This document shows, one piece after another, positions 1 through 64,000 of a stretch of 64,000 nucleotides of DNA; position 1 is the first letter of the stretch, and every line of letters begins with the position of its first letter. This DNA is from Sulfolobales archaeon. Lineage in GTDB: Archaea; Thermoproteota; Thermoprotei_A; Sulfolobales; AG1. The translations under genes and the position numbers were made by a program. Below the pieces are notes generated by a model that ran no database searches, was not told the DNA's origin, and worked only from the letters and a program-made list of their open reading frames with translations. The stretch lies in assembly GCA_038867615.1 (NCBI GenBank), contig JAWBYA010000007.1, forward strand, positions 1 to 64,000, read 5' to 3'.

Positions 1-615
1 AACATCCACAGCTATATAACCACTAGGCTTATATAACCTAACATCCTTTCTAAAAATGAGATATATGATCAACCTTCTTTCCTTTCTATCAAGCTTTATC
101 CTTGCCTCGGATGCTAGCCTCCAGCCGGAGTTGATATATTTATAGAATTGCTTGTGAGGAACTAGATCTACCTTGATCAATCCTCTATGCGTCGATATAG
201 CTATCCTTGTTAAGCCCTCAAGCCTCCATAGGTGGTCGTCTAGCCATATCGAGATCCTCCTCACGCTAGGATATTCCTTATTCGTTGATCCTTCTTTCTT
301 TAGCTTTAGAAAACTCTTAACCCTTGTGGATGCATCCTGACAAGCCGTGTGAACATAGTGCGATGGTAGGTGGGGATAGAGGTTACGCATCTCTCGGTAT
401 TTTAGGGCTTTAAGTTTTATGAATGATGTTATCCCCTCTTTAGCAGCACATATTACTAGCTGCTCAACCACATTCCTATACGTATCCTCAAGTTCTATGA
501 AAATCCTGAACAGTTTCTTAGGTATCCTCTCAGATCTAACAATAACCGTTCTCGTAACAATCGAAGCATCTTCTCCATCGGTAAGCGCTAGGGATGCTTG
601 TAAGAAGCAGCCCAC
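1..615 (-). CDS. tnpB: TnpB-family RNA-guided endonuclease (IS200/IS605/IS607 accessory), 3'-truncated by window edge
   Basis: Manual translation (absent from ORF track): GTG at 615, open to position 1. Reads ...TRTVIVRSERIP...LYPHLPSHYVHTACQDASTRVKSF...IWLDDHLW...GWRLASEARI...YLIFRKDV...GYIAVDV. The LPSHY..TACQDAS motif and RuvC-I 'IAVDV' are typical of Thermoprotei TnpB. No tnpA upstream. Confidence 0.88.
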   Translation of the reverse strand, partial: MGCFLQASLALTDGEDASIVTRTVIVRSERIPKKLFRIFIELEDTYRNVVEQLVICAAKEGITSFIKLKALKYREMRNLYPHLPSHYVHTACQDASTRVKSFLKLKKEGSTNKEYPSVRRISIWLDDHLWRLEGLTRIAISTHRGLIKVDLVPHKQFYKYINSGWRLASEARIKLDRKERRLIIYLIFRKDVRLYKPSGYIAVDV

Positions 616-635
616 CAGAATATGCTTAGTGAGAG

Positions 636-652
636 CCTTATAAATCTTTCCC
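636..652 (-). promoter_or_regulatory. BRE/TATA promoter of tnpB
   Basis: Minus strand GGGAAAGATTTATAAGG, about 25-30 nt before the GTG start. Confidence 0.55.
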
Positions 653-1284
653 TATAGTATTGATTGTGAATAGCTTCTCAACATTATAAGCTTCAATAGT
701 TAGGGATGCCTCTAAAGCTTACAAACATTTCCTGAGAGCATAAAAAAGAAAACAGCCCTATATAGGGACTTCTGAGGCATAACGTATAGAGATAGGTTGA
801 ATGGGGATTTGTAAAAACACTTAAGAGGCTAGAAATTAAGAGATCGCTTCTACAAGCAGATAGAAGCGATATATAGAGCACAAGGCAGGTAGCTAGGTCA
901 CGTCGATAATCTAGAGGTAAGCGATAATGACGCATCTATAGTGGCTGACATTTCGAATACGGAGTTCATAAAAGATCCTTGATAAGTTTGTAGTGATCAC
1001 AAGCTAGATAAAGCTGTATAATAAGCCAGTTCTATTAATAGTAGGTCGCGAGAGGCACGGCTGATCTGCTGAATGTAGTACTAAAGATAACGCTGGGCCT
1101 GACTTTATAGGTAGACTAGGTTTTTGTGAGATCTTTGAGTAGCAAATAGCTTTCTATGTGAGAGCAATGAGCAATACTTCAAGAAGATCTCTGGATTGCT
1201 CTGTATAGTTAAATAGCTATATGGCTATTTGTTTACGTGGTTATTAGTTATTAATACCTTAGGATCTATAGAAACGAAGGCTGG

Positions 1285-3330
1285 TTGAGGTTAAGGGTTG
1301 CTAGATATATTGGGGTTAGCGAGGGGGTTGCTGAGACCGGATATAGGGTTTTCCTAGATCTTCTTGGGCACGTGGTTGCTAGGCTTGGTGGGGATAAGAG
1401 AGATATTGCTGAGATCCTCGGTAGACTTGGGATCGCGATGCCCAAGGATCTTCTTAAAATTATTGCTAGGGATGTTGAGGATAAGATCAGGATCCTGGGT
1501 TCTGATGAGATCATGCGCTACCAGGAGATCGTTGCAGAGATCCTTGCAGAAACGCGTGGCACTAGGCAGCTTGGTTCTTCACTAATATATGCCGCTAGGG
1601 TTGCTTCGATCCTTGCTAGCAGCCTTGTTAGTAGCAGGGATCTAGTGCTCGGCGATCCATTTGTGGGTAGTGGGTTGATTATTAGAAGGATTGTTGATTC
1701 CTTGGGCTCTGGGAGGGTTTCCAGAGTATGGGGGTTGGGGTCTAACCCCTTAGGATCTCTTGCGGCTTACGCCTCGCTTATAGATGTTCTCGATCCTGGC
1801 AGGGTTTCTATCCTTGTACGTGATCCTTTTGACGAGATCTATAGATCCTTCTCCTCTAATGATTGGCAGCAATATAGCTCGGATGTCGTGCTAGTAAACC
1901 CGATCTTCCTCGAGGATGATAGGGTTTTGAGGGAGAGGCTTCCAGAGATCTATAGAACGCTTCTCCTCCTAGGATATGGAGAGTATGTGATTAAGAGGAA
2001 GCTAAGGCTCTCAACAGCATCCATTCTCCTCGCGGATAGTGTTTTGAAACCAGGAGGGGTTCTAATAGCATTCACCCCAGCGTATACCCTCTACAGGATT
2101 TCGAGTGCCGGTGTTAGGATTATTCTGAGGGATAGGTATAGTGTTGCCGCGATCCTTGAGGGACCTGTAACCTCTTTCTCGGGGAAGAGATCTCTGAAGG
2201 AGGTTGTGATCGCTGCCCGTAAAGCCAGGCTACCTGGCTGGGAGACGGTATTGATAAGGATCGATTCTCCAAGCGGTATAGAGGATATCGTGAAAACCCT
2301 TAGAGGGCGGAGTGGCGAGGAGGTTTATGTGAACAGGATAGCCCTGAGATCTCTGTGGGGTTCTGCCCAGAGGAGCTGGATCCATTTCTTCCGGCTCGGC
2401 GGATATGATGAGAGGTTTGTAGAGATCTTCAGGGATCTTATGGATAGCGGTAGGCTTGCAGAGCTTAGGAGTGTTGCGAGAGATATTGTTATAAAGAAGG
2501 GTATTCTTATCAGGGCTCCAAGGTTCTTTATACTCCCCAACAGGTATTGGGGTATAAGGTATAGGGATAGATCCTCTACTGTGATTTTCAATAAAGAGGA
2601 TCTCAGCGAGCTTGAGATAAGCAACGAGAACCTCTTACCCATTATCAGGAGGTCTAAGAAAAAGAGAGGACCTTATGGTCTAAGGCTTGTTGAGTCTCCA
2701 GAGCATTATATCTTATCAATACCTCCAAAGAGTCTCGGGAGAATCGATAGGGATATTGTTAAATATATAGAATGGGGGCTTAGATCCCGTGTTGTCGAGG
2801 GTGTGGTGAGGATCTATGGTGATAAGTGGTATAGCTATGCCTATAAAGAGATCAATGCTAGAAGACCCATAGCAGATCTCTTTGTCTCGAGAGCCGTGTG
2901 GAAGAGTACAAAGATGCATGGTGCTAACGCTTTGATGGTTGATAAACCAGCCCTCGCCGGGGATAGCTTCTTCGCCGTAATCGGGGGTGAGAAGGGTTTG
3001 AGATGCTTCCTCACAGTCTGGTTTAACAGCACCTTCTTCCTCTACATGTTCTCGAGGATCGGGAAGATTCTTGATCATAGGTGGGGGATGATCTCAAGCG
3101 AGGATTTCCTCTCACTACCAGCTCCAAGGATTATTGGTAGGGATATCTATAGATATGCTGAGGAGATCATATCTAAATACGGCTCCCAACAACTCCCCCC
3201 ACTCTCAACCCAGCTGAGTGAGGGTAGCAGGGTTAGGGATGAGATAGACTCGCTAGTATCATGGCTGCTAGGGCTGGGGGATGAGGAGATTAGGGGTATG
3301 AGGAGAGGTCTCCTAGAGATCCTTCCCTAG
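1285..3330 (+). CDS. N6-adenine DNA methyltransferase-like protein (gamma class/Eco57I-like) with degenerate motifs
   Basis: Motif I DPFVGSG; motif IV reads VNPIF instead of NPP(Y/F); LKPGG motif; long C-terminal TRD-like region. Confidence 0.7.
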   Translation: MRLRVARYIGVSEGVAETGYRVFLDLLGHVVARLGGDKRDIAEILGRLGIAMPKDLLKIIARDVEDKIRILGSDEIMRYQEIVAEILAETRGTRQLGSSLIYAARVASILASSLVSSRDLVLGDPFVGSGLIIRRIVDSLGSGRVSRVWGLGSNPLGSLAAYASLIDVLDPGRVSILVRDPFDEIYRSFSSNDWQQYSSDVVLVNPIFLEDDRVLRERLPEIYRTLLLLGYGEYVIKRKLRLSTASILLADSVLKPGGVLIAFTPAYTLYRISSAGVRIILRDRYSVAAILEGPVTSFSGKRSLKEVVIAARKARLPGWETVLIRIDSPSGIEDIVKTLRGRSGEEVYVNRIALRSLWGSAQRSWIHFFRLGGYDERFVEIFRDLMDSGRLAELRSVARDIVIKKGILIRAPRFFILPNRYWGIRYRDRSSTVIFNKEDLSELEISNENLLPIIRRSKKKRGPYGLRLVESPEHYILSIPPKSLGRIDRDIVKYIEWGLRSRVVEGVVRIYGDKWYSYAYKEINARRPIADLFVSRAVWKSTKMHGANALMVDKPALAGDSFFAVIGGEKGLRCFLTVWFNSTFFLYMFSRIGKILDHRWGMISSEDFLSLPAPRIIGRDIYRYAEEIISKYGSQQLPPLSTQLSEGSRVRDEIDSLVSWLLGLGDEEIRGMRRGLLEILP

Positions 3331-3331
3331 C

Positions 3332-4606
3332 TTAGCATGAGGAGAATCTACATGAATCCTCGTTACCTGTAGCTGGCTTCTTAGCACTCGGAGTTATTCT
3401 TGCTAGGGTTTCTCCAAGCCTCTCTATCTCCTCCTCCAGGTTATATATATGGGGGCTTGCCCTCACACTCTTCTCTATCCCGAGGCTCTTGTGGAGTGGG
3501 TATGCACAGTGATGCCCAGATCTAACGGCTATTCCCTCGAGGTCTAGTTGGAATGCTAGTTGGTGTGGATCTATCCCCTTTATGTTGAAGCTCAGAACGC
3601 CTGTTCCTTTCTCGGGGGGTGGGCTGTAGATCTCGATCCTATCCTCTAGATATTCCCTCAAGATCTTCTCCCCATATGCTTGGAGCCTTCTGAGATAGCT
3701 TAGCACGTTATCCATCCCTATCTCTCTGAGGAACCTGGCTGCCTCGCCAAGCCCCACGATCCCCTCTATATTGGGTGTTCCTGGAACGAATCTCCAGGGC
3801 ATGTTTTCGAATACAACCTCAAGGCTCTCGGGATCTATTTTCACTATCATACCACTCCCAGCCTTTCCGGGTTCGAGCCTCTCTCCAAGATCTTTTCTCA
3901 GGTATAGAACCCCGGTTCCTGAGGGGCCGAACATTTTGTGTCCGCTGAATACACCAGCGTCTATCCCTAGTTCTTTTACATCGACCTTCATGTGGGATAT
4001 GCTCTGGGCTAGGTCTCCAATGCATAGGGCTCCTTCTTTTGATGCGATGCCACATATCTCTCTTATGGGGTTTATAACGCCGTTCACGTTGCTCACATGG
4101 ACTGCGATAACAGCTTTGATCCTTCCGATCTTCTCGAATTTCTCTTTAAGAGACTCTATGCTTACCTCCCCATACCTATTAACATCGATCCACACGATCC
4201 TGCACCCCCTGAGCCTGCACACATATCTCCAAGGCATTATAGTGCTGTGATGCTCAGCCCTGGTAAGGGCTATATAGTCACCCTCACCAAGGCTTGGGGC
4301 TAGGGTTAGGGCTATCATGTTCATAGCATCAGTAGAATTAAACGTCGGTACAACCTCCTCAGGATCAGAGCCTATGAGCCTCGCTATCGATTCGAGAGAC
4401 TCCTCAACAACCCTTGTAGCTTCGAGGGAGAGGCTATACACACCTCTCCTAACTGTCGCATAGCTCTTCTCATAGAAGTTCTTAACAGCCTCTATAACAG
4501 ATCTAGGCTTAGGCGTTGTAGCATTATTATCTAAATAGATATACCCTTTCTTCTCCAGCTCCAGGATCTCGGGGAACTCCCCCCTGACCCTGCGGGGATC
4601 TAGCAC
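3332..4606 (-). CDS. sufS: Cysteine desulfurase, SufS family
   Basis: YLDNNATT, FSGHKMFGPSG (PLP lysine), VRSGHHCA catalytic Cys motif. Confidence 0.93.
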   Translation of the reverse strand: MLDPRRVRGEFPEILELEKKGYIYLDNNATTPKPRSVIEAVKNFYEKSYATVRRGVYSLSLEATRVVEESLESIARLIGSDPEEVVPTFNSTDAMNMIALTLAPSLGEGDYIALTRAEHHSTIMPWRYVCRLRGCRIVWIDVNRYGEVSIESLKEKFEKIGRIKAVIAVHVSNVNGVINPIREICGIASKEGALCIGDLAQSISHMKVDVKELGIDAGVFSGHKMFGPSGTGVLYLRKDLGERLEPGKAGSGMIVKIDPESLEVVFENMPWRFVPGTPNIEGIVGLGEAARFLREIGMDNVLSYLRRLQAYGEKILREYLEDRIEIYSPPPEKGTGVLSFNIKGIDPHQLAFQLDLEGIAVRSGHHCAYPLHKSLGIEKSVRASPHIYNLEEEIERLGETLARITPSAKKPATGNEDSCRFSSC

Positions 4607-4693
4607 AAATAGGGACCACCGAGAATAATTCCCCCGAGTGCTTATAAATAGATAGTGCCAAACGCGTAGCTGCTTCTAATATTACCTTTTTCT

Positions 4694-5311
4694 CTAGTCT
4701 ATCACGCTTCCGTATATAGTATTGATTCCAAGCTCTCTGGCTCTCTCAAGAGCTTCTCTATCTATATTTACAGCTATGATTACTATTCTTTTCACATTAC
4801 CAATAAGCTGTCTTGTTCTTTCAACTTTCTCGTATAACCAGTCTATATCTTCTCTCTCAGCTCTTGATTTAATGTCTATTACGGTCGCGCCTCTATCTTC
4901 TGAAATTACATAGAACTCGTATCTGGTTCCTTTCACACCAAGCTTTCCCTCGAGATCTACGTGTTCGAATCTTCTAGCCTCTCTGGGATCTATCCCTAGC
5001 TGTACTAGTTTATCTCTATAGAGGTGCAGGATTACTTTCTCGAGATCTCTTCCAACGCTCTTTCCAATTCTCCCAATAGAGCTCTCAATGGAGATCTTAA
5101 ACTCCACCAATGTCTTGCAGTAATCATCCATCTCTATATAGTTTTCTAGGGTCTCTATGCACTCCTCTATCACTCCTCTGTATTTCTTTAATTCTTCTGG
5201 ACTGTTTCTTGAAGCATTGATCTTCTTTTCCGCAGCTGCTTTAGGCTCTGTTGTGTCTTTTCTCTTGATATAGCCTGGTGTCTTATCTATGCTCTCTTCT
5301 CTGCTATTCAA
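4694..5311 (-). CDS. Coiled-coil + PD-(D/E)XK-like (DUF3782-type) crenarchaeal protein
   Basis: RYEFYV...VIDIKS motif and C-terminal 'IDREALERARELGI', typical of this archaeal family. Confidence 0.55.
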   Translation of the reverse strand: MNSREESIDKTPGYIKRKDTTEPKAAAEKKINASRNSPEELKKYRGVIEECIETLENYIEMDDYCKTLVEFKISIESSIGRIGKSVGRDLEKVILHLYRDKLVQLGIDPREARRFEHVDLEGKLGVKGTRYEFYVISEDRGATVIDIKSRAEREDIDWLYEKVERTRQLIGNVKRIVIIAVNIDREALERARELGINTIYGSVID

Positions 5312-5425
5312 GGCTGTTTCAGTGGATATTATACTTCGTCTCTATTAAATATAAGTGATCATAGCGATCTAGTTATATATAGACTATATCTATATTTCTT
5401 TTTATTTCTTTTTGGATATTTTGGT

Positions 5426-6400
5426 TTGGTATTTAGCTTGAGGGTGCTTGTGACTGGGGCTGCTGGTTTTATTGGGAGCTTTTTGGTTGAGAGGCTTCTT
5501 GGTCTTGGTTATAGTGTTGTTGGTCTTGATAACCTATCCTCTGGGAGTCTTGAGAATCTCTCCAAGGCTATGGGTATGCCTGGGTTTAGGTTTGTTAGGG
5601 CTGATCTTCTAGATCCCTCCTCACTAGATGAGGATCTCTTTAGGGTTGATGCTATCTTCCACATGGCTGCTAACCCCGAGGTTAGGCATTCCACGAGAGA
5701 TCCTCTGGATCATTATCACCAGAACCTCACAGCAACTATGAATGCTCTTGAGAGGGCTAGGAGGTTTGGTGCTAGGCTCTTCGTGTTCGCCTCTAGCAGC
5801 ACTGTTTATGGTGATGCCGAGATCATACCCACGCCAGAGGATCATCCTCTAAGGCCTATAAGCGTTTATGGCGCTACCAAGGCTGCTGGAGAGATTCTCT
5901 GCCAAACCTACTCCAGGCTCTATGGGTTAAAATGCCTGGTTCTTAGGTATGCCAATATCATTGGCCCGAGGCTTAAGCATGGAGTGATCTATGATTTTAT
6001 AAACAAGCTGAGGAGTAATAGCGAGGAGTTAGAGATCCTTGGCGATGGTTCTCAGAGGAAGAGCTACCTCTACATAGACGATGCTGTGGATGCAACGATC
6101 AAGGCTTTTGAAAAAATGCTTAATAGCGATGATGCGGAGGAGGTCTATAACATCGGTAACAAGGACTGGGTAACTGTTATAGAGATAGCGGATATAGTGA
6201 CAAAAGCTATGGGGCTCAGGGGGGTTAGGTATAGATTCTCGCCAGCAACACCTGATGGGAGGGGATGGCCTGGGGATGTTAAGCTAATGCTTCTAGACAT
6301 ATCTAGGCTTGAGAGGAGGATAGGATGGATCCCTAGCCTGAGTAGTAGAGATGCTGTTAGGAGAACAGCGGCCGAGATGATCTCTAACGCGTATGGATAG
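5426..6400 (+). CDS. NAD-dependent epimerase/dehydratase (UDP-glucose 4-epimerase-like)
   Basis: TGAAGFIG, SSSTVYG, YGATK SDR motifs. Confidence 0.9.
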   Translation: MVFSLRVLVTGAAGFIGSFLVERLLGLGYSVVGLDNLSSGSLENLSKAMGMPGFRFVRADLLDPSSLDEDLFRVDAIFHMAANPEVRHSTRDPLDHYHQNLTATMNALERARRFGARLFVFASSSTVYGDAEIIPTPEDHPLRPISVYGATKAAGEILCQTYSRLYGLKCLVLRYANIIGPRLKHGVIYDFINKLRSNSEELEILGDGSQRKSYLYIDDAVDATIKAFEKMLNSDDAEEVYNIGNKDWVTVIEIADIVTKAMGLRGVRYRFSPATPDGRGWPGDVKLMLLDISRLERRIGWIPSLSSRDAVRRTAAEMISNAYG

Positions 6401-6482
6401 GATATCTAGATCCCTTGAAAGGTTTTAAGATTCTGCTGAATCGCTATTATCTTTAGCCATCTATATATGTTGGATAGGGTTT

Positions 6483-8114
6483 GTGGATTACACGGGGGTG
6501 GCGGGGTTCTCGAGCTCTAGTGCTATGTATAGGATGAAGGTTTGCAGTGTTGATGAGATGAGGAGGATAGATAGTGAGGCTCCCAAATATGGTCTGGATC
6601 ATCTCCTCCTAATGGAGGACGCTGGCTCTGCTGTATACTCGGTTGCTCTCGAGATCCTTGGCAGCGTTATCGATAAGAAGATCCTTGTGATCGCTGGGAG
6701 CGGTAATAATGGTGGAGACGCCCTGGTAGCTGCCAGGAGACTCCATGCTGCTGGGGCTGTTGTTAGGGTTGCGTTTATAGGCGATCCTGGGAGGGCTTCT
6801 GATCTTACGAGAAGAAATCTCGAGATGGTCTTGAGCATGGGGATCGAGGTTAGCTTTGTCAGGGAGCAGAGCGAGATATCCTCTCTAGAGAAGATGCTTA
6901 GCTGGTGTGACGCCTGCATAGTTGGTTTGATCGGGATTGGGCTTAGGGGGGATGTTAGGGGGATCTATAGGGATGTTATCGAGACTATAAACAGATCTGG
7001 GAGGACTGTTATAAGCGTTGACATACCCTCGGGGATAGATGGTGATAGTGGTGCTGTGAGGGGCATTGCTGTTAGATCCACAGCAACCGTTACCATGGGT
7101 TTGCCCAAGTTCGGCAATATTCTCTACCCGGGCTACCAGTACTGTGGAAGGCTCTATGTATCCCACCTCTCCTATCCTAGAAAGCTTCTCGAAGGGGTTT
7201 CTGCAGAGCTTAACACACCGATCCCTCTTCCCGAGAGGGTTAGGTGGGGTCATAAGGGGGTTTTTGGAAAGTTCCTAGCTATAGCTGGGTCTAGGTATTA
7301 CTATGGTGCTCCCTACTATACATCCTACTCCTTCTTAAAGGCTGGCGGTGGTTATTCGAGGCTTGCAGCACCTAAATCTGTGATCCCGTATATTGCTGCT
7401 AGGTGTAGTGAGGTTGTATACATACCTCTCGAGGAGACTAGCGAGGGTAGTATTGCTATGAATAGCTATGAGGCTATACTGAGGCTTATAGAGGAGGCTG
7501 GGATAGATATAGTTGCCCTCGGCCCTGGTGTGTCTCTTAATAGCGAGACACAGGAGCTTGTTAGAATGCTTGTTGAGGCTATCGATAGGCCTTTGATCAT
7601 AGATGGTGATGGGATCACAGCGATCTCAAAGGATCCTGGTAGGGTTAAGGGGAGGAAGGCTCCGACTATAATAACGCCCCATGTTGTTGAGTTCTCAAGG
7701 CTTGTTGGTGTTGATCTTAAGAAGATCCAGGAGGATCCTGTTGGTAGTCTTAGGAGTGCTTGCAGGGATCTTGGATCATATATAGTGCTTAAAGGAGCCC
7801 ACACAATGATCTGTTACCCCGATGGCTATATCTATATAAACATGACTGGAAACCCTGGGATGGCTAAGGCTGGCTCGGGCGATGTTCTCACAGGAGCTAT
7901 AGCTGCTATGTATGGTGCTGGGTATAGAGATCCTGGTGCTGCTGCCAGGATGGGTGTCCTGATCCACGGGCTTGCCGGGGATCTGGCTGCAGAGGATCTT
8001 GGCGAGGATGGCGTGACCCCTGATGATATTCTCAACTATCTGCCGAAAGCCGTGAGGATCTTGAGGGAGGATCCTGGGTATATTGTTGAGAAATACATGC
8101 CGAGGGTTGTTTAG
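6483..8114 (+). CDS. nnr: Bifunctional NAD(P)HX epimerase/dehydratase (true start probably ATG at 6525 or 6534)
   Basis: GSGNNGGD, VDIPSG, HKGVFG, IITPH..EF, GNPGMAKAGSGDVL. Confidence 0.93.
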   Translation: MDYTGVAGFSSSSAMYRMKVCSVDEMRRIDSEAPKYGLDHLLLMEDAGSAVYSVALEILGSVIDKKILVIAGSGNNGGDALVAARRLHAAGAVVRVAFIGDPGRASDLTRRNLEMVLSMGIEVSFVREQSEISSLEKMLSWCDACIVGLIGIGLRGDVRGIYRDVIETINRSGRTVISVDIPSGIDGDSGAVRGIAVRSTATVTMGLPKFGNILYPGYQYCGRLYVSHLSYPRKLLEGVSAELNTPIPLPERVRWGHKGVFGKFLAIAGSRYYYGAPYYTSYSFLKAGGGYSRLAAPKSVIPYIAARCSEVVYIPLEETSEGSIAMNSYEAILRLIEEAGIDIVALGPGVSLNSETQELVRMLVEAIDRPLIIDGDGITAISKDPGRVKGRKAPTIITPHVVEFSRLVGVDLKKIQEDPVGSLRSACRDLGSYIVLKGAHTMICYPDGYIYINMTGNPGMAKAGSGDVLTGAIAAMYGAGYRDPGAAARMGVLIHGLAGDLAAEDLGEDGVTPDDILNYLPKAVRILREDPGYIVEKYMPRVV

Positions 8115-8189
8115 CATTGCTAGCTATATATATTCTCCCATATCCTCTGACTCTTCGGCTCTGTCTCAAACGGCTTGGTGGCCTGCTAG

Positions 8190-9359
8190 ATGGATAGGAA
8201 CCTGGCTATAATGATCATATCGGCTGCTCTTTCAAGCCTCTCAAGCTCTATCTATATATACCAGGCTAGGTTCTACGCAACACAGGAGGGCTTCGACTAT
8301 GGTGTTCAATCCATATATGAGGTTTACTCCTACGCGGTTTCTATCTTCCTCGTACTAGGGGCTGGTTTTCTCTCCGACGTGCTTGGGAGGAGGTTCTTCA
8401 CATTCCTAGCCTATTTCCTAGGCTTTGTATCCGCATCCTCTCTAGCACTCCTCCCCAGCTGGGTTGGTTTTCCTCTAAGCATTATTCTCTATAACTCGGC
8501 CTTCGCGCTGGTTATTGTTGCTAGGAATGTGCTTGTCATCGACCTAGCGGGTCCTCTTACTGCGAGGTGGCTTGGCTATATAATGACGGCATCATCGATC
8601 TTCATGGTTGTTGGACCTATAGCTGGTTCCACTTTTAGAGAGTGGCTTGGCTATAGGGGTCTCTTCACCCTCCTCTCGATCCTATGGTTAATGGCATCGA
8701 TATCCTTTCTATATATAGATGAACCCCGCGCCAGGATCAATAGATCTAATGCTTCTATCCCCACCCCCGAAGAGATCCTTGGCTTCATCGCTTCTCTGAG
8801 AAATCTATGGCCAATAACCCTTTATAGCTGTATCGATAGGTTTTCTTTCTACCTATGGATGCCCCTCATATCAGCATATTTCTCTGAGAAAGGGTTTAGC
8901 GATAGCGAGGTCGCGATCCTCTATGCTGTTCAGAACCTAACATGGTTCCTAGGATCCTATGCCTTTGGCCTGCTCGCCGAGTCGAGGGCTATCTATGTAC
9001 TCGCACTCTCAGAGGCACTAACAGGGCTGTCGGCTCTAGCTATGTCGATAAACCCTGTACCCGGGGCTCTTGCTCCCTATATATCATTCATACTCATGGG
9101 CGCCTCTATAGCCTCGTGGATACCCTCGTATAACGCGATTCTAGGGAGCCTTGTTACAAGCCATGCTAGGGGTGGTTTGTACTCAACGATATACGTGCTA
9201 GCCACGGTGGCTGGGCTACCCGCCCCCTATATAGGATCCATGATCAGATCTCTCTTCGGCGGCGAAGCCCATTTTCTAGCATCTTTCGCTATATCGACCT
9301 CTAATGCCCTTTTCCTCCTACTCTTTATAAAGAAGAGATATGAGATCCAAGCCCGGTAG
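8190..9359 (+). CDS. MFS transporter
   Basis: About 12 hydrophobic segments; GFLSDVLGRR motif A. Confidence 0.88.
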   Translation: MDRNLAIMIISAALSSLSSSIYIYQARFYATQEGFDYGVQSIYEVYSYAVSIFLVLGAGFLSDVLGRRFFTFLAYFLGFVSASSLALLPSWVGFPLSIILYNSAFALVIVARNVLVIDLAGPLTARWLGYIMTASSIFMVVGPIAGSTFREWLGYRGLFTLLSILWLMASISFLYIDEPRARINRSNASIPTPEEILGFIASLRNLWPITLYSCIDRFSFYLWMPLISAYFSEKGFSDSEVAILYAVQNLTWFLGSYAFGLLAESRAIYVLALSEALTGLSALAMSINPVPGALAPYISFILMGASIASWIPSYNAILGSLVTSHARGGLYSTIYVLATVAGLPAPYIGSMIRSLFGGEAHFLASFAISTSNALFLLLFIKKRYEIQAR

Positions 9360-9491
9360 CAGTTAGTATTGTTCTTTCCTAGCCTCTCTACTTTTAGCCT
9401 GTTGCTTGTTATAAAACAATAAGGATCTAGAGGGTGACGATCGCTATGGATAAGGCTATAGAACTTTGTGAAGGCATCGTGTTGTGTTTAA

Positions 9492-9788
9492 TCATAGCTC
9501 CTCTTCTTCTTCCTCTTCCTCTTCTTCCTCGTATTTTGGTGCATAGCCCCAGCTCTTTATGCCTTTTTCGCATTCTCTAAGATGGTTGAGTACGTCGATC
9601 TCTGTTAACAGGTAGGTTGTTTCTTCTGGGATGATGCTTCTCGTTCTCTGACCCTCGGGGCAGAGTTTATCGGGATCTGTGCATCTGGGGCATACGTACA
9701 TTCCTGTAACCTTATCTCTGCATAGTGTTATCTCTCTATCGCCTATCTTTATCCTAACCCTCTCCCACTCGGGGTTCCACTGATACAT
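9492..9788 (-). CDS. Small conserved crenarchaeal CxxC (Zn-binding) protein with poly-Glu tail
   Basis: CPRC motif, later His/Cys, C-terminal E11 run. Confidence 0.65.
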   Translation of the reverse strand: MYQWNPEWERVRIKIGDREITLCRDKVTGMYVCPRCTDPDKLCPEGQRTRSIIPEETTYLLTEIDVLNHLRECEKGIKSWGYAPKYEEEEEEEEEEEL

Positions 9789-9940
9789 GTTCTCCTAGAT
9801 ATCTATCTCCTATGCTTCTTATTAGTGGAAGCGATCGGGTTTTCTAGAACCTCTCTTCCAGGGTTCCACGTTATATATTTCTCTGGATCTATATGGTTTT
9901 CCTCTCGGCAGGGATTTATATCTGTTGCATGTTAATAATG

Positions 9941-10468
9941 CTAATCGCGGCATTCTCTAAGCCTTTTCTCTATGGCTTCTATAGCTTCTAGGTGTGTTTT
10001 GAAATCCTTCCATGCTTGGAGGAATACTATCCTGCCTATATTCCTGTATATTGAGTCTAGATGTATTGTTCTATCATCTATATAGACGATCCTGCAGAGG
10101 GAGTATTGGATGCCTCTGCTCTTCAGCATGGAGAGGAGTTTGGAGATCATGATATCCTTGTTGGGGTGGTTCTCTATCATGTGTTGGTGGAAGAGATCGC
10201 TTATCCCGAAGGCTTTGAGAACGCCTAGAGCTTTCTCAGGATCGTTCCAGCTGAGGCTTGAGATATAGGCGCCCGAAGATCTTGCCCAGAGCAATATTTT
10301 CAGAGCTTCGGGGTATAGGTTAACCTCAACCCCTCTCGAATCAACAACCTTGGTTTCTGAGACCCTCTTGAAGGGTGGTGTGAGGTCTGTGACGTTCTTA
10401 TGATCCCACATAGTACCGTCTAGATCCATTAGGAGGAGGAAGCTTCCCAGCACTCTTGCCCTCCACAC
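9941..10468 (-). CDS. Magnesium-dependent phosphatase-1 (HAD IIIC)
   Basis: DLDGTMWDH, SWN, YIDDR motifs. Confidence 0.85.
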   Translation of the reverse strand: MWRARVLGSFLLLMDLDGTMWDHKNVTDLTPPFKRVSETKVVDSRGVEVNLYPEALKILLWARSSGAYISSLSWNDPEKALGVLKAFGISDLFHQHMIENHPNKDIMISKLLSMLKSRGIQYSLCRIVYIDDRTIHLDSIYRNIGRIVFLQAWKDFKTHLEAIEAIEKRLRECRD

Positions 10469-10620
10469 GCTCTAGAATAGAGGGTAATATAAGCTTTACC
10501 TATAATTATATCGAGGATCATTAGCGCTCGGCAGTAAAGTCGATCTATTATAAGGCTGGGAGACCGGTAAAATATATTGCTCCTCGTGTTGGAAATAATA
10601 GAGCAGGAGCTGGTGGGTTT

Positions 10621-11343
10621 TTGATGGATGTGAGGAGGAAGAGGCTGAGGGTTCTTGTAGATGCTTGGGGTGAGATCCTCTCCCGCGGTGGGAAGCTGAG
10701 TAGAGAGGATCTCGTAGCTATTCTTAAAGAGGCATATGCTGATAAGGGTGTCGAGCCTGTGAGGGGCGCTGCGAATCCTGATGATATCTATGAGAGAGAT
10801 CTCATTGCCCTCTATATAGTGGGTGTTGAGGGGCTTGGTCTTGGGAGCGAGATCCCCAAGGAGATCATGGATCTCTTTTCACCTGAGAGAGCCTATCTCG
10901 AGGCTGCTGATATAGCTTTGAACAGCGATCCTGAGAACGCTAGATCCAAGATCATCGAGCTCTTTGGCAAGATCCCTGACTCAGCAATCCTATCAAAGAT
11001 CTTCAGGGTAGAGCTTCTCAAATACTACTATGGCTTCAAAAAGAGCGACGACATGCCCAGACTTATAGAGAACCTATCAAAAGCATTCCCAGAAGAAGAG
11101 GCGACATTCAAAAGACTCTCCAGATTCTATATAGCAATAAAGGTTGCAGAAGCCATTATAAACGGCGAGGTTAAGAACTGGGTAAGCAAGGAAGCCTATA
11201 AACAAGCAGTAGCCGTAAAACTAGGCAGCCCGAGAGCAATACCAGATGACGAGTATATAGCGAAAATAATAGCCACAGTATTCGGGCTAAAACCCTCAAA
11301 ATACTCCAAGATCCTGAGGTCAGAGAACCAGAAGCAAGGCTAG
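10621..11343 (+). CDS. Conserved crenarchaeal protein (DUF2192-like)
   Basis: P.RG...PDDIYERDL..LYIVG..GLGL and C-terminal KQA.A..P.D.YI..IA. Confidence 0.7.
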   Translation: MMDVRRKRLRVLVDAWGEILSRGGKLSREDLVAILKEAYADKGVEPVRGAANPDDIYERDLIALYIVGVEGLGLGSEIPKEIMDLFSPERAYLEAADIALNSDPENARSKIIELFGKIPDSAILSKIFRVELLKYYYGFKKSDDMPRLIENLSKAFPEEEATFKRLSRFYIAIKVAEAIINGEVKNWVSKEAYKQAVAVKLGSPRAIPDDEYIAKIIATVFGLKPSKYSKILRSENQKQG

Positions 11344-11421
11344 ATCGATGAGTAGCACGCTAAGCATGACTCTAGAAGGATTTTGATCCGAGCGGAATAA
11401 GGCTTACACCTCAGAGAATTG

Positions 11422-12519
11422 TTATAAGGGTATAGTATATTCGTTTGGTTCTATAACCGCGAGTAGTTCGCTGGAATCCTCGCTGAACATGTAGAGTTTA
11501 TCGATGGGTCTTACAGTTAGCTCCTGGCCTGGGATTATTTTCCTCAGTACTCTCCATGGCGCTACTACCTGGATCTCTTCTCTAGAGGTGTCTAGACGCA
11601 GTATTACTTCCTCGCCGAGGTTCTCGAAACCAGTTACTCTGCATCTGAATCCTGTTCCATCGCTTGTTACTGTTAGATGCTGTGGTCTGATCCCGAGGAT
11701 AATCCTACCCGGTCTGATCTCTAACTTCTTTTTCACATTTATTATAAAACCGTTTAGGGATATGGTGTGTTGGTTAATCACTTCAGCTTTTAACAGGTTC
11801 ATGGATGGTGTGCCTACGAAGGTTGCGACGAAGATGTTCCGCGGTCTGTTAAATATCTCGAAAGGAGTATCCACTTGAACCAAGGAGCCCTGGTTCATGA
11901 TCGCTATTCTATCGGCCATCGTCATGGCCTCCACCTGGTCGTGTGTAACATAGAGGGTTGTGATCTTTAGCTCATCGTGTAGGAGTCTTCTTAGCTCGAA
12001 CCTAAGCCTTGTCCTTAGTTTAGCGTCTAGGTTGCTTAGGGGCTCGTCTAGAAGGAAGAGTTTCGGGTCTCTAACAAGTGCCCTAGCTAGTGCTACTCGC
12101 TGCTGCTCGCCTCCCGATAATTGCCATGCTTTTTTCTCGAGGAGGTGTGTTATTCCCAATAGCTCGGCTACTTCTCTAACCTTTCTCTTCCTCTCGTTCT
12201 CCGGGATTTTCCTCATTCTTAGTGGGAATTCTATGTTCCCATAGACTGTCATGTGTGGATATACTGCGTAGGATTGGAAAACCATGGCTATGTTTCTATC
12301 CTTTGGATCTATATCGTTGATCCTGATCCCCTCAAGCACTATATCACCTTCGTCGGGATCTTCTAAGCCAGCGATTAGCCTCAGCAAGGTTGATTTTCCC
12401 GACCCGCTAGGGCCTAGGATGACTAGAAATTCTCCCTTCTCGACGGAAAGGCTAACTTTTTTAACTGCCTCGGTGTTTTTGTATCTCTTCGATATGTTTA
12501 TTAGTTCGAGAAACGCTAT
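11422..12519 (-). CDS. malK: Sugar ABC transporter ATP-binding protein (MalK-like); apparent ATA start
   Basis: Frame extends 44 codons above the track ORF and includes Walker A GPSGSGKST; also LSGGEQQR, LLDEP, YVTHDQ; GAGGTGA SD before ATA at 12519. Confidence 0.88.
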   Translation of the reverse strand: MAFLELINISKRYKNTEAVKKVSLSVEKGEFLVILGPSGSGKSTLLRLIAGLEDPDEGDIVLEGIRINDIDPKDRNIAMVFQSYAVYPHMTVYGNIEFPLRMRKIPENERKRKVREVAELLGITHLLEKKAWQLSGGEQQRVALARALVRDPKLFLLDEPLSNLDAKLRTRLRFELRRLLHDELKITTLYVTHDQVEAMTMADRIAIMNQGSLVQVDTPFEIFNRPRNIFVATFVGTPSMNLLKAEVINQHTISLNGFIINVKKKLEIRPGRIILGIRPQHLTVTSDGTGFRCRVTGFENLGEEVILRLDTSREEIQVVAPWRVLRKIIPGQELTVRPIDKLYMFSEDSSELLAVIEPNEYTIPL

Positions 12520-12523
12520 GGTC

Positions 12524-13351
12524 TCACCTCCTATATGTCCTTATAACTATGCTTCCGATGAGGAATCTTCTGAAGATAATGAAAAAGAGGAGTGTAGGGA
12601 TCGAGCCTATGAGTGTTCCTGCTATGATGGGTGTGTACTCAACATACCATGCTCTAGAGAATGCATAGTTTAGACCCTGTGTATAGACGAAATTCTCGGG
12701 ACTCTTGAGAACGATGATTGGGAGGAAGAACGCGTTCCAGGCGCCTAGGAATTGATATACTGTGATCGTTATGATGAGTGGTTTAGCCATGGGGAGGGCT
12801 ATTTCGAAGAATGCTCTGATATAGGAAGCCCCATCCAGTTTAGCTGCTTCGAAGAACTCTCTCGGTAGTGATAAGAAGTACTGCTTAGCCATGAAGACGG
12901 TGTTCACCCCTACCAATCCTAGAAGGGGTAGTGCGAATATATTGTCGATCAGTCTAAGCTGGGCTAGTATAACATATAGTGGGACCATTGTGACAAACAT
13001 GGGGAGCATTATGAGGGCTAGGAGGGCGTTGAAGATCAGATCCCTGCCAAGGTACCTCAGGAGTGCGAAGGAATACCCAGCCATAAGACCTAGAAGCACG
13101 TTTGATATAGAGACAATGCTACCATATACTAGTGTGTTTATAACCCATTTTGGGAACAGCTCTATTCTGAAAAGCCTCATGTAGTTTTCCAGGATAAAGG
13201 GGTTTGGTATCCATGTTGGGGGTATCTGTGAGGCTTGCTCCCAGGTCATGAAAGAGACGACCAGCGATCTTATGAAGGGCATTGTATATACTATGAAGAA
13301 GAACGCGCCTATGAGGATCGTTATTAGCTCGTAGTAAAAACGCTTCTTCAT
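12524..13351 (-). CDS. Carbohydrate ABC transporter permease (MalG-like)
   Basis: EAAKLDGAS EAA motif, about 6 TM segments. Confidence 0.92.
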   Translation of the reverse strand: MKKRFYYELITILIGAFFFIVYTMPFIRSLVVSFMTWEQASQIPPTWIPNPFILENYMRLFRIELFPKWVINTLVYGSIVSISNVLLGLMAGYSFALLRYLGRDLIFNALLALIMLPMFVTMVPLYVILAQLRLIDNIFALPLLGLVGVNTVFMAKQYFLSLPREFFEAAKLDGASYIRAFFEIALPMAKPLIITITVYQFLGAWNAFFLPIIVLKSPENFVYTQGLNYAFSRAWYVEYTPIIAGTLIGSIPTLLFFIIFRRFLIGSIVIRTYRR

Positions 13352-14298
13352 CTAAACCCACCCCCGTATTTTCGGAGAAAGAGCACTGTAGGGATATACA
13401 TTAGGGTGAGAAAAACAATAGCCTTTGCCGAAGCATATCCCGGGTCTAGTAGTAAGAAGGCTGTTCTATATATATCTAACACTACCGTCATGCCAGAATA
13501 CTCTATACCCCCTTGCGGCCCGGCCATGACGAATGATAAGTCGAACATCTGGAGCGCACCTATAGTTCCCACGATGATCGCGTATACCACTGTTGGTTTG
13601 ATTAGAGGGAATACAACATGTATGAATCTCCTGACAGGGCCTGCTCCGTCAAGCCTCGCCTGTTCTAGAACGTCGCGTGGTATGGATTGCATAGCCGCTA
13701 TAAATAATATTGCTAGGTTGCTAGATGTCCCCCAGATCGCTACTATAGCCATTGCAGGTATGATCAGTGATTTTAAATATAGCCAGTCTGGATATCCGAA
13801 GCCAGGAATGATGAGATTTAGTATGTAGTTTATGAAGCCCTTCTGGCTGAAGAAGTATATGAAGATCAATGCTATGATGACGCTGCTTGTGAATCCGGGT
13901 AAGAGGTACGAGGTTGTGAAGATAGACGAGCCCCTCACCCTAGATGATGCTATTGCTGCCAAGACTATGGCTAGTACGGTTTGTATTGGGACGACGATGG
14001 CTGTGTAGATGAGCACATTTCTAAGTCCTATGAAGAAGGGTGCTTCATACCATCTGGCGCCCAAGAGACCTCCGATCAGTTCGTTAAAAGCTCTTACATA
14101 GTTCTCCATACCAATAAAAAGGGGCTGTGTGATATAGTTCCATTTAAAAAAGCTTAGGTAGAAGGTATAGATAAATGCGAAATAGCCGAAAACGAAGTTC
14201 ATGATAGTGGCAGGTAGTATGAGGAGCACTCCTTCTAGGAATTCTCTACGGTGTTTCTTGGAGGAGAAAAAAACATGGTATTTATTCTTTAGAGACAT
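13348..14298 (-). CDS. Carbohydrate ABC transporter permease (MalF-like)
   Basis: FIGMENY, EQARLDGA motifs. Confidence 0.92.
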   Translation of the reverse strand: MSLKNKYHVFFSSKKHRREFLEGVLLILPATIMNFVFGYFAFIYTFYLSFFKWNYITQPLFIGMENYVRAFNELIGGLLGARWYEAPFFIGLRNVLIYTAIVVPIQTVLAIVLAAIASSRVRGSSIFTTSYLLPGFTSSVIIALIFIYFFSQKGFINYILNLIIPGFGYPDWLYLKSLIIPAMAIVAIWGTSSNLAILFIAAMQSIPRDVLEQARLDGAGPVRRFIHVVFPLIKPTVVYAIIVGTIGALQMFDLSFVMAGPQGGIEYSGMTVVLDIYRTAFLLLDPGYASAKAIVFLTLMYIPTVLFLRKYGGGFR

Positions 14299-14311
14299 CT
14301 TCGTAAACCTT

Positions 14312-15643
14312 CTAGAGGTTCTTTATAATACTGTTTATCAGATCGTTTATCAGGCTGTTAAGATCATACGTCTTTGTCTGTTTCATGTTGGCAATATGTG
14401 ACTGGAGCACAGTATCTATAGTACCAATAATAGCACCTGCTTTATCCGATCTCATTGTTGGCCACACATATACATTGTTATAAACATTCAGCTGATCTAG
14501 GGTCTTGCGATGCTCTGGCCACATATTAGGGCTTGTAGCCAGCTCTTTCACTGTGGGGAGAGTATGGCCAAGCCCGATTACAAGAAACTCCTGCCCCTCC
14601 TTTCCTGCAATATACTTCGCAAACCTATATGCATCCTCAGCATGGCTTGATTTGCTATTAATACCTAGTATTACTGTAAAGGCTAGCGTGAATCTTCCAC
14701 CAGGTCCTCCGGGGAGCGGGGCGATATCCCACTGTTCTCCGTATTTGAAGTTCGGGAACTGGTCGCGGATAAAGGGTATCATCCAGCTACCCTCGAGTGT
14801 GAGGCATGCTGCTTGTTTGCCAAATGCTTCTCCGCCCCAACCAGAATCAACGTCTCTTGGAAGCACTACATAGGGGGTTTTTCCAGCATCCATTCTTTTC
14901 ACATACCCATCCAGATATAGATCCATGTAGTCTTTAAGTGCTTTTTTCACAGCATCGTTGTTAAACCACGCTCTCACGCTATCTGCGCTGGTGAAGTCTG
15001 GGTACGGGGCTCCATAGGCTAGTGCCATTGCGACAAAGGTTCTCCAGTGATAATGATCTACGAGTGCTGGTTTACCAGTAGCGTCTGTGATCGCTTTGAG
15101 GCTGCTAATAAAGCTGGGCCAGTCATTAGGAGGAGTGGTTAGACCTGCACGTGCTAGGCATTGTTTGTTATAGGCTAGGAAGAGTATTGACCAATCCTTT
15201 GGAAGTCCATAGAGCTTCCCGTCAGGGCCCATGAATGGTTTTAATAGAAAGTCGTAGTATTGTGCCTTAACGGAAGCGATACCAGGATCTATGTCATCTA
15301 GTGCTTTCAACACGCCCTGTTTGATGAATATCGAGGCCCAGGACGAGTCTACGTAGAAGACGTCTGGAGCTGCACCGGCTGGGAAGGAGGCCAGTATATT
15401 TTCGTGGTACATTTGTGATATAGGCTCGTATTTAACCACTACACCTGGGTACTGTTTGCTAAACTGGCCTATGGCTTTCTCATAGTTTTTTACCTCGGTC
15501 TCGCCTGCTCCCCACCCAGAGAATCTAATAACAACTGCTACAGAGGGTTTCTGCTGCCCAACTAGATTGAGTGAAAGCCCCACCGCGATTGCTATGATAG
15601 CGATAACAACAATACCTAGGATAACACGTTTAGAGAGGGCCAT
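14312..15643 (-). CDS. Sugar ABC transporter substrate-binding protein (start ATG at 15643 or 15658)
   Basis: N-terminal membrane anchor; APDVFYVD, DGKLYGLP, LAYNK. Confidence 0.9.
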   Translation of the reverse strand: MALSKRVILGIVVIAIIAIAVGLSLNLVGQQKPSVAVVIRFSGWGAGETEVKNYEKAIGQFSKQYPGVVVKYEPISQMYHENILASFPAGAAPDVFYVDSSWASIFIKQGVLKALDDIDPGIASVKAQYYDFLLKPFMGPDGKLYGLPKDWSILFLAYNKQCLARAGLTTPPNDWPSFISSLKAITDATGKPALVDHYHWRTFVAMALAYGAPYPDFTSADSVRAWFNNDAVKKALKDYMDLYLDGYVKRMDAGKTPYVVLPRDVDSGWGGEAFGKQAACLTLEGSWMIPFIRDQFPNFKYGEQWDIAPLPGGPGGRFTLAFTVILGINSKSSHAEDAYRFAKYIAGKEGQEFLVIGLGHTLPTVKELATSPNMWPEHRKTLDQLNVYNNVYVWPTMRSDKAGAIIGTIDTVLQSHIANMKQTKTYDLNSLINDLINSIIKNL

Positions 15644-15679
15644 CTGCCCCACCTTCATGTACATACTATGTATAGGTGG

Positions 15680-15811
15680 TATATAAATTAATGCAATAGC
15701 TAGTATACTAATGTAATAGCTAATATACATCTATATAAAGAATTCTATACTCTTTTTGATCCGGCTCTATGGTCAAAATATAAATAGGAGCGTATTATTA
15801 TACTACTAGTG
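15680..15811. promoter_or_regulatory. Divergent promoter region with 20-bp tandem repeat and TrmB-like site
   Basis: TAATGCAATAGCTAGTATAC/TAATGTAATAGCTAATATAC (15689-15728) beside TTTATATA (minus strand); TACTACTAGTG at 15801-15811. Confidence 0.5.
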
Positions 15812-16495
15812 GATGGTATGATCATAGCGATGCTGTGGGATTTCGATGGTGTAGTAGTGCTCACACCCCACGAAGAAGCATGGAGACTGGCAGCCGCTAA
15901 ATATGGTATAGATAACTTTACCTCAGAGTTTTACTATAAATTCGTTGCTGGGCGTCCTAGATTTGAGGGGGCTAGAGCGATACTTGAGCATTTCGGATTG
16001 CTTGATAAGCTTGATGATATATCCAGGGATAGATTGATCGAGAGCTTCGCTGAGGAGAAAAACAGAATTTTCAACGAGCTTATATCAAGAGGCTTATTCA
16101 GCGTTAACCACGAGGCTTTGGAATTCATTGCGAGAACACGGATCCTCACCACTACTAAGTTTGTGCATGTATTAGCATCAGCCTCTAAAAATGCTGCGAG
16201 GCTTAGCAGGAGTATTAAGGTAGGGGGGAGGATGTTGTATGAGTTCTTCGATATAGATGTAAGCGGCTCTTCTACGAGTAAAAAAGGCGTTTTTGCAACA
16301 GGAAGGGATGCTGTTGAGTCTGCTGATTGCTTCATTGCGATCGATGACGCCCCTTCGGGGATAGAGGCAGCAAGAGAGCTTGGGCTTATTCCTATAGGTT
16401 TTCAGAATAAAGATCTTGTGGGCTATGGGGCTAGGCTTGTTATCGAGAGATTCAGGGATCTTGATCCCGGGGTGTTGATAAACCTATGCCGATGA
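15809..16495 (+). CDS. pgmB: Beta-phosphoglucomutase-like HAD hydrolase
   Basis: WDFDGVV, HEEAW, ASASKNA, IDDAPSGIEA; adjacent to a GH65 gene. Confidence 0.8.
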   Translation: MDGMIIAMLWDFDGVVVLTPHEEAWRLAAAKYGIDNFTSEFYYKFVAGRPRFEGARAILEHFGLLDKLDDISRDRLIESFAEEKNRIFNELISRGLFSVNHEALEFIARTRILTTTKFVHVLASASKNAARLSRSIKVGGRMLYEFFDIDVSGSSTSKKGVFATGRDAVESADCFIAIDDAPSGIEAARELGLIPIGFQNKDLVGYGARLVIERFRDLDPGVLINLCR

Positions 16496-18549
16496 GTATA
16501 GAGCCTGAGCCTTATAGGTTAAGGATTAGTGGTTTTGATAGAAGCCAGGAACGTTGGATCGGCACATTGTTAACGCTCGCTAATGGTAGGCTGGGCGTGA
16601 GAGGGGAGCTGGAGCTAGCTGGTTCTAGAAGCAATGCCTGTTTTCTCTCAGGATTATATAATAACATCCCGCTATGGAGGAGAGAGCTTGTTATGTTACC
16701 CACGGTGAGTAATGTTTATTTACCATATCACTTTGACATCATAGATCGTGGTTCTGTTGAACGTTTATTAGATATGAGACGGGGCTTGCTGGTTACGAGA
16801 GCGGGTATTGGGAGATCTATTGAGTATTATAGCGAAAATGCTGTGCATAGGAGGCGTAAGAATCTCTTCATGCAGCGTATTCGCCTTACCTCCGATTCAG
16901 AGGATGTGGTTATCCTACCTATAGAAAACCCTCTCAACCCATTCCTATATGGCTATACCTACACAGAGCACCTATCGAGGGAGAGGCTGGTGTTCAGTGA
17001 CAACATACTGAGGGTTTTCTACAGACTTAGAGATGCTGACACAATGCTGGAGGTAAGGATGATGGTAGATCCTGGTGCATCATCCCAGCTAGATCGTTTG
17101 GTTACCAGAGACAGTGCTGGCTTTATAATCAGGGGTAGAGGGCTGGATGTGAAAAGATATGTGGAGTTCTATATCCATAGAGAAGGGGCAAAAGGAGATC
17201 TGGAAGAGATAGTGAGAGAGGAAATACCTGACTGGGCATCTCTGCTCTCGGAGCATATGGATTCATGGTCGAGGCTTTGGGACGAGATCGGTTTAGAGAT
17301 CGATGGAAGCGATAGGCTAGCGGGTAGCATAACTTTTTACACATACCACCTACTCCAACTAATCGACGATGATGGAGAGGAGCTCATGATACCGGCTAGA
17401 GGATTGCATGGCATTGGTTATCGAGGACACATATTCTGGGATACCGATCTCTATCTACTCCCATTCCTCACATTCCTATACCCCAGAGCTATGCGTGGTG
17501 TTCTGAGCTTCCGATGTAGAACCCTTGAGAAGGCTATACAATATGCTCGTGAGACCGGGTATAGGGGTGCTAGATATCCATGGGAAAGCGTTGATGACGG
17601 TTATGAGTCTACTCCTAGATACTATCCAGTCGACCTGGATAGGTGTAAATGTATTGATATCCTTACTGGGGAGCAAGAGATCCATGTTACAGGCGATATC
17701 GCGTTCTCTGTACTCTTCTACTATAACGTTACGGGTGATGAGGAGTTTATGAAGAGGTGTGGGTTTAGAATCCTTATTGAGACGGCGAGATACTGGGCTA
17801 GTAGAGTGGAATACGATGCTGGTAAAGACGCCTATGTTATAAGGAATGTCATCGGTCCCGATGAATATCATGTTGGTGTGGATAATAATTTCTTCACAAA
17901 CCTGATCGCTAAATATAACTTGAAGGCTGCTTTCAACCTAGTTATCAATGCTTTAAAGAATGATGAAAAGCTGCTAGAGCATCTCGGCGTCAGCCTTGAA
18001 GAAGTAATGGAGTGGGGTAGAATAGCTGAGAAGATATCATTGGGTAGAGAGAGGGATGGGGTTATAGAGGAGTTTGAGGGTTTCTTTGACATCCAAGCCG
18101 ATGGGAAAGTCGTGGAGAGAGGGGCAAAGAGAGTTGGTGTTTCGAAGCAGGCTGATGTTGTGCTAGCACTATTATTGAAAGAGATCGTTGAGGGGGTCGA
18201 GCCAGAGATTCTTAGGAAGAACTATGAATACTATCTAGAGAGGACTACCCACGAGTCATCACTCTCTCTACCTATCTTTGCCACCGTGGCTATCATGCTG
18301 GGAATAGATGAGAGATTGGAGCTCTTCTCCAGGGTTCTGGAGACCGATTTGGGGAATATGTATGGAAATACGCATGATGGCTTCCATGTTGCAGCAGCTG
18401 GTGGTATATGGTATGCTATACTCTTTGGTCTACTCGGTATCAGGTTGAGGAATGGTGAGCTTGTCTATCACCCGAGAAGATCTGGGGATCTCAGGCTCGC
18501 GGTTAATATTAACTATAGAGGTAATAGAATCAGGATCTCAACGCTTTAG
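16486..18549 (+). CDS. Glycoside hydrolase family 65 (alpha-glucoside phosphorylase; kojibiose/trehalose/maltose type)
   Basis: LANGRLGVRG, GYRGHIFWDTD, GARYPWES, VIGPDEYH, KQADV, HESSLS. Confidence 0.93.
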   Translation: MPMSIEPEPYRLRISGFDRSQERWIGTLLTLANGRLGVRGELELAGSRSNACFLSGLYNNIPLWRRELVMLPTVSNVYLPYHFDIIDRGSVERLLDMRRGLLVTRAGIGRSIEYYSENAVHRRRKNLFMQRIRLTSDSEDVVILPIENPLNPFLYGYTYTEHLSRERLVFSDNILRVFYRLRDADTMLEVRMMVDPGASSQLDRLVTRDSAGFIIRGRGLDVKRYVEFYIHREGAKGDLEEIVREEIPDWASLLSEHMDSWSRLWDEIGLEIDGSDRLAGSITFYTYHLLQLIDDDGEELMIPARGLHGIGYRGHIFWDTDLYLLPFLTFLYPRAMRGVLSFRCRTLEKAIQYARETGYRGARYPWESVDDGYESTPRYYPVDLDRCKCIDILTGEQEIHVTGDIAFSVLFYYNVTGDEEFMKRCGFRILIETARYWASRVEYDAGKDAYVIRNVIGPDEYHVGVDNNFFTNLIAKYNLKAAFNLVINALKNDEKLLEHLGVSLEEVMEWGRIAEKISLGRERDGVIEEFEGFFDIQADGKVVERGAKRVGVSKQADVVLALLLKEIVEGVEPEILRKNYEYYLERTTHESSLSLPIFATVAIMLGIDERLELFSRVLETDLGNMYGNTHDGFHVAAAGGIWYAILFGLLGIRLRNGELVYHPRRSGDLRLAVNINYRGNRIRISTL

Positions 18550-18619
18550 TGATCCTTGGGTTGATCCATTAGGCGCGGTTTTTTATTAGGCGCGGGGTGG
18601 TAATTTAGCTGGGAAGATC

Positions 18620-19672
18620 TTGGTGGATGAGGAGGAGGTTATTCTAAAGCTCTTGATGTTCGGGTTTACTAAGTATGAGGCTAAGGTTTACTATGCTCTA
18701 TTGAAACACGGATCGCTGACCTCGACAGAACTCTTAAAGATAGCTAGGATACCCCAGGCGAGGCTCTATGATGTTATTGAGAGGCTGGTCTCTAAAGGCC
18801 TTGTCAAGGTTAGTAGGAGCAGGCCTGCTAAGTACTCGATAATCAACCCCGAGCTTGCTTTGAAGAGCTATATAGAGCAGGAGATGGTTGCCAAAGCCAA
18901 AATAGCTGAGGATATTGTGAGGAGTGTTGAGCGTAGTGGTGAGGTGGTTGAGGATAGCTATATATGGACCGTTAGTGGTGTTCATAGCATTACAGTTGTT
19001 ATCAGGGATCTGGTGGAGAGTGCCGAGGACGAGCTCTTAATAGCTACATACACGCACCTTATGGAGAAAATGATGAAGAGTCTTGAGGGGGTAAAAGATA
19101 AAGAGATCTCTACATGCGTTATACTTTATGATAAGGATGGAAAAATAGCTGAGAATCTAGCTTTCTTCGATGAGGTGAGGTTTAAACCCACGTTGGGGCC
19201 GACAATCATATTGAAGGATCTATTGAAAGGACTGCTCATCCCCCGATCCTATAGACAGAGGCCTGTCGCCTATATCATTGAGGATCTAGAGATACTCTCA
19301 CCCATAATAAACTATTTCTTCTACCTCAAAGAGACATCCAGCCCGATAATCTACAGGCTAGGCGAGGATGTGAGGAGAAGAAGGTTTAGAAGCCTGATAC
19401 GGGCGATCGAGATGATCCAGAGGATGCAGGAAAACGGCATCGAGGTAGGCGTAGAGATCGAGGGTAGATGGAGAACCAGCGGCGAGCCAGGTAAAATCGT
19501 TGGAAAGCCGATAAACGCGATAAGAGATAGATACCGCGAGATAACATCCCTTATAGTCGAGCAGAACGGATCAAGAATCCTTGTGGGAGGAAGAGGAGCT
19601 ACATATGAGGATTTCGAAGCCCTCAGAATAACTGTCTACCCCCTCAATCCCACAGCAGATCAGCCAGGCTAG
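18620..19672 (+). CDS. trmB: TrmB-family sugar-sensing transcriptional regulator
   Basis: FGFTKYEAKVY...IPQARLYDV HTH; C-terminal VGGRGATYEDFEA. Confidence 0.9.
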   Translation: MVDEEEVILKLLMFGFTKYEAKVYYALLKHGSLTSTELLKIARIPQARLYDVIERLVSKGLVKVSRSRPAKYSIINPELALKSYIEQEMVAKAKIAEDIVRSVERSGEVVEDSYIWTVSGVHSITVVIRDLVESAEDELLIATYTHLMEKMMKSLEGVKDKEISTCVILYDKDGKIAENLAFFDEVRFKPTLGPTIILKDLLKGLLIPRSYRQRPVAYIIEDLEILSPIINYFFYLKETSSPIIYRLGEDVRRRRFRSLIRAIEMIQRMQENGIEVGVEIEGRWRTSGEPGKIVGKPINAIRDRYREITSLIVEQNGSRILVGGRGATYEDFEALRITVYPLNPTADQPG

Positions 19673-20143
19673 CTAGGAATCGCCTCCAAAGATCTTAAGA
19701 GTATATCCTCAATAATAGATCGAATTTATCTCTGCTCTGTTCTTATCCTGCATATGAGCCTTGTGCCGGTGATAGCCATTGAAGATCAACGGTTTGGGAT
19801 GCTCTGAGGTCTCGAAGCCGAAAGCTGGGTAGCTGGTATCGAATAATACCAATAGCTAGAAGTAAAACTCCGGGCAACTGCCCTTTTGTTTTCCCTATAG
19901 GATCTTTTGAAAACGCTTGTTCTAAATTAGAAGAAGAAATTATAAGCATGTAGGGCAAGATCTACATGTGCGGTTTATATGGGGTATTATAGAGCTGCTC
20001 TTGCAACATGTATAATATAGGAAATATATTCCTATCGCTCGCATTTATAGCCTTCATATATGTTCTGTATAGAGTGCAACAAACTCCTAGCCCGTTTGCT
20101 GGTATCGCGTTTATCTTTCCTACAGCACTCTGGCTGCTAAGCC

Positions 20144-20494
20144 ATAGCCAGCTGTTTCAGGTTTCATGATGGTTTATAGGGGTTGATATTAAACCCGTAG
20201 TTCTGCAGTAATGGAACATAGTATAAGCTCTGTATTTTATTGGAATGCCCGCCCAACAATGAGGGTAGAGATAGAGACCCGAGTGGGCGGGTTAAAGGCA
20301 AAGAGATCCAGGATGTGGAGGTTTTCCCCACAGCAATGAACCCGAGCAATGCTATGAAGGGGAGCTGTGGGTTAGGGTCACCCCGAATGGGTGGAGGCCA
20401 ATGATAAGGGCTCCAATGAAAGGAGCCCTGAGGCCCATGAAGCCAAGGGAAGAGCAGTTGGTATAAAAATCAACCGCAATGAAGCCCGAACCCC
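20144..20494 (+). mobile_element. Non-autonomous IS-derived element (MITE-like), copy 1, carrying promoter + multi-K-turn RNA
   Basis: Colinear homolog of 27768-28113 (inverted); ends CC|ATAGCCAGCTG ... GAAGCCCGAACCCC; precise insertion in a gene. Confidence 0.88.
20247..20494 (+). ncRNA. Predicted multi-kink-turn RNA (TnpB omega-RNA-like), copy 1
   Basis: Repeated helix-NAT-GA...GA-helix K-turn motifs, conserved and covarying with copy 2. Confidence 0.65.
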
Positions 20495-20922
20495 TGGTTT
20501 TCCTCCTCATAGCCTTTCTACTCAGCATTGGTGTGAGGTCACGTGTTCTCGGACTATTCTTCGGATATGGTGCTGCTGTCCATATACTCTTCATCATAAC
20601 TATTATTACGCAAGCTATTATTACACAGGGCGCGCTACCTCTAGACCCATTCCTACCAGGTATCTTGATATTATTGCTAGGAATTCCAGCTGTATTGGCA
20701 TTATTGCTAGGAATCGCGGCGATAAAGAGGCTCTAAAACCCGGAGAGCAGCATGGTAGTTTGGGATTAAAAATCGGTGGATTTTTCTGCTCAATGTCTTT
20801 GGGGATTGTGTAAGCTGTTCCAGAGGGCTCGTGGGTTTGGTGAAACCTATAGGGGCTGGTCGGGATCCTTATGCTTGTGACATTCTCCTACACGGTCTCC
20901 TTATGAAATAGAGGATCTCTGT

Positions 20923-22128
20923 TTACTCTCCCCACACTCTCTTGACTAGTCTCAGTATATTGCCTCCAATTACTTTCGCTATCTCTTGGTCTGAGTATCC
21001 GTTCTTTACGAGCCATCTGATTATATTCCTATATTCTGAGGGGTTTTCGAGGCCGTCGACATACTCTACTCTTGGGAATGGTGGTAGGTTCTCCTCGATG
21101 CTTGTTAGTGCTAGGTATTCTCTGAAGGCTCTGTGGAGCGCCACATGGTCTCCGAAGAGTGTGTCTGGTCCGAATGCTACATGGTCTATCCCCACGAGTT
21201 TCTCTATGTATTGGAAGTGCTCCATAACGCTCTCAATACTATGTCTAGGATTATTCTTGGTTATCGTTGTGTGGGGCGCGGCTTCTACACCGAATACTCC
21301 TCCCTTCTCTGCTAATGCCTGTATAACCTCGTCTGGCTTCATTCTTCTCGATGGCCATAGGGCTCTCGCACCGGCGTGGGTTATTGCTACAGGGTCTTTA
21401 GAGGCTTCTATGGTGTCGAGGCTTGTTTTATCACCCGCGTGTGCTAGGTCTATTAGCATGCCCAGCTTATTCATCCTCCTAACAAGCTCGTATCCAAGGT
21501 CTGTTAACCCTCTATCAATCTTATCCGCTAACCCTGAGCCAAACTCGTTACCCCTGCTATAGGCGATCCCCATGCATCTAACACCAAGTCCGTAGAGTAT
21601 ATCTACTCTAGAGATATCCTCCCTAATGTTTGGAGGCCCCTCAAGGTGTATGACCATCGCTATCCTACCCTCCCTATATGCTTTCTCAATATCGCTGGCT
21701 CTTCTTGCGACGAACACCAGATCTTGGTGATCCAGATCTGCTTGAACCATGCCTATCTGGTGGATCACGTTATCCCAGTCCCACGGATCCATGGATCTCA
21801 TGAGGGCTATACCATCCTGGAGACCCTCGAAGAAAGCATCAAGCCCCGAGGCAGCAAGCCCTTCGTACCCGATCCAGAGCCTACCGATCCTCTCATACTC
21901 AATAAACTCTGAGGGATCTTCCGGGAATACTTCAGCATGATCGTGGAACGAGATCACTATGTTCTTCTCAATAATCTCCTCCACCCTCTCCTCCTCAGCC
22001 TTACTCAAAGGAATCGTTTTTGAAGGAACCCTACCTATCTCTTTAGCTAGCTTGAAGGGCTTGTAATCCCTCCCCGGCTCTAAGAACGACCAGGATCTAT
22101 ACCCAGAATATTTCTTCCTAAGACCCGT
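20923..22128 (-). CDS. Membrane dipeptidase (peptidase M19); apparent ACG start
   Basis: SFHDH, HLEG, IDLAHAG, THAG, GIDHVAFGPD; frame open 40 codons above the TTG (GLRKKYSGYRSWSFLEPGRDYKPFKLAKEIGRVP). Confidence 0.85.
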   Translation of the reverse strand, partial: TGLRKKYSGYRSWSFLEPGRDYKPFKLAKEIGRVPSKTIPLSKAEEERVEEIIEKNIVISFHDHAEVFPEDPSEFIEYERIGRLWIGYEGLAASGLDAFFEGLQDGIALMRSMDPWDWDNVIHQIGMVQADLDHQDLVFVARRASDIEKAYREGRIAMVIHLEGPPNIREDISRVDILYGLGVRCMGIAYSRGNEFGSGLADKIDRGLTDLGYELVRRMNKLGMLIDLAHAGDKTSLDTIEASKDPVAITHAGARALWPSRRMKPDEVIQALAEKGGVFGVEAAPHTTITKNNPRHSIESVMEHFQYIEKLVGIDHVAFGPDTLFGDHVALHRAFREYLALTSIEENLPPFPRVEYVDGLENPSEYRNIIRWLVKNGYSDQEIAKVIGGNILRLVKRVWGE

Positions 22129-22274
22129 AGACTCCCCCTCCCTACATAGAGGGTGAAGATTAATATATCATGATATCCTTGCTGTGGCTATCACTATTCT
22201 CCGCATTGTTAGGGATTTTACTTATTCGTAAACGATAAACCCCTTGGTTAGATATTTTCTTTCTTCACCGGCTG

Positions 22275-22688
22275 TTACGGCTCTGTGCTTTTTGTCTGGA
22301 GGCAGGTTTTAACTATGGTCTCTGATAATTCCTCTGGATCTGTTCTATTGCTCAGCTCTATCTTATAACCTATGCCTAGGTGTTTAAAACCCTCTATAAG
22401 TAGTATGTCTACCTTATCTTCTATGCTCTTCAGAACCTCTGCAAGGCTTGTATCCCTCATAAACATAGCAACCCTCTCCCCAGACCCCATAACCACTATC
22501 GAGTAGTCGGCAAACCCTTCCTCCATGTATCTCCAGGAATCCTTATGCGCCACATCAATCTGGTGGTGGGTGTGTTTCAGAACAGCAACTCTATAGCCCA
22601 TTGCTTTTAGTTTCCTAACAGCCTTGACAATCCCGCTGGTTTTGCCAGAGCCGCTGGGGCCTATAACCTGAACGATGCACTTCACCAT
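22275..22688 (-). CDS. mobB: Molybdopterin-guanine dinucleotide biosynthesis protein MobB
   Basis: GPSGSGKT, VAVLKHTHH, KDSWR, LIEGFK. Confidence 0.88.
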   Translation of the reverse strand: MVKCIVQVIGPSGSGKTSGIVKAVRKLKAMGYRVAVLKHTHHQIDVAHKDSWRYMEEGFADYSIVVMGSGERVAMFMRDTSLAEVLKSIEDKVDILLIEGFKHLGIGYKIELSNRTDPEELSETIVKTCLQTKSTEP

Positions 22689-22802
22689 TATATATGCTCC
22701 TGCTCTGGTTTCACCGGAGAGCCTTTATCTCTACCCATGTTCCGAGTCGGCTCCTAGCTGTGTAGCTCTACTTTAGCTCTTAACAGACCTTCTCCAGGCT
22801 AG

Positions 22803-24680
22803 GTGTTGGTTTATTTTTATCTCTGCTGTGATTATTACTCGGTGCCCAGGTTGAAGGGTTTATGGGGTAAGGCTTTATGGGTGGATCTTTCTAGGAGGGA
22901 GGTTAGGGTTTGGGAGTATCCCGGGGATTATGCTGTTAACTACATCGGTGGGAGGGGTTTTGCTGCCAAGATCCTCTGGGACTTTCTACCTCCTGGCACT
23001 GATCCCTTGTCTCCCGATAATATTCTCATCTTCGCCGCAGGTCCCCTCACGGGTCTAGCTGTTAATAGTGGTAAGATTGTTGTTGCTGCTAAGAGTCCTC
23101 TCACAGGTGGCTATGGTGATGGTAATATCGGATCTCAGTTTGGGATCGGGCTTAGGAGGTCTGGTTTCGATGCCCTGATCGTTACTGGGAGGGCTAGGAA
23201 GCCCTCGTATATCTATATTGAGAATGGCGAGGCCCATATACTAAGCGCTGAGGCTCTGTGGGGCTCTAGCGCTGTTGAGTGTGAGAGGAGGATTAAGGAG
23301 GTCCATGGCGGGGGTGTTGGTGTTGCCTGTATAGGGCCTGCGGGTGAGAATCTAGTCAAATTCTCTGTGGTTGTATCGCAGGCTGGGAGGGCTGGGGGTA
23401 GGCCTGGTATTGGTGCTGTTATGGGTAGTAAGAGGCTTAAGGCCGTTGCTGCTGTGGGTGATAAGGAGATCCCGGTAGCCGATCCTAGAGAGGTTAGGAA
23501 GCTATACGTAGACTCCGTAGGGGATATCAAGGGTAAGGATGGCTATGACTTCTGGGTTAGGCAGGGTACTATGGCTACTGTAGAGTGGGGTCAGACGGCA
23601 TCTGTTCTCCCCGCATATAACTTCAGAGAGGGGGTTTTCGACGGCTATAGGTTGATAGACGGCTATTCCATGGAGGCTTCCAAGGTTGCCCTCAGATCAT
23701 GCCCCCTCTGCGCAATGCCCTGTGGTAATGTTGTTGTTGATTCCGGGGGTAAGGAGGCTGAGCTTGACTATGAGAATGTCGCGATGCTCGGCTCCAACAT
23801 AGGTTTAGCCCACCTTGGTCATGTGGCTAGGCTTAACAGGATTGCGGATGAGACGGGTATGGATACCATATCCCTCGGATCCGTTATAGCCTTCGCTATG
23901 GAGGCTTCCGAGAAGAAGCTTATTAAGGATAAGATCGAGTGGGGCGATCACAAGGCTGCGGAGAGACTGGCAAGCGATATAGCGTATAGAAGGGGTTCTC
24001 TGGGAAGCCTCTTAGCAGAGGGGGTTAGGATTGCTTCAGAAAAGATCGGTGGAGGGTCGGGGGATTGGGCTATGCATGTCAAGGGCCTCGAGATCTCTGC
24101 ATACGACTGCCACGCAGCCCCGGCAATGGCTCTGGCTTATGGGACATCACCTATAGGGGCTCATCATAAGGATGCATGGATAATATCGTGGGAGGTTAGG
24201 ACAGGGAGGCATGAGTATAGCGAGGCTAAGGTGGATAAGCTTATAGAGCTCCAGAGACTAAGGGGAGGTATATTCGAGACCCTTGTGGCATGTAGATTCC
24301 CATGGATCGAGCTGGGCTTCGAGCTAGAATGGTATCCAAGGATATTCAAAGCCGTAACAGGTAGAACGATAACGATGGAGGAGTTCTTAGAGGTAGCGGA
24401 TAGAATATATACATTGATAAGAGCGCTATGGGTAAGGGAATACGGAACATGGGATCCCCAGATGGACACACCGCCAGCAAGATGGTTCAAAGAGCCTCTA
24501 ACAAAAGGCCCGCTGGCAGGCGCAAAACTAGATCTAGAGAAATACCACTGGATGCTCCAGAAATACTACGAGAAACGGGGATGGGATGAGAGAGGAATAC
24601 CCAGGAAATCAACACTGAGAAAACTAGGGCTAGAATACACAATACCAGAGCTAGAGAAACGCGTAACACTGAAGGAATAA
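22803..24680 (+). CDS. aor: Aldehyde:ferredoxin oxidoreductase family (tungsten); start likely GTG at 22842
   Basis: AKSPLTG, IGPAGEN, GRPGIGAVMGSK, CPLCAMPC, DYEN, GMDTIS. Confidence 0.93.
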   Translation: MLVYFYLCCDYYSVPRLKGLWGKALWVDLSRREVRVWEYPGDYAVNYIGGRGFAAKILWDFLPPGTDPLSPDNILIFAAGPLTGLAVNSGKIVVAAKSPLTGGYGDGNIGSQFGIGLRRSGFDALIVTGRARKPSYIYIENGEAHILSAEALWGSSAVECERRIKEVHGGGVGVACIGPAGENLVKFSVVVSQAGRAGGRPGIGAVMGSKRLKAVAAVGDKEIPVADPREVRKLYVDSVGDIKGKDGYDFWVRQGTMATVEWGQTASVLPAYNFREGVFDGYRLIDGYSMEASKVALRSCPLCAMPCGNVVVDSGGKEAELDYENVAMLGSNIGLAHLGHVARLNRIADETGMDTISLGSVIAFAMEASEKKLIKDKIEWGDHKAAERLASDIAYRRGSLGSLLAEGVRIASEKIGGGSGDWAMHVKGLEISAYDCHAAPAMALAYGTSPIGAHHKDAWIISWEVRTGRHEYSEAKVDKLIELQRLRGGIFETLVACRFPWIELGFELEWYPRIFKAVTGRTITMEEFLEVADRIYTLIRALWVREYGTWDPQMDTPPARWFKEPLTKGPLAGAKLDLEKYHWMLQKYYEKRGWDERGIPRKSTLRKLGLEYTIPELEKRVTLKE

Positions 24681-24939
24681 CCTTCGAACCCTAAACCAGC
24701 AGGTCTGAGTCTACGTCCTATCCCCCTAAAACAGATCTCGAACCCCTAATGAGAAGATCCCAAGAGACGTGCGAAGCCAGGGGTAGGGTAGCCAGTAGCA
24801 GGCGTGCTGGTCACAGTGAAGCAATCCATGCGCGATCAATCTTTGTTTTCTCCATGGGGTCTATTATTTTTAAGGATTCTTCGTGTTGAAGGAAAGATGT
24901 TATAAATATGTGAGGGCAAGATCTACATATGTGGGTTGT

Positions 24940-25350
24940 ATGGGGTACTATAGAGCTGCCCTTGCGTTTTGCATAATGGGGAGTATATTCTTGACATTCG
25001 CGTTCGTTTTTGCTCTTTTCATGCAGTTCTCGCCACAATCAGGTTCTGGCTGGCTTGCCTCTATATTTGTTCCTATCGCAATTATAGTCTATGTTCTAGC
25101 ACCATGGATTCTGGGCCTGATCTCCTTTCTCCTAGCATTTCTTCTCAGCATTGGTGAGAGATCAGCGGTTCTCGGATTATTCTTTGGATATGCCGCTGCT
25201 CTCCACGTAATTTTCATCGCGATCCTCTTTGTGGTTGGAGGCATATCTGGGCTGATCGGTGTGCTTCGCTCGGAGACCGGGATGGTGATGCTAGGGATCC
25301 CTGTCGTGGTAGCACTATTACTAGGGATCGCGGCTGCCAGGAGATTCTGA
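24940..25350 (+). CDS. Small multi-pass membrane protein
   Basis: About 4 TM segments; TATAAATA at 24901; paralog of the pseudogene at 19979. Confidence 0.75.
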   Translation: MGYYRAALAFCIMGSIFLTFAFVFALFMQFSPQSGSGWLASIFVPIAIIVYVLAPWILGLISFLLAFLLSIGERSAVLGLFFGYAAALHVIFIAILFVVGGISGLIGVLRSETGMVMLGIPVVVALLLGIAAARRF

Positions 25351-25627
25351 ACGTGATCACCTTGACCAGGAGAGGAAGAAGCATTGCGACCCCCTTTTTG
25401 TCTCGATAATTAGATCTGACCGTTGTAGTTATTCGAGAATCATAACTATGCTGGGGATCTTTTACTGGGTAGTCTGTATCTTTCTTCTATCTATTTTAGA
25501 GACGCTCTACGGGCGTCTTTATAACGATAAACATGTTTTAATATGTAAAGCTAGCTAGTGTGTTTGTTCCTAGATCTCTCTTGATCGGTTTACTTTATAA
25601 AACATATTAGGTGTGGTGCGGTGATTC

Positions 25628-26626
25628 TTGTGGTGTGGTTGTGTGATTAGAGGTTTGCATCATATAACTGCTCTTGCTAGCGATCCTCAGGTTAATCTTG
25701 ATTTCTATGTGGGTGTTTTGGGGTTGAGGCTTGTTAAGATCAGTGTTAACCAGGATGATCCTGGTGTTTATCATTTCTTCTATGCTGATGAGAAGGGCTC
25801 TCCCGGAACTGATCTCACCTTCTTCCCCTATGTTGGTATCGATAGAGGTGTGCTTGGCTATGGCGTTTCTACCAGGGTTTATTTCTCGATACCCCTTGAC
25901 TCGCTTGATTACTGGCTTGAGAGGCTTAGAAGTTTTGGTATCCATTATAGTGAGCCTAGGAGGACTGAGGATGGTGTTGTGGTTGAGTTCAACGGGCCTG
26001 ATGATTTTCCCCTAGCCCTTGTGGCTCATAAGGAGGCTGATGATAAGGAGATCTATCCGTGGAGGGATAGCCCTGTTCCTAGCGAGCATTTCCTCAGAGG
26101 CTTCCATAAGGCCGAGATCACGGTTATAAGTTGTAAGCATAGCGGCTGGTTCTTGGAAGAGGTGCTGGGGTTTAGAAAGATCCGCGAGGGGAGTGATAGT
26201 GCTAGATATGCTGCTGGGGATGGGGGTTCGGGATCTATTATAGATGTTCTATGCCCACCAGGGCTTAGCACTGGCTACGTTGGTGCTGGAACCGTGCACC
26301 ATATTGCTTGGAGCGTTGATGGGGATCGAGAGCAGGTTTTCTATAGAGAAAGGCTCTCAAGACTGGGCTTTGGGGTAACCCCTGTTATTGATAGGAAGTG
26401 GTTCAGATCGATATACTTCAGAGAACCTGGCCACGTGCTATACGAGATAGCAACCAAAGGCCCTGGGTTTGATGTTGACGAGCCTCCGGAAAGGCTTGGC
26501 AGCGATCTAGTACTCCCAGAATGGCTCGAGCCCCAGAGGGGCTGGATTGAGAGGATACTGCCCCAGATAAGGCTGCCCAATGGCAAGAAGATCCCTTCTA
26601 GATATGTTGACAGAAATCCACGCTAG
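25628..26626 (+). CDS. Ring-cleaving dioxygenase, VOC family (MhqO/MhqA-like)
   Basis: GLHHIT, LRLVK.SVNQDDP..YH, GTVHHIAW, DRKWFRSIYFREPGHVLYEIAT. Confidence 0.9.
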   Translation: MWCGCVIRGLHHITALASDPQVNLDFYVGVLGLRLVKISVNQDDPGVYHFFYADEKGSPGTDLTFFPYVGIDRGVLGYGVSTRVYFSIPLDSLDYWLERLRSFGIHYSEPRRTEDGVVVEFNGPDDFPLALVAHKEADDKEIYPWRDSPVPSEHFLRGFHKAEITVISCKHSGWFLEEVLGFRKIREGSDSARYAAGDGGSGSIIDVLCPPGLSTGYVGAGTVHHIAWSVDGDREQVFYRERLSRLGFGVTPVIDRKWFRSIYFREPGHVLYEIATKGPGFDVDEPPERLGSDLVLPEWLEPQRGWIERILPQIRLPNGKKIPSRYVDRNPR

Positions 26627-26663
26627 TGTGTGTAGATAGCATGTCGCTATATATAAACCAGCT

Positions 26664-27374
26664 ATGACATTGAGCGGAGGGTCTTGGTTGGAGCCTATAA
26701 GGGGAGAGATCCTTGGTTATAAATATATATACATAGGCTCTAGGAATAGCTATACATTACTCCTCCTACACGGGACAGGAGGGAGTGAAGAGGATCTCGT
26801 ACCCCTAGCAAGAGCCATAGACCCTGATGCGGGTATTCTAAGCCCTAGGGGTAAGGTTGTTGAGAACGGAATGCATAGGTTCTTTCGCAGGCTCGCTCCC
26901 GGGGTATATGATCTTGATGATCTTAGATACAGGGCTGAAGAGCTTGGTGATTTTATAGAGATAGCCTCTCACCAACACGGTTTCGATAGATCTAGGCTAA
27001 TAGCTCTGGGCTATTCAAACGGGGCTAACATTGCCATCGCAACAATGCTGCTGAGACCAGGATCTATGGCTGGAGCAATCCTCATAAGACCATACTTCCC
27101 CGTAGATCTCGGTGTAAAGCCTGATCTAAAGGGTAAGGAGATCCTCATAACAGCTGGGGAGAAGGACCCCATAGCACCCCTAGGATCGGTTCTAGAACTT
27201 GGCGAGAAACTCAAAGCCCTAGGAGCATCCGTAGAGCTCAAAGTGATAGCTGCTGACCATGGGATCGTGAGAAGCGATATAGAGACTATAAAAACATGGC
27301 TCCCAAAAACATATGAGAAGATCAAAGGCAAGCCAGGTAAACCGGATCCAAGCTCTCTAGCCGATATTTATTAA
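26664..27374 (+). CDS. Alpha/beta hydrolase, carboxylesterase (MhqD-like)
   Basis: LLHGTGGSE, RFFRR, GYSNGA nucleophile motif. Confidence 0.88.
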   Translation: MTLSGGSWLEPIRGEILGYKYIYIGSRNSYTLLLLHGTGGSEEDLVPLARAIDPDAGILSPRGKVVENGMHRFFRRLAPGVYDLDDLRYRAEELGDFIEIASHQHGFDRSRLIALGYSNGANIAIATMLLRPGSMAGAILIRPYFPVDLGVKPDLKGKEILITAGEKDPIAPLGSVLELGEKLKALGASVELKVIAADHGIVRSDIETIKTWLPKTYEKIKGKPGKPDPSSLADIY

Positions 27375-27382
27375 CCCAGCCA

Positions 27383-27739
27383 TTGCTACTCTTGAGTGTG
27401 GACAGCATGGCATGGAGAAGGGTTTTCTCCGAAAAAGCCCTCGAAGCTGCTGGGGGATCTGTTGCTGTTAAGGTTGATGATAAGGTGATCTTCGTAGCAA
27501 AGGTGGGGGATAAGCTATACGCTATCGATGCCGTGTGCACCCATGTGAAATGTATTCTAGGGAGCCTTGATAGGGAGAGGCTCACGGTTAGGTGTTGGTG
27601 CCATGGTGCTGTCTTTGATCTTAGGAGTGGCAGTATGATCGAGCCTCCAAGCGTTGCTCCCAACTTCCCCAAGGAGAAGATGGGCCTGAGGGTATTCAAT
27701 GCTAGGATTAATAATGGGTGGGTCGAGCTAGATATCTAG
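27383..27739 (+). CDS. Rieske [2Fe-2S] ferredoxin (start probably ATG at 27407)
   Basis: CTH...CWCHGAVFD. Confidence 0.88.
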   Translation: MLLLSVDSMAWRRVFSEKALEAAGGSVAVKVDDKVIFVAKVGDKLYAIDAVCTHVKCILGSLDRERLTVRCWCHGAVFDLRSGSMIEPPSVAPNFPKEKMGLRVFNARINNGWVELDI

Positions 27740-27767
27740 ATCTCGCAACCATTATAACCTCTAGCTG

Positions 27768-28113
27768 GGGGTTCGGGCTTCATTGCGGTTGATATCGCTT
27801 GATATCAACCGCTCTTCCCTTGGCTTCATAGGCCTCAGAACCCCTTTCGTTGGAGCCCATATCATTGGCCTCCACCCATTCGGGGTGACCCCTACCCACA
27901 GCTCCCCTTCATAGATTTTCTCTGGTTCATTGCTGTGGGGAAACCCCACATCCTGGTTTTTATTTATCCCACCCCTCGGGTCTTTATCCCCACCCTCATT
28001 GTTGGGCGGGCGTCCCATAGAATAACAGGGCTTATATAATGTTCCATCATTGCAGAACTGCGATTCAATATCAATCCTTATAAACCATCATGAAACTCGA
28101 AGCAGCTGGCTAC
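27768..28113 (-). mobile_element. Non-autonomous element copy 2 (promoter + multi-K-turn RNA)
   Basis: Minus strand CC|GTAGCCAGCTG...TTATATAAG...GCGGTTGATATC-AAGC-GATATCAACCGC AATGAAGCCCGAACCCC. Confidence 0.88.
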
Positions 28114-28166
28114 GGCGGCGAGCCCAGGGTTTAGGGAGATCTGTTATGGTTATGTATTCTGTGTCT

Positions 28167-28265
28167 CCATGGTAGCTGTACCTTTGTTACATAGGCTGGA
28201 TATGGTGTTCAGGCTCGACAGTAGTTGATAACAAACAATATTAACCGCAATGAAAGCCAAACCCC
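28167..28265 (+). repeat. Degenerate/mini derivative of the element (clear right end, possible left end)
   Basis: GTAGTTGATA...TATTAACCGCAATGAAAGCCAAACCCC matches the right end; CCATGGTAGCTGT resembles the left end. Confidence 0.55.
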
Positions 28266-28283
28266 CTCTAAATAGGTTTATTG

Positions 28284-28910
28284 TTACAAGTTCTCCTTGA
28301 CAGCTATTAATATTCCAGCCTCTGTTGGTATTATTGTTGATTTCCAGGGTTTATTCTCGGCTTTTTCAAAGAGTTCTCTTGGAGGAGGCTTTGGATGTAT
28401 AGCATTATGAAATGCCGTTATCCCTCCAGTCCTGAGGGGTTTTCTTAAGGCGTCTAAGACCTCTGGGTATCTATCCTTTTCAATGTCTATAAAAGCGTAG
28501 TCCACGCTCTCCTCCTCTAAATTTTCTAAGTACTTGACAGCATCGCCTTTAACCACGTCTACTTCTACATTCTTCACTCCAAGGCTTTCCAAAACCCATT
28601 TTAAGTTCTTACCGAGTTTCTCAAACCTATCGTTCTTAATCTCTAAAGCCACCACCTTACAGTTTTCCAAGCACCTCTCAGAAACCCCAGCTATTATCCA
28701 GAGTGTTGAGTAACCTATGCCGGCTCCCGCATCCAAAGCTAGAGTGTTCCTACTCTTAGAGGCTATGAAAGCCAGACTCATAATGATGAGGCCATCGGTA
28801 AAGGACACCGCGGGTATGCCGTATGAAACGGATTCCCTATAGAGATCCTCGGAAAGCTTCAAAAGTCTCTCGAAACTAATGAAATCCTCTAAACCCAAGC
28901 CTCTAACCAC
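28284..28910 (-). CDS. SAM-dependent O-methyltransferase family protein
   Basis: LDAGAGIGYSTLW, GDA, FIDIEK..Y, HNA. Confidence 0.85.
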   Translation of the reverse strand: MVRGLGLEDFISFERLLKLSEDLYRESVSYGIPAVSFTDGLIIMSLAFIASKSRNTLALDAGAGIGYSTLWIIAGVSERCLENCKVVALEIKNDRFEKLGKNLKWVLESLGVKNVEVDVVKGDAVKYLENLEEESVDYAFIDIEKDRYPEVLDALRKPLRTGGITAFHNAIHPKPPPRELFEKAENKPWKSTIIPTEAGILIAVKENL

Positions 28911-29122
28911 CCACAGGGTATACGACCCCTTCAGGATTTAAACTTTCAATGCGCACCAATCCTATAAGGTAGTATAGGAGCCCCTTGGGAGGAGATCTGA
29001 TCCCCCTCAACTTAAGATATACTTTACCTCTAGCCTCCCAGAGATTTCGGGCTTAGGATCCCAGGCTTGGGGGTTAGAGGTTCGGCTATCGGGTTTTTGA
29101 TCCTTGTGGGGCTTGATCTTGG

Positions 29123-29458
29123 TTAGGGTTTGGGGCTGGTTTTTATCGATCTATATAGTTCTTCTATTCTTAGCGCTAGCTCTATATCCCATTGTGTTAT
29201 TCCTCCAGCGTCGTGGGTTGTTAGGGATACTTTCACGTTGTTATAGTTGAATATACATATATCTGGGTGGTGTTCCATCTCTTCAGCTATATCCTTAACC
29301 CTCTCTATGAAGTTCACGGCTTCTACGAAGTCTTTGAATCTATAGCGCTTTACTATCGATCTAACCTTACCCCTAGTGATCCTCCATCCTCTCAATCCTT
29401 TGCTCCTAAGCTCCTCCTTGATCTCCTCTATGTTTTTGAAGGGCTCTCTGGGGAGCAT
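29123..29458 (-). CDS. Pterin-4-alpha-carbinolamine dehydratase
   Basis: FKDF..A, AEEMEHHPD, LTTHDAGGIT..D. Confidence 0.92.
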   Translation of the reverse strand: MLPREPFKNIEEIKEELRSKGLRGWRITRGKVRSIVKRYRFKDFVEAVNFIERVKDIAEEMEHHPDICIFNYNNVKVSLTTHDAGGITQWDIELALRIEELYRSIKTSPKP

Positions 29459-29707
29459 AGCACCACATCATATATGCTCTGCACAGAGGCTAATATAGAG
29501 CTTCAATAAGAGTGGGGGAAGCATTGATAAAGAAAAGAAAGGAAGAGGAAAAAGAAAAAAGAAAGACAAGAAAAAGATAAATCGCGTTGAGAAAGGTTTT
29601 CCCGATCCCAGGCTATTGGTAAGAGGGTAGGTTTATCGTAATAGCAGTGTGAATATTCAGATACCAGGATAGGATGTTCCCATAGGATCGCTCATGACTC
29701 TTAAGCA

Positions 29708-29775
29708 GTAGCCAGCTGTTTCGGATTTCATGATGGTTTATAAGGATCGATATTGATATTGAATTTGTCTCTGTA
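29708..29775 (+). repeat. Left-end fragment of the element
   Basis: GTAGCCAGCTGTTTCGGATTTCATGATGGTTTATAAGGATCGATATTGA, near-identical to the left ends of copies 1 and 2. Confidence 0.8.
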
Positions 29776-29781
29776 GGAGTA

Positions 29782-30717
29782 CTATACTAGAACTAAATGT
29801 TCTTTTGAGAAACCGCTAAAGCCCTCGAGATCTAGTCTATATGCTGCTGCATATGCGTTATAATATGGTGCTCCTTTTCTGGAGAATATTGTTAGAACCC
29901 GTGCTCCATGGTTAAGCTTATACCCTTCCCGCACAGCTTCATGCCCCCTTACTATTATTTTCACACCGGTTTTCTTGATGAACTCGTTTGTTATCGCCTC
30001 TCCCCAGAGGAATCCTGCGCCCCTTGGTGATGACGCATAGCCTATATCAGGATCCTCTGTAGGATCGTTACACAGGATCTCCTCCAATGTCCTCTTGTCA
30101 TGATCGGCATCTAGAATGCATCTAAAATCAGACCAATAGCTTGTGGTTGATAGAACCGGTATTCCTCCGTGGAGAAACACTACTGTATCTCTATATATCG
30201 CAGCATATGGAAGCAGATCAAATATCCCTCTGGAAATCCCATATATCTCATCACCCTCACCACCATATATAGCTCTAAGGATCTCTGGATAATCATGAGG
30301 ATGTACAGGGAGAAAATCAAGGCTCTTTATCTCGTGATTACCTCTAAGAGTTATCACATTCCCTCTATATCTCTTTTTGAGGAGGGCTATGAATAGCATT
30401 GTTTCGAGCTGCTTATCCCCTCTATCAATATAGTCCCCTAGAAATACTAGGAGCCCGCCGTCCTTAAGGATCTTCTCTACATCTATATAACTTAATATCT
30501 GAACCAACGTATCTAGATCACCGTGTATATCGCCTATAACTATCGCCTCACGGTATTTATGGGGCTCTATCTCGACAAGACCTTTAGGTCTCTTCCTCGA
30601 CATATGCTCCTCCATCAACACCTCTTTGAGACTCATCAGCTCCAATATAACTTCTCTAGGTTTCTTTACCAGGCTTGTTATTTCCCTTTCCAGATCTCGT
30701 AGCATCTTCCATGCCAC
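29782..30717 (-). CDS. PPP-family Ser/Thr protein phosphatase
   Basis: GDIHG, GDYIDRG, RGNHE, HGG, SPRGAG, RGHE. Confidence 0.92.
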   Translation of the reverse strand: MAWKMLRDLEREITSLVKKPREVILELMSLKEVLMEEHMSRKRPKGLVEIEPHKYREAIVIGDIHGDLDTLVQILSYIDVEKILKDGGLLVFLGDYIDRGDKQLETMLFIALLKKRYRGNVITLRGNHEIKSLDFLPVHPHDYPEILRAIYGGEGDEIYGISRGIFDLLPYAAIYRDTVVFLHGGIPVLSTTSYWSDFRCILDADHDKRTLEEILCNDPTEDPDIGYASSPRGAGFLWGEAITNEFIKKTGVKIIVRGHEAVREGYKLNHGARVLTIFSRKGAPYYNAYAAAYRLDLEGFSGFSKEHLVLV

Positions 30718-31159
30718 GTTTAGAGGTTCTGGAAGGTATATATTTGGATGCGGCTTAGGTAGAGTTCCTCCGTGACTCTGGTTAGATATCTACCTACACC
30801 GTGTTCACATACCATAACACCATGGATCCTCCTTCTAGGAAGAGCCCGGACTGTTTGCACTGGAGAGTAGGATATACTCCTCTATGGAGTAGTGGCAGGA
30901 GTCCACGAAATGCTGTGCAAAGCGTATGAGCTTCAATAGATCTTCAGGATCCGGATTCTCTGTGGAGAGGGTTTGTTTGGTCGCTTAACCCGCCTCAATG
31001 CTGTCCAGGTTCTGGTGGTTATCGCTGCCCAGGGTTAGGTATTTTAGAAGCCGTTGTGCTGATCCTCTATAGAATAGGTTTGGGGAGCTGTTGAGAGAGT
31101 ATCTAGAGATAGTTACATATGGGGAGCGTGGAGTTTTTATCTAGCCTGGTATTTGCCTT

Positions 31160-32317
31160 TTGGCGGCTTATATGTTTAGGAGGGCTGAGTTTTGGGATAA
31201 ACCCTTGATCGTTTTCTGGGAGGTTACGAGAGCATGCCCTCTAGCATGTCTTCATTGTAGGGCTGAGGCTATACTTAAGCCTCTTCCTGGGGAGCTGAGT
31301 ACTGATGAGGGGCTCAGGCTTATTGAGGATATAGCTGGGTTTGGGAAGCCCTATCCCTTGCTTGTATTCACCGGAGGAGATCCTCTGGCTAGGGGTGATC
31401 TGTTACTCCTTGCCGAAAGGGCCAGGGATCTCGGGATCCCATTCGCCCTAGCCCCGGCCGTGTCTCCGAATCTGTGGAGCGGTGTTCTTGAGAAGCTCGT
31501 CGATATGGGTTTGAGGGCTATTTCGATAAGTATTGATAGCGGTTATGGGGATATTCATGACGCTATACGGGGTGTTAAAGGCGTTTTTGATGAGAGCTGG
31601 AGGGCTGTTAAGTATATAATGAGCCTGGGGGTCAGGGTTCAGGTTAATACTGTGGTTATGAGGAGCAATGTTCTATCAATGCCAAGGCTTGTTGGGCTTC
31701 TCCACAAGCACGGTGTGCCTGCGTGGGAGGTGTTTTTCCTGATAATGGTTGGTAGGGCTAGATCCTCGGTGCTTGAGGAGCTATCGCCAGAGGAGGCTGA
31801 GGATTTCCTCCACTTCCTCTACGATGTCTCGAGAACAGGGATTAGGGTGAGGACTGTGGAGGCTCCCTTCTTTAGAAGAATAGCTATAGTTAGAAGAGCT
31901 ATGGAGAGGGGTCTAGAACCGCCGGGTCGTTTCCCAAGGCCTGGGTATCTCTATAAGAGGCTTCTAGCAGATCTCACAGAGATCCTTGGTGAGAACGCTT
32001 TCGGCAAGCCGGCGCTTGAGATAACGCCTACGAGGGATGGGAGTGGCGTGATCTTTATAAGCTATTCAGGCGAGGTCTATCCAAGCGGTTTCACACCCTA
32101 CCCGGTTGGTAATGTGAGGAGGGAGAGTATTGTGGAGATCTATAGGAAGAGCCCTGTGCTTAAAATGATCAAGAGTGCTGGGTTTAGGGGTAGGTGTGGT
32201 GTTTGTGAGTTTAGATACATATGCGGCGGGAGCAGGGCTAGGGCTTATGCTTCTTCAGGAGATCCTTTGGGATCGGATCCTCTATGCCCATATATCCCCA
32301 GGGGGTATGGATCTTGA
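31160..32317 (+). CDS. Radical SAM/SPASM protein (AhbD/NirJ-like, alternative heme synthesis)
   Basis: WEVTRACPLACLHCRA; CGVCEFRYICGGSRARAY...DPLC. Confidence 0.82.
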   Translation: MAAYMFRRAEFWDKPLIVFWEVTRACPLACLHCRAEAILKPLPGELSTDEGLRLIEDIAGFGKPYPLLVFTGGDPLARGDLLLLAERARDLGIPFALAPAVSPNLWSGVLEKLVDMGLRAISISIDSGYGDIHDAIRGVKGVFDESWRAVKYIMSLGVRVQVNTVVMRSNVLSMPRLVGLLHKHGVPAWEVFFLIMVGRARSSVLEELSPEEAEDFLHFLYDVSRTGIRVRTVEAPFFRRIAIVRRAMERGLEPPGRFPRPGYLYKRLLADLTEILGENAFGKPALEITPTRDGSGVIFISYSGEVYPSGFTPYPVGNVRRESIVEIYRKSPVLKMIKSAGFRGRCGVCEFRYICGGSRARAYASSGDPLGSDPLCPYIPRGYGS

Positions 32318-33471
32318 TCCCCGTCTCTGTCCTTGTATCTGGTAGGGGTACTGTGTCATTCAAGATCAAGGGCGCCCATAGCGTTAACACTCCGCCTAGT
32401 TTTAGTAGCGAGTTTAGACCGATCATAGCTTGGAATATAACGAGGGCTTGTAATCTCAAATGCCTCCACTGCTACATAGATGCTGGATCACCCTCGCCAC
32501 ATGAGCTGAGTACCGAGGAGGCTCTAAATGTTATAGATCAGATCAGGGATGTTGGCTCACCACTAATAATATTCACCGGAGGAGAGCCCCTGCTCAGAAG
32601 AGATCTCTTCACACTTGCATCGAGAGCGGCTAGCCATGGGATCAAGCTTGTCCTCAGTACTAACGGTACGTTAATAGATAAGGCGATGGCTAGAAGGATC
32701 CTTGACACCGGGTTCCAGTATGTTGGCATCTCTATAGATAGTGTTAACCCTGAGTGGCATGATAGCTTTAGAGGCGTTAGGGGGTCTTTCAAAGCCGCTG
32801 TCGAGGGGGCTGTAAACCTAGTCGATCTCGGTGTGAGTGTAGGGCTTAGATATACTATAACAAGGTATAATATCTCAGAAGCACCCAGAGTGATCGAGCT
32901 CGCATCATCGATAGGGGCTAGGAGGGTTACATTCTACCACCTATCCTACGTGGGCAGGGCTCTCAAACTCCCCAGGGACTGGATACCGCTTCCAGAGCAG
33001 TACAGGATCTTCATGGATAGGGTGATAGAGCTTGCCGAGAAATACTCCGGGGTAATAGAGATCGAGACAACACTAGGCCCCTTCGACGGGATCTATATAG
33101 CTATAAAGAAAGCTAGAGAAGGTGAAGAGATGAAAAGAATACTGGAGTTTGTCAAAAGATCAGGAGGTTGTGGGAGAAAAATAATATCGATCTTCCCCGA
33201 TGGAAGTGTAAAACCATGCCAGTTCATAGACTTCATAGACCTCGGGAATATTAGGAAGGAGCATCTAAGCAGCATAATAAGAAACCTCGAGAAAGAACCC
33301 TACAGAGTATTCATAGAACCCTGGAAATATGTGAGGAGAGGGAAATGCGCCCAGTGCCAATTCCTACAATACTGCGGCGGGGGAGACAGGGTCAGAGCAT
33401 ACTATCTAGAAGGGTCGCTAGACGCCAGCGACCCGTACTGCCCAATACCAGTCCTCGCCAGCCACACATAG
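32284..33471 (+). CDS. Radical SAM/SPASM protein (AhbC/NirJ1-like)
   Basis: WNITRACNLKCLHCY; FYHL.YVGR; SPASM cysteines. Confidence 0.82.
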   Translation: MPIYPQGVWILIPVSVLVSGRGTVSFKIKGAHSVNTPPSFSSEFRPIIAWNITRACNLKCLHCYIDAGSPSPHELSTEEALNVIDQIRDVGSPLIIFTGGEPLLRRDLFTLASRAASHGIKLVLSTNGTLIDKAMARRILDTGFQYVGISIDSVNPEWHDSFRGVRGSFKAAVEGAVNLVDLGVSVGLRYTITRYNISEAPRVIELASSIGARRVTFYHLSYVGRALKLPRDWIPLPEQYRIFMDRVIELAEKYSGVIEIETTLGPFDGIYIAIKKAREGEEMKRILEFVKRSGGCGRKIISIFPDGSVKPCQFIDFIDLGNIRKEHLSSIIRNLEKEPYRVFIEPWKYVRRGKCAQCQFLQYCGGGDRVRAYYLEGSLDASDPYCPIPVLASHT

Positions 33472-33650
33472 ATCGCAATAAATCCCGCACCAACATCTTC
33501 TCCAAGATCTCTTCAACCTAACAGATCTTGCCGGGATGAGCTAAAGCTCTATCCCATCAATATAGAACTGGTGAAAAGGACAGGTATCCATATACATTAT
33601 AGAAATAAAAACGTTGGCTAATTTGGTATAGAAACTAGGTAAAAATAGGC

Positions 33651-33869
33651 GGGAGGGAGCGGCAGACATATTATTCCTAACCTAGTTCCCATACCTCTTG
33701 GCCCTGGTTTCTCTCTAGGATCCTGAGGATACCCCGCGGTGATATCCCCGGGATCCTAGAGAGCTTCTCCAGGACAATCCTAGGGTTACCCCTAGGTTTG
33801 CCCTGGAGTTTCCCAGGGTTGCGAGGTATGGTTTTTAGGTTAGGAGGCGCCTGTCTGTCGCCCCCTCCC
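33651..33869 (-). ncRNA. Unassigned 219-nt highly structured RNA (rod ending in three-way junction)
   Basis: Nested complementary helices, G-U wobbles and A-rich loops favour the minus strand; GUAA tetraloop; upstream CGAAAACATATA, downstream TATTTTT. Confidence 0.7.
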
Positions 33870-34069
33870 AAAAAAGTAGTGGTTGGGAGATTGGTATATG
33901 TTTTCGTACCAATAATTCCACGTTGATCCCATATGATCATGGGTATTACTATAAATACCCCTAGCATATATAATTATTATTTTATCTGGTATTACCATTG
34001 ATAATTTTATATATTAGCATCTTTATGCATGGTTTTAATCCTCTTAGCTTTTATAGTTAGGTGTAGATC

Positions 34070-34741
34070 TTGCTCTTCCTGGTTGGTGTTGGTCCTGGGG
34101 ATCCTGGGCTTCTTACCCTCAGAGGTTTAGAGATCATTAGGAGATCTGTTATTATAGGTGGCTGGAGCAGTGTTCTTGAGAGATTTTCGGATCTCCTTTC
34201 AGGCAAGGTTGTTGTTAGGATCAGCTATTCTACTGAGGAGCGTGACTTATCCTTTCTCGTTGATAGTGCTGCTAATAACGATGTCTCTATCCTTATCCAC
34301 GGAGATCCTTCCGTTTCTGACTGGCAGTTTGTGGAGAAGATCAGGGGGCTTTGTCTCTCTAAAAAGATCCCTATGGAGATAGTTCCAGGTGTTTCTTCTG
34401 TAAACGTGGCTCTTGCGAGAGAAGGGTTGGATCTCGCTAACACTATCTTTGTATCTCTCCATAGGAGCGGTTTTATCGATTATAACGAGATCCTGAGAGG
34501 CCTTGCACTAGGTAGGGTTGTAGTTGTATTCCCCGAACCCTATCCCGATGGTCCTCAGAGGATTGCTAGGTTTCTAATCAAAGCAGGTTTTGAGAAGGAT
34601 CGTCGTGTGAGGGTTTATGAGAAGCTGACATTCCCTGACGAGGTTTCTAGCGAGTATAGCGTCGAGGGTCTTGCTAATGAGCATAAGGGTTTCAGCGATC
34701 TCAGCGTTGTGATCATCTATCCAGACCTGGGTAAGGGCTAG
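34070..34741 (+). CDS. cbiE: Precorrin-6Y/cobalt-precorrin-7 methyltransferase
   Basis: VGVGPGDP.LLT, GDP, VPGVSS, SLH, YEKLTFPDE. Confidence 0.82.
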   Translation: MLFLVGVGPGDPGLLTLRGLEIIRRSVIIGGWSSVLERFSDLLSGKVVVRISYSTEERDLSFLVDSAANNDVSILIHGDPSVSDWQFVEKIRGLCLSKKIPMEIVPGVSSVNVALAREGLDLANTIFVSLHRSGFIDYNEILRGLALGRVVVVFPEPYPDGPQRIARFLIKAGFEKDRRVRVYEKLTFPDEVSSEYSVEGLANEHKGFSDLSVVIIYPDLGKG

Positions 34742-35958
34742 TATGGTCTCTCGCTCGGGACCGAGATGAGCCTGTCCGCTGGGAAGAGGGTTATTACTCT
34801 AGACCCTGTGTCTGTAACCACTACCTCTACCTCTATTCTCGCCGCCCCGGTGTTATCCTTAGCAGGGGCCCATGTTTCTAGTGCGAGCACCATGTTCTCC
34901 TGGATCCTTACTGGGTAGTTGAAAGATATAGCCCTAGAGATCAGGGGTCTCTCCCTATGGCTAAGCCCTATCCCGTGGCCGAATTGGAGTAGGAATGCCT
35001 CCTCCTCGCTCTTGAACCCCAGCTCCTGTGCGGAGGGCCAGCAGCTAGCTATCTCAGCGGTTGTCACACCAGGTCTTGTCTTCTCGACGGAGCATTTGAG
35101 CCACTCCCAAGCCTTCTCATAGGCTTCTATCTGGGCTCTTGTGGGCTCGCCGACCACGAATGTTCTGTAATAGCACGTCCTATATCCTAGGTATGAGTGC
35201 ATTATATCTATATAGACCATATCCCTCGGCCTGATCATCCTGTCCGAGAACATATGGGGGTGGGGAGCCCCGCGAGGACCTGAGACAACGTTGACAGCCT
35301 CAACACCCTCTGACCCCATTTCGTAGAGTATTTTATGCACAAAGGCTACTATATCGTTCTCCCTAACCCCAGGCCTTATATATCTCGAGAGCTCTGAGTA
35401 TGTGGCGTCAACCATCGCAGCCGCTATCTCGAGAAGCTCTATCTCATCCCTCGTCTTGATAAGCCTTGCCTCGAGCATCACCCTCTGACCATCCTCGATC
35501 CTAACACCCCTCTTGTTCAAGGCATGCATGAGTGCCGGGTCCAGTATATCGAACCCCACGGGGAGATCTGCGGCACCGTATTTCTTGAGAGTACTTACTA
35601 TGAGATCCGCAACCCTCCCAGCCCATCCAGCCTCGTCGGGCATTGTGCTTCTCGAATGGGTTATAACGGGGTTTATCTCGTCGAGCCATGTCACCCACCT
35701 CCTCTTGAACGGGGCTGCGGGGTCGAAGAGGATTGTATGCCCATCGGCTGTTAGTATTGCTAGCCTCTCCATCTTATCCCTACCCCACTCCCCCAGGTGG
35801 GTGCTTGTTATATACCTAATGTTATTATAGTCGAAGACCACCAGGGCTCCTAAACCGCTTTTTCTAAGCTGCTCCAGAGCCCTTCTAACCCTATCCCTCC
35901 TAAGCCTGTCAAAATCAACCCTGGCTTCATAATCAACTGCGGTTATACCGAAGCTCAA
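34738..35958 (-). CDS. Xaa-Pro peptidase family M24 protein
   Basis: RLIKT.DEI, PGVRE, GHGIGL, LALET. Confidence 0.85.
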   Translation of the reverse strand: MSFGITAVDYEARVDFDRLRRDRVRRALEQLRKSGLGALVVFDYNNIRYITSTHLGEWGRDKMERLAILTADGHTILFDPAAPFKRRWVTWLDEINPVITHSRSTMPDEAGWAGRVADLIVSTLKKYGAADLPVGFDILDPALMHALNKRGVRIEDGQRVMLEARLIKTRDEIELLEIAAAMVDATYSELSRYIRPGVRENDIVAFVHKILYEMGSEGVEAVNVVSGPRGAPHPHMFSDRMIRPRDMVYIDIMHSYLGYRTCYYRTFVVGEPTRAQIEAYEKAWEWLKCSVEKTRPGVTTAEIASCWPSAQELGFKSEEEAFLLQFGHGIGLSHRERPLISRAISFNYPVRIQENMVLALETWAPAKDNTGAARIEVEVVVTDTGSRVITLFPADRLISVPSERPY

Positions 35959-36107
35959 GGAGCCTGCCCGGATGATATTGGTTAGGATTCCTAATATTTA
36001 TATGGAGACGCTACATCGAGTAGGGTTGATCACATACACGAGATCTTCGATAAACCCATGGTTAAAACCGCGGTAAGGGTTGCATTTAGCATGGTCTCGG
36101 GATCTGT

Positions 36108-37271
36108 TTAGCCAACTGCTTCTAGGGATCTCTTAAGCCTCTCCACACCCTCAGCTATTTTTTCCTTAGGCGGCGTGCTTATACTTATTCTGACAGCATC
36201 TATTGGTTTGCTCTCTATGTAGAAATCCCTTGCTGGTACATAGATCACGCCGCTCTCTATAGCTCTTGGTAGATGCTCCTCCGCATCTCTCCCAAGCCTT
36301 AGTAGTGTGTAGAACCCGCAGTCAGGCTTGACATATCTCTCTGGGAATTTCTCGTCGAGAGCCTCTACAAGGGTTTTTAGCTTCTCTTCGTAGTGTCTCC
36401 TCAGCCTTGGTAATAGGCTTTTCACAACACCCCTCCTAAGGATCCTGGCCACGGCTAGCTGTATTATTGTTGATGTTGAGAAGTCATGCTGCTCAAGCTT
36501 CGAGAGCTCTTCAGCAAGCTCTCTACCCAGGATTGCGAAGCCTATTCTAAGCCCTGGGGCTAGGACTTTGCTCATGGTTCCCACATATATAACCCTGCCG
36601 TTTTTGTCGAGGCTCTTAATGCTTGGGGGAGGGTTTCTGGCTATAGGTCTGTAGGGATCGTCCTCTAGCACGAGGAACCCGTACTCCTCGGCTAGCTCGA
36701 CTAGGTGCTTCCTCCCCTCGAGATCCATTGTCACCCCGCATGGGTTATGGCAGGTGGGGATTGTATATACCATCTTGGGCCTCAAACCCCTCCTAAGGAT
36801 CCTTTCGAGTGCATGGGTATCCATACCATTCTCGCCAAGCCCTACACCAACGATCCTTGCTCTCTGGAACCTCATGGGATCTATGGCCTCCCAGAAAGAA
36901 GGATCCTCTGTAACAACAACATCGCCAGAGCCTAGGAGGAGCTGGCTTAGCAGCTTAATACCATGCTGGGCCCCGGATGTGACAACAAGATCCTCATCGC
37001 CCTTTAAACCAACACCCAGATCAGAGCTAACATATAGCTTTAGCTCCTCAACAAGCTCAGGCAAACCCCCAGCGCCTGGGTAGCCCAGAGCGCTGGCACC
37101 ATATTCTAGCAGTGTTTGTTCCAGAGCCTCCATGATCTCCCTAACAGGGATCATGAGAGGGTCTGGGGAACCGCTTGCAAAGTTAACAACCCCTGAGAGG
37201 CTTCTAGCCTTCCTCGAGGCAAGCTCTACGGGGGACCACGAGAGCCTCTCCACGATCCCGGCGGGCTCCAT
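36108..37271 (-). CDS. PLP-dependent aminotransferase class I/II (LysN/ARO8-like)
   Basis: VTSGAQ, HNPCG, EDDPY, SKVLAPGLRIG. Confidence 0.9.
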   Translation of the reverse strand: MEPAGIVERLSWSPVELASRKARSLSGVVNFASGSPDPLMIPVREIMEALEQTLLEYGASALGYPGAGGLPELVEELKLYVSSDLGVGLKGDEDLVVTSGAQHGIKLLSQLLLGSGDVVVTEDPSFWEAIDPMRFQRARIVGVGLGENGMDTHALERILRRGLRPKMVYTIPTCHNPCGVTMDLEGRKHLVELAEEYGFLVLEDDPYRPIARNPPPSIKSLDKNGRVIYVGTMSKVLAPGLRIGFAILGRELAEELSKLEQHDFSTSTIIQLAVARILRRGVVKSLLPRLRRHYEEKLKTLVEALDEKFPERYVKPDCGFYTLLRLGRDAEEHLPRAIESGVIYVPARDFYIESKPIDAVRISISTPPKEKIAEGVERLKRSLEAVG

Positions 37272-37453
37272 CTTTATCCTCTAACTCTATATAGATCCTC
37301 ACATATATATCTAACTAGCCAGGGGGATCTATTATCTGCCTTTTCACACGGATCGGTTCCCTGAAGCCCCAGCAAGCTGGTTGAGGGGGATGCGACCTAG
37401 AATCCAGGGTTGGTCTGCATAGCCCTAGGGATCTTTGTGATTGCTATTTAGCG

Positions 37454-38413
37454 TTACTCGGCTAGAGGGCCTATGACTTCTTCTCCAGCCATTCTGTTTA
37501 TTCTCTCAACCTCTTTGTTGATGAGCTCCTGTATCTCTTCGATCTCTTCCTCGGATAGGTCTCTGAACCTTCCCTGGATTCTGAGGTAGTGCTTCACATG
37601 CTTCCTCTTTGGTACCCTTACCGTTACTTTAAAGTCCCCCATTGTTATCTCCCAGTTTATCCACATGGCTGTCTCAACCGCTAGTCTTCCAACCTCTATG
37701 CCGTATCTAGGGTCGAATCTCCATCCCGTGGGGCATGGTTGTAGGACGTGTATGAATGATGGTCCCTCTACCTGGAGTCCTTTGAGGAACTTCTGATCCA
37801 TGTCTATTGGGTAGGCTATATTGGCTGTCGCTACATATGGTATCCTGTGTGCCGCCACTATCTCGGCTATTGGTTTCTTTGGCTGCATCTTACCCCTCAG
37901 AACCTTACCTAGAGGGGTTGTTGTTGTCCATGCATGCAGTGGTGTGGATCCGCTTCTCTGTATCCCTGTATTCATATAGGCCTCGTTATCGTAGAGAACA
38001 TACATAACCCTATGGCCCCTCTCAAGCATGCCGCTGAGGGCTTGGAGACCTATATCGTATGTCCCCCCATCTCCGGCTAGCACTACGATGTTGATCCTCT
38101 TGTTAGGATCTATCAAGCCCTTCCTAGCCATAACCCTCAAGGCGGTCTCTATACCGCTTGCCACCGCCGCTGCGTTTTCGAACGCCACGTGGATCCACGG
38201 GACTCTCCAGGATGTATATGGATACATTGTTGTCGAGACCTCGACACAGTTTGTAGCGTTAACCACGATCGTGTCTCTACCCGAGATCTTTAGGAGATGC
38301 CTTATCACGGTGCCTGCTGTGCAGCCAGCACAGAGTCCATGGCCCGGGGCGAAGAGCTCTTCCCTTGGTAGGTCTCTCACACCCCTGATCCTATAAACGT
38401 TACTCATACTCAA
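37454..38413 (-). CDS. porB: Pyruvate/2-oxoacid:ferredoxin oxidoreductase beta subunit
   Basis: GHGLCAGC, GDGG.YDIG, DNEAYMNTGIQRS, PCPTGW. Confidence 0.95.
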   Translation of the reverse strand: MSMSNVYRIRGVRDLPREELFAPGHGLCAGCTAGTVIRHLLKISGRDTIVVNATNCVEVSTTMYPYTSWRVPWIHVAFENAAAVASGIETALRVMARKGLIDPNKRINIVVLAGDGGTYDIGLQALSGMLERGHRVMYVLYDNEAYMNTGIQRSGSTPLHAWTTTTPLGKVLRGKMQPKKPIAEIVAAHRIPYVATANIAYPIDMDQKFLKGLQVEGPSFIHVLQPCPTGWRFDPRYGIEVGRLAVETAMWINWEITMGDFKVTVRVPKRKHVKHYLRIQGRFRDLSEEEIEEIQELINKEVERINRMAGEEVIGPLAE

Positions 38414-39617
38414 CCCCCCTAACCCCCCAGTGTATTGAGCCTATCTTCAAAGCCCTCTCCCCGAGTTCTAGGGCTTTTTTAACCATGCCTCTGAAGTCAT
38501 CCTCGCTAACAGGCCTCCCACCTATCCCTGCTATGAAGCTAGCTATTGCGGGGTACAGTCCTTCTCTATATAGTGCTGCTATGGTTTCGAGGGCTACTGG
38601 GCCTTCGATGCTGGCGCCATAGCTTATTGCTCTATCAACCACTATGAGGGTTTTTGCATCCTCGACCAGTGTTTTTAGATCTCTTGCTGGGAATGGTCTC
38701 CATAGCCTTAGCCTTAGTGCTCCTACTCTGAGGCCCTCGGATCTCAGTAGATCTACTGCTGTTTGGAGTGTTCCGTATATGCCTCCATATGTTAGGACAA
38801 GGATCTCGGAGTCCTCGGCTAGATATGATTCCACAGGCTTGTATACACGGCCCAGGTTCTCCTCTATCTTCGCATCAGCCTCCCTTATAACACTATAGGC
38901 TTCCTTCATAGCCTCAACCTGCTGGTACTTGATCTCGTAGTACCAGTCGGGGTTCACTATAGAGCCCATGGTTATGGGGTTATCAGGGTCCAGGGTATAT
39001 CTGGGTCTTCTCGGAAGCATTTTCGACACAGACTCCCTATCTTCTGGGATGTAGAGGGGCTCGTATGTGTGGCTCATCCAGAAGCCGTCGTAGGCTACTA
39101 TTGAGGGTAGGAGGATCCTTGGATCTTCTGAGACCATGTATGCCTCTATTATGGAGTCATACACCTCCTGTGCTGTTGATGCTACAAAAGTTATCCATGA
39201 TGTGTCTCTAACGTTCATTAGATCGGTGTAGTCGTTCCAAATACTTATTGGGGCTGAGATGGCTCTTGTAGCTATAGCCATTACCAGTGGGAGCCTCATG
39301 CCGGATGCTATGTGGAGGACCTCGTGCATGTACTCCAAACCCTGGGATGACGTTGCTGTGAATACCCTTGCACCTACCGCCGATGCTCCTACTATAGCGC
39401 TTAGTGCTGAGTGCTCGCTCTCAACATGGATCATCTCGGCATCGAGCTCCCCCTCAGCGATCATTTCCGAGAGCTTCTCAACCACACCCGTCTGTGGTGT
39501 TATGGGGTAGGCTGATATTACATCGACATCGGCATCTCTAACAGCATATGCCGCGGCATAGTTTGAGTTGAGGATAACCCTTGCCTGTCTCACCCTGCTC
39601 TCCAGCCTTGTCTCCAT
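38400..39617 (-). CDS. porA: Pyruvate/2-oxoacid:ferredoxin oxidoreductase alpha subunit
   Basis: AYPITPQT, ESEHSA, TATSSQGL. Confidence 0.95.
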   Translation of the reverse strand: METRLESRVRQARVILNSNYAAAYAVRDADVDVISAYPITPQTGVVEKLSEMIAEGELDAEMIHVESEHSALSAIVGASAVGARVFTATSSQGLEYMHEVLHIASGMRLPLVMAIATRAISAPISIWNDYTDLMNVRDTSWITFVASTAQEVYDSIIEAYMVSEDPRILLPSIVAYDGFWMSHTYEPLYIPEDRESVSKMLPRRPRYTLDPDNPITMGSIVNPDWYYEIKYQQVEAMKEAYSVIREADAKIEENLGRVYKPVESYLAEDSEILVLTYGGIYGTLQTAVDLLRSEGLRVGALRLRLWRPFPARDLKTLVEDAKTLIVVDRAISYGASIEGPVALETIAALYREGLYPAIASFIAGIGGRPVSEDDFRGMVKKALELGERALKIGSIHWGVRGVEYE

Positions 39618-39923
39618 TCACTTCACCTCCTCAACGAGCTCTATAGCCTTTACAGGGCATTCCTGGGCGCATATGCCGCAGCCTTTGCAGTAGTTATAGT
39701 CTATCTCGAAAGTTATGTTCCAGATCCTCCCCGCTTTTGTTCTATATGGTGTATCCCTGATCTCTATGACCCCGTCTGGGCAGTACATCCAGCATATATA
39801 GCATCTGACACACCTCTCCTGATCTATTACTGGTCTGAGAACCCTCCAGTCCCCCGTCTTTCTCTTCACGCTGTTGCCTGCCTCTATTATTATACCTCCT
39901 ATTGGGAGCTCTCTCCAGCTCAA
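39618..39923 (-). CDS. porD: Pyruvate/2-oxoacid:ferredoxin oxidoreductase delta subunit
   Basis: TGDWR..RP; two 4Fe-4S motifs. Confidence 0.95.
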   Translation of the reverse strand: MSWRELPIGGIIIEAGNSVKRKTGDWRVLRPVIDQERCVRCYICWMYCPDGVIEIRDTPYRTKAGRIWNITFEIDYNYCKGCGICAQECPVKAIELVEEVK

Positions 39924-40555
39924 GCCATACTCACCTCTGCTGATTTATAAGCCTCCACCATTGCTCTGATATTACCCAGAACCTTCTCCCCAACACTGGG
40001 TGTTTTTAGTAGTGATTCTAGGTTATCCTCCCACTTAATGTTGAAAAGGATCTTTAGGGCTGCTTTTGCCACAGAGTCTAGGGAGATATACTCTAAAACC
40101 CTGACCAGTGCTCCCAGCATTGCAGCATTAACTATAGGCACTCCCATGTTTCTCAACGCTATCCCGGTGGCATCGATAGCCACCACCCTCTCAACACCAA
40201 GCTCCTGGGCAATGCTTCTAGCATCCCTCTTCGAGTTAATGATCACGAGGCCCTTGTTCTTCAAACCCTGAAGATATATTGAAGGCTGTATAGATGGGTC
40301 GAGAACAACAACCACATCGGGGCTCGATATGGGTGCCCTTGTCCTAATAGGCTCCTTAGAGATCCTGGTATAAGCCTTAACAGGAGCACCCCTCCTCTCA
40401 GGGCCAAACTCGGGGAAGGCTTGGGAGTAAAGGCCCTCGATACCTGCGGCCTCGGCCAGTATGATCGATGCTGTCACGGCTCCTTGACCGCCTCTTCCAT
40501 GAAATCTAATCTCAATGGTTTCTCCGATATTTAACAAGCGAAACACTCTCCCCAT
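39920..40555 (-). CDS. porG: Pyruvate/2-oxoacid:ferredoxin oxidoreductase gamma subunit
   Basis: [21 protein letters not shown]. Confidence 0.95.
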
Positions 40556-40765
40556 TATATTTCCGAAAGGAAAGATTTATAGCGTAAGTACACGAAAATG
40601 GAAGGGTTTAAACAGGAATAACTAGCGACTAGCAATTATAACATGTCAGGCCTATGAGTCTTGGAAAGACTGTGGTATGCGAGCCTTCCCACCACAATCA
40701 ATTAAAAGATCCGCTGTATAGTTGGAGATCTTTATCTAGCATATTAGGGGGCATGGTTTAATATT

Positions 40766-41107
40766 TTGGTGGTTATTGTGGAGACATACCAGATCCTGGG
40801 CCTTGTTGGCTCGCTTCTTCTAGTACTAGCCCTCGCTATGATGATGCTCGGCATGGCGGTGATGCCTGTTGGTTTCGGCATGATGGGTCCTATGATGATG
40901 CCTATGGGGTTCTTCCCGGTCTTCCTCTTTATAGGGCTTCCATCTATCGTTCTCGGGATCGTGGGTTCTGTTATTTCCGACAGGACTGCTGCTGGTGCTC
41001 TTCTCATTCTAGCCGGGATCCTCTCTCTACCTGTGTTCTTCGGCTTCTTCGGTATATCCTTTATCCTGCTTATCATAGCTGGGGCTCTTGCTCTGTCGAA
41101 GAGATAG
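40766..41107 (+). CDS. Small Met/Gly-rich membrane protein
   Basis: 3-4 TM segments; no catalytic motif. Confidence 0.65.
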   Translation: MVVIVETYQILGLVGSLLLVLALAMMMLGMAVMPVGFGMMGPMMMPMGFFPVFLFIGLPSIVLGIVGSVISDRTAAGALLILAGILSLPVFFGFFGISFILLIIAGALALSKR

Positions 41108-41145
41108 CCATGATCTATGTTTTAGTCTAGCTGGCTTTTTTATGG

Positions 41146-43650
41146 TTATCTGTAATCATATATATAGTCGTGTAGTTCTAGGTGTTTCCTATCCAGCTCT
41201 CCGCTCTCCACCATTTTGACTACATGTTCTCTTGAGGGGCTGAATATAGCTTCCATAGCCTTTATCCTCTCCTCATCGTTTAGGGGTGCTAGCTCGAATA
41301 ACACTCTCCCGCTGTGCTGTATATATCTAGGCGAGGTTAGCTTTCTCCTAAGGATCTCCATTATGACTGGTGCGAATTTTCTATCAAACCTTGGTGCTCC
41401 TTGGGCTAGCTCTTGTGCTACCTCCTTTACATTTGCCCTGAGGATCTCTGCTATATTTTTCGATGCCTCTTCGAGGGATAGTATTCTGAACGGGCCTGTG
41501 GAGTATGCCATCGATACTATCTCCCTAACCTTCTCCAGTGCTCCCCTATCATCTGGGGATCTTCCAGCCCTGGCCAGGATCCTTTTCGCAACCCTTTCGT
41601 CGTATTCTCTATAGAACATCTCTGTCCATTCCATGTGGAGCTCCCATAGTTTTCTGAAGTGTTCTTCCGTGAACTCCTCACCCTCCATAATCTCTAAAGC
41701 CTTTTTAGCCGGGATCACCCCGTCTCTCGTGAGCTCTGGTGCTAATAGATAGCCCCTCCTCGTCACCCTAGCCCTATGCCTCAGCACTGTCCAGAGCCAT
41801 GATACGAAGATCCTATAGGTCGCCAGGTCGTTCATGAACCTCTGGTTGAGCTCATAATCATCTATAGCTGCTGCTAGGTTTCCGTTTAGGAGCTGGAATC
41901 CATAGTTAGCAGCCATGTAGAATGCGTGCTGTATATGCTCAGGCGTTATGCTCCCCTCAGGCGGTTCGTACAGAGCTCTCCACAGATCCTTCCCGCCCCA
42001 TAGCTTCGGGTTTGTTAGGAACTTCTCTGGGGTATCGATCATATCTCTCGTTATAACCCACGGTGTTATCCTGCCCCTCTCATCTATAAGCCCTAGTCTT
42101 TGGAAGAGCTTCCTCTCGCTCTCTGTTAGCCCGCTATCCGGTGCTGGGAGCTTTTTATCATCAACCTCTATGTATTTCACCTCAGCGTCTATCAATGCCT
42201 GGAGTTCTCTCAGATCTGCTCTTAGTGGTTTGTTTCCATAGTATACATAGGATTCCTCTTTTGTTGCCACCCAGCTTTGCCTGAATAGGTCGAATAGCCT
42301 CCCCCTAACCTTTCCCTCAAGGATCTCGTCGAGCGTTATCCTCCTACCCTCGGGGATCTCTTCGTCTGGGATGAATATCAGGCCTATGAGCCTCTCCCTC
42401 AGCTTGTCGAGGAAGATCCCTCTCAGTGCCCTCGCGTTATACCTATTCCTCCCGTAGGGGTCTGTCTCTGGGTAGAGCATCACAGCCGCCATGCCCCCCA
42501 CTGGGGCTGCTCTCAAGCCCTCCTTGCTATAGCCAGCCATGAGGGTTAGTAGTGCGTTGTACTTCTGATAGGCCATCATTATTGGTGCTGTCATGGTTAT
42601 ATCCTGCGGGTCTGGGAAGACCTTCTCGTCTTTCCACATCTCTATTAGGCTGCCTAGGTAGTCCCACCTACCATTGTTAACCTTTATCAGCCTCTCCCTC
42701 CAGATCCAGTAGATCACTGGTAAATATCTGCCGGCATTGGCTTCCTCATAGAGCATCGCGATCTTTATCTCACCTATCCTTAGACCTAGTTTCTCCTCAA
42801 CCCTCCTGAGTATCTTCTCTATAACCAAAGCCTCCTGCGGCGTCTGGACTTTAGGGACGTAGAAGTAGATCCCCGAGCCTGCTTTTTTAAGCGATTCATA
42901 GTTATTCAATACATAGATCACTATGGATGTTATTATCGCAGGGATCGGTTTTCCATCGAGAGTTATATCGTGGTCAATGAGGTGAAGCCCCGGGATCCTG
43001 TGGAAGATCGAGGGCCATTTCTCCCTAGGCTTGGAGAACCTATACTCCTTACCCTTCTCATAATACGGCTGGGGAGCCGTTTGAGAGAGGACAAGCTTGA
43101 TATTCCTCCTAGCCTCCCACACAGGGGCTACGTCGAGGCCTGAGCCGTGGGGGATATACCAGGCTGGCGAGGCATCCTCCTCATCCTCCATAGCACTAGC
43201 AACATCGGCATTAACCTGGTTAAAAGCCCTGCTTAGTGGATACCAAGGCCCAGTGATCTCGAGCCCGGGGTTTGCTAGGGCATCCGCATCTCGGGGTACG
43301 GGGACATTTCTGTTCAGACCCCACCTAAGCTCTGAATCCCTGTCGAGGATGTTGTCTATAAGACCCTGGAGGATCTCTCGAAAACTCCTCCTATTACCAT
43401 CGGCATCTACAAAGACATCATCCCACCTTGGGAAGGAACCCTTAACACTGACCGGGGCTTTGGTGTCGAGCCATTCTCTTCTAGCACGGAGTACGGCATC
43501 TATCTCGGGCATGAATTCCCTTGCAAGCTCCTCGATCAAACCCTCAACACTAACCCTCCTACCATTAATAACCCTCTCTCCAAAGAGATCGCTGTATCGT
43601 TTCAAAACCTCCTCATTAATAACAAGACCCCTGGATCTTTGGGCGGACAT
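41146..43650 (-). CDS. aceB: Malate synthase (long crenarchaeal type)
   Basis: EITGP, EDA, YFYVPK, NNGRWDY, GGMAA, WVA, MNDLATYRI. Confidence 0.85.
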   Translation of the reverse strand: MSAQRSRGLVINEEVLKRYSDLFGERVINGRRVSVEGLIEELAREFMPEIDAVLRARREWLDTKAPVSVKGSFPRWDDVFVDADGNRRSFREILQGLIDNILDRDSELRWGLNRNVPVPRDADALANPGLEITGPWYPLSRAFNQVNADVASAMEDEEDASPAWYIPHGSGLDVAPVWEARRNIKLVLSQTAPQPYYEKGKEYRFSKPREKWPSIFHRIPGLHLIDHDITLDGKPIPAIITSIVIYVLNNYESLKKAGSGIYFYVPKVQTPQEALVIEKILRRVEEKLGLRIGEIKIAMLYEEANAGRYLPVIYWIWRERLIKVNNGRWDYLGSLIEMWKDEKVFPDPQDITMTAPIMMAYQKYNALLTLMAGYSKEGLRAAPVGGMAAVMLYPETDPYGRNRYNARALRGIFLDKLRERLIGLIFIPDEEIPEGRRITLDEILEGKVRGRLFDLFRQSWVATKEESYVYYGNKPLRADLRELQALIDAEVKYIEVDDKKLPAPDSGLTESERKLFQRLGLIDERGRITPWVITRDMIDTPEKFLTNPKLWGGKDLWRALYEPPEGSITPEHIQHAFYMAANYGFQLLNGNLAAAIDDYELNQRFMNDLATYRIFVSWLWTVLRHRARVTRRGYLLAPELTRDGVIPAKKALEIMEGEEFTEEHFRKLWELHMEWTEMFYREYDERVAKRILARAGRSPDDRGALEKVREIVSMAYSTGPFRILSLEEASKNIAEILRANVKEVAQELAQGAPRFDRKFAPVIMEILRRKLTSPRYIQHSGRVLFELAPLNDEERIKAMEAIFSPSREHVVKMVESGELDRKHLELHDYIYDYR

Positions 43651-44003
43651 ATTAACATACCAGTCGTATTTTATCGACCCAGATTATAAATATCTAACAT
43701 AAACATTATATCAGATCTCCATTTGGGATATCTAATCCATTTAATAGTTCTAGATTTCCTTCGCTATGCTGATCTTCAATTCTATAGCAGATCGATGATC
43801 TAGTTGTGGTTTTTTGAGATTCATTAGCTATATAGGGAGAGCATTGTCCCTGGGGGCCTGTTTCTATAGCGGATCTGTTTACCGCTATTTTGTTTTTATC
43901 CTGTTATAAATAAGTTCTGTTTTAATCCTCTGAGGATTGATGTAGAGTTTAAAGTGAAGGCTTATGTTTTATCCCCTCGGTGGTATAGATCACGGGTGGC
44001 TGT

Positions 44004-45209
44004 TTGGGGAGCTTAGAGGAGGTTTTGAGATCTGCTGCGGATGCTTCTGAGAATAAGGATCTCAGGAGATTGTTTGACACCGTGCTTCCGAGAATCTCTG
44101 AGAAGGTCTATAGCGTTCTTGAGAAGTATCCGTATCTTGTGGATCTTGCTGAGGAGGTTTCTAGGATTAAGAGGTATTCTATTGAGAATCTTGAGGGTCT
44201 TTTGAAGCAGGCTATGGATAGTGTTGTTAGGGTTGGTGGTAGGGCTTATTATGCTGAAACTCCTGAGGATGCTAGGAGGATTGTTGGTGGGATTGTTGGT
44301 AAGGGTAAGATTGTGATTAAGGGTAAATCAATGATCTCTGAGGAGATAGGTATAAATGAATATCTAAAGAAGCTTGGAAACGAGGTGTGGGAAACAGATC
44401 TGGGAATGCTAATACTACAAGCCGGAAGCGAGAGACCCTCACACCCGATCGCACCGGCTATCCATGTCTCGAAAGAGTCTGCGGCTGGGTATCTCAGGAG
44501 GGGTGCTGGTATTGATGTTAATGAGAAAATGGAGGTCGGAGAGATCGTTAGGAGGGTGAGGATCTTTCTCAGAGAGAAGTTCGTGAAAGCAGACATAGGG
44601 ATCACCGGGGCTAATGCCTTCGCAGCAGACACAGGAGCCACGGTTTTAGTGGAAAACGAGAGTAACATAAGGCTCTCGTCAGCGTTACCCGAGATCCATA
44701 TAGTCCTTGTCTCGGTAGATAAAATAGTACCCACGCTTGAAGACGCATTAAAGGTAGCTATGGTTCAGGCTGCATATGCTGGGCTATACCCACCAACATA
44801 TATGAGCATCATAGCCGGTCCAAGCTCTACTGCTGATATTGAGTATGAGAGGGTCTATGGAGCCCATGGTCCTAGGGAGTATCATGTTGTCTTCATAAAC
44901 AATAACAGACTCGGTTTTTCCAAGGATCCATTGTTATCTGATATGCTTAGATGCATAAGATGCGGAAGATGTTTGGCAGAGTGTCCTGTTTATCAGACTA
45001 TAGGGCCTTCGTGGGGTTCTGGTGCGTATAACGGGCCTATGGGTGTTGGGTGGCTCTATATAACGAGAGGTATAGAGGAGGCTGGACCCCTGAGCATGCT
45101 ATGCATACATGCAGGAAACTGTAGAGAAGTATGCCCACTACACATAGACATACCAAACATAATGCAGAGAATAAAAGCAGAATATATCAGAAAAACACTA
45201 AACAAATAA
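44004..45209 (+). CDS. LUD-domain lactate utilization protein B-like Fe-S protein
   Basis: KSMISEE, ETDLG, PSHPIAPAIH, GITGAN, GPSSTADIE, GAHGP, CIRCGRCLAECP. Confidence 0.88.
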   Translation: MGSLEEVLRSAADASENKDLRRLFDTVLPRISEKVYSVLEKYPYLVDLAEEVSRIKRYSIENLEGLLKQAMDSVVRVGGRAYYAETPEDARRIVGGIVGKGKIVIKGKSMISEEIGINEYLKKLGNEVWETDLGMLILQAGSERPSHPIAPAIHVSKESAAGYLRRGAGIDVNEKMEVGEIVRRVRIFLREKFVKADIGITGANAFAADTGATVLVENESNIRLSSALPEIHIVLVSVDKIVPTLEDALKVAMVQAAYAGLYPPTYMSIIAGPSSTADIEYERVYGAHGPREYHVVFINNNRLGFSKDPLLSDMLRCIRCGRCLAECPVYQTIGPSWGSGAYNGPMGVGWLYITRGIEEAGPLSMLCIHAGNCREVCPLHIDIPNIMQRIKAEYIRKTLNK

Positions 45210-45246
45210 CAAGAACATCTTAATCGCAATAGGGCTAAACCACGTC

Positions 45247-45290
45247 GTAGCTGGCTATTTTGGATTTCATAGAAGTTCGTATGGATTATT
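45247..45290 (+). repeat. Degenerate left-end fragment of the element
   Basis: GTAGCTGGCTATTTTGGATTTCATAGAAGTT versus GTAGCCAGCTGTTTCGGATTTCATGATGGTT. Confidence 0.45.
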
Positions 45291-45617
45291 GGTTAGGGGT
45301 TTGCCTATATGGTTCAGGCTTCTGGCTATGATCTTCTTAGGGGGTCTTGGATCTCTTGGGCTGAGATGGTTAGGCTATATTGGTGGTTTAGGGGGTATCT
45401 GTTTCTTAGGATTTTTAGAATAGCGTTATGGTGTTAGGGGTGGATTGGTTGCTAAAGATCGGGGAGCAGGTGCGGAGAGATAGTATGGGTTTATGGGCTA
45501 TTTATCCTTAGTTCCAGGGTTCCAGGCTATATGTATAGCTTGTATGCTTTTTGTTGATGCTTTAAGATCTATTGTCAGGCCTTAGATTTAAATACCCTGT
45601 AACATAACTGGGGTTAT

Positions 45618-47738
45618 GTGGTCAATATGGTGTCGGCTAAAAAGTTATCAATGTTGTTATTGGTATTGCTGTTAAGCAGTGTAGGAATGATGATGCAGCC
45701 AGTGCGGATGGTCGGGATCTTTGAGGGCCAGCAGGTGCCTGAATGTGTTCCTCCACCGCCAGGTATGGTTGCGTGGTGGCCGGTGGACGGGCCTCCGGGT
45801 AGCAGTGTTGCGTATGATATTGCAGGGACGACGCTGAATAATGGTACATTGAGTGGGACAGCTGTATTTGTTTCATCAGGTAAAGTTGGTGGAGCGTTAG
45901 GAGTCTCTGGTTCTGGGACTGTTATAGTTCCTGACGATCCGGAGCTGGATGTGGGTAGAGGTAATTTCACCATCGATCTCTGGATAAATACCTCCTGGAA
46001 CGCGTCTCTTGGCTTTAATACGGGTATTTATTCCAAAGTACCTTCTAATTCAAATGATAGGGGATATTCGCTCGCACTATACTTCACAGGATCTAAAGCG
46101 GTTCCTATGTTCCAGATAGTTAGAAACTGGGGAGGCTTCACTTATTCCTGGGAGAACCATATAGCGTTTAATGCTCCCCATATCTCTGATAATAGATGGC
46201 ATCATATTGCTGTAGTAGCCGATGCAACTAATAAGGTGGTGATCATCTATGTAGACGGTAGCCCTGTATACCAAGGCAGCTCAAATGAGCTGGGGAATAG
46301 TCTTGACAACAATGCTTCTGTACAGATTACTAATGGTAATGTGATAGGGAATAGTAAGAGCTTCGAGGGATATGTCGACGAGATAGAGCTTTATAAACGC
46401 GCCCTCGGTGAGAGCGAGATCAAGATGATCTACGAAGCAGGCTCTGCGGGTAAGTGCAAGCCTGCTGCGACAACGCCTCCACCGACTACAACTACTACAC
46501 AGCCACCATCTGTTACTATAAAGACCGATAAGGATGCATATTACTGTGAGAATGATAAGGAGATCAAAGTTATGATAACGGGTAGTCCGAATACAACATA
46601 CATCCTGGTTGTAACCATGCCTAATGGCACGACACTGAGTTATACCGTGATCACGGATGCTAGTGGTAATGCTGTTGTTACTATACCGTTATCGCCAAAC
46701 GATCCCTCAGGCGTATGGGTTCTAACACTCTATGATAGAGATAGAAGAGTAGTGGCGGTGTGGAAGTTCAATGTAGAGTGTAAAGGTACAACAGCAACAT
46801 CACCGCCGCCGATAACTAATACAACATCGAGACCACCGCCAACATCGTCGGGAGGATTATGTTTAAGGGTTGTTAGTGATACGACAACGTTTGTTGATAG
46901 AGGTGTTACGGTGGTGGTGAACTATACATGGCCATCACCGATAAGCAGTAACAATCTTGGTATTCCGGGTGCTATGCCTATATGGGCAGATATTAATGGG
47001 GATGGTATTGCTGATCTTGATACTGGTAATCCGTTTACTTTCACGAAGTACTTCATTCTACCTCCAAATAATAAATACAATGCCACGCTATGGATAAATG
47101 CTGATGATCAGTGGTTTGATCTAACGATAAACGATCAGTTCGTGGCAAGCGAGCCTACATCGAGCTGGGGGAACGTGCATGTGATCGATGTATCTAAATA
47201 CCTGCGGGAGGGGCTTAACAACCTCACAGTTAAGGCTGTAGATATAGGGATGGCTTATGTGGGGCTAGCCTTCAGGTTAGATGTGGAGTGCACGCCAGCA
47301 CCAGGGCCGACGCACTGGGATAAAATAATATTCACAATATCTGTTAATGCAACACCAACCATGCCTGATAACCTGACCCAGAAGCTAAGGTCATTGATAG
47401 GCAAAACCCTGGATATAAAGGTTAGAGATGATCCAAGCGATGTTGCTGTGTTAGAGGATAAAGTGAAGGCTTTCCTTGCCGCGAAGTTCAACCTAACCAA
47501 ACAGGATCTTGAACGTATAATTGTAAGGATAATCGATGTCGAGTATGCTATAGAGCCTAGTAAGAGCAGCGTAACTGTAAGGATAGTTAACGAAGTTGAG
47601 ATAGACCCCAACACACAGAGTAGAAACCAGAATCTAGCCGATGACAATAGCATATACTACACACTACCCCTCATAATGAGCCTAGCAGGACTTGGAGCAT
47701 TCCTCATTATGAGGCATATGAGAGAACAGAACAGCTAA
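45618..47738 (+). CDS. Secreted, membrane-anchored multidomain surface protein with LamG-like domain
   Basis: Signal peptide; MVAWWP.DG, FTIDLWI, WHHIAV, F.GYVDEIELY.RAL; Thr/Pro linkers; C-terminal TM. Confidence 0.85.
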   Translation: MVNMVSAKKLSMLLLVLLLSSVGMMMQPVRMVGIFEGQQVPECVPPPPGMVAWWPVDGPPGSSVAYDIAGTTLNNGTLSGTAVFVSSGKVGGALGVSGSGTVIVPDDPELDVGRGNFTIDLWINTSWNASLGFNTGIYSKVPSNSNDRGYSLALYFTGSKAVPMFQIVRNWGGFTYSWENHIAFNAPHISDNRWHHIAVVADATNKVVIIYVDGSPVYQGSSNELGNSLDNNASVQITNGNVIGNSKSFEGYVDEIELYKRALGESEIKMIYEAGSAGKCKPAATTPPPTTTTTQPPSVTIKTDKDAYYCENDKEIKVMITGSPNTTYILVVTMPNGTTLSYTVITDASGNAVVTIPLSPNDPSGVWVLTLYDRDRRVVAVWKFNVECKGTTATSPPPITNTTSRPPPTSSGGLCLRVVSDTTTFVDRGVTVVVNYTWPSPISSNNLGIPGAMPIWADINGDGIADLDTGNPFTFTKYFILPPNNKYNATLWINADDQWFDLTINDQFVASEPTSSWGNVHVIDVSKYLREGLNNLTVKAVDIGMAYVGLAFRLDVECTPAPGPTHWDKIIFTISVNATPTMPDNLTQKLRSLIGKTLDIKVRDDPSDVAVLEDKVKAFLAAKFNLTKQDLERIIVRIIDVEYAIEPSKSSVTVRIVNEVEIDPNTQSRNQNLADDNSIYYTLPLIMSLAGLGAFLIMRHMREQNS

Positions 47739-48077
47739 GCCAAACAAACCCTTCTATCTTTTCTTTTTTCTTTTTATCAATAACCACCGCCTAGCCTTTC
47801 CCCACATATCCTAAGGATCTATAGCAGAAAAGGAAAGCACCACAGATAGAATACCAAACCACACAGCCCTCCATAGACATGCTACACGATATGATTAGAT
47901 ACCATGTTAAATACTGTGCCCGGTATATCAAACAATAGGCTCTATATCATATATGTATGGGATAAATAGTATATCGGCTAGCAGAGCCTCTTTAGAAGAA
48001 CTGTGCTGAGTACCATCGATTAGGATCGTGGATATGCTATCATAAATTGCCCTAGGAATACTGATGCTCAGGGGTTT

Positions 48078-48929
48078 ATGTCTGGGGGCGAGTATATGGA
48101 GAGGCTTTATAGGCTGATCCCTTGGGTTGAGGATCCATTTACAGCTGAGGGTTTTAAAAGATACAGGGATACGATCTCGGAGTTTAGTGTTATTGTTAAG
48201 CATAGATGGTTTAGCGAGCTTGTGAATAGGAGGAGGGAGCTCAGGATAATCGATCTGTGCAGCGGTACGGGTATCGGAGGCGTTGCTCTGGCCAGGGTTT
48301 TAATGGATCTAGGGGTTTCTGTTAGTCTAACCCTGGTTGATCTTCGTCGGGATGCTCTTGACAAGGCTGTTGAGTTTGGTTTGAGGGAGCTTGGTTTTAG
48401 ACCACAGATTATGGTGCGCGATATTCTAGAAGAAGGGCTGGGGCTAGAGACAGGGTTTGATGTTTCGCTTATCTGGGGTTTTACAACGCCTCACTTCGGT
48501 CCGTGGGATTGGGTTAGGGTGTTATCGAATGTGTCGCGTCTCCTAACCGGTGATGGGTTATTCTTGTATAATGAATCTGACCGTGTGTATACGATCTTCT
48601 ATCTAAAGGGGTATAGGGATCTTTTGCCTGAGGTGGTTGAGAGGGATAGGGTGATCCTAACAATACATAAGGGTAAGGACTTTAGATCTGGTTATATAAA
48701 GCGCCTGGTTCTCAATCTCGTATCCAGAGAGGCTGAGGAAACGAAAGTATATTTCTGGGATTTAGCCTCGTCAGCAGCGTTCACATGGATCTTCTTCAGC
48801 GATGTGGACTTTATCCCTACAAGAGGATCCCACTCCGGTGTTGTGATAGCCAGAAGCCCGAGACGCACACTCAGCCTAGAGGCTCTATTCAGGGAAAAAC
48901 CCTCGATATTGATGCACGAACGGCTATAG
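48078..48929 (+). CDS. Class I SAM-dependent methyltransferase
   Basis: IDLCSGTGIGG, LVDLR. Confidence 0.8.
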   Translation: MSGGEYMERLYRLIPWVEDPFTAEGFKRYRDTISEFSVIVKHRWFSELVNRRRELRIIDLCSGTGIGGVALARVLMDLGVSVSLTLVDLRRDALDKAVEFGLRELGFRPQIMVRDILEEGLGLETGFDVSLIWGFTTPHFGPWDWVRVLSNVSRLLTGDGLFLYNESDRVYTIFYLKGYRDLLPEVVERDRVILTIHKGKDFRSGYIKRLVLNLVSREAEETKVYFWDLASSAAFTWIFFSDVDFIPTRGSHSGVVIARSPRRTLSLEALFREKPSILMHERL

Positions 48930-49100
48930 CTTCGGAAGTCGTATTCCTATCATTGGTAGCTATTGCAGGGGGACTAGTGTGGTGAGAGGGTTGATGATAC
49001 TAGGGTCTTTAAAGGGTTATGTTTCCTAGATCTATCATGGGGTTCTATATCTTGGACGCTTCTCTAGATCTGTCTATGATACTATGCTGGGTGGATCTCT

Positions 49101-50096
49101 ATGGGTGTTGGTGTTCGTAGAAGGAGTAGTTATAGATCTATGAGGCTTGTTTCTTTTGAGGAGTACTTGGAGTATGTTAAGAGCCATGGTTATGTGCGTA
49201 TAGAGGATGAGGTGATCCCTGTTGGTAGGCCTCATGAGATCAGGTATTACCAGCCTGGGGATTTTGTTTTGGAGAGGACTAGTGTGTGGTCTTTCCCAGA
49301 AAGGGGTGACTGGGCCACCCATAGGGGGGATTATAGGGGTAACTGGGCGCCACAGATCCCTAGGAACCTGATTCTAAGGTATAGCAGGCCTGGCGAGCTT
49401 GTTCTAGACCCTATGTGTGGTGGTGGAACCACACTTGTTGAGGCCAAGCTTCTAGGGCGTAATGCTATTGGTGTTGATATTAACTACGAGGCTGTTATAC
49501 TAACCCTCGACAGGCTTAACTTCACCTACAAACCCCTGGATCCAGGCTATAGAGAGCCGGTTATAAAGGTTTACCATGGCGATGCCAGAAACCTAGATCT
49601 TATAGAGGATGAGTCAGTAGATCTCGTAGCAACCCACCCGCCGTATGCTAACATAATAAGATACTCTAAGAGAGAGAAGATAGAGGGCGACCTCTCAAGG
49701 GTCTCAAGCCTAGAAGAATACCTAGAAGGAATACGCGAGGTAGCGAGCGAGATCTACAGGGTACTAAAACCAGGGAGATACGCAGCAATACTCATAGGCG
49801 ATACCAGGAAGAACAGACACTACATCCCAATAGCCTTCAGAGTAATGCAGCAATTCCTAGACGTAGGCTTTATATTAAAAGAGGACATAATAAAGATCCA
49901 GTGGAACACCAAAGTAACAGGCGAGAAATGGGCTGGTTTAGCAAAAACAGCAGAAGAATGCTGGGTCGAAAAACCACAGAACAAACGCCGCTGGACAGAC
50001 TTCTACCTAATAGCACATGAGCATCTCTTCATATTCAGAAAACCAGGCAAAGACGAGAAGATCGAGCGTTATAGATATAGTATAAAATGGTGGTGA
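49101..50096 (+). CDS. Orphan N4/N6 DNA methyltransferase-like protein (motif I before motif IV, HPPY)
   Basis: LDPMCGGGTT, GVDIN, GDAR, VDLVATHPPY, LKPG, HEHLFIFRK. Confidence 0.82.
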   Translation: MGVGVRRRSSYRSMRLVSFEEYLEYVKSHGYVRIEDEVIPVGRPHEIRYYQPGDFVLERTSVWSFPERGDWATHRGDYRGNWAPQIPRNLILRYSRPGELVLDPMCGGGTTLVEAKLLGRNAIGVDINYEAVILTLDRLNFTYKPLDPGYREPVIKVYHGDARNLDLIEDESVDLVATHPPYANIIRYSKREKIEGDLSRVSSLEEYLEGIREVASEIYRVLKPGRYAAILIGDTRKNRHYIPIAFRVMQQFLDVGFILKEDIIKIQWNTKVTGEKWAGLAKTAEECWVEKPQNKRRWTDFYLIAHEHLFIFRKPGKDEKIERYRYSIKWW

Positions 50097-50172
50097 ATAA
50101 CAACTATGCGTTTCTACATGCAAGAAACGTATCCTGAGAGAGCTGTACTGTGTTTCCCAAGCTACTAAGGAT

Positions 50173-51570
50173 CTATGGGCTGGATAAACCCGGCGGGCTC
50201 AGCACGTTCTTGGGGTCGAGGGTTTTCTTTATCTTCTCAAGTATTGTTGCTGAAGCCCCGGGATCTCTTTGAATCCATTTTCTCTTTAGGATCCCTACTC
50301 CGTGGTGGTGGCTTAGTGTTGCTCCTACCTCTTCTGCTGTTTTCATGAATGTCTCTACTATGTTCCAGTAGAGCTCTGGGTCTTTTCTATATAGTACTGT
50401 ATAGTATAGCGATGCTCCTGTAATATAGAAGTGGGATGCATGTGCCATGACCACGGGTTTTTCTTCGAGGCTTTCTAGGGCTTTCTTGATCTTTCTATCT
50501 ACTTGTGGGAGTTTTGACCATGTTGCTGCTATGTCGAGTGTTTCGAACCATAGGCCCATCGATTCTATGAGCTTTATGTCTTCCTCGTAGTTGAATCTCG
50601 ATGAGATCCATTTCCTATAAGGCTCTTCCCCCACGTATTCCCCGCCTTTTTTCTCGACAACCTCTCTAGCCCTTCTCCATATTGTTTCGAGAACATCCTC
50701 GTAGTTGGATTCATATAATAGCAGGAGCACTGGCTTCTCCCTCCCAAATCTGAGGAGCGATTCCGTCTCGTCCGAGAGCCTTGCTAGGGCTGGTGTTAAT
50801 CCCGTGACCATGAGTTCTCTAACCGCTAAGAGCCCTTTCTCGAAGTCAGGGGTTTGGAACGAGGCCTCGACCCTGTGTCTGGGTATGGGTAGTACTCTGA
50901 GGGCTGCTTTGGTTATTATTCCAAAGGCTCCCTCAGATCCTATGAAGATCTGCTTGATATCAGGCCCCATAGAGGATCTAGGCGTATTAATGCTCCGAGC
51001 CCAGACAGCCTCTCCCCATGGTAGCACGACCTCTAGGTTTACAACAATATCCTCTATACCCCCATAGCCAGTGCTATACTGGCCAGAACATAGCGTCGCT
51101 ATACAGCCCCCGACAGAGGCTAGGTGGAAGGATTGGGGTACATGCCTAAGGGTATAGCCCCTATGGTTAAGCCATTCCTCAAGCTCGGATAAAAGTATAC
51201 CAGCCTCCACGGTTACCACGAGATCCTCGGGGTTGAAGTCCAAAACCCTTTTCATCCTAGATAGTGTTAGCAGAACACAGTCATCCCGGGGGGCTGAGGC
51301 GCCTGTAACGCTGGAGCCTCCTCCATGTGGTACTAGGCATACTCCATGCTCACCAGCCTTTCTAACGATGAGGGAGATCTCTTCAACACTCCTCGGAGCC
51401 AGGATCGCTGCTGGCCTAGCCCTCCACGCCCCGAGCTTTTCGAGTAGAATAGCTAGCGGCCACATATCCCTTGAGTACTTCTCAACCTCGCCCAGCAGGA
51501 TATCTTCTCCTAGGGAGCTCTTGATCTCTCTTATGAAGTCCTCGAACCCCATTCCAAAGCCCTCCTCCAC
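50173..51570 (-). CDS. FAD-binding oxidoreductase, alkyl-dihydroxyacetonephosphate synthase-like
   Basis: PHGGGSSV, HVPQSF..ASVGG..AT..SGQYSTGYG.IED, GSEGAFGIIT, HASHFY..GASLY, LSHHHGVG. Confidence 0.82.
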   Translation of the reverse strand: MEEGFGMGFEDFIREIKSSLGEDILLGEVEKYSRDMWPLAILLEKLGAWRARPAAILAPRSVEEISLIVRKAGEHGVCLVPHGGGSSVTGASAPRDDCVLLTLSRMKRVLDFNPEDLVVTVEAGILLSELEEWLNHRGYTLRHVPQSFHLASVGGCIATLCSGQYSTGYGGIEDIVVNLEVVLPWGEAVWARSINTPRSSMGPDIKQIFIGSEGAFGIITKAALRVLPIPRHRVEASFQTPDFEKGLLAVRELMVTGLTPALARLSDETESLLRFGREKPVLLLLYESNYEDVLETIWRRAREVVEKKGGEYVGEEPYRKWISSRFNYEEDIKLIESMGLWFETLDIAATWSKLPQVDRKIKKALESLEEKPVVMAHASHFYITGASLYYTVLYRKDPELYWNIVETFMKTAEEVGATLSHHHGVGILKRKWIQRDPGASATILEKIKKTLDPKNVLSPPGLSSP

Positions 51571-52937
51571 ATGTTGGTGTTAACCTTTAAATCAAGGACC
51601 CCGGGCTCTACAGAGAGATCCACGTCGCCCAGCTTCCCCAGCTCTTCCTTTTTAATCCTACCCTCGTAGACTGCTAGGAGGAGGGCTACTCCCCTCCCAG
51701 CGCCATCGACTCCTCTCACCCTCTCAACCCTGCGTTTGCATGCCGAGGCTAGGAGCTCTAGATACACAGTGCTGTTACTCAAGCCCCCGTCAACCCTTAC
51801 AAGATCTCTTCTCCCCGCTACCCTTTCCACGGTTTCGGCGAGGCTTGCTATGGTTAGCACTATGCCTTCGAGGACTCCTCTAACTATATCACTTCTAGAT
51901 GTGCTATGGGAGAGTCCGTATAGGAGTCCTGTAGCCTCCTCCCTCTCTAGTGGGTGGCTTAGGTGTGTGAGCGATGGTATGAATATAACACTACCCCTGG
52001 CCTCTGACGCTATTCTGTCAAGCTCCTCAACGCTTTCTAGAATGCCTGTTCTGACCAGCCATTCTATGATAGATCCTCCTGAGGGGGCGAAGCCCTCTAT
52101 GGCGTAGAGAGCATCTCCTTTGATCCTATATACTACTAGGGGTATGAGGGCTTTCCCAGGCAGTATGTATTTCTCAACCACGGCGTCTACAAACACCCCG
52201 GTGCTTCCAGTGATTTTGAGGCATGATGAGCTGAGGCATGATGACCCTATTATCGATGCCTGTTGATCTGCTATGAGGACTGCTATATCTATACCCTCTA
52301 TAGATCCTATATAGCCAACGTTATCAACAACCTCTGGATCAATAGATCTTGGGATCCCTAGCAAATCGTATACAAACCACAGTCTTTTGAAGTTCTTAGG
52401 ATTCAAAAGGCCTGTGAGAGCCTCGTTAGATGCGTCGTTCATATATCTCGAGGATGCTATATATGCTATATAGGAGCTCAGAGTCCCTATATAGATATCG
52501 CCCCTCTCAACCCCTACCCTTAGCGCGGGGTTTGTTTCGAGGAGCCATTTTATCCTCATCGCAGGGCTGTCGGCTCTAAATACCTTACCAAGGATCGGTG
52601 CCAGCCCGAGGATCCTGTAAATCGGTTTCGAGGCTATAGCCCTGCTACTCCTATCCATCCATGTTATCACATTGGTTAAGGGCTTCCCATCGCGCCCCCA
52701 GGCTAGTATCGATGCCCTATATGTAGCGATCCCTGCAAGCCTAACCCCACGCTCTCTAAGCCATCTGAAGCCGTGGAGAACAGCGTCTCTAATCATTGAG
52801 GCATCATGATCTACAAGACCCTCGGGCGTGGATCTCATGGGTATCTTGATCTTAACATGATCTGTTTTCCTAAAGCCCTCGTCATAAACGCTAACCTTAA
52901 CACCGGTGCCTCCTATATCTATTACACCGTATCTCAA
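51531..52937 (-). CDS. FGGY-family carbohydrate kinase (glycerol kinase-like)
   Basis: IDIGGTG, ITWMDR, D.SN...TGL, ADQQAS, RVDGGLS. Confidence 0.85.
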   Translation of the reverse strand: MRYGVIDIGGTGVKVSVYDEGFRKTDHVKIKIPMRSTPEGLVDHDASMIRDAVLHGFRWLRERGVRLAGIATYRASILAWGRDGKPLTNVITWMDRSSRAIASKPIYRILGLAPILGKVFRADSPAMRIKWLLETNPALRVGVERGDIYIGTLSSYIAYIASSRYMNDASNEALTGLLNPKNFKRLWFVYDLLGIPRSIDPEVVDNVGYIGSIEGIDIAVLIADQQASIIGSSCLSSSCLKITGSTGVFVDAVVEKYILPGKALIPLVVYRIKGDALYAIEGFAPSGGSIIEWLVRTGILESVEELDRIASEARGSVIFIPSLTHLSHPLEREEATGLLYGLSHSTSRSDIVRGVLEGIVLTIASLAETVERVAGRRDLVRVDGGLSNSTVYLELLASACKRRVERVRGVDGAGRGVALLLAVYEGRIKKEELGKLGDVDLSVEPGVLDLKVNTNMWRRALEWGSRTS

Positions 52938-53899
52938 GATCCCCTCACCACCAGGGGCTCGGAATCCCCGGGGGTCCTGATTACCGCGTAGTCTCCCTCA
53001 ATGCTATAGGATCTATCGCCGATCCAGACCTCTCCGCCTCCAGGTTTTACTACGAGGAGTTCTCTGAGACATGGTGTGAGGGTTTCTGGGAACGCCTGGA
53101 TAGCGCCTTGCACCTTAACCCTCCTGCGGGCTTGTTCCTCACAGCCTAGGTTTATTGCTAGGAGCCTGCTAGCCTCGAGCAGGGCTTTGGGGTCGTAGAT
53201 CTCGAGCGAGGCGTGCCCTACTGAGGGGAGTTCTGGGAAGGGGTTCCAGGGTTTGAAGATAGCTATTACCAGTGTGTCTGCTTTGATTGTATTATTGTCA
53301 AGCCTTATCTCTGAGAGTCTCTGGGATCCTTTCAGCTCTCTAACCCTTCCCACAAGGATCTCTAGATCTTTTTTAGACCGAACCGGGTTCGAGCTTATAA
53401 CATAGATCTTCCTGCCATGCTGGGCTAGCTTCTCAGCCAATAGGAGGCTATACCTATTAGCACCATAGATAGCTATAACCCTCCCCGGGGAGAGGCCTGC
53501 TATTAATAGGTCTAGGGCTGCGTGGAAGGGGTAGACACCGGCTGGTCTGTCACCCACTATACCCAGCTCTATTGGGGATGCGACTCTGAATCCTGTTGCA
53601 GATACCCCCTTAGCTACTCCCTCAACCCCCGTGCTAGATATTATTGCCACCCGCTCTCCAAGCCTGGTTGCTGTTGATTGGAGGCTCACGCTAATCTCCG
53701 AGCCTAGTTTTTCGATAAGCCCCGAGGCCTCGGGATCTAGGATCGAGATACCCCCGATCCTATCCCTTGTCTCTGCCACCCTCACGCTATAGCCTCTGTC
53801 TAGGAGTTCCCTGGCTAGGGAGAGGCCTGCTAACCCCGCTCCTATTATATGGATCGTAGATCCCTTCTCGGTTTTTTCTAGAGCCTCTCCACGAGCCAT
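52934..53899 (-). CDS. FAD/NAD(P)-binding oxidoreductase subunit
   Basis: IIGAGLAG, ATG.R, GDRPAGVY. Confidence 0.72.
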   Translation of the reverse strand: MARGEALEKTEKGSTIHIIGAGLAGLSLARELLDRGYSVRVAETRDRIGGISILDPEASGLIEKLGSEISVSLQSTATRLGERVAIISSTGVEGVAKGVSATGFRVASPIELGIVGDRPAGVYPFHAALDLLIAGLSPGRVIAIYGANRYSLLLAEKLAQHGRKIYVISSNPVRSKKDLEILVGRVRELKGSQRLSEIRLDNNTIKADTLVIAIFKPWNPFPELPSVGHASLEIYDPKALLEASRLLAINLGCEEQARRRVKVQGAIQAFPETLTPCLRELLVVKPGGGEVWIGDRSYSIEGDYAVIRTPGDSEPLVVRGS

Positions 53900-55290
53900 G
53901 AGGCTTCACCACTCTTAACAAGATCCTCGGGTTTCTTTCTAGTCAGCCTTAGCATGGCTATTATAGCCCTGCCTATGCAGTGCTGGCCCTGGCAGGAGCC
54001 CATGCCCAGCTTTGTCCTAAATATAATGCCGTCGAGGGTTGATGCTCCATTCTCTATAGCGTCTATGATATCTGCTAGGCTTACCTTCATGCACGGGCAT
54101 ATTATGACTCCTTCGTGGCCTTCTATCCCTGAGGGGTTTATGGCTAGTCTTGCTCTGGTGCTTATCCTCCACACGATCTTTTGAGGCGTTTTCCCAGCTA
54201 CTGTTAGTTCTAGCCCGGCTGTTTTTAGCATTCCTATCACCATAAGGGCTATGGCTGGTGCTGCTGTGAGTCCTGGTGATTCTATACCCACGAGGTTTAT
54301 GATCCTTCTAGTCTGTGGGGAGTAGCTTATCGAGAAATCCCCCTTGGGCGTCGAGGGTCTAACGCCTGCGTAGGCTTTGACAAGCCTTCCCTTGATCCTC
54401 ACGAGGTCTTTGAACTTCCTGATCACATCTATAACATGCTCAGCCCTGACGCCCCTATCCTCTCGTGATCCCGTTGGTGCAAAGCTAGGCCCCCAGATCG
54501 TGCTGCCCCACGGCATGGGTATAATGCCCCCGCCCTTTGTTCTTGCAGGCTTTAGCGTTGGTATTGGTGCTACTATGCTTCTAGTCTGGGGTTTGTCGAA
54601 GACTAGCATGACTCCCAGGTGAGGCTCGATCCTCTCTGATCCTCCTACCCTTGATGCTAGTGTGTCGGAGCCAAGGCCTGCTGCGTTGATAACATACCTA
54701 GCCCTTATAGATCCCCTTGTTGTCTCTATAACTATGGTGTCATCCTCGATCTTGAGATCCCTTGCCTCTGTTTTGAACATGAACTCAACACCCCTAGCTC
54801 TAGAGGATCTGTATAGCCTGTCTATGAGTTCGAAGGAGTCTATAACACCATAGCCCTGGATCATTATGGCAGCGTAGCCCTCTACATTTGGTTCGAGAAG
54901 CCTTAGCCTCCTCCCACTAACTATGGATATATCGAAACCCCTGATCTGGTATATTATTTTCAGCACCACATAGACCAGGGGTAGGATTGCCAGCTCTATC
55001 CCAGACCTGGCTACCAAGAGGGCTGGGAGTCTAAGCATGCTGACCCCAAGCTCTCTTGCAACCCTATCGTAGAGCCTGTTTCCCTTAACTGCTAGCATGC
55101 TTTTGAGGGAATTGAATGGAGGCTGGACCACGTGCAAGACACCGGCATGCCCTTTGGATACGCCGAAGCCTGGCTCTGCTTCCTTCTCTATAACTGCTAT
55201 GGATAGGTTGAATTTTGAGAGCTCGTGGGCTATGAAGAGGCCTGCGACCCCTGCTCCTATGATTGCTACATCGTATCTCCTAGGCTCCAT
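53878..55290 (-). CDS. Glycerol-3-phosphate dehydrogenase/LhgO-like flavoprotein with BFD [2Fe-2S] domain
   Basis: IIGAGVAG, VINAAGL, YAGVRP, GIESPGLTAAPA, CPC...RT..GMGSCQG..C. Confidence 0.82.
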   Translation of the reverse strand: MEPRRYDVAIIGAGVAGLFIAHELSKFNLSIAVIEKEAEPGFGVSKGHAGVLHVVQPPFNSLKSMLAVKGNRLYDRVARELGVSMLRLPALLVARSGIELAILPLVYVVLKIIYQIRGFDISIVSGRRLRLLEPNVEGYAAIMIQGYGVIDSFELIDRLYRSSRARGVEFMFKTEARDLKIEDDTIVIETTRGSIRARYVINAAGLGSDTLASRVGGSERIEPHLGVMLVFDKPQTRSIVAPIPTLKPARTKGGGIIPMPWGSTIWGPSFAPTGSREDRGVRAEHVIDVIRKFKDLVRIKGRLVKAYAGVRPSTPKGDFSISYSPQTRRIINLVGIESPGLTAAPAIALMVIGMLKTAGLELTVAGKTPQKIVWRISTRARLAINPSGIEGHEGVIICPCMKVSLADIIDAIENGASTLDGIIFRTKLGMGSCQGQHCIGRAIIAMLRLTRKKPEDLVKSGEASWLVERL

Positions 55291-56974
55291 GTTCTCTAGA
55301 GCCTCTCGATAATCTATATATATAGTGTCCTGCTATGGAGAGGATTATAGCAATAGCTATTGCTAGCGGTATCCCTATTAAACCTGTGAACGATGCTTTC
55401 ACTAGGTAGAGGAAGAGCATGAATCCTCCTCCCCAGTCTGGTGGGGGGAATCTTACTGTTACGCCGTAGCCTACGTAGAAGGGAGCTGCGTATATGAGGC
55501 TCAGCACTATTGTTATGGTTATTGATGTGAGTATTGGTATAAGGATCTTTGGGAGTCCTGTTCTGAGGGGTGTTAGCTCGATCACGCCTATCAGGAGCCC
55601 CGTGACCAGCCCTGCTATTGCTACTGCGAGTCTTACTTTGTCTAGGAGCTCTCCTAGGGATAGTATGTCTGAGAGGCTTGTGGGTCCTTTTATGGAGTAG
55701 TAGGCTATCCAGTATATAGATTCATAGACCAGGATCCCTGTTATTATGAGGATCAGGGTTTTTCTAGAGCTTAGGATCCCTGTTTTTATAGATGCGTAGA
55801 GACCTGCTGGTATTAGTAGTGAGAGTGCGATGGCTATGGCGAGTCTCGAGCCCATACCCTCGCTATAGAGGCGACCTGTGATCTCTCTGTATGCATCCTG
55901 AGGGTTTGTGCCTAGACCGATTTTCACTCCTAAGGCTTTTTCGAGTGCTGCTATTACTCTCGATCCCTGCTCTTCTGATGCTCTTCTATACTCCTCGATC
56001 TTGCTGCTAGGTAGGTTGAAGCCCTCGGTGAGGGGTTTTCCTATAGATTGTGCTGGTATTCTTAGACCCATGAGCATTGCTACTGTGGATGCTATATCGT
56101 TTTGTGTGTAGCTAGCACTATATATTCCTGGCCTTACCCCAGGTCCTATGAATAATGTGAATACTCTTCTAACCTCGGGTTCTGGGCCTCCGTGATGCCC
56201 TCCCCTCTTGAATCCATGGTCGTTGAGTATTACTATGAGCGTGTTCTCCTTGGTCAGGGTTTCTATATAGCTTAGAGTGAGTCTGGCTATATTGATCACT
56301 GTGGAGTTATACTCAGGACTTCCACTGCTTCCTGTTAGGTGACCGATCATATCTATATCGCTCACACCTATCCAGAGGAAAACCCTATAGCCTGCTTCTG
56401 AGTATTTTTTGAAGAGCCTCGCACCCTCGACTAGTGCTAGGGCTCCGTGACTGCTTCCCTCCTCTATTGAGGAGCATTCATCTATATAGTTTTGGAACAT
56501 CGTCTCAATAGATCTATCGCCTGAGCATAGGATCTTGAAGCCAGCTTCTTTAGCCGCTTTCACAATGCTATCGATCCTCAGTGCTCCTTTGTAGTCATTG
56601 GACATGACCTCATTGATCTCTGGGGGAGCTCCTGTGAGTATCGATGCCCTCCCGGGGAGGGAGTATGATGGCATGTTGGTTAATCCGTTGGGGTAGAATG
56701 CTCCCAGCGAGATCAGTTTCCCTAGATCCTTGTTCTCTCTACCCAGATCCTCGAGGATACTAGTGCTTAAGCCGTCGAGTAGTATGAAAACTATGTGTTT
56801 TGCGACAGGCTCTCCAGAGATCCTCACGGGCTCTATTTTTTCCAAAACATCTATATATGGATTCCTATAACCAGCCCAGCTATTATAAGCCCCCATGGCT
56901 GTGTTTATAGATGCTATGGATAGTGTTATAGCTATGAGGACCGTGATCGCTATATATGTGTAGACAATTCTCAA
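55280..56974 (-). CDS. Alkaline-phosphatase-superfamily membrane protein (phosphodiesterase/phosphoethanolamine-transferase-like)
   Basis: ILLDGL, PSYSLP....LTG, DMIGH, NDHG..GGHHGG, QNDIA.T; C-terminal TM bundle. Confidence 0.8.
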   Translation of the reverse strand: MRIVYTYIAITVLIAITLSIASINTAMGAYNSWAGYRNPYIDVLEKIEPVRISGEPVAKHIVFILLDGLSTSILEDLGRENKDLGKLISLGAFYPNGLTNMPSYSLPGRASILTGAPPEINEVMSNDYKGALRIDSIVKAAKEAGFKILCSGDRSIETMFQNYIDECSSIEEGSSHGALALVEGARLFKKYSEAGYRVFLWIGVSDIDMIGHLTGSSGSPEYNSTVINIARLTLSYIETLTKENTLIVILNDHGFKRGGHHGGPEPEVRRVFTLFIGPGVRPGIYSASYTQNDIASTVAMLMGLRIPAQSIGKPLTEGFNLPSSKIEEYRRASEEQGSRVIAALEKALGVKIGLGTNPQDAYREITGRLYSEGMGSRLAIAIALSLLIPAGLYASIKTGILSSRKTLILIITGILVYESIYWIAYYSIKGPTSLSDILSLGELLDKVRLAVAIAGLVTGLLIGVIELTPLRTGLPKILIPILTSITITIVLSLIYAAPFYVGYGVTVRFPPPDWGGGFMLFLYLVKASFTGLIGIPLAIAIAIILSIAGHYIYRLSRGSREHGA

Positions 56975-57207
56975 AGAGAATCGCCGACCAGTATTATTGC
57001 TGCAAGGCTAAATAATCTATAGAATGTTACAAAGATCTGGTGAGTTTTTCACCTTCCAACAGATCCTAGGCTGATGTGCGGTCCTTTTAAAACAGGTTAG
57101 GGCTCACCGAGACTATTTATTGGGTTTTAACTATATATGTTTCTCTTAATCGGTTTTTATGCTATTGTTTTTATAGCCCTAAAACCTATTGTGTGTGGTG
57201 ATATGTT

Positions 57208-57639
57208 TTGAGCTCTATTGTGTTTCCAAGCCGTGAGTGGGCTGAGGCTTATTGCAAGGCTCTCAACGAGTCCCCTGAGTATAGGAGGCTTGGTAAGGGG
57301 TGGGTTTGGCCTATACTCTTCGTGGTTACCTCACTCCCCCCGGAGTTGAGGGCTCGGTATCCCTCGGGATCTCCTGGGTTTATCGCTGATCTCTATGATG
57401 GTGAGTGTAGAGGCGTTAGGTTCTTTGATGATGCTAGCGGTGTCGATGCCCCATTTATACTGTCTGCTAAATATAGTGATTGGCTCGATATCATAGCTGG
57501 TAGGGAATCCCCTGTCTCGGCTATTGTTAAGAGGAAGCTTGTTCTCAAGAAGGGCGATATGGCTGCTGTGCTTAGATATGCCTCGGCTGCTATGGAGATG
57601 GTTAGAGCAGCCCAGAGAGTGGGCGGTGTCCAGGTTTGA
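57208..57639 (+). CDS. SCP2 sterol/lipid-binding domain protein
   Basis: FPS.EW...LN...Y...G.GW, LYDGEC, KL..KGDM. Confidence 0.8.
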   Translation: MSSIVFPSREWAEAYCKALNESPEYRRLGKGWVWPILFVVTSLPPELRARYPSGSPGFIADLYDGECRGVRFFDDASGVDAPFILSAKYSDWLDIIAGRESPVSAIVKRKLVLKKGDMAAVLRYASAAMEMVRAAQRVGGVQV

Positions 57640-58700
57640 GGGCTGCGGTTCTCCATAACTATGGAGAGCCTTTAAGAATAGAGGATATCCCCAAGCCCAG
57701 GGCTTCCGGGACTTCTGTTCTTGTGAGGGTTGTGGGTAGCGGTGTTTGCCATAGCGATGTTCACCTCTGGAGGGGTGAGCTAGGAACCCTCGTACCCCCC
57801 ACCTTTCCCTTGGTTATGGGTCACGAGGTCTCGGGGGTTGTTGAGGAGGTTGGAGAGCTTGTCCCGCCTGATATAGAGCCTGGTATGGAGGTTCTCGTGT
57901 ACTGGGCTTACTGTGAGAGGGATGATAAATATGCCCAGAGGGGTCTATACCAGCTCTGTGGTTTGAGGGCTGGGGGTGGTATTGCTCTCTATAATGGTGG
58001 TTTTGCTGAGTATATGCTTGTCCCCCACTATAGATACCTCGTACCTGTAAAGGGTCTCAGGGATCTTGAGGCTGCAGCTGCTCTAGCCGATGCTGGTGTC
58101 ACGGCCTATAGGGCTGTTAGGAAGGCTGCTGAGGAGGTCGAGGATGACGACTATATCCTCATAGTCGGGCTTGGAGGGACAGGTATATTTGGGCTACAGC
58201 TGGCAAGGCTTCTCACAGGTGCTAAAATAATTGGGGTTGATGTGAGGAGGGATAAGGTTGAGGCGGCCTCTAGAATCGCTAGGCTTCGTAAAGGTGATGT
58301 CTTGATAGATGCTTCCAGCGTTCCAGATGTTAGGAGGGCTGTTATGGAGGCTACGGGGGGCCAGACTCTAAGGGCTGTGATAGACTTTGTGGGGGTTGAG
58401 AGGACTATCGAGACCTATATAGATCTCTTATCACCCCTGGGTGTCTACATCATAGTGGGCCTGGGATCTGAATACGGGCCTAGAATACCGATACACAAGA
58501 TGGTTCTAAACGAGCTCAGCATAAAAACAGTACTCTACGGCTCGATAAGAGATCTAGCAAACCTAGCCGACCTAGCATCGAGAGATCTCGTGAACTACTG
58601 GGATATAGCAGCGAAAATAAGGCTCGACGATATCAACGAAGCCCTCGAAAAACTAGCCAGGGGTGAGGCTCCGTATAGGCAGGTCGTGATCTTTAGGTGA
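57636..58700 (+). CDS. Zinc-dependent alcohol dehydrogenase (MDR)
   Basis: GVCHSD, GHEVSG, GGFAEY, LADAGVT, GLGGTG. Confidence 0.9.
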   Translation: MRAAVLHNYGEPLRIEDIPKPRASGTSVLVRVVGSGVCHSDVHLWRGELGTLVPPTFPLVMGHEVSGVVEEVGELVPPDIEPGMEVLVYWAYCERDDKYAQRGLYQLCGLRAGGGIALYNGGFAEYMLVPHYRYLVPVKGLRDLEAAAALADAGVTAYRAVRKAAEEVEDDDYILIVGLGGTGIFGLQLARLLTGAKIIGVDVRRDKVEAASRIARLRKGDVLIDASSVPDVRRAVMEATGGQTLRAVIDFVGVERTIETYIDLLSPLGVYIIVGLGSEYGPRIPIHKMVLNELSIKTVLYGSIRDLANLADLASRDLVNYWDIAAKIRLDDINEALEKLARGEAPYRQVVIFR

Positions 58701-59923
58701 GGCTCTTGAAAACACATACATACCCTCTTCCACAGGAATACCTCTATATATATAATACTGTGAGGGAGTTTGCCTCATCATATGAGGCTCTGCTCCTAAA
58801 GCTCGATAGGGCTGGTCACGAGGATGTTGTAAAGGATATCAGGGAGGTTCTGAGAAGCTCGAGCAGGATAAGGCTTCTAAGTCTTCCTATACCAAGGGAT
58901 CTTGGGGGTTCTGGTTACTTCACACTCGGATCAACAGTGGCTCTCGAAGCCCTAGCCTTTCACGACGCCGGTTTAGCCACAACCGTGGGGGCCGTGTGGC
59001 TGGGATTGCTCCCCATAGTTATAGCAGGCATGCTGGGCAGGGGAGATGTGGGGGAGAGATGGCTTAAGCCTTTCGCCGAGGCTGATGCTCGGGGCGAGCC
59101 CCAGGTATGGGCTTTCGCTATAACAGAGCCTACGGCTGGTTCTGATTATGAGAGGATCGAGCCGGGGGTGCCTGGGTCTGTGTTTCTCACCTATGCTAGG
59201 AGGGAGGGTGGCTACTGGGTTATTAGTGGGAGGAAGATCTTTATATCCAACGGGCCTATAGCTGACTACATAACAGTCTTTGCCTTGACGGATAAGCAGA
59301 AGGGTGTTGCATCGATGGCTTGTTTCGTGGTGCCCAGATCTGCTGAGGGTTTCAGGGTTGTTTCTATTATAGATAAGATGGGTCATAGGAGTAGCCCTAC
59401 GGGTGAGCTTGCTTTTGAGGGTGTGAGGGTTCCTGAGGATCATGTTATATGTCCCCCAGGGCTTGGTTGGGATTTTGTGCAGCTATCGCTAGCCTACTCA
59501 AGAGCACCGGTTGGCGGTATTGCTCTGGGCATAGCTAAGAGGGCTTTTAGGGAGGCTCTAAGCTATGCTGGGTCCAGGATCCAGGGAGGTAGGAGGATTA
59601 TAGAGCACCAGATTATTAGGGAGAAGCTTGCGAACATGTATATCATGATCTCTGCTGCTGAGTCTCTCGTCTATTCCGTTGCCTCTAGGCTCGAGTCAGA
59701 GTTCCCTCCACCTATGGGTGATTCGAGTGCTGCTAAGGTTTTCGCCTCGGATGTTGCTGTCCATGTTGCTCTAGAGGCTATACAGATCATGGGGGGCTAT
59801 GGCTATACAAGGGATCTTGTTGCTGAGAAGCTTTTGAGAGATGCTAAGCTCACCCAGATCTATGAGGGGACTAACGAGATCAACAGGCTAACCATATCTG
59901 ATATAATTATCAGCGGGGTGTGA
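58697..59923 (+). CDS. Acyl-CoA dehydrogenase
   Basis: FAITEP.AGSD, GRKIFISNG, KMGHRSSPT, GGYGY, IYEGTNEI. Confidence 0.93.
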   Translation: MRLLKTHTYPLPQEYLYIYNTVREFASSYEALLLKLDRAGHEDVVKDIREVLRSSSRIRLLSLPIPRDLGGSGYFTLGSTVALEALAFHDAGLATTVGAVWLGLLPIVIAGMLGRGDVGERWLKPFAEADARGEPQVWAFAITEPTAGSDYERIEPGVPGSVFLTYARREGGYWVISGRKIFISNGPIADYITVFALTDKQKGVASMACFVVPRSAEGFRVVSIIDKMGHRSSPTGELAFEGVRVPEDHVICPPGLGWDFVQLSLAYSRAPVGGIALGIAKRAFREALSYAGSRIQGGRRIIEHQIIREKLANMYIMISAAESLVYSVASRLESEFPPPMGDSSAAKVFASDVAVHVALEAIQIMGGYGYTRDLVAEKLLRDAKLTQIYEGTNEINRLTISDIIISGV

Positions 59924-60678
59924 TCTTGGTTCTTAAAGGTGGTGTTAAAGGCTATAGCATTCCTCTAAACGCTCCTCTATACCCTACCGGGACTCCTATT
60001 GTCTACTATGGATGCAGGGTCTTGATAGCTGTCGCCACGGTTGATGGGAGCAGCATCGATCCAATCCTACCCGAGGGTGTCAGTGTCTCTGAAAAACCCC
60101 TCGCAGCATTCTGGATCGGTGATTATCCTTTATCTAATGTGGGGGTTTATAGAGAGGCATTGATCGCTGTCCAGGTCTCTATGGAAGGGCTTCCCCTAGC
60201 ATATTATATCCCCTATATATATGTAACCAACGACCAAGCCCTGGCGTCGGGGAGGGAGCTTCTGGGAGCTCCTAAGAAGCTTGCGAGGATAAAGTTGGGA
60301 TGGGTTGGTGATTCTATAAAGGGGATCCTCTGGAGAGGATCCAGGCTCCTCGAGGTATCTCTAACACCGACTGGAAAAGGGGATATCGATGGTGTGAGAG
60401 CCCTTCTCCCTGAAGAGGTGCCTCTAATCTCTATCAGAACCCTCCCGCCCTTGAGAGAAAGCCCCGGGATAGCGCAGCTGGTTCTATGGCGTGCTAAGAC
60501 TATTATTGGTGGGAATCCTAGAATACTTGTTGGTTCTGCCGAGGTTAAGCTTCGAGGCACGATCTCGGATCCCCTGCATACACTCAAGGTCGAGGAGATC
60601 CTCACAGGCATCTACATGGAGTTCGATATGGAGCTCCACGCCGATAGAGTGCTGAAGGAATGGGTTCTCAAGCCATAG
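59920..60678 (+). CDS. Acetoacetate decarboxylase family protein
   Basis: GVYREA, YIYVTND.A...GRELLGAPKK. Confidence 0.85.
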   Translation: MILVLKGGVKGYSIPLNAPLYPTGTPIVYYGCRVLIAVATVDGSSIDPILPEGVSVSEKPLAAFWIGDYPLSNVGVYREALIAVQVSMEGLPLAYYIPYIYVTNDQALASGRELLGAPKKLARIKLGWVGDSIKGILWRGSRLLEVSLTPTGKGDIDGVRALLPEEVPLISIRTLPPLRESPGIAQLVLWRAKTIIGGNPRILVGSAEVKLRGTISDPLHTLKVEEILTGIYMEFDMELHADRVLKEWVLKP

Positions 60679-60737
60679 CCTGGAGCAGTTGCGGGTGGCT
60701 CGATTCTCCATGGATTTTTATCCAGATCTAGCTAGCC

Positions 60738-62975
60738 TTGTATGTGGGGATCTGTTTGGTTGACGCGGATGATATCCTAGCTGGGCTTGGTGTTGAGGAG
60801 AAGATATCACTGCTTGTTGGTGCTGGTCTTTCTAGGATTGTGCTTGGTGCTGCTGGCGATACAAGGTCTATTGCTAGGCTTGGGATCCCTGGGATTGTTC
60901 TTTGTGATGGTCCTGCTGGTGTTAGGATACATCCTCTGAGGCTTGGTGATGCTAGGAAATACTATGTGATTTCTTTCCCCAACGAGATCTTGCTGGCTTC
61001 TAGCTGGAATCTTGATCTTGTTAGGAGTGTTGGGAGGGCTATTGGTGAGGAGGCTAGGTTCTTTGGCATCGATGTTATGCTGGCTCCTGGGCTGAATATG
61101 CATAGGCTGCCTATAGGTGGGAGGGTTTTTGAATACTTCTCAGAGGATCCCTTGCTCTCCGGCGAGATGGCCTCTGCGTATGTCGAGGGTGTTCAGTCAA
61201 CCGGTGTGGGGGCTACTTTGAAGCATTTTGTCGCCCACGAGCAGGAGGCTAATAGGTTGTTGATAAATGTTGTTGTTTCTGAGAGGGCTTTGAGGGAGAT
61301 CTATTTAAAGCCCTTCGAGATAGCTGTTAGGAGGGCTAGGCCGTGGGCTGTTATGGCTGCCTATAACAAGCTTAATGGTAAGTACTGCACACAGAACCCG
61401 TGGCTTTTAACCAAGGTTTTGAGGGAGGAGTGGGGCTATGATGGTCTTGTTATGACAGATTGGTTTGCGGGCGATAACTCTGTTGAGCAGATACTCTCAG
61501 GCATAGATCTCATAATGCCTGGCAGCGATGAGACTGTTGCAAGGCTTGTCGAAGCATATAGAAAGGGTGTTATAAGCGATGAGATCATTAACTTAAGGGC
61601 TAGAAAGGTTCTCGAGCTCGTGCTGAAGAGCCCTAGGTATAGAGGGCTGGGTGGTTATAGAGATCTTGATTTTGAGGGGCATGCTAGGATAGCCTATGAG
61701 GCTGCTGTAGAGGGTGTTGTTTTGCTGAAGAACGATGGTGCTTTACCACTATCTGGGAAGCCCTGTTTAGCTCTTTTCGGCAGGGGGTCTTACTGGACTG
61801 TTAAGGGGGGTCTTGGGAGTGGGGATTCGTATCCACGCTATGTTGTATCTATAGCGGATGGTTTGAAAGAGAGAGGTGTTTTGGTTGATGAGGAGGTTGA
61901 GAGGATCTATAGGAGTCTGACCCACAGGTTCTACGAGCTTGGCGAGTCTGTTTCTGTCTATAGAAGGCTTAGGGAGAAGGCTCTTGCCGAGACTGATGCT
62001 AGGCTTTTAGGGGCGTTGCTGACGCAATATTTCGATGCTATTGTTGAGTATATGCGTGTTATGCACCTGCAGGAGGATCCCTTTACAGATGATCTCCTTG
62101 AGAAGGTGGCTGAGAGATGCAACGCTGCTGTGATAACGATCTCGAGGATCTCTACGGAGGGTTTCGACAGATTCCCGGTTAAGGGTGATTACTATTTAAG
62201 GGACGATGAGCTCAGCCTGATCTCCAGGGTTTCCGGGGCTTTCCACAAGCATGGTAAGAGGGTTATCGTTGTGCTTAATATCCCAAGCCCTATCGATATA
62301 ACTAGCTGGAGGGATCTTGTAGACGCCATCCTCGTTCTCTGGCTTCCCGGGCAGGAGGCTGGGAGGGCTTTGGCCGATATTCTCCTCGGAAAGGTATCGC
62401 CGAGCGGTAAGCTGCCCCTAACATGGCCCAAGGATCTTTACGAAACACCTGCTATGAGAACATATCCAGGCACGCCCCGCGAGAACCCTGTGGGGGTTGT
62501 TTATAGTGAGGATATCTATCTAGGATATAGATACTACGATACCTTCGCACTCGAACCAGCCTACGAGTTCGGCTATGGTTTGAGCTACACAGCATTCGAG
62601 TACCGAGATCTAGAGGTAAAGCTAGACGGGGAATCGGTGATCGCGAGACTCAGAGTGGTTAATAAAGGCCCATACCCGGGTAAAGAGGTTGTGCAGATCT
62701 ATGTGAAAGCCCCGGGAAGCGGGGTCTATAGACCACTCCAAGAGCTCAAGGGGTTTTATAAAACAAAATTACTAGAATCAGGAGAGGGGGAGGATATCGA
62801 GGTGAAAATACCTCTAGAGATGCTGGCAATGTTTAGCGGGGGTAAATGGGTTGTGGAGGGAGGGGTCTATGAGATCAGGGTTGGAGCATCCTCGAGGGAT
62901 ATAAGGTTAAAAACAACGCTAGAGATACCGGGCATAATATGCTATGACGCTTCATGGAATAAAACAGCATGTTAG
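60738..62975 (+). CDS. GH3 beta-glucosidase
   Basis: DGPAGVR, APGLN.HR, EYFSEDP, KHF, VMTDW, VLLKN, PSGKLP, FGYGLSYT. Confidence 0.93.
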   Translation: MYVGICLVDADDILAGLGVEEKISLLVGAGLSRIVLGAAGDTRSIARLGIPGIVLCDGPAGVRIHPLRLGDARKYYVISFPNEILLASSWNLDLVRSVGRAIGEEARFFGIDVMLAPGLNMHRLPIGGRVFEYFSEDPLLSGEMASAYVEGVQSTGVGATLKHFVAHEQEANRLLINVVVSERALREIYLKPFEIAVRRARPWAVMAAYNKLNGKYCTQNPWLLTKVLREEWGYDGLVMTDWFAGDNSVEQILSGIDLIMPGSDETVARLVEAYRKGVISDEIINLRARKVLELVLKSPRYRGLGGYRDLDFEGHARIAYEAAVEGVVLLKNDGALPLSGKPCLALFGRGSYWTVKGGLGSGDSYPRYVVSIADGLKERGVLVDEEVERIYRSLTHRFYELGESVSVYRRLREKALAETDARLLGALLTQYFDAIVEYMRVMHLQEDPFTDDLLEKVAERCNAAVITISRISTEGFDRFPVKGDYYLRDDELSLISRVSGAFHKHGKRVIVVLNIPSPIDITSWRDLVDAILVLWLPGQEAGRALADILLGKVSPSGKLPLTWPKDLYETPAMRTYPGTPRENPVGVVYSEDIYLGYRYYDTFALEPAYEFGYGLSYTAFEYRDLEVKLDGESVIARLRVVNKGPYPGKEVVQIYVKAPGSGVYRPLQELKGFYKTKLLESGEGEDIEVKIPLEMLAMFSGGKWVVEGGVYEIRVGASSRDIRLKTTLEIPGIICYDASWNKTAC

Positions 62976-63403
62976 ATCGTGTGTTGAGCATTAGCTGGGT
63001 TTCCTCGGGCTCTATATTTAACCCGCGGGCTATTGGTTATGATATGCTATAGAACGATGATCCGATCCTTATCTTCTCAACGATCCTCGTCTTGATAGTT
63101 GTGATCTGTTTTCATCCGTGTACCGATTGTCCAGCATTGCTTTAGGGAGATCCTCTATGCCCAGGTTTTTAGCTGTGAAGCCTCCTATCTCGACCCTCAG
63201 AGGATCATATCTCCATATAGCCTTTTAGATAGCATGTCTCAGTAAGCAGCATGTACCGTGCACTGGGCTGCATAGCTATGCTGTCAATGCGCCTCTATGT
63301 AGAGGATTTATATGCATGCTTAGGATAAGCTGGTTATAACAGGCCTCCTATACCTCTGCAAGGGGTCTGAGTTACCAAAAAATAGTAACACACCCGGGTT
63401 GTG

Positions 63404-64000
63404 TCATTGTTCAGTATAAAGAGAGCGCCTATCTTTGGTTAGGATCGTTAAAAGATCTAGCACCAGGGTTTTAGCCTTCTCAAGATTCTCCGGGTTCACT
63501 TTATCCGTTGTATCGCTATACCAGTGATAATTGCCTATCATGCCGTTGATAAAGGCCATTAGGCTTGTTGCCCTCAAACCCATTCTCATTAGGGGTGTTG
63601 CGTCTGTGGGTAGCAGTTTATAGGTTACTGTTCGGATCCCTTTTAATGTGGAGAATTCTCTGACGATTTTTCTGAACTCCTCGTGGGAGCACCATGTTAA
63701 GATAGTTCCTTCGCACTCTGTAAAAGCGAGGTCTCCGATGCCTGGGTTATCTATATTAATAACTATGGAGTTTCTCAAGACCTCTTGTTTCTCTCTATAG
63801 AGGTGGTGGGAGCCTAGAAGGCCTACCTCTTCAGCTCCGGTGAAGGCGATTATTATCCTTGCCTTGTTCTTATCATCCTCAAAGCCTTTTGCTAGGGATT
63901 CCGCGACTCCGAGTAGGACTGCGACTCCTGAGGCGTTATCGTTAGCCCCGGGGACATAGTTGTGGAACAACTCCCTATGGATCAGAATTATGGTTGATAT
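63404..64000 (-). CDS. M28-family peptidase, C-terminal part (5'-truncated by window edge)
   Basis: GANDNASG, FTGAEEVGLLGS, NID, TD, YHWYSDT. Confidence 0.85.
   Translation of the reverse strand: MSTIILIHRELFHNYVPGANDNASGVAVLLGVAESLAKGFEDDKNKARIIIAFTGAEEVGLLGSHHLYREKQEVLRNSIVINIDNPGIGDLAFTECEGTILTWCSHEEFRKIVREFSTLKGIRTVTYKLLPTDATPLMRMGLRATSLMAFINGMIGNYHWYSDTTDKVNPENLEKAKTLVLDLLTILTKDRRSLYTEQ

What the first reader, a model, noticed from the sequence alone, without database searches (positions are those of the whole stretch)
20144..20494. Mobile RNA-only cassette: internal promoter plus RNA with ~6 kink-turns (TnpB omega-RNA-like)
Seen: a 351-bp element with no transposase. After a TATA-like box (20221; TTATATAAG in copy 2) a predicted RNA starts at GCCCGCCCA and repeats the K-turn grammar helix-NAU-GA...GA-helix. 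Kt1: CCCGCCCAAC AAT GA GGGT..ACCC GA GTGGGCGGG (20248-20291). Kt2: CCCACAGC AAT GA..GA GCTGTGGG, with a nested GA-GC/GC-TAT-GA (20327-20371). Back-to-back K-turns share a GGCC/GGCC helix and enclose the hairpin GGGCTCC-AATGAAA-GGAGCCC (20389-20444). A last K-turn caps the terminal hairpin (20447-20487). Established: K-turns bind L7Ae in archaea, and omega-RNAs end at the transposon right end and take their guide from flanking DNA. Inference: GATGTGG..GGGTCACCCCGAA resembles Thermoprotei tnpB 3' ends, so these may be stand-alone L7Ae-scaffolded guide-RNA cassettes, each insertion supplying a different guide to a TnpB in trans.
Basis: partly seen in the sequence, partly recalled or inferred. Interest (0 to 1): 0.87.

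Follow-up and report, generated by a model that had tools for sequence, protein, structure and literature searches.

The report
Guide-RNA-only jumping element with kink-turns
This 351-base repeat is a stripped-down archaeal jumping gene that lost its protein genes but kept a promoter and the folded guide RNA of a CRISPR-like nuclease (TnpB), studded with kink-turn motifs; the kind is already known and this is a clean new example.

Summary
The element is real and its coordinates (20144-20494) are exact. It is one of 17 full-length copies in this genome, which also holds dozens of deleted copies. Three empty sites in sister genomes show scarless insertion after (G)CC with no duplication. It is an internal-deletion derivative of a tnpB element. 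It keeps the left end, the tnpB promoter, an upstream hairpin and the last 190 nt, which are the tnpB 3' end plus right end, i.e. the omega-RNA. Autonomous relatives carry an IS607-type serine TnpA, so the family is IS607, not Y1 IS200/IS605. The RNA fold shows strong covariation. Four kink-turn cores are 95-100% conserved in 41 sequences. A fifth is specific to this MITE lineage. The nested kink-turn is not supported and the hairpin-loop motif fits only partly. Expression, L7Ae binding and use by TnpB in trans were not tested. All three have published precedent: stand-alone omega-RNAs (PMC10691335) and L7Ae-bound OrfB-derived RNAs of Pyrococcus (PMC3124441). The scan had already noted this family in other windows of this genome, and kink-turn guide RNAs in other archaea. 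Verdict: a new member of a known kind, of moderate interest.

The parts
20142..20143 (+). CC of the target, which reads GCC at 20141-20143. This is the crossover core / likely end of the TAM; it belongs to the host site, not to the element.
   Evidence: Empty sites in G003/G002 keep ...GCC...ACC or ...GTC directly joined to the right flank. Positions -3..-1 are G49/C47/C46 of 55 left flanks.
20144..20494 (+). The whole non-autonomous element (MITE, 351 bp).
   Evidence: 17 full-length copies. Exact ends come from three empty sites at other copies and from the uninterrupted paralogue.
20144..20189 (+). Left end (LE), shared with the parent tnpB elements. It contains TTTCATGA, an inverted match to the right-end ATGAAGCC.
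   Evidence: MITE positions 2-46 match IS_A at 76% and IS_B at 84%. The LE motif also lies upstream of tnpA(S)-tnpB in L087, L088, L092, L096 and L118.
20215..20227 (+). Promoter remnant AACATAGTATAAG. The family consensus is AACATTATATAAG, the TATA box of the parent tnpB gene.
   Evidence: The same 13-mer lies 27 nt before the tnpB ATG in IS_A. TATATAAG is in 16 of 17 copies and is degenerate in this one. Promoter activity is inferred.
20248..20291 (+). Upstream hairpin P0 ('Kt1'): C-stem CCCGCCCA(A)C/GTGGGCGGG, bulge AAU, GA, GGGU/ACCC, GA.
   Evidence: It matches the region of IS_A that codes the first CxxC of the zinc ribbon. Eight different outer-stem sequences are all complementary, in 14 of 17 sequences folded. 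The K-turn consensus holds only in this MITE lineage; the others read TGC.
20316..20494 (+). Core omega-RNA scaffold (match to model R1), ending at the right end.
   Evidence: 193.1 bits, E 1.1e-48. 94% of cells are paired and there is covariation in A2 and A7.
20318..20325 (+). 5' strand of closing helix P1 (GGAGG.UUU), which pairs with GAACCCC at 20488-20494.
   Evidence: Predicted by RNAalifold. 95% paired, but with little covariation.
20327..20371 (+). Kt2: C-stem CCCACAGC/GCUGUGGG, bulge AAU, G.A/A.G, 3b.3n A.G.
   Evidence: Core positions are kept in 40-41 of 41. 6 of 8 C-stem pairs have compensatory changes in A7.
20373..20385 (+). Small hairpin (U/A)GGGG-UCA-CCCCG.
   Evidence: 93% paired, with one-sided changes only. 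The alternative pairing CACCC/GGGUG is not excluded.
20390..20444 (+). Double K-turn domain. The NC stem GGU/GCC leads to Kt3 (bulge CAU, GA / GA). The 4-bp C helix GGCC/GGCC is shared with a box C/D-like K-turn (AAUGAUA ... CUGA, 3b.3n U.U). That K-turn leads to the hairpin GGGCUCC-AAUGAAA-GGAGCCC (20408-20428).
   Evidence: Core positions are kept in 40-41 of 41. The GGCC helix changes to GCCC/GGGC in 10 sequences, and the hairpin has 3 pairs with double changes. In A7, 3 of 4 and 5 of 7 pairs respectively have double changes.
20447..20487 (+). Terminal domain: NC stem GGG/CCC, K-turn (GA before the stem; bulge AAU, then GA after it) and hairpin GCAGUUGGU...AUCAACCGC (20454-20477).
   Evidence: Core positions are kept in 39-40 of 41. 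The stem changes from GCGG..CCGC to GGGC..GCCC. 9 of 9 stem pairs have double changes in A7. This K-turn is missing in the two most distant relatives, L104 and L107.
20495..20514 (+). Predicted guide: the host DNA just past the right end (UGGUUUUCCUCCUCAUAGCC). The length is assumed.
   Evidence: Conservation stops at 20494. On inspection, the 54 right ends have 54 different flanks. Guide function is inferred from TnpB biology (PMC10691335).
20008..20736 (+). Small membrane-protein-like ORF split by the insertion (20008-20169 and 20479-20736 as listed).
   Evidence: ORF list. An uninterrupted paralogue lies at about 24913-25218.

Best explanation
The element is a non-autonomous, gene-less derivative (a MITE, or 'stand-alone omega-RNA' element) of an IS607-family tnpB insertion sequence of hyperthermophilic archaea.

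Shown:
- It arose from a tnpB element by internal deletions.
- It keeps the left end, the tnpB TATA box, an upstream hairpin that lies inside the zinc-ribbon coding region of the parent, and the last 190 nt (tnpB 3' tail plus right end).
- This right part is a conserved, covarying structured RNA on the + strand that ends exactly at the transposon end.
- The element inserts scarlessly after a (G)CC.
- The scaffold contains four family-wide K-turn consensus motifs, two of them back to back on one 4-bp helix, plus a fifth in this lineage.

Inferred:
- Transcription starts about 20-25 nt downstream of the TATA box, near 20247, and runs through the scaffold into about 16-20 nt of flanking DNA, which becomes the guide.
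- L7Ae binds the K-turns and rigidifies the RNA at high temperature.
- The TnpB of the one intact full-length copy (C1:11373-12746) loads these RNAs in trans. After excision it recognises the vacated site (..GCC plus the flank), favouring retention of the element.
- Mobilisation needs an IS607 serine TnpA, which this assembly lacks.

The confidence given applies to the whole statement. The identity (a gene-less IS607/tnpB derivative that keeps the omega-RNA module) I hold at about 0.9. The inferred functional steps I hold at about 0.4-0.5.
For: Family and ends. Empty sites are ATCGCC|GCTTTT, ACACC|AAGCC and AAGTC|TCCTAT.

Parent IS: MITE positions 2-46, 105-151 and 165-351 match IS_A at 76%, 79% and 86%. 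The promoter 13-mer is shared. The TnpB TNB domain scores E 7.9e-14 in Pfam and matches TnpB/Cas12f structures.

IS607 type: at least 22 of 69 related loci have a roughly 145-240-aa ORF abutting tnpB. All 6 of the 6 that I tested are MerR-HTH plus Resolvase.

RNA structure:
- A2: 94.2% of cells paired against 30-56% with slid partners; 68 double-change cells against 26.6 +/- 4 in shuffles (0 of 500).
- Independent set A7: 30 of 48 pairs with double changes against 11.9 +/- 2.2 (0 of 500).
- G-U cells 160 against A-C cells 68, which favours the + strand.
- Third-codon-position identity is 0.71 in the tail against 0.48 in the tnpB core.
- The reading frame after the hairpin differs among relatives while the DNA stays conserved.

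K-turns: the core positions are kept in 39-41 of 41 sequences, and all four have a C-G pair closing the C helix, read from the sequence. They are 98% conserved against 77% for other unpaired columns and are kept in the distant set.

MITEs in other genera (L033, L036, L047) keep the same hairpin plus scaffold. Whether they formed independently was not tested. L7Ae is encoded in the genome.

Precedent: stand-alone omega-RNAs work in trans (PMC10691335, passages). PATEs often encode omega-RNAs (PMC10055086, passages). P. abyssi sRkB/sRkC come from repeats related to an OrfB 3' end, have their own BRE/TATA 24 nt upstream, and L7Ae binds two K-turns (PMC3124441, section 9).
Against: - No transcript evidence. 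No RNA run holds the stretch, and three metatranscriptomes gave one read pair.
- The window copy's TATA box is degenerate.
- No IS607 TnpA or Y1 TnpA was found in this 94%-complete assembly.
- The cognate TnpB has DRQ where typical TnpBs have DRD (motif from PMC10691335), so cleavage is uncertain.
- Deleted MITE forms that lack large parts of the scaffold have also multiplied, so the RNA is not needed for spread.
- On A2 the number of pairs with double changes (11) is not above shuffles (9.3; 94 of 500 reached it).
- A7 was aligned to the model, which leans towards its structure.
- The single-sequence K-turn scan is not significant.
- Kt1 is not a consensus K-turn in the parent IS.
- An archaeal TnpB (SisTnpB1) made in E. 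coli cuts DNA without L7Ae (PMC10640517, passages). It belongs to a different family.
Confidence: 0.7

Rival explanations
1. Inert relic. The copies are decaying deletion products with no present RNA function. Their fold and K-turn motifs are simply inherited from the parent tnpB element, and only the two ends matter, for past mobilisation.
For: No TnpA was found in the genome. The TATA box is degenerate in the window copy. Shorter derivatives that lack positions 176-259, 197-284 or 97-160 are also multi-copy. There is no RNA evidence. The copies are only 9-19% diverged, so selection on individual copies cannot be read.
Against: MITEs in other genera (G008, G037) retain the same upstream hairpin plus full scaffold while dropping the roughly 83 nt between them. 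About 25 genomic copies still score 129 bits or more against the model. The promoter is kept in 16 of 17 copies. In P. abyssi the equivalent loci with promoters are expressed (PMC3124441, section 9).
Confidence: 0.2
2. The K-turns are real, but L7Ae is not a partner. They fold through metal ions or tertiary contacts, or are read by TnpB itself, and act only as architectural bends of the omega-RNA.
For: Two of the four have 3b.3n = A.G. K-turn rules say that 3n = G permits ion-driven folding (abstract of PMC4382518 in the search listing). A different archaeal TnpB works without L7Ae in vitro (PMC10640517). A K-turn-like bend was discussed in an engineered ISDra2 omega-RNA (PMC13201667, one passage).
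Against: One motif is box C/D-like (AUGAUA...CUGA with U.U), and such K-turns need L7Ae to fold (PMC5689011, introduction). L2/L3 are A/U (the RUGA pattern) in most sequences. L7Ae bound the analogous P. abyssi RNAs (PMC3124441).
Confidence: 0.25
3. The repeated CNATGAA motifs and hairpins are mainly DNA signals. They would be subterminal binding sites for the IS607 serine transposase, not RNA motifs.
For: IS607 ends carry multiple short direct repeats, and an imperfect inverted repeat, up to more than 60 bp from the ends, bound by TnpA (PMC6188088, passages). ATGAA(G/A)CC lies 11 nt from the right end, and its inverse TTTCATGA lies 22 nt from the left end.
Against: The partner GA dinucleotides on the opposite strands of each helix are equally conserved, and they are not part of the ATGAA motif. 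The helices covary. G-U cells outnumber A-C cells 160 to 68. The motifs extend more than 240 nt from the right end.
Confidence: 0.12
4. It is a Y1-transposase IS200/IS605 PATE that inserts 3' of a GCC target by single-strand peel-and-paste. This was my first reading.
For: There is no TSD, the target motif is conserved, and there are subterminal hairpins.
Against: Autonomous relatives carry a serine TnpA between the same LE and tnpB. The Y1 genes found in 6 of 41 relatives lie in elements with no DNA similarity to this one.
Confidence: 0.03

Closest known systems
Stand-alone omega-RNAs / gene-less OMEGA elements and PATEs (Altae-Tran 2021 as summarised in PMC10691335; Meers 2023, PMC10055086)
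   Same: It is a mobilised, protein-less unit that keeps the transposon ends and the omega-RNA scaffold. The guide is taken from the flank. It sits in the same genome as effector-bearing copies.
   Different: This one is archaeal and IS607-type. It carries the tnpB promoter fused in front of the RNA, and its scaffold holds four or five K-turns. Trans use was not tested here.
Pyrococcus abyssi sRkB/sRkC (and sRk48/sRk52) ncRNAs (Phok et al. 2011, PMC3124441)
   Same: They are repeated intergenic loci similar to the 3' end of a solo OrfB (TnpB) gene. They have their own BRE/TATA 24 nt upstream and primary transcripts of about 211-218 nt. L7Ae binds two K-turns.
   Different: They come from a different phylum, and sequence homology to this family was not tested. 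They were not interpreted as guide RNAs in 2011. Here more K-turns are predicted but none was tested. The supplementary alignment of that paper could not be seen.
IS607 family (IS607, IS1535, ISC1926; Chen et al. 2018, PMC6188088)
   Same: There are no TIRs and no target duplication. Autonomous relatives have a serine TnpA with an N-terminal MerR-type HTH upstream of tnpB. There are subterminal repeats and an imperfect inverted repeat.
   Different: The window element has neither tnpA nor tnpB. No matching tnpA was found in this genome.
Box C/D sRNA and ribosomal Kt-7 K-turns bound by L7Ae (PMC5689011)
   Same: A 3-nt bulge is followed by tandem G.A/A.G. One motif has 3b.3n U.U and reads AUGAUA...CUGA, like boxes C and D.
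   Different: There are no guide regions for methylation, no C'/D' pair and no match to any Rfam family. Two K-turns share one 4-bp C helix.
Sense-overlapping ncRNAs at the 3' end of IS1341-type tnpB genes in archaea (PMC4615843; abstract seen in the search listing only)
   Same: The RNA lies at the 3' end of tnpB on the sense strand.
   Different: Those RNAs sit inside full-length genes; here the RNA module has become a separate mobile unit.

Membership tests
TnpB omega-RNA | Encoded at the 3' end of tnpB on the sense strand and ending at the transposon right end | tested here: met
   MITE positions 165-351 match the last 190 nt of IS_A. Model R1 hits the tnpB 3' end in 28 of 38 loci at 79.9 bits or more.
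TnpB omega-RNA | Conserved secondary structure supported by covariation | tested here: met
   Caveats: A7 is fitted to the model, and on A2 the count of pairs with double changes is not above shuffles.
TnpB omega-RNA | A variable guide begins where conservation stops, at the element boundary | tested here: met
   Alignment of 17 copies with flanks. 54 right ends have different flanks.
TnpB omega-RNA | Transcribed, bound by TnpB, and directs TAM-dependent DNA recognition | not testable with these tools
   No usable RNA data. TnpB has DRQ in RuvC-III.
IS607 family (non-autonomous member) | Serine recombinase TnpA with an N-terminal HTH in autonomous members that share the ends | tested here: met
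   All 6 ORFs tested are MerR-HTH plus Resolvase. The LE motif lies upstream of them in L087, L088, L092, L096 and L118.
IS607 family (non-autonomous member) | Insertion without target-site duplication and without terminal inverted repeats | tested here: met
   Three empty sites. There is only a subterminal imperfect inverted match.
IS607 family (non-autonomous member) | A cognate TnpA available in the same genome | tested here: not met
   Not found with a TnpA(S) protein query. The only Resolvase-domain gene (C23) has an N-terminal catalytic domain. The assembly is 94% complete.
IS200/IS605 (Y1) PATE | Y1 TnpA in autonomous members of the same element family | tested here: not met
   None in the own genome. 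The Y1 genes of relatives lie in unrelated elements.
Standard K-turn | A 3-nt bulge followed by tandem G.A and A.G, between a Watson-Crick C helix and an NC helix (definition from PMC5689011) | tested here: met
   The sequence pattern and its conservation hold for four motifs. Kt1 holds in this lineage only. The nested motif is not supported.
Standard K-turn | Kinked geometry and binding by L7Ae | not testable with these tools
   L7Ae genes are present. The only support is precedent (PMC3124441).
Box C/D sRNA | C and D boxes plus C'/D' boxes with 10-12-nt antisense guides; match to Rfam models | tested here: not met
   No Rfam match up to E = 10 except one chance lncRNA hit. Only one C/D-like motif pair is present.

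The most novel reading that the evidence does not exclude
In this clade of hyperthermophilic archaeal IS607 elements the guide-RNA particle has three components. Four to five L7Ae molecules would bind the omega-RNA's K-turn array, including a back-to-back double K-turn on a shared 4-bp helix. They would be required for the RNA to fold and for TnpB to work at 80-95 C. The TnpB itself has a conserved DRQ in place of the RuvC-III DRD. Dozens of promoter-bearing MITEs would then form a dispersed repertoire of L7Ae-scaffolded guides.
Probability: 0.3. Interest if true: 0.7.

Novelty: new member of a known kind. Interest (0 to 1): 0.4.

Why it matters
The finding ties together two literatures that were not connected in the papers I could search. 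One is the older work on L7Ae-bound K-turn RNAs from repeats related to OrfB 3' ends in Pyrococcus and Sulfolobus. The other is the modern view of these RNAs as TnpB guide RNAs.

If L7Ae is a real subunit, archaeal OMEGA nucleases could need a host RNA chaperone. That bears on why some fail in heterologous hosts, and on how to build thermostable editors. The family also gives a clean comparative data set: a covariance model, exact ends, empty sites and a conserved RuvC-III substitution. As an element it is an ordinary selfish repeat.

Tried and rejected
- Plasmid collection: no match.
- Rfam: nothing relevant up to E = 10.
- RNA evidence: no RNA holder was listed. Three hot-spring metatranscriptomes and one contig set were laid; only one read pair in X4 touched the MITE and one 151-nt contig touched the left flank. 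This is uninformative either way.
- Single-sequence K-turn scanner: not significant, and it missed Kt1, the box C/D-like motif and the terminal K-turn because of bulges and mismatches.
- Classical DDE MITE with TIR and TSD: rejected, because there is no duplication at three empty sites.
- Y1 IS200/IS605 reading: held until, then rejected.
- The Resolvase gene on C23 as the mobilising enzyme: rejected, because its domain order is catalytic domain first, then the remainder.
- IS607 tnpA genes of G003/G002 as the master copy: rejected, because they have no R1 hit and no LE motif.
- Empty site for the window copy itself: not found. G003 carries the same insertion and the other congeners lack the locus.
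- (paralogue alignment) was mis-gapped by the aligner, and I read the junction by eye.
- One search used wrong coordinates and was repeated correctly.
- Near matches of the 54 putative guides elsewhere in the genome: only chance-level hits with 2 mismatches, plus one exact 16-mer that I did not follow up.
- Not attempted: structure prediction of TnpB, because the outputs give no residue distances to judge the DRQ site.
- Not attempted: complex prediction, because it takes no RNA.
- Supplements were closed. The SI of PMC10691335 (clade assignment, scaffold boundaries) and Additional file 4 of PMC3124441 (sRkB alignment) may bear on the novelty claim.
Full report
WHAT IS THERE. The stretch 20144-20494 is one copy of a dispersed repeat. 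The window's own genome (2.22 Mb, 28 contigs, 94% complete) holds 17 full-length copies at 81-91% identity. It also holds many shorter forms with internal deletions; blastn gives 108 HSPs in all. A left-end motif occurs 56 times and a right-end motif 54 times. A covariance model of the right part finds 68 matches at E <= 1e-5, of which 25 score 129 bits or more. Inside the window there is a second full copy at 27768-28112 on the minus strand, a right-end fragment ending at 28265-28266, and a lone left end at 29709-29754. The window copy splits a small membrane-type ORF, and an uninterrupted paralogue lies near 24913-25218.

ENDS AND INSERTION. Two sister genomes of the same genus (G003, G002) lack the copy at C1:8971, and G003 also lacks the copy at C1:14444 and the full-length element IS_A. 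The empty sites read ATCGCC|GCTTTT, ACACC|AAGCC and AAGTC|TCCTAT. Each is the left flank, including its (G)CC, joined directly to the right flank. The element therefore runs from RTAGCC... to ...ACCCC, makes no target duplication, and sits after a CC.

ORIGIN. One intact full-length element is C1:11137-12700 (IS_A, 1564 bp; 457-aa TnpB with the Cas12f1-like TNB domain, Pfam E 7.9e-14; weak but consistent matches to TnpB/Cas12f structures). One frameshifted element is C1:50097-51743. MITE positions 2-46 match the left end. The 13-mer AACATTATATAAG is the TATA box 27 nt before the tnpB ATG. Positions 105-151 match a hairpin inside the codons of the first CxxC of the zinc ribbon. Positions 165-351 match the last 190 nt at 86%. 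The MITE is thus left end + tnpB promoter + hairpin + scaffold + right end, with tnpB and about 83 nt between hairpin and scaffold deleted.

WHICH IS FAMILY. I first read the scarless, motif-directed insertion as Y1 IS200/IS605. That reading is wrong. No Y1 TnpA is in the genome. The Y1 genes found in 6 of 41 relatives sit in elements with no DNA similarity to this one. First-stage notes on other windows of this genome suggested an IS607 'CC core', so I tested that idea. A protein scan of one genome per species returned 69 related loci, mostly Desulfurococcales and Sulfolobales, with some more distant archaea. At least 22 of them have a roughly 145-240-aa ORF abutting tnpB, in several cases just after the same left-end motif. 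All 6 of the 6 ORFs I tested are MerR-type HTH plus Resolvase, which is the IS607 serine TnpA. IS607 elements are described as lacking TIRs and target duplications and as carrying subterminal repeats (PMC6188088, abstract and passages). No such tnpA was found in the window's genome. Its only Resolvase-domain gene has the ordinary domain order. All five congeners have IS607 tnpA genes. Those of G003 and G002 belong to another element. One broken copy in G005 follows this family's left end.

THE RNA. On 41 right halves (A2; MITEs and full elements from 13 genomes), my structure of 48 pairs in 9 helices is 94.2% paired, against 30-56% when the partners are slid. It has 68 cells with changes on both sides, against 26.6 +/- 4.0 in shuffles (0 of 500). 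However, the number of pairs with such a change (11) is not above shuffles (9.3; 94 of 500). A model built from 27 of these sequences found the module at the 3' end of tnpB in 28 of 38 independent named loci at 79.9 bits or more, and in one more at 20.6 bits. On that alignment (A7, 30 rows, none dropped, but fitted to the model), 30 of 48 pairs show compensatory change against 11.9 +/- 2.2, and 93.7% of cells pair. G-U cells outnumber A-C cells 160 to 68, which favours the + strand. The single sequence folds with z = -3.6 on the + strand and -3.3 on the minus strand, which does not discriminate between strands. The tnpB frame stays open through the scaffold in 5 of 5 intact genes. Even so, third-position identity rises from 0.48 in the core to 0.71 in the tail, and the frame after the hairpin differs between relatives while the DNA stays conserved. 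The constraint is therefore at nucleotide level. The upstream hairpin folds in 14 of the 17 sequences examined (three had no anchor), with eight different outer stems, all complementary. MITEs in other genera keep this hairpin plus the scaffold.

K-TURNS. A standard K-turn is a 3-nt bulge followed by tandem G.A/A.G, and box C/D K-turns have 3b.3n = U.U (PMC5689011, introduction). Four motifs fit this definition and are conserved:
- Kt2, at 20327-20371.
- A box C/D-like motif (AAUGAUA ... CUGA).
- Kt3, which shares the GGCC/GGCC helix with the box C/D-like motif; together they span 20390-20444.
- A terminal K-turn, at 20447-20487.
Their 16 core positions are kept in 39-41 of 41 sequences, L1 varies, and all four C helices close with C-G. 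The core is 98% conserved, against 77% for other unpaired columns and 90% for paired ones (0 of 20000 permutations). The cores persist in the distant set, except that the terminal K-turn is lost in L104 and L107 and L104 has A at 1b of Kt2.

Kt1 (20248-20291) is a consensus K-turn only in this MITE lineage. The parent and other MITEs read TGC, a Cys codon, where this lineage reads TGA, and 5 of 17 copies have A at 2n. The nested K-turn is not supported; the AAUGAAA K-loop fits only partly (A rather than G at the 2n-like position). A scan of the single sequence is not better than shuffles. L7Ae is encoded in the genome, but binding was not testable.

WHAT IS KNOWN.
- Stand-alone, mobilised omega-RNAs that work in trans are described (PMC10691335, passages).
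- PATEs 'often encode omega-RNAs' (PMC10055086, passages).
- In P. abyssi, sRkB and sRkC come from repeats similar to a solo OrfB 3' end. They have a BRE/TATA 24 nt upstream, are about 211-218 nt long, and bind L7Ae at two K-turns. The authors cite similar L7Ae-bound, transposase-linked RNAs in S. solfataricus (PMC3124441, sections 9 and 15).
- Searches for TnpB with L7Ae (5 papers) and for TnpB with K-turn found no paper that treats natural omega-RNAs as L7Ae partners.
- Earlier agents of this scan reported K-turn guide RNAs of TnpB in Thermococcus and Asgard genomes. I did not test those reports.

MECHANISM AND DOUBTS. The shown and inferred steps are listed under Best explanation. The main doubts are these:
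- There is no transcript evidence.
- There is no tnpA in the genome.
- RuvC-III reads DRQ in 20 of the 22 relatives in which the motif was found, where typical TnpBs have DRDXN (PMC10691335). That paper reports archaeal branches with conserved rearrangements and considers such enzymes probably active.
- Scaffold-less derivatives also spread.

VERDICT. The element is a new member of a known kind, of moderate interest.

Noticed in passing
window 20375-20475 versus L058:2345-2699 (G003): The orthologous copy in the sister genome G003 has identical flanks and an identical left two-thirds. It differs in a patch of about 100 bp (about 14 substitutions plus a 4-bp loop indel). This looks like a gene-conversion tract from another copy.
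   Followed up: partly
G000 C1:10696-11034 (outside the window; another copy at C7:67380-67715): A second MITE family of 339 bp has 14 full-length copies among 39 blast hits. It is built the same way from a different tnpB family (C1:985, C2:203360). Positions 1-61 match that element's left end and positions 159-339 match its tnpB 3' end, with a TATTTATAAG box and a hairpin in front.
   Followed up: partly
L023:363-1733 (G000 C1:11373-12743) and 22 related loci: The TnpB of this family has ELDRQK(L/V)A(S)xNI in RuvC-III. The Asp aligned with the catalytic Asp of Cas12f and TnpB structures is Gln in 20 of 22, and NRQ or NRH in the other two. The sister family at C6:24883 also reads LDRQ.
   Followed up: partly
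window 20008-20736 and 24913-25218: The element interrupts a small hydrophobic ORF. A roughly 80% identical uninterrupted paralogue lies 5 kb downstream, and its sequence at the equivalent point reads GGGCC|TGATC.
   Followed up: partly
window 28113-28266 and 29709-29754: Next to the second full copy (27768-28112, minus strand) there is a right-end fragment in the opposite orientation. A solitary left end lies 1.4 kb further on. Together they form a small cluster of element debris.
   Followed up: no
G000 C6:24883-25286: A sister tnpB family has a related right end (...ACTATGAGACCCAAACCCC) and scores 63 bits with the model, but it carries fewer ATGA motifs. At the terminal hairpin the non-bulged strand reads UA, not GA.
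   Followed up: no
G000 C2:291134 and C2:76713 (minus strand): One putative guide (the 16 nt after a right end) has an exact second match elsewhere on the same contig. It may be a duplicated region.
   Followed up: no

What the first reader, a model, noticed from the sequence alone, without database searches (positions are those of the whole stretch)
33651..33869. Orphan 219-nt highly structured RNA with apparent promoter and terminator
Seen (minus strand): GGGAGGGGGCGACAGACA pairs with UGUCUGCCGCUCCCUCCC; a 7x7 bubble (GGCGCCU/AAUAAUA); CCUAACCUA/UAGGUUAGG; CCAUACCUC/GAGGUAUGG; CCCUGG/CCAGGG. An A-rich three-way junction then carries hairpin CUCCAGGGCAA-A-CCUAGGG-GUAA-CCCUAGG-A-UUGUCCUGGAG and a ~22-bp hairpin CUCUCUAGGAUCC...GGAUCCUAGAGAG. 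It is a GC-rich island in AT-rich flanks, with CGAAAACATATA ~30 nt upstream and TATTTTT downstream. It matches no tRNA, rRNA, RNase P or SRP signature I can recognise. The topology echoes the SRP S-domain and the bubble echoes bacterial 6S RNA. It sits between heme-synthesis radical SAM genes and cbiE. Inference: an undescribed archaeal ncRNA class.
Basis: partly seen in the sequence, partly recalled or inferred. Interest (0 to 1): 0.8.

Follow-up and report, generated by a model that had tools for sequence, protein, structure and literature searches.

The report
New structured, probably circular archaeal RNA
This is a real, previously undescribed small RNA gene found only in one genus of uncultured hot-spring archaea; the RNA folds into an extremely stable rod or Y shape and appears to be trimmed and joined into a closed circle, but what it does is not known.

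Summary
The fold is real. The minus strand of 33651-33869 has an MFE of -149.7 kcal/mol, z = -17.8. It matches no Rfam family. Normal SRP and RNase P RNAs lie elsewhere in the genome, and the locus is single copy.

Homologues occur only in the same genus: 4 of 14 genomes of the family and 4 of 151 of the order. Nine further hot-spring metagenome contigs also carry it.

Most relatives have a 120-122-nt rod. The three-way junction here is a 97-nt clade-specific apical insertion. The conserved core is the terminal stem, an invariant 6x6 loop (GGCGCC / AYAAUA), a 10-bp stem and a small second loop. Seven pairs covary. A BRE/TATA box at fixed spacing and about 75 nt upstream are conserved.

In two hot-spring metatranscriptomes only the RNA body is assembled, not its flanks. 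One contig wraps from 33862 back to 33659, the signature of a 204-nt circle. No BHB motif fits the ends.

Verdict: a new lineage-specific ncRNA, probably circular. Its function is unknown and is inferred to be protein binding.

The parts
33651..33869 (-). Whole structured RNA gene as encoded (219 nt; precursor body from G1 to C219)
   Evidence: MFE fold z = -17.8. Full-length homologues at 96% identity in G002 and G003. Models R1 and R2 match it.
33659..33862 (-). Part recovered from RNA libraries (RNA positions 8-211, 204 nt): the inferred mature, probably circular RNA
   Evidence: The X15 contig of 234 nt maps as record 1-204 = 33659-33862 and record 205-234 = 33659-33688 again. The X20 contig also begins or ends at 33659. 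Depth is zero in the flanks 33451-33658 and 33863-34050.
33863..33869 (-). 5' strand of the outer terminal stem (GGGAGGG), absent from the RNA-library contigs; inferred processing stem
   Evidence: Pair 7-213 changes G-C to A-U in clade D.
33651..33658 (-). 3' strand of the outer terminal stem (UCCCUCCC), absent from the RNA-library contigs
33846..33851 (-). 5' strand of the 6x6 internal loop, GGCGCC, invariant in all 8 aligned sequences
33669..33674 (-). 3' strand of the 6x6 internal loop, AYAAUA (AUAAUA here)
33836..33845 (-). P2 5' strand (pairs with 33675-33684), 10 bp, with two covarying pairs
   Evidence: pair 25-195 is CG in 4 and UA in 4 sequences; pair 33-187 is UA in 6 and CG in 2.
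33675..33684 (-). P2 3' strand
33832..33835 (-). Second internal loop, 5' strand AAAA (3' strand GAAC at 33685-33688)
33717..33813 (-). 97-nt clade-specific apical insertion: a three-way junction with a GUAA-capped hairpin (33767-33808) and a 23-bp hairpin (33711-33763). Relatives have a simple GUAA-capped helix in its place.
   Evidence: Alignments A2 and A3; fold.
33893..33906 (-). BRE-like CGAAAA plus TATA-like CATATACC, ending 23 nt before G1
   Evidence: The same AAAANNTATAMC box sits at the same spacing in all four clades. Spacing calibrated on this genome's SRP and RNase P RNA genes.
33907..33950 (-). Conserved upstream region (TAATACCCAT ... GATCA ... ATTATT) that travels with the RNA gene between genomic contexts
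33641..33645 (-). T5 run 5 nt after the stem, a likely archaeal terminator
   Evidence: T-rich trailers in clades A-C, weak in D.

Best explanation
This is a stand-alone gene for a lineage-specific, very stable structured non-coding RNA.

Proposed pathway:
1. Transcription from its own BRE/TATA promoter starts at or next to G1 (33869) and stops in the T-run (33641-33645).
2. The transcript folds into a rod whose conserved core is an 18-bp terminal stem, an invariant 6x6 internal loop, a 10-bp stem, a small second loop and a distal helix capped by GUAA. In this clade the tip carries an extra 97-nt two-hairpin module.
3. The outer 7 bp of the terminal stem act as a processing stem. They are removed, and the new ends (G8 and C211) are joined to give a 204-nt covalently closed RNA (about 105-107 nt in the short-form relatives, if they are cut at the same places).
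4. The joining does not use the bulge-helix-bulge splicing route. It may use RtcB or the still unidentified activity that circularises C/D box sRNAs in Sulfolobales.
5. The invariant loop with its flanking helices is the likely docking site for a protein, so the RNA would act as a heat- and exonuclease-resistant RNP scaffold or decoy.

Shown: the fold, its conservation and covariation, the conserved promoter, presence in RNA libraries, and the ends and junction in one contig. Inferred: strand, start site, covalent circularity, the enzymes and the function.
For: - Fold: z = -17.8.
- Covariation over 8 sequences of four clades: 91.6% of cells paired, 7 of 49 pairs changed on both sides, 0 of 500 shuffles reach the covariation score, and slid registers give at most 1 such pair. 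RNAalifold independently returns the same rod for the 5 short forms.
- A promoter box at constant spacing and about 75 nt of upstream sequence are conserved, although the flanking genes differ between clades. The spacing fits a start at G1 when calibrated on this genome's SRP and RNase P RNA genes.
- Single copy, no Rfam family, and SRP and RNase P RNAs present elsewhere.
- Expression: in 2 of 4 RNA runs laid, contigs cover only the RNA body at depth 10 and 18, with zero depth in the flanks.
- Circularity: the X15 contig is 234 = 204 + 30 letters, and its last 30 letters repeat 33659-33688 directly after 33862. That is what a closed cycle of 31-mers gives. It is not a snap-back, because the repeat is direct and matches 33659-33688 without a mismatch. 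Both contigs share the 33659 boundary.
- The circular fold keeps the same architecture, also at 80 C.
- RtcB is present.
Against: - The junction rests on one contig of one run, with 30 letters on the short side.
- The raw-read RNA run X22 laid 0 reads (about 3% of it was read) and X24 laid none, so there is no read-level, strand or end information.
- Contigs cannot show the strand. G.U pairs and A.C mismatches are equally common and the plus strand folds nearly as well, so the strand rests on the promoter and terminator only.
- The cut sites (7|8 and 211|212) lie 1 nt apart across a fully paired helix. No BHB can be drawn there in either geometry (my hand check), and no known archaeal endonuclease is known to me to cut so.
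- A Pab1020-type ligase was not found.
- RT template switching between the ends of linear molecules could give the same junction.
- No protein partner is identified, so the function is inference only.
- Divergence among the homologues is shallow: one genus, four clades.
Confidence: 0.55

Rival explanations
1. It is the same ncRNA gene, but the mature RNA is linear (about nt 8-211 or longer). On this reading the wrap-around contig comes from RT template switching, library ligation or assembly, not from a covalent circle.
For: There is only one junction-bearing contig, with 30 letters on one side, and the joints table is empty. There is no BHB at the ends (hand check on the structure) and no Pab1020-type ligase. 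The ends of a stem-closed RNA sit side by side, which favours template switching (general knowledge).
Against: The contig length is exactly 204 + k-1. The repeat is direct and free of mismatches. A second run from another study shares the 33659 boundary. The flanks, including the outer stem strands, are missing from both contigs. Circular ncRNAs without BHB are documented in Sulfolobales (PMC3326292).
Confidence: 0.25
2. It is a cis-acting leader or phosphate-linked regulator of the pstS operon. In clades B, C and D the RNA lies 150-700 nt upstream of pstS on the same strand, so it would sense or control phosphate uptake.
For: A PstS gene (TIGR00975, over cut-off) lies downstream on the same strand in the 3 short-form loci examined, one each from clades B, C and D. 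Within the genus, the RNA and a pstS hit are both present in G000 and G001 and both missing in G004 and G005; pstS was not searched in G002 or G003. In G000 the 9-mer TATTGGTAC precedes both the RNA's TATA box and, twice, the pstS start.
Against: In this genome and its two closest relatives the RNA is unlinked from pstS, which is on contig C1 with no copy of the RNA upstream. The RNA has its own promoter and T-run. The pstS-proximal promoter sequence is conserved with or without the RNA. Sister genus g2 has pstS but no RNA. The 9-mer occurs 31 times against about 21 expected and is not clearly kept in clades B-D. The RNA-library contigs end at the RNA body.
Confidence: 0.08
3. It is a DNA-level element rather than an RNA gene: a fold-back MITE, a cruciform or recombination site, or an orphan guide-RNA cassette of an IS200/IS605 (TnpB) element.
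For: Both strands fold almost equally well and there is no wobble asymmetry. The unit (promoter plus RNA) sits in two different genomic contexts. Circular isoforms of omega RNAs exist in archaea (PMC12558985, abstract read).
Against: The locus is single copy, with no other copy over 20 nt in the genome and no second locus with the same clamp. There were no hits in viral contigs with two patterns. TnpB-type genes lie only on contigs C1, C2 and C6, none on C7. The promoter is conserved at fixed spacing. RNA-library contigs cover the body but not the flanks. Changes on both sides preserve pairing, including in non-palindromic helices.
Confidence: 0.04
4. It is a highly diverged member of a known RNA family: an SRP RNA S-domain-like RNA, a 6S-like RNA, a type T RNase P RNA, or an H/ACA or C/D box guide.
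For: In this clade the topology is a long stem plus two hairpins. There is a symmetric internal loop that could look like a bubble or a guide pocket.
Against: cmscan of all 4227 Rfam families at E <= 10 gives only miRNA-type hairpin noise for the long and the short form. Canonical SRP RNA (183.8 bits) and RNase P RNA (173.3 bits) are on contig C3. RNaseP-T does not hit this locus. The two-hairpin junction is missing from most homologues. The sequence shown has no ACA after the stem, no RUGAUGA and no CUGA, and neither loop has tandem G.A (inspection).
Confidence: 0.02

Closest known systems
Circular non-coding RNAs of Sulfolobales (circular C/D box sRNAs and circular ncRNAs of unknown function; Danan et al. 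2012, PMC3326292)
   Same: A small, dedicated ncRNA whose 5' and 3' ends are held together by a terminal stem and appear joined. There is no BHB motif, and the host order lacks a Pab1020-type ligase hit (the control does not ring in S. acidocaldarius).
   Different: It has no C/D boxes or K-turn. It is much longer (204 nt against roughly 30-130 nt) and almost fully double-stranded. The ends lie inside a continuous helix, so 7-8 nt must be removed from each side. The sequence family is unrelated and confined to one genus.
BHB-dependent archaeal circular RNAs (excised tRNA/rRNA introns, circular pre-16S/23S intermediates, the permuted SRP RNA of Thermoproteus, PMC4731332)
   Same: A processing stem formed by the 5' and 3' flanks is removed and the inner part is circularised. 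RtcB is present in the genome.
   Different: No bulge-helix-bulge can be drawn at the inferred cut sites. In the G003-type variant the stem is a perfect 18-bp helix. The RNA is not permuted and is not part of an rRNA or tRNA.
Bacterial 6S RNA
   Same: A rod-like, abundant, stable RNA with a conserved internal loop. A plausible shared logic is sequestering a protein.
   Different: No Rfam hit. The loop is 6x6 rather than a large open-promoter-like bubble. It is archaeal. No link to RNA polymerase is shown.
Archaeal SRP RNA (S domain: helices 5, 6, 8)
   Same: In this clade only: a long stem ending in a three-way junction with two hairpins, one capped by a GNRA loop.
   Different: A canonical SRP RNA is present elsewhere. 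The junction is absent from most homologues. The recalled helix-8 loop motifs are not visible, and there is no Alu domain.
Viroid-like covalently closed circular RNAs / Obelisks from hot springs (PMC13096302)
   Same: Size range, GC-rich rod-like secondary structure, apparent circularity, hot-spring habitat.
   Different: It is encoded in chromosomal DNA as a single-copy gene with a conserved archaeal promoter and conserved synteny. It has no ribozyme hit and no ORF. Nothing suggests RNA-templated replication.
Circular isoforms of IS200/IS605 omega RNAs in archaea (PMC12558985)
   Same: A structured archaeal ncRNA of a few hundred nt with a circular isoform.
   Different: There is no tnpB next to it or on its contig, it is single copy, and it has no transposon ends.

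Membership tests
Archaea_SRP (RF01857) | Match to the covariance model; it would be the only SRP RNA of the genome | tested here: not met
   No hit at this locus at E <= 10. A full-length SRP RNA of 183.8 bits is on C3:74069-74377.
RNase P RNA (RF00373, RF02357) | Match to the type A/M or type T model | tested here: not met
   RNaseP_arch hits C3:167870-168156 at 173.3 bits. RNaseP-T gives only weak hits elsewhere. Nothing hits at this locus.
6S RNA | Match to Rfam 6S models; a large central bubble mimicking an open promoter | tested here: not met
   No 6S-type hit among all families at E <= 10. The loop is 6x6.
BHB-processed circular RNA (splicing endonuclease substrate) | Two 3-nt bulges on opposite strands separated by a 4-bp helix, with the cuts inside the bulges | tested here: not met
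   The cut sites inferred (7|8 and 211|212) lie 1 nt apart across a continuous helix. Hand placement of either BHB geometry gives mismatched central helices. The BHB geometry itself is recalled, not taken from a tool.
Covalently closed circular RNA (any kind) | Reads across a 3'-to-5' junction; RNase R resistance | tested here: inconclusive
   One RNA-library contig wraps 33862 to 33659 with a 30-letter overlap, and the joints table is empty by the tool's own threshold. RNase R resistance cannot be tested here.
C/D box sRNA | Boxes C (RUGAUGA) and D (CUGA) forming a K-turn | tested here: not met
   Neither motif is in the 219-nt sequence shown (inspection). Motif definitions are recalled.
H/ACA sRNA | Pocket plus K-turn or K-loop in the upper stem, and an ACA 3' of the lower stem | tested here: not met
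   The stem is followed by GCCUAUUUUU. There are no tandem G.A pairs in the loops. Motif definitions are recalled.
Fold-back MITE | Many dispersed copies with target-site duplications | tested here: not met
   One copy in 2.22 Mb; other matches are at most 35 nt at 81% identity and none has E below 0.4. No other locus has the same clamp.
IS200/IS605 omega RNA | Lies at or overlaps the 3' end of a tnpB gene | tested here: not met
   The 5 TnpB-type hits are on C1, C2 and C6, none on C7. The neighbours are rSAM and CbiE genes.
Self-cleaving ribozyme-bearing viroid-like RNA | A hammerhead, hairpin, twister, HDV-like or similar motif | tested here: not met
   No ribozyme family at E <= 10 or E <= 1 for the short form.

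The most novel reading that the evidence does not exclude
This is a dedicated chromosomal gene for a viroid-sized, almost fully double-stranded, covalently closed circular RNA (204 nt here, about 105-107 nt in relatives). It would be made by cutting inside a perfect helix and joining the ends without a bulge-helix-bulge motif. That would be a new biogenesis route and a new class of archaeal circular RNA, whose invariant internal loop captures a protein.
Probability: 0.35. Interest if true: 0.8.

Novelty: new variant of a known kind. Interest (0 to 1): 0.62.

Why it matters
Archaeal circular RNAs are known mainly as by-products or intermediates of BHB splicing, and as circular C/D box guides whose circularising enzyme in Sulfolobales is unknown. 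A single-copy gene whose main product is a rod-shaped circle with ends inside a perfect helix would be a clean, easily assayed substrate for finding that missing cleavage and ligation activity. It would also add a new RNP candidate in a lineage without cultured members. If the circle is an artefact, this is still a new, strongly constrained ncRNA family with a sharply defined conserved loop that can be used as bait.

Tried and rejected
- Known families: Rfam at gathering score over the window and at E <= 10 around the locus and the short form gave only miRNA-like hairpin noise. tRNA/tmRNA scan: none.
- SRP RNA or RNase P RNA: rejected, because both are present elsewhere in the genome.
- MITE or paralogues: rejected.
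- Protein-coding: the 96-aa ORF 33677-33967 has no Pfam hit, and the 97-nt length difference between forms is not a multiple of three.
- Wider distribution:
  - Model R1 over the family found 4 of 14 genomes. R2 over the order found 4 of 151 genomes and 1 of 59 genera. These searches score only part of the first-look candidates and use stricter filters, so weak relatives can be missed.
  - Upstream of pstS in three genomes of genus g2: nothing with filters off.
  - Upstream of pstS in G000: nothing.
  - Viral contigs: 0 hits with two patterns.
  - The 20-nt pattern also hit 8 of 10 genome records and 13 of 22 metagenome records that R1 does not match at E <= 1. These are bacterial or unknown and I treat them as chance hits.
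- Small ORFs beside the short forms are not related to each other.
- Strand from wobble asymmetry: uninformative.
- GC-island scan of the genome: uninformative, because the genome is 46% GC.
- BHB at the ends: none by hand check.
- Getting the RNA-run contig sequence through a protein look-up: the long open frames cross the junction, so I did not attempt it.
- RNA runs: X22 (raw reads, about 3% read) and X24 laid nothing. This is no evidence either way.
- Literature: the searches found no description of this RNA. 'Desulfurococcaceae archaeon AG1' returned 0 papers. Supplements were closed and might list circular ncRNAs I could not see, although this genus is not among the organisms of those papers as far as I read them.
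- Earlier scan notes: a sequence look-up and a word look-up gave nothing.

Full report
**1. Observation**

It folds into the described structure with an MFE of -149.7 kcal/mol. The mean of 200 dinucleotide shuffles is -76.7, giving z = -17.8, and no shuffle does as well. The plus strand folds almost as well (-144.3 kcal/mol, z = -13.7).

The body is 53-56% GC between flanks of 24-31%. The genome as a whole is 46% GC. A BRE/TATA-like CGAAAA-CATATACC lies at 33893-33906, and a T5 run lies at 33641-33645.

**2. Not a known RNA**

- Rfam 15 gave nothing at gathering score in the 64-kb window.
- At E <= 10 around the locus, the hits were almost all weak animal or plant miRNA-precursor models, which simply reflect long hairpins. 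The short homologue behaves the same way.
- ARAGORN found no tRNA or tmRNA.
- The genome has a full-length SRP RNA (C3:74069-74377, 183.8 bits) and an RNase P RNA (C3:167870-168156, 173.3 bits). The type T RNase P model does not hit this locus.
- The locus is single copy. All other BLAST matches in the 2.22-Mb assembly are at most 35 nt, none with E below 0.4. No other locus has the same GGGAGG...CCTCCC clamp with a strong fold.
- TnpB-type genes lie on other contigs.

**3. Relatives**

- BLAST over 41 related genomes found full-length copies at 96% identity in G002 and G003, and a partial match in G001. The G001 copy turned out to be a 122-nt version.
- A 20-nt degenerate pattern scanned over the species-representative genomes hit 10 records. 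Two of them carry the RNA: a 'Sulfolobales archaeon' MAG (the G002 sequence) and 'Desulfurococcaceae archaeon AG1' (the G003 sequence).
- The same pattern over the metagenome contigs hit 22 records. Nine of them carry the RNA, one cut by the contig end. The remaining 8 genome and 13 metagenome records do not match the model and I treat them as chance hits.
- Covariance models found the RNA in 4 of 14 genomes of the family and in 4 of 151 genomes and 1 of 59 genera of the order. All are in the window's own genus (4 of its 6 genomes). These searches score only part of the candidates, so this means 'not found in those searched'.
- Two patterns gave no match in viral contigs.

**4. Anatomy from comparison**

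There are four clades:

| Clade | Length | Where found |
|---|---|---|
| A | 219 nt | G000, G002, G003 |
| B | 122 nt | G001 and one metagenome contig |
| C | 122 nt | six metagenome contigs, three sequence variants |
| D | 120 nt | two metagenome contigs |

- The short forms are plain rods: an 18-bp terminal stem, a 6x6 loop, a 10-bp stem, a 3-4 nt symmetric loop, and a roughly 21-bp helix capped by GUAA.
- Clade A differs by a 97-nt insertion at the tip. The junction is therefore not the conserved core.
- GGCGCC is invariant in all 8 aligned sequences. The opposite loop strand is AYAAUA.
- On the 8-sequence alignment, 91.6% of cells pair. Seven of 49 pairs change on both sides: 7-213, 11-209, 25-195, 33-187, 41-179, 44-176 and 50-170. 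None of 500 shuffles reaches the covariation score, and slid registers give at most one such pair.
- U25-A195 covaries with C-G, so the bubble is 6x6.
- Caveat: the sequences are close relatives. Also, G.U pairs and A.C mismatches are about equally frequent, so the comparison does not by itself tell the strand.

**5. Transcription unit**

- In all four clades an AAAANNTATAMC box ends 22-24 nt before G1, and about 75 nt further upstream are alignable.
- In this genome's SRP and RNase P RNA genes, the TATA-like octamer ends 20-21 nt before the RNA's first base. This puts the start at or just before G1, the first purine after a T-run, and not at G8.
- That archaeal TATA boxes centre near -26/-27 is recalled knowledge.
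- T-rich trailers follow in clades A-C and are weak in D.
- The flanking genes differ between clades:
  - Here the neighbours are a TIGR04053-family rSAM/SPASM gene, a second rSAM/SPASM gene and cbiE.
  - In clades B, C and D, pstS (TIGR00975) lies 150-700 nt downstream on the same strand.
- In G000, pstS is on contig C1 with no copy of the RNA upstream.
- So the promoter-plus-RNA unit is autonomous and has moved. I regard it as a stand-alone gene, not a pstS leader.

**6. Expression and ends**

- Twenty public runs hold part of the stretch. The DNA holders are hot-spring, sediment or lake metagenomes.
- I laid four RNA runs. X22 (raw reads, about 3% read) and X24 laid nothing, which is no test.
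- In X15 and X20, hot-spring metatranscriptomes from two different studies, one contig each covers only the RNA body. Depths are 10.2 and 18.1, and depth is zero over 33451-33658 and 33863-34050. DNA contamination would not stop at the stem, so I read this as an abundant stable RNA.
- The X15 contig is 234 letters. Letters 1-204 are 33659-33862, and letters 205-234 are 33659-33688 again, on the same strand and without a mismatch. 234 = 204 + 30, which is what a closed cycle of 31-mers yields (my reading of how such contigs are written, from general knowledge).
- A snap-back artefact would give the reverse complement of 33833-33862, which differs from 33659-33688 after about 10 letters.
- The X20 contig shares the 33659 boundary.
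- In RNA terms, position 211 is joined to position 8. The outer 7 bp of the stem and the trailer are gone.
- Caveats: this is one contig, with 30 letters on the short side, below the tool's own bridging rule, and its joints table is empty. Contigs show neither strand nor abundance of the junction. RT template switching between the juxtaposed ends of linear molecules could give the same result.

**7. How the ends could be made**

- The cuts (7|8 and 211|212) lie 1 nt apart across a continuous helix, which in the G003-type variant is a perfect 18-bp helix.
- I tried both possible bulge-helix-bulge geometries by hand. The required central 4-bp helices do not form, so the splicing endonuclease route is not supported.
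- An RNase III-type 2-nt 3' overhang does not fit the junction either.
- RtcB is present. A Pab1020-type ligase was not found in the 94%-complete assembly. The control for that family also does not ring in S. acidocaldarius, an organism in which circular C/D box RNAs are nevertheless reported (PMC3326292, passages read).
- So there is precedent in this order for BHB-independent, Pab1020-independent circularisation by an unknown activity.
- Folding the 204-mer as a circle keeps the whole architecture with a small closing loop, also at 80 C.

**8. Function**

- Only about 30 nt are unpaired in the short form: two symmetric loops and the tetraloop. Antisense action is therefore unlikely.
- The strongest constraint, invariant sequence rather than just pairing, is on the inner terminal stem, the 6x6 loop and the next stem. 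The tip tolerates compensatory changes and a 97-nt insertion.
- This pattern fits a protein-binding platform on a stable scaffold, with the logic of a 6S or Y RNA but without membership of either family. It is inference only: no partner was identified.
- A link to phosphate is a weaker alternative. It rests on three points:
  - the ancestral synteny with pstS;
  - the RNA and a pstS hit both being absent from G004 and G005;
  - the 9-mer TATTGGTAC in front of both the RNA's TATA box and pstS in G000.
- Against it: the 9-mer is only 1.5 times over expectation genome-wide, and it is not clearly kept in the other clades.

**9. Comparison with the literature**

- Read: passages of PMC3326292, the abstract and outline of PMC12558985, and passages of PMC13096302.
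- Seen only as search listings: PMC4731332, PMC9014305 and the others.
- None describes this RNA. A search for the named MAG returned no paper. Supplements were closed.

**10. Verdict**

This is a real, new, genus-restricted structured ncRNA gene. It is expressed in situ, processed inside its terminal stem, and probably circular. Its function is unknown and is most likely protein binding. The SRP and 6S analogies are not supported.

Noticed in passing
window 33906-33914 (-); G000 C1:266841 and C1:266873 (+): The 9-mer TATTGGTAC sits directly 5' of the RNA's BRE/TATA box and twice within 70 nt upstream of the pstS start. It occurs 31 times in the genome against about 21 expected, with the other copies in coding-like sequence. 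It may be a shared regulator site. It is not clearly kept in clades B-D.
   Followed up: partly
G004, G005 (same genus): Both genomes lack the RNA and also lack a PstS hit at E <= 1e-20. They are 81% and 93% complete, so absence is not shown.
   Followed up: partly
L080 2725-3832 (G005:C39): Downstream of the rSAM orthologue there are 1.1 kb without long ORFs, with two GC-rich islands (about 2900-3050 and 3600-3750). They are not similar to this RNA.
   Followed up: no
window 33943-33962: A short perfect inverted repeat, GGGTATT-TATAGT-AATACCC, lies about 75-95 nt upstream of the RNA. It overlaps the TAATACCCAT box that is conserved among clades.
   Followed up: no
window 31160-33471: Two tandem, overlapping radical SAM/SPASM genes. 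The first is TIGR04053 family, over cut-off. The second is nearest to NirJ1/AhbC but far below their cut-offs.
   Followed up: no
RNA positions 1-7 and 213-219 (window 33863-33869, 33651-33657): The removed outer stem pairs a Shine-Dalgarno-like GGAGG with an anti-SD-like CCUCC. This may be no more than a GC clamp.
   Followed up: no
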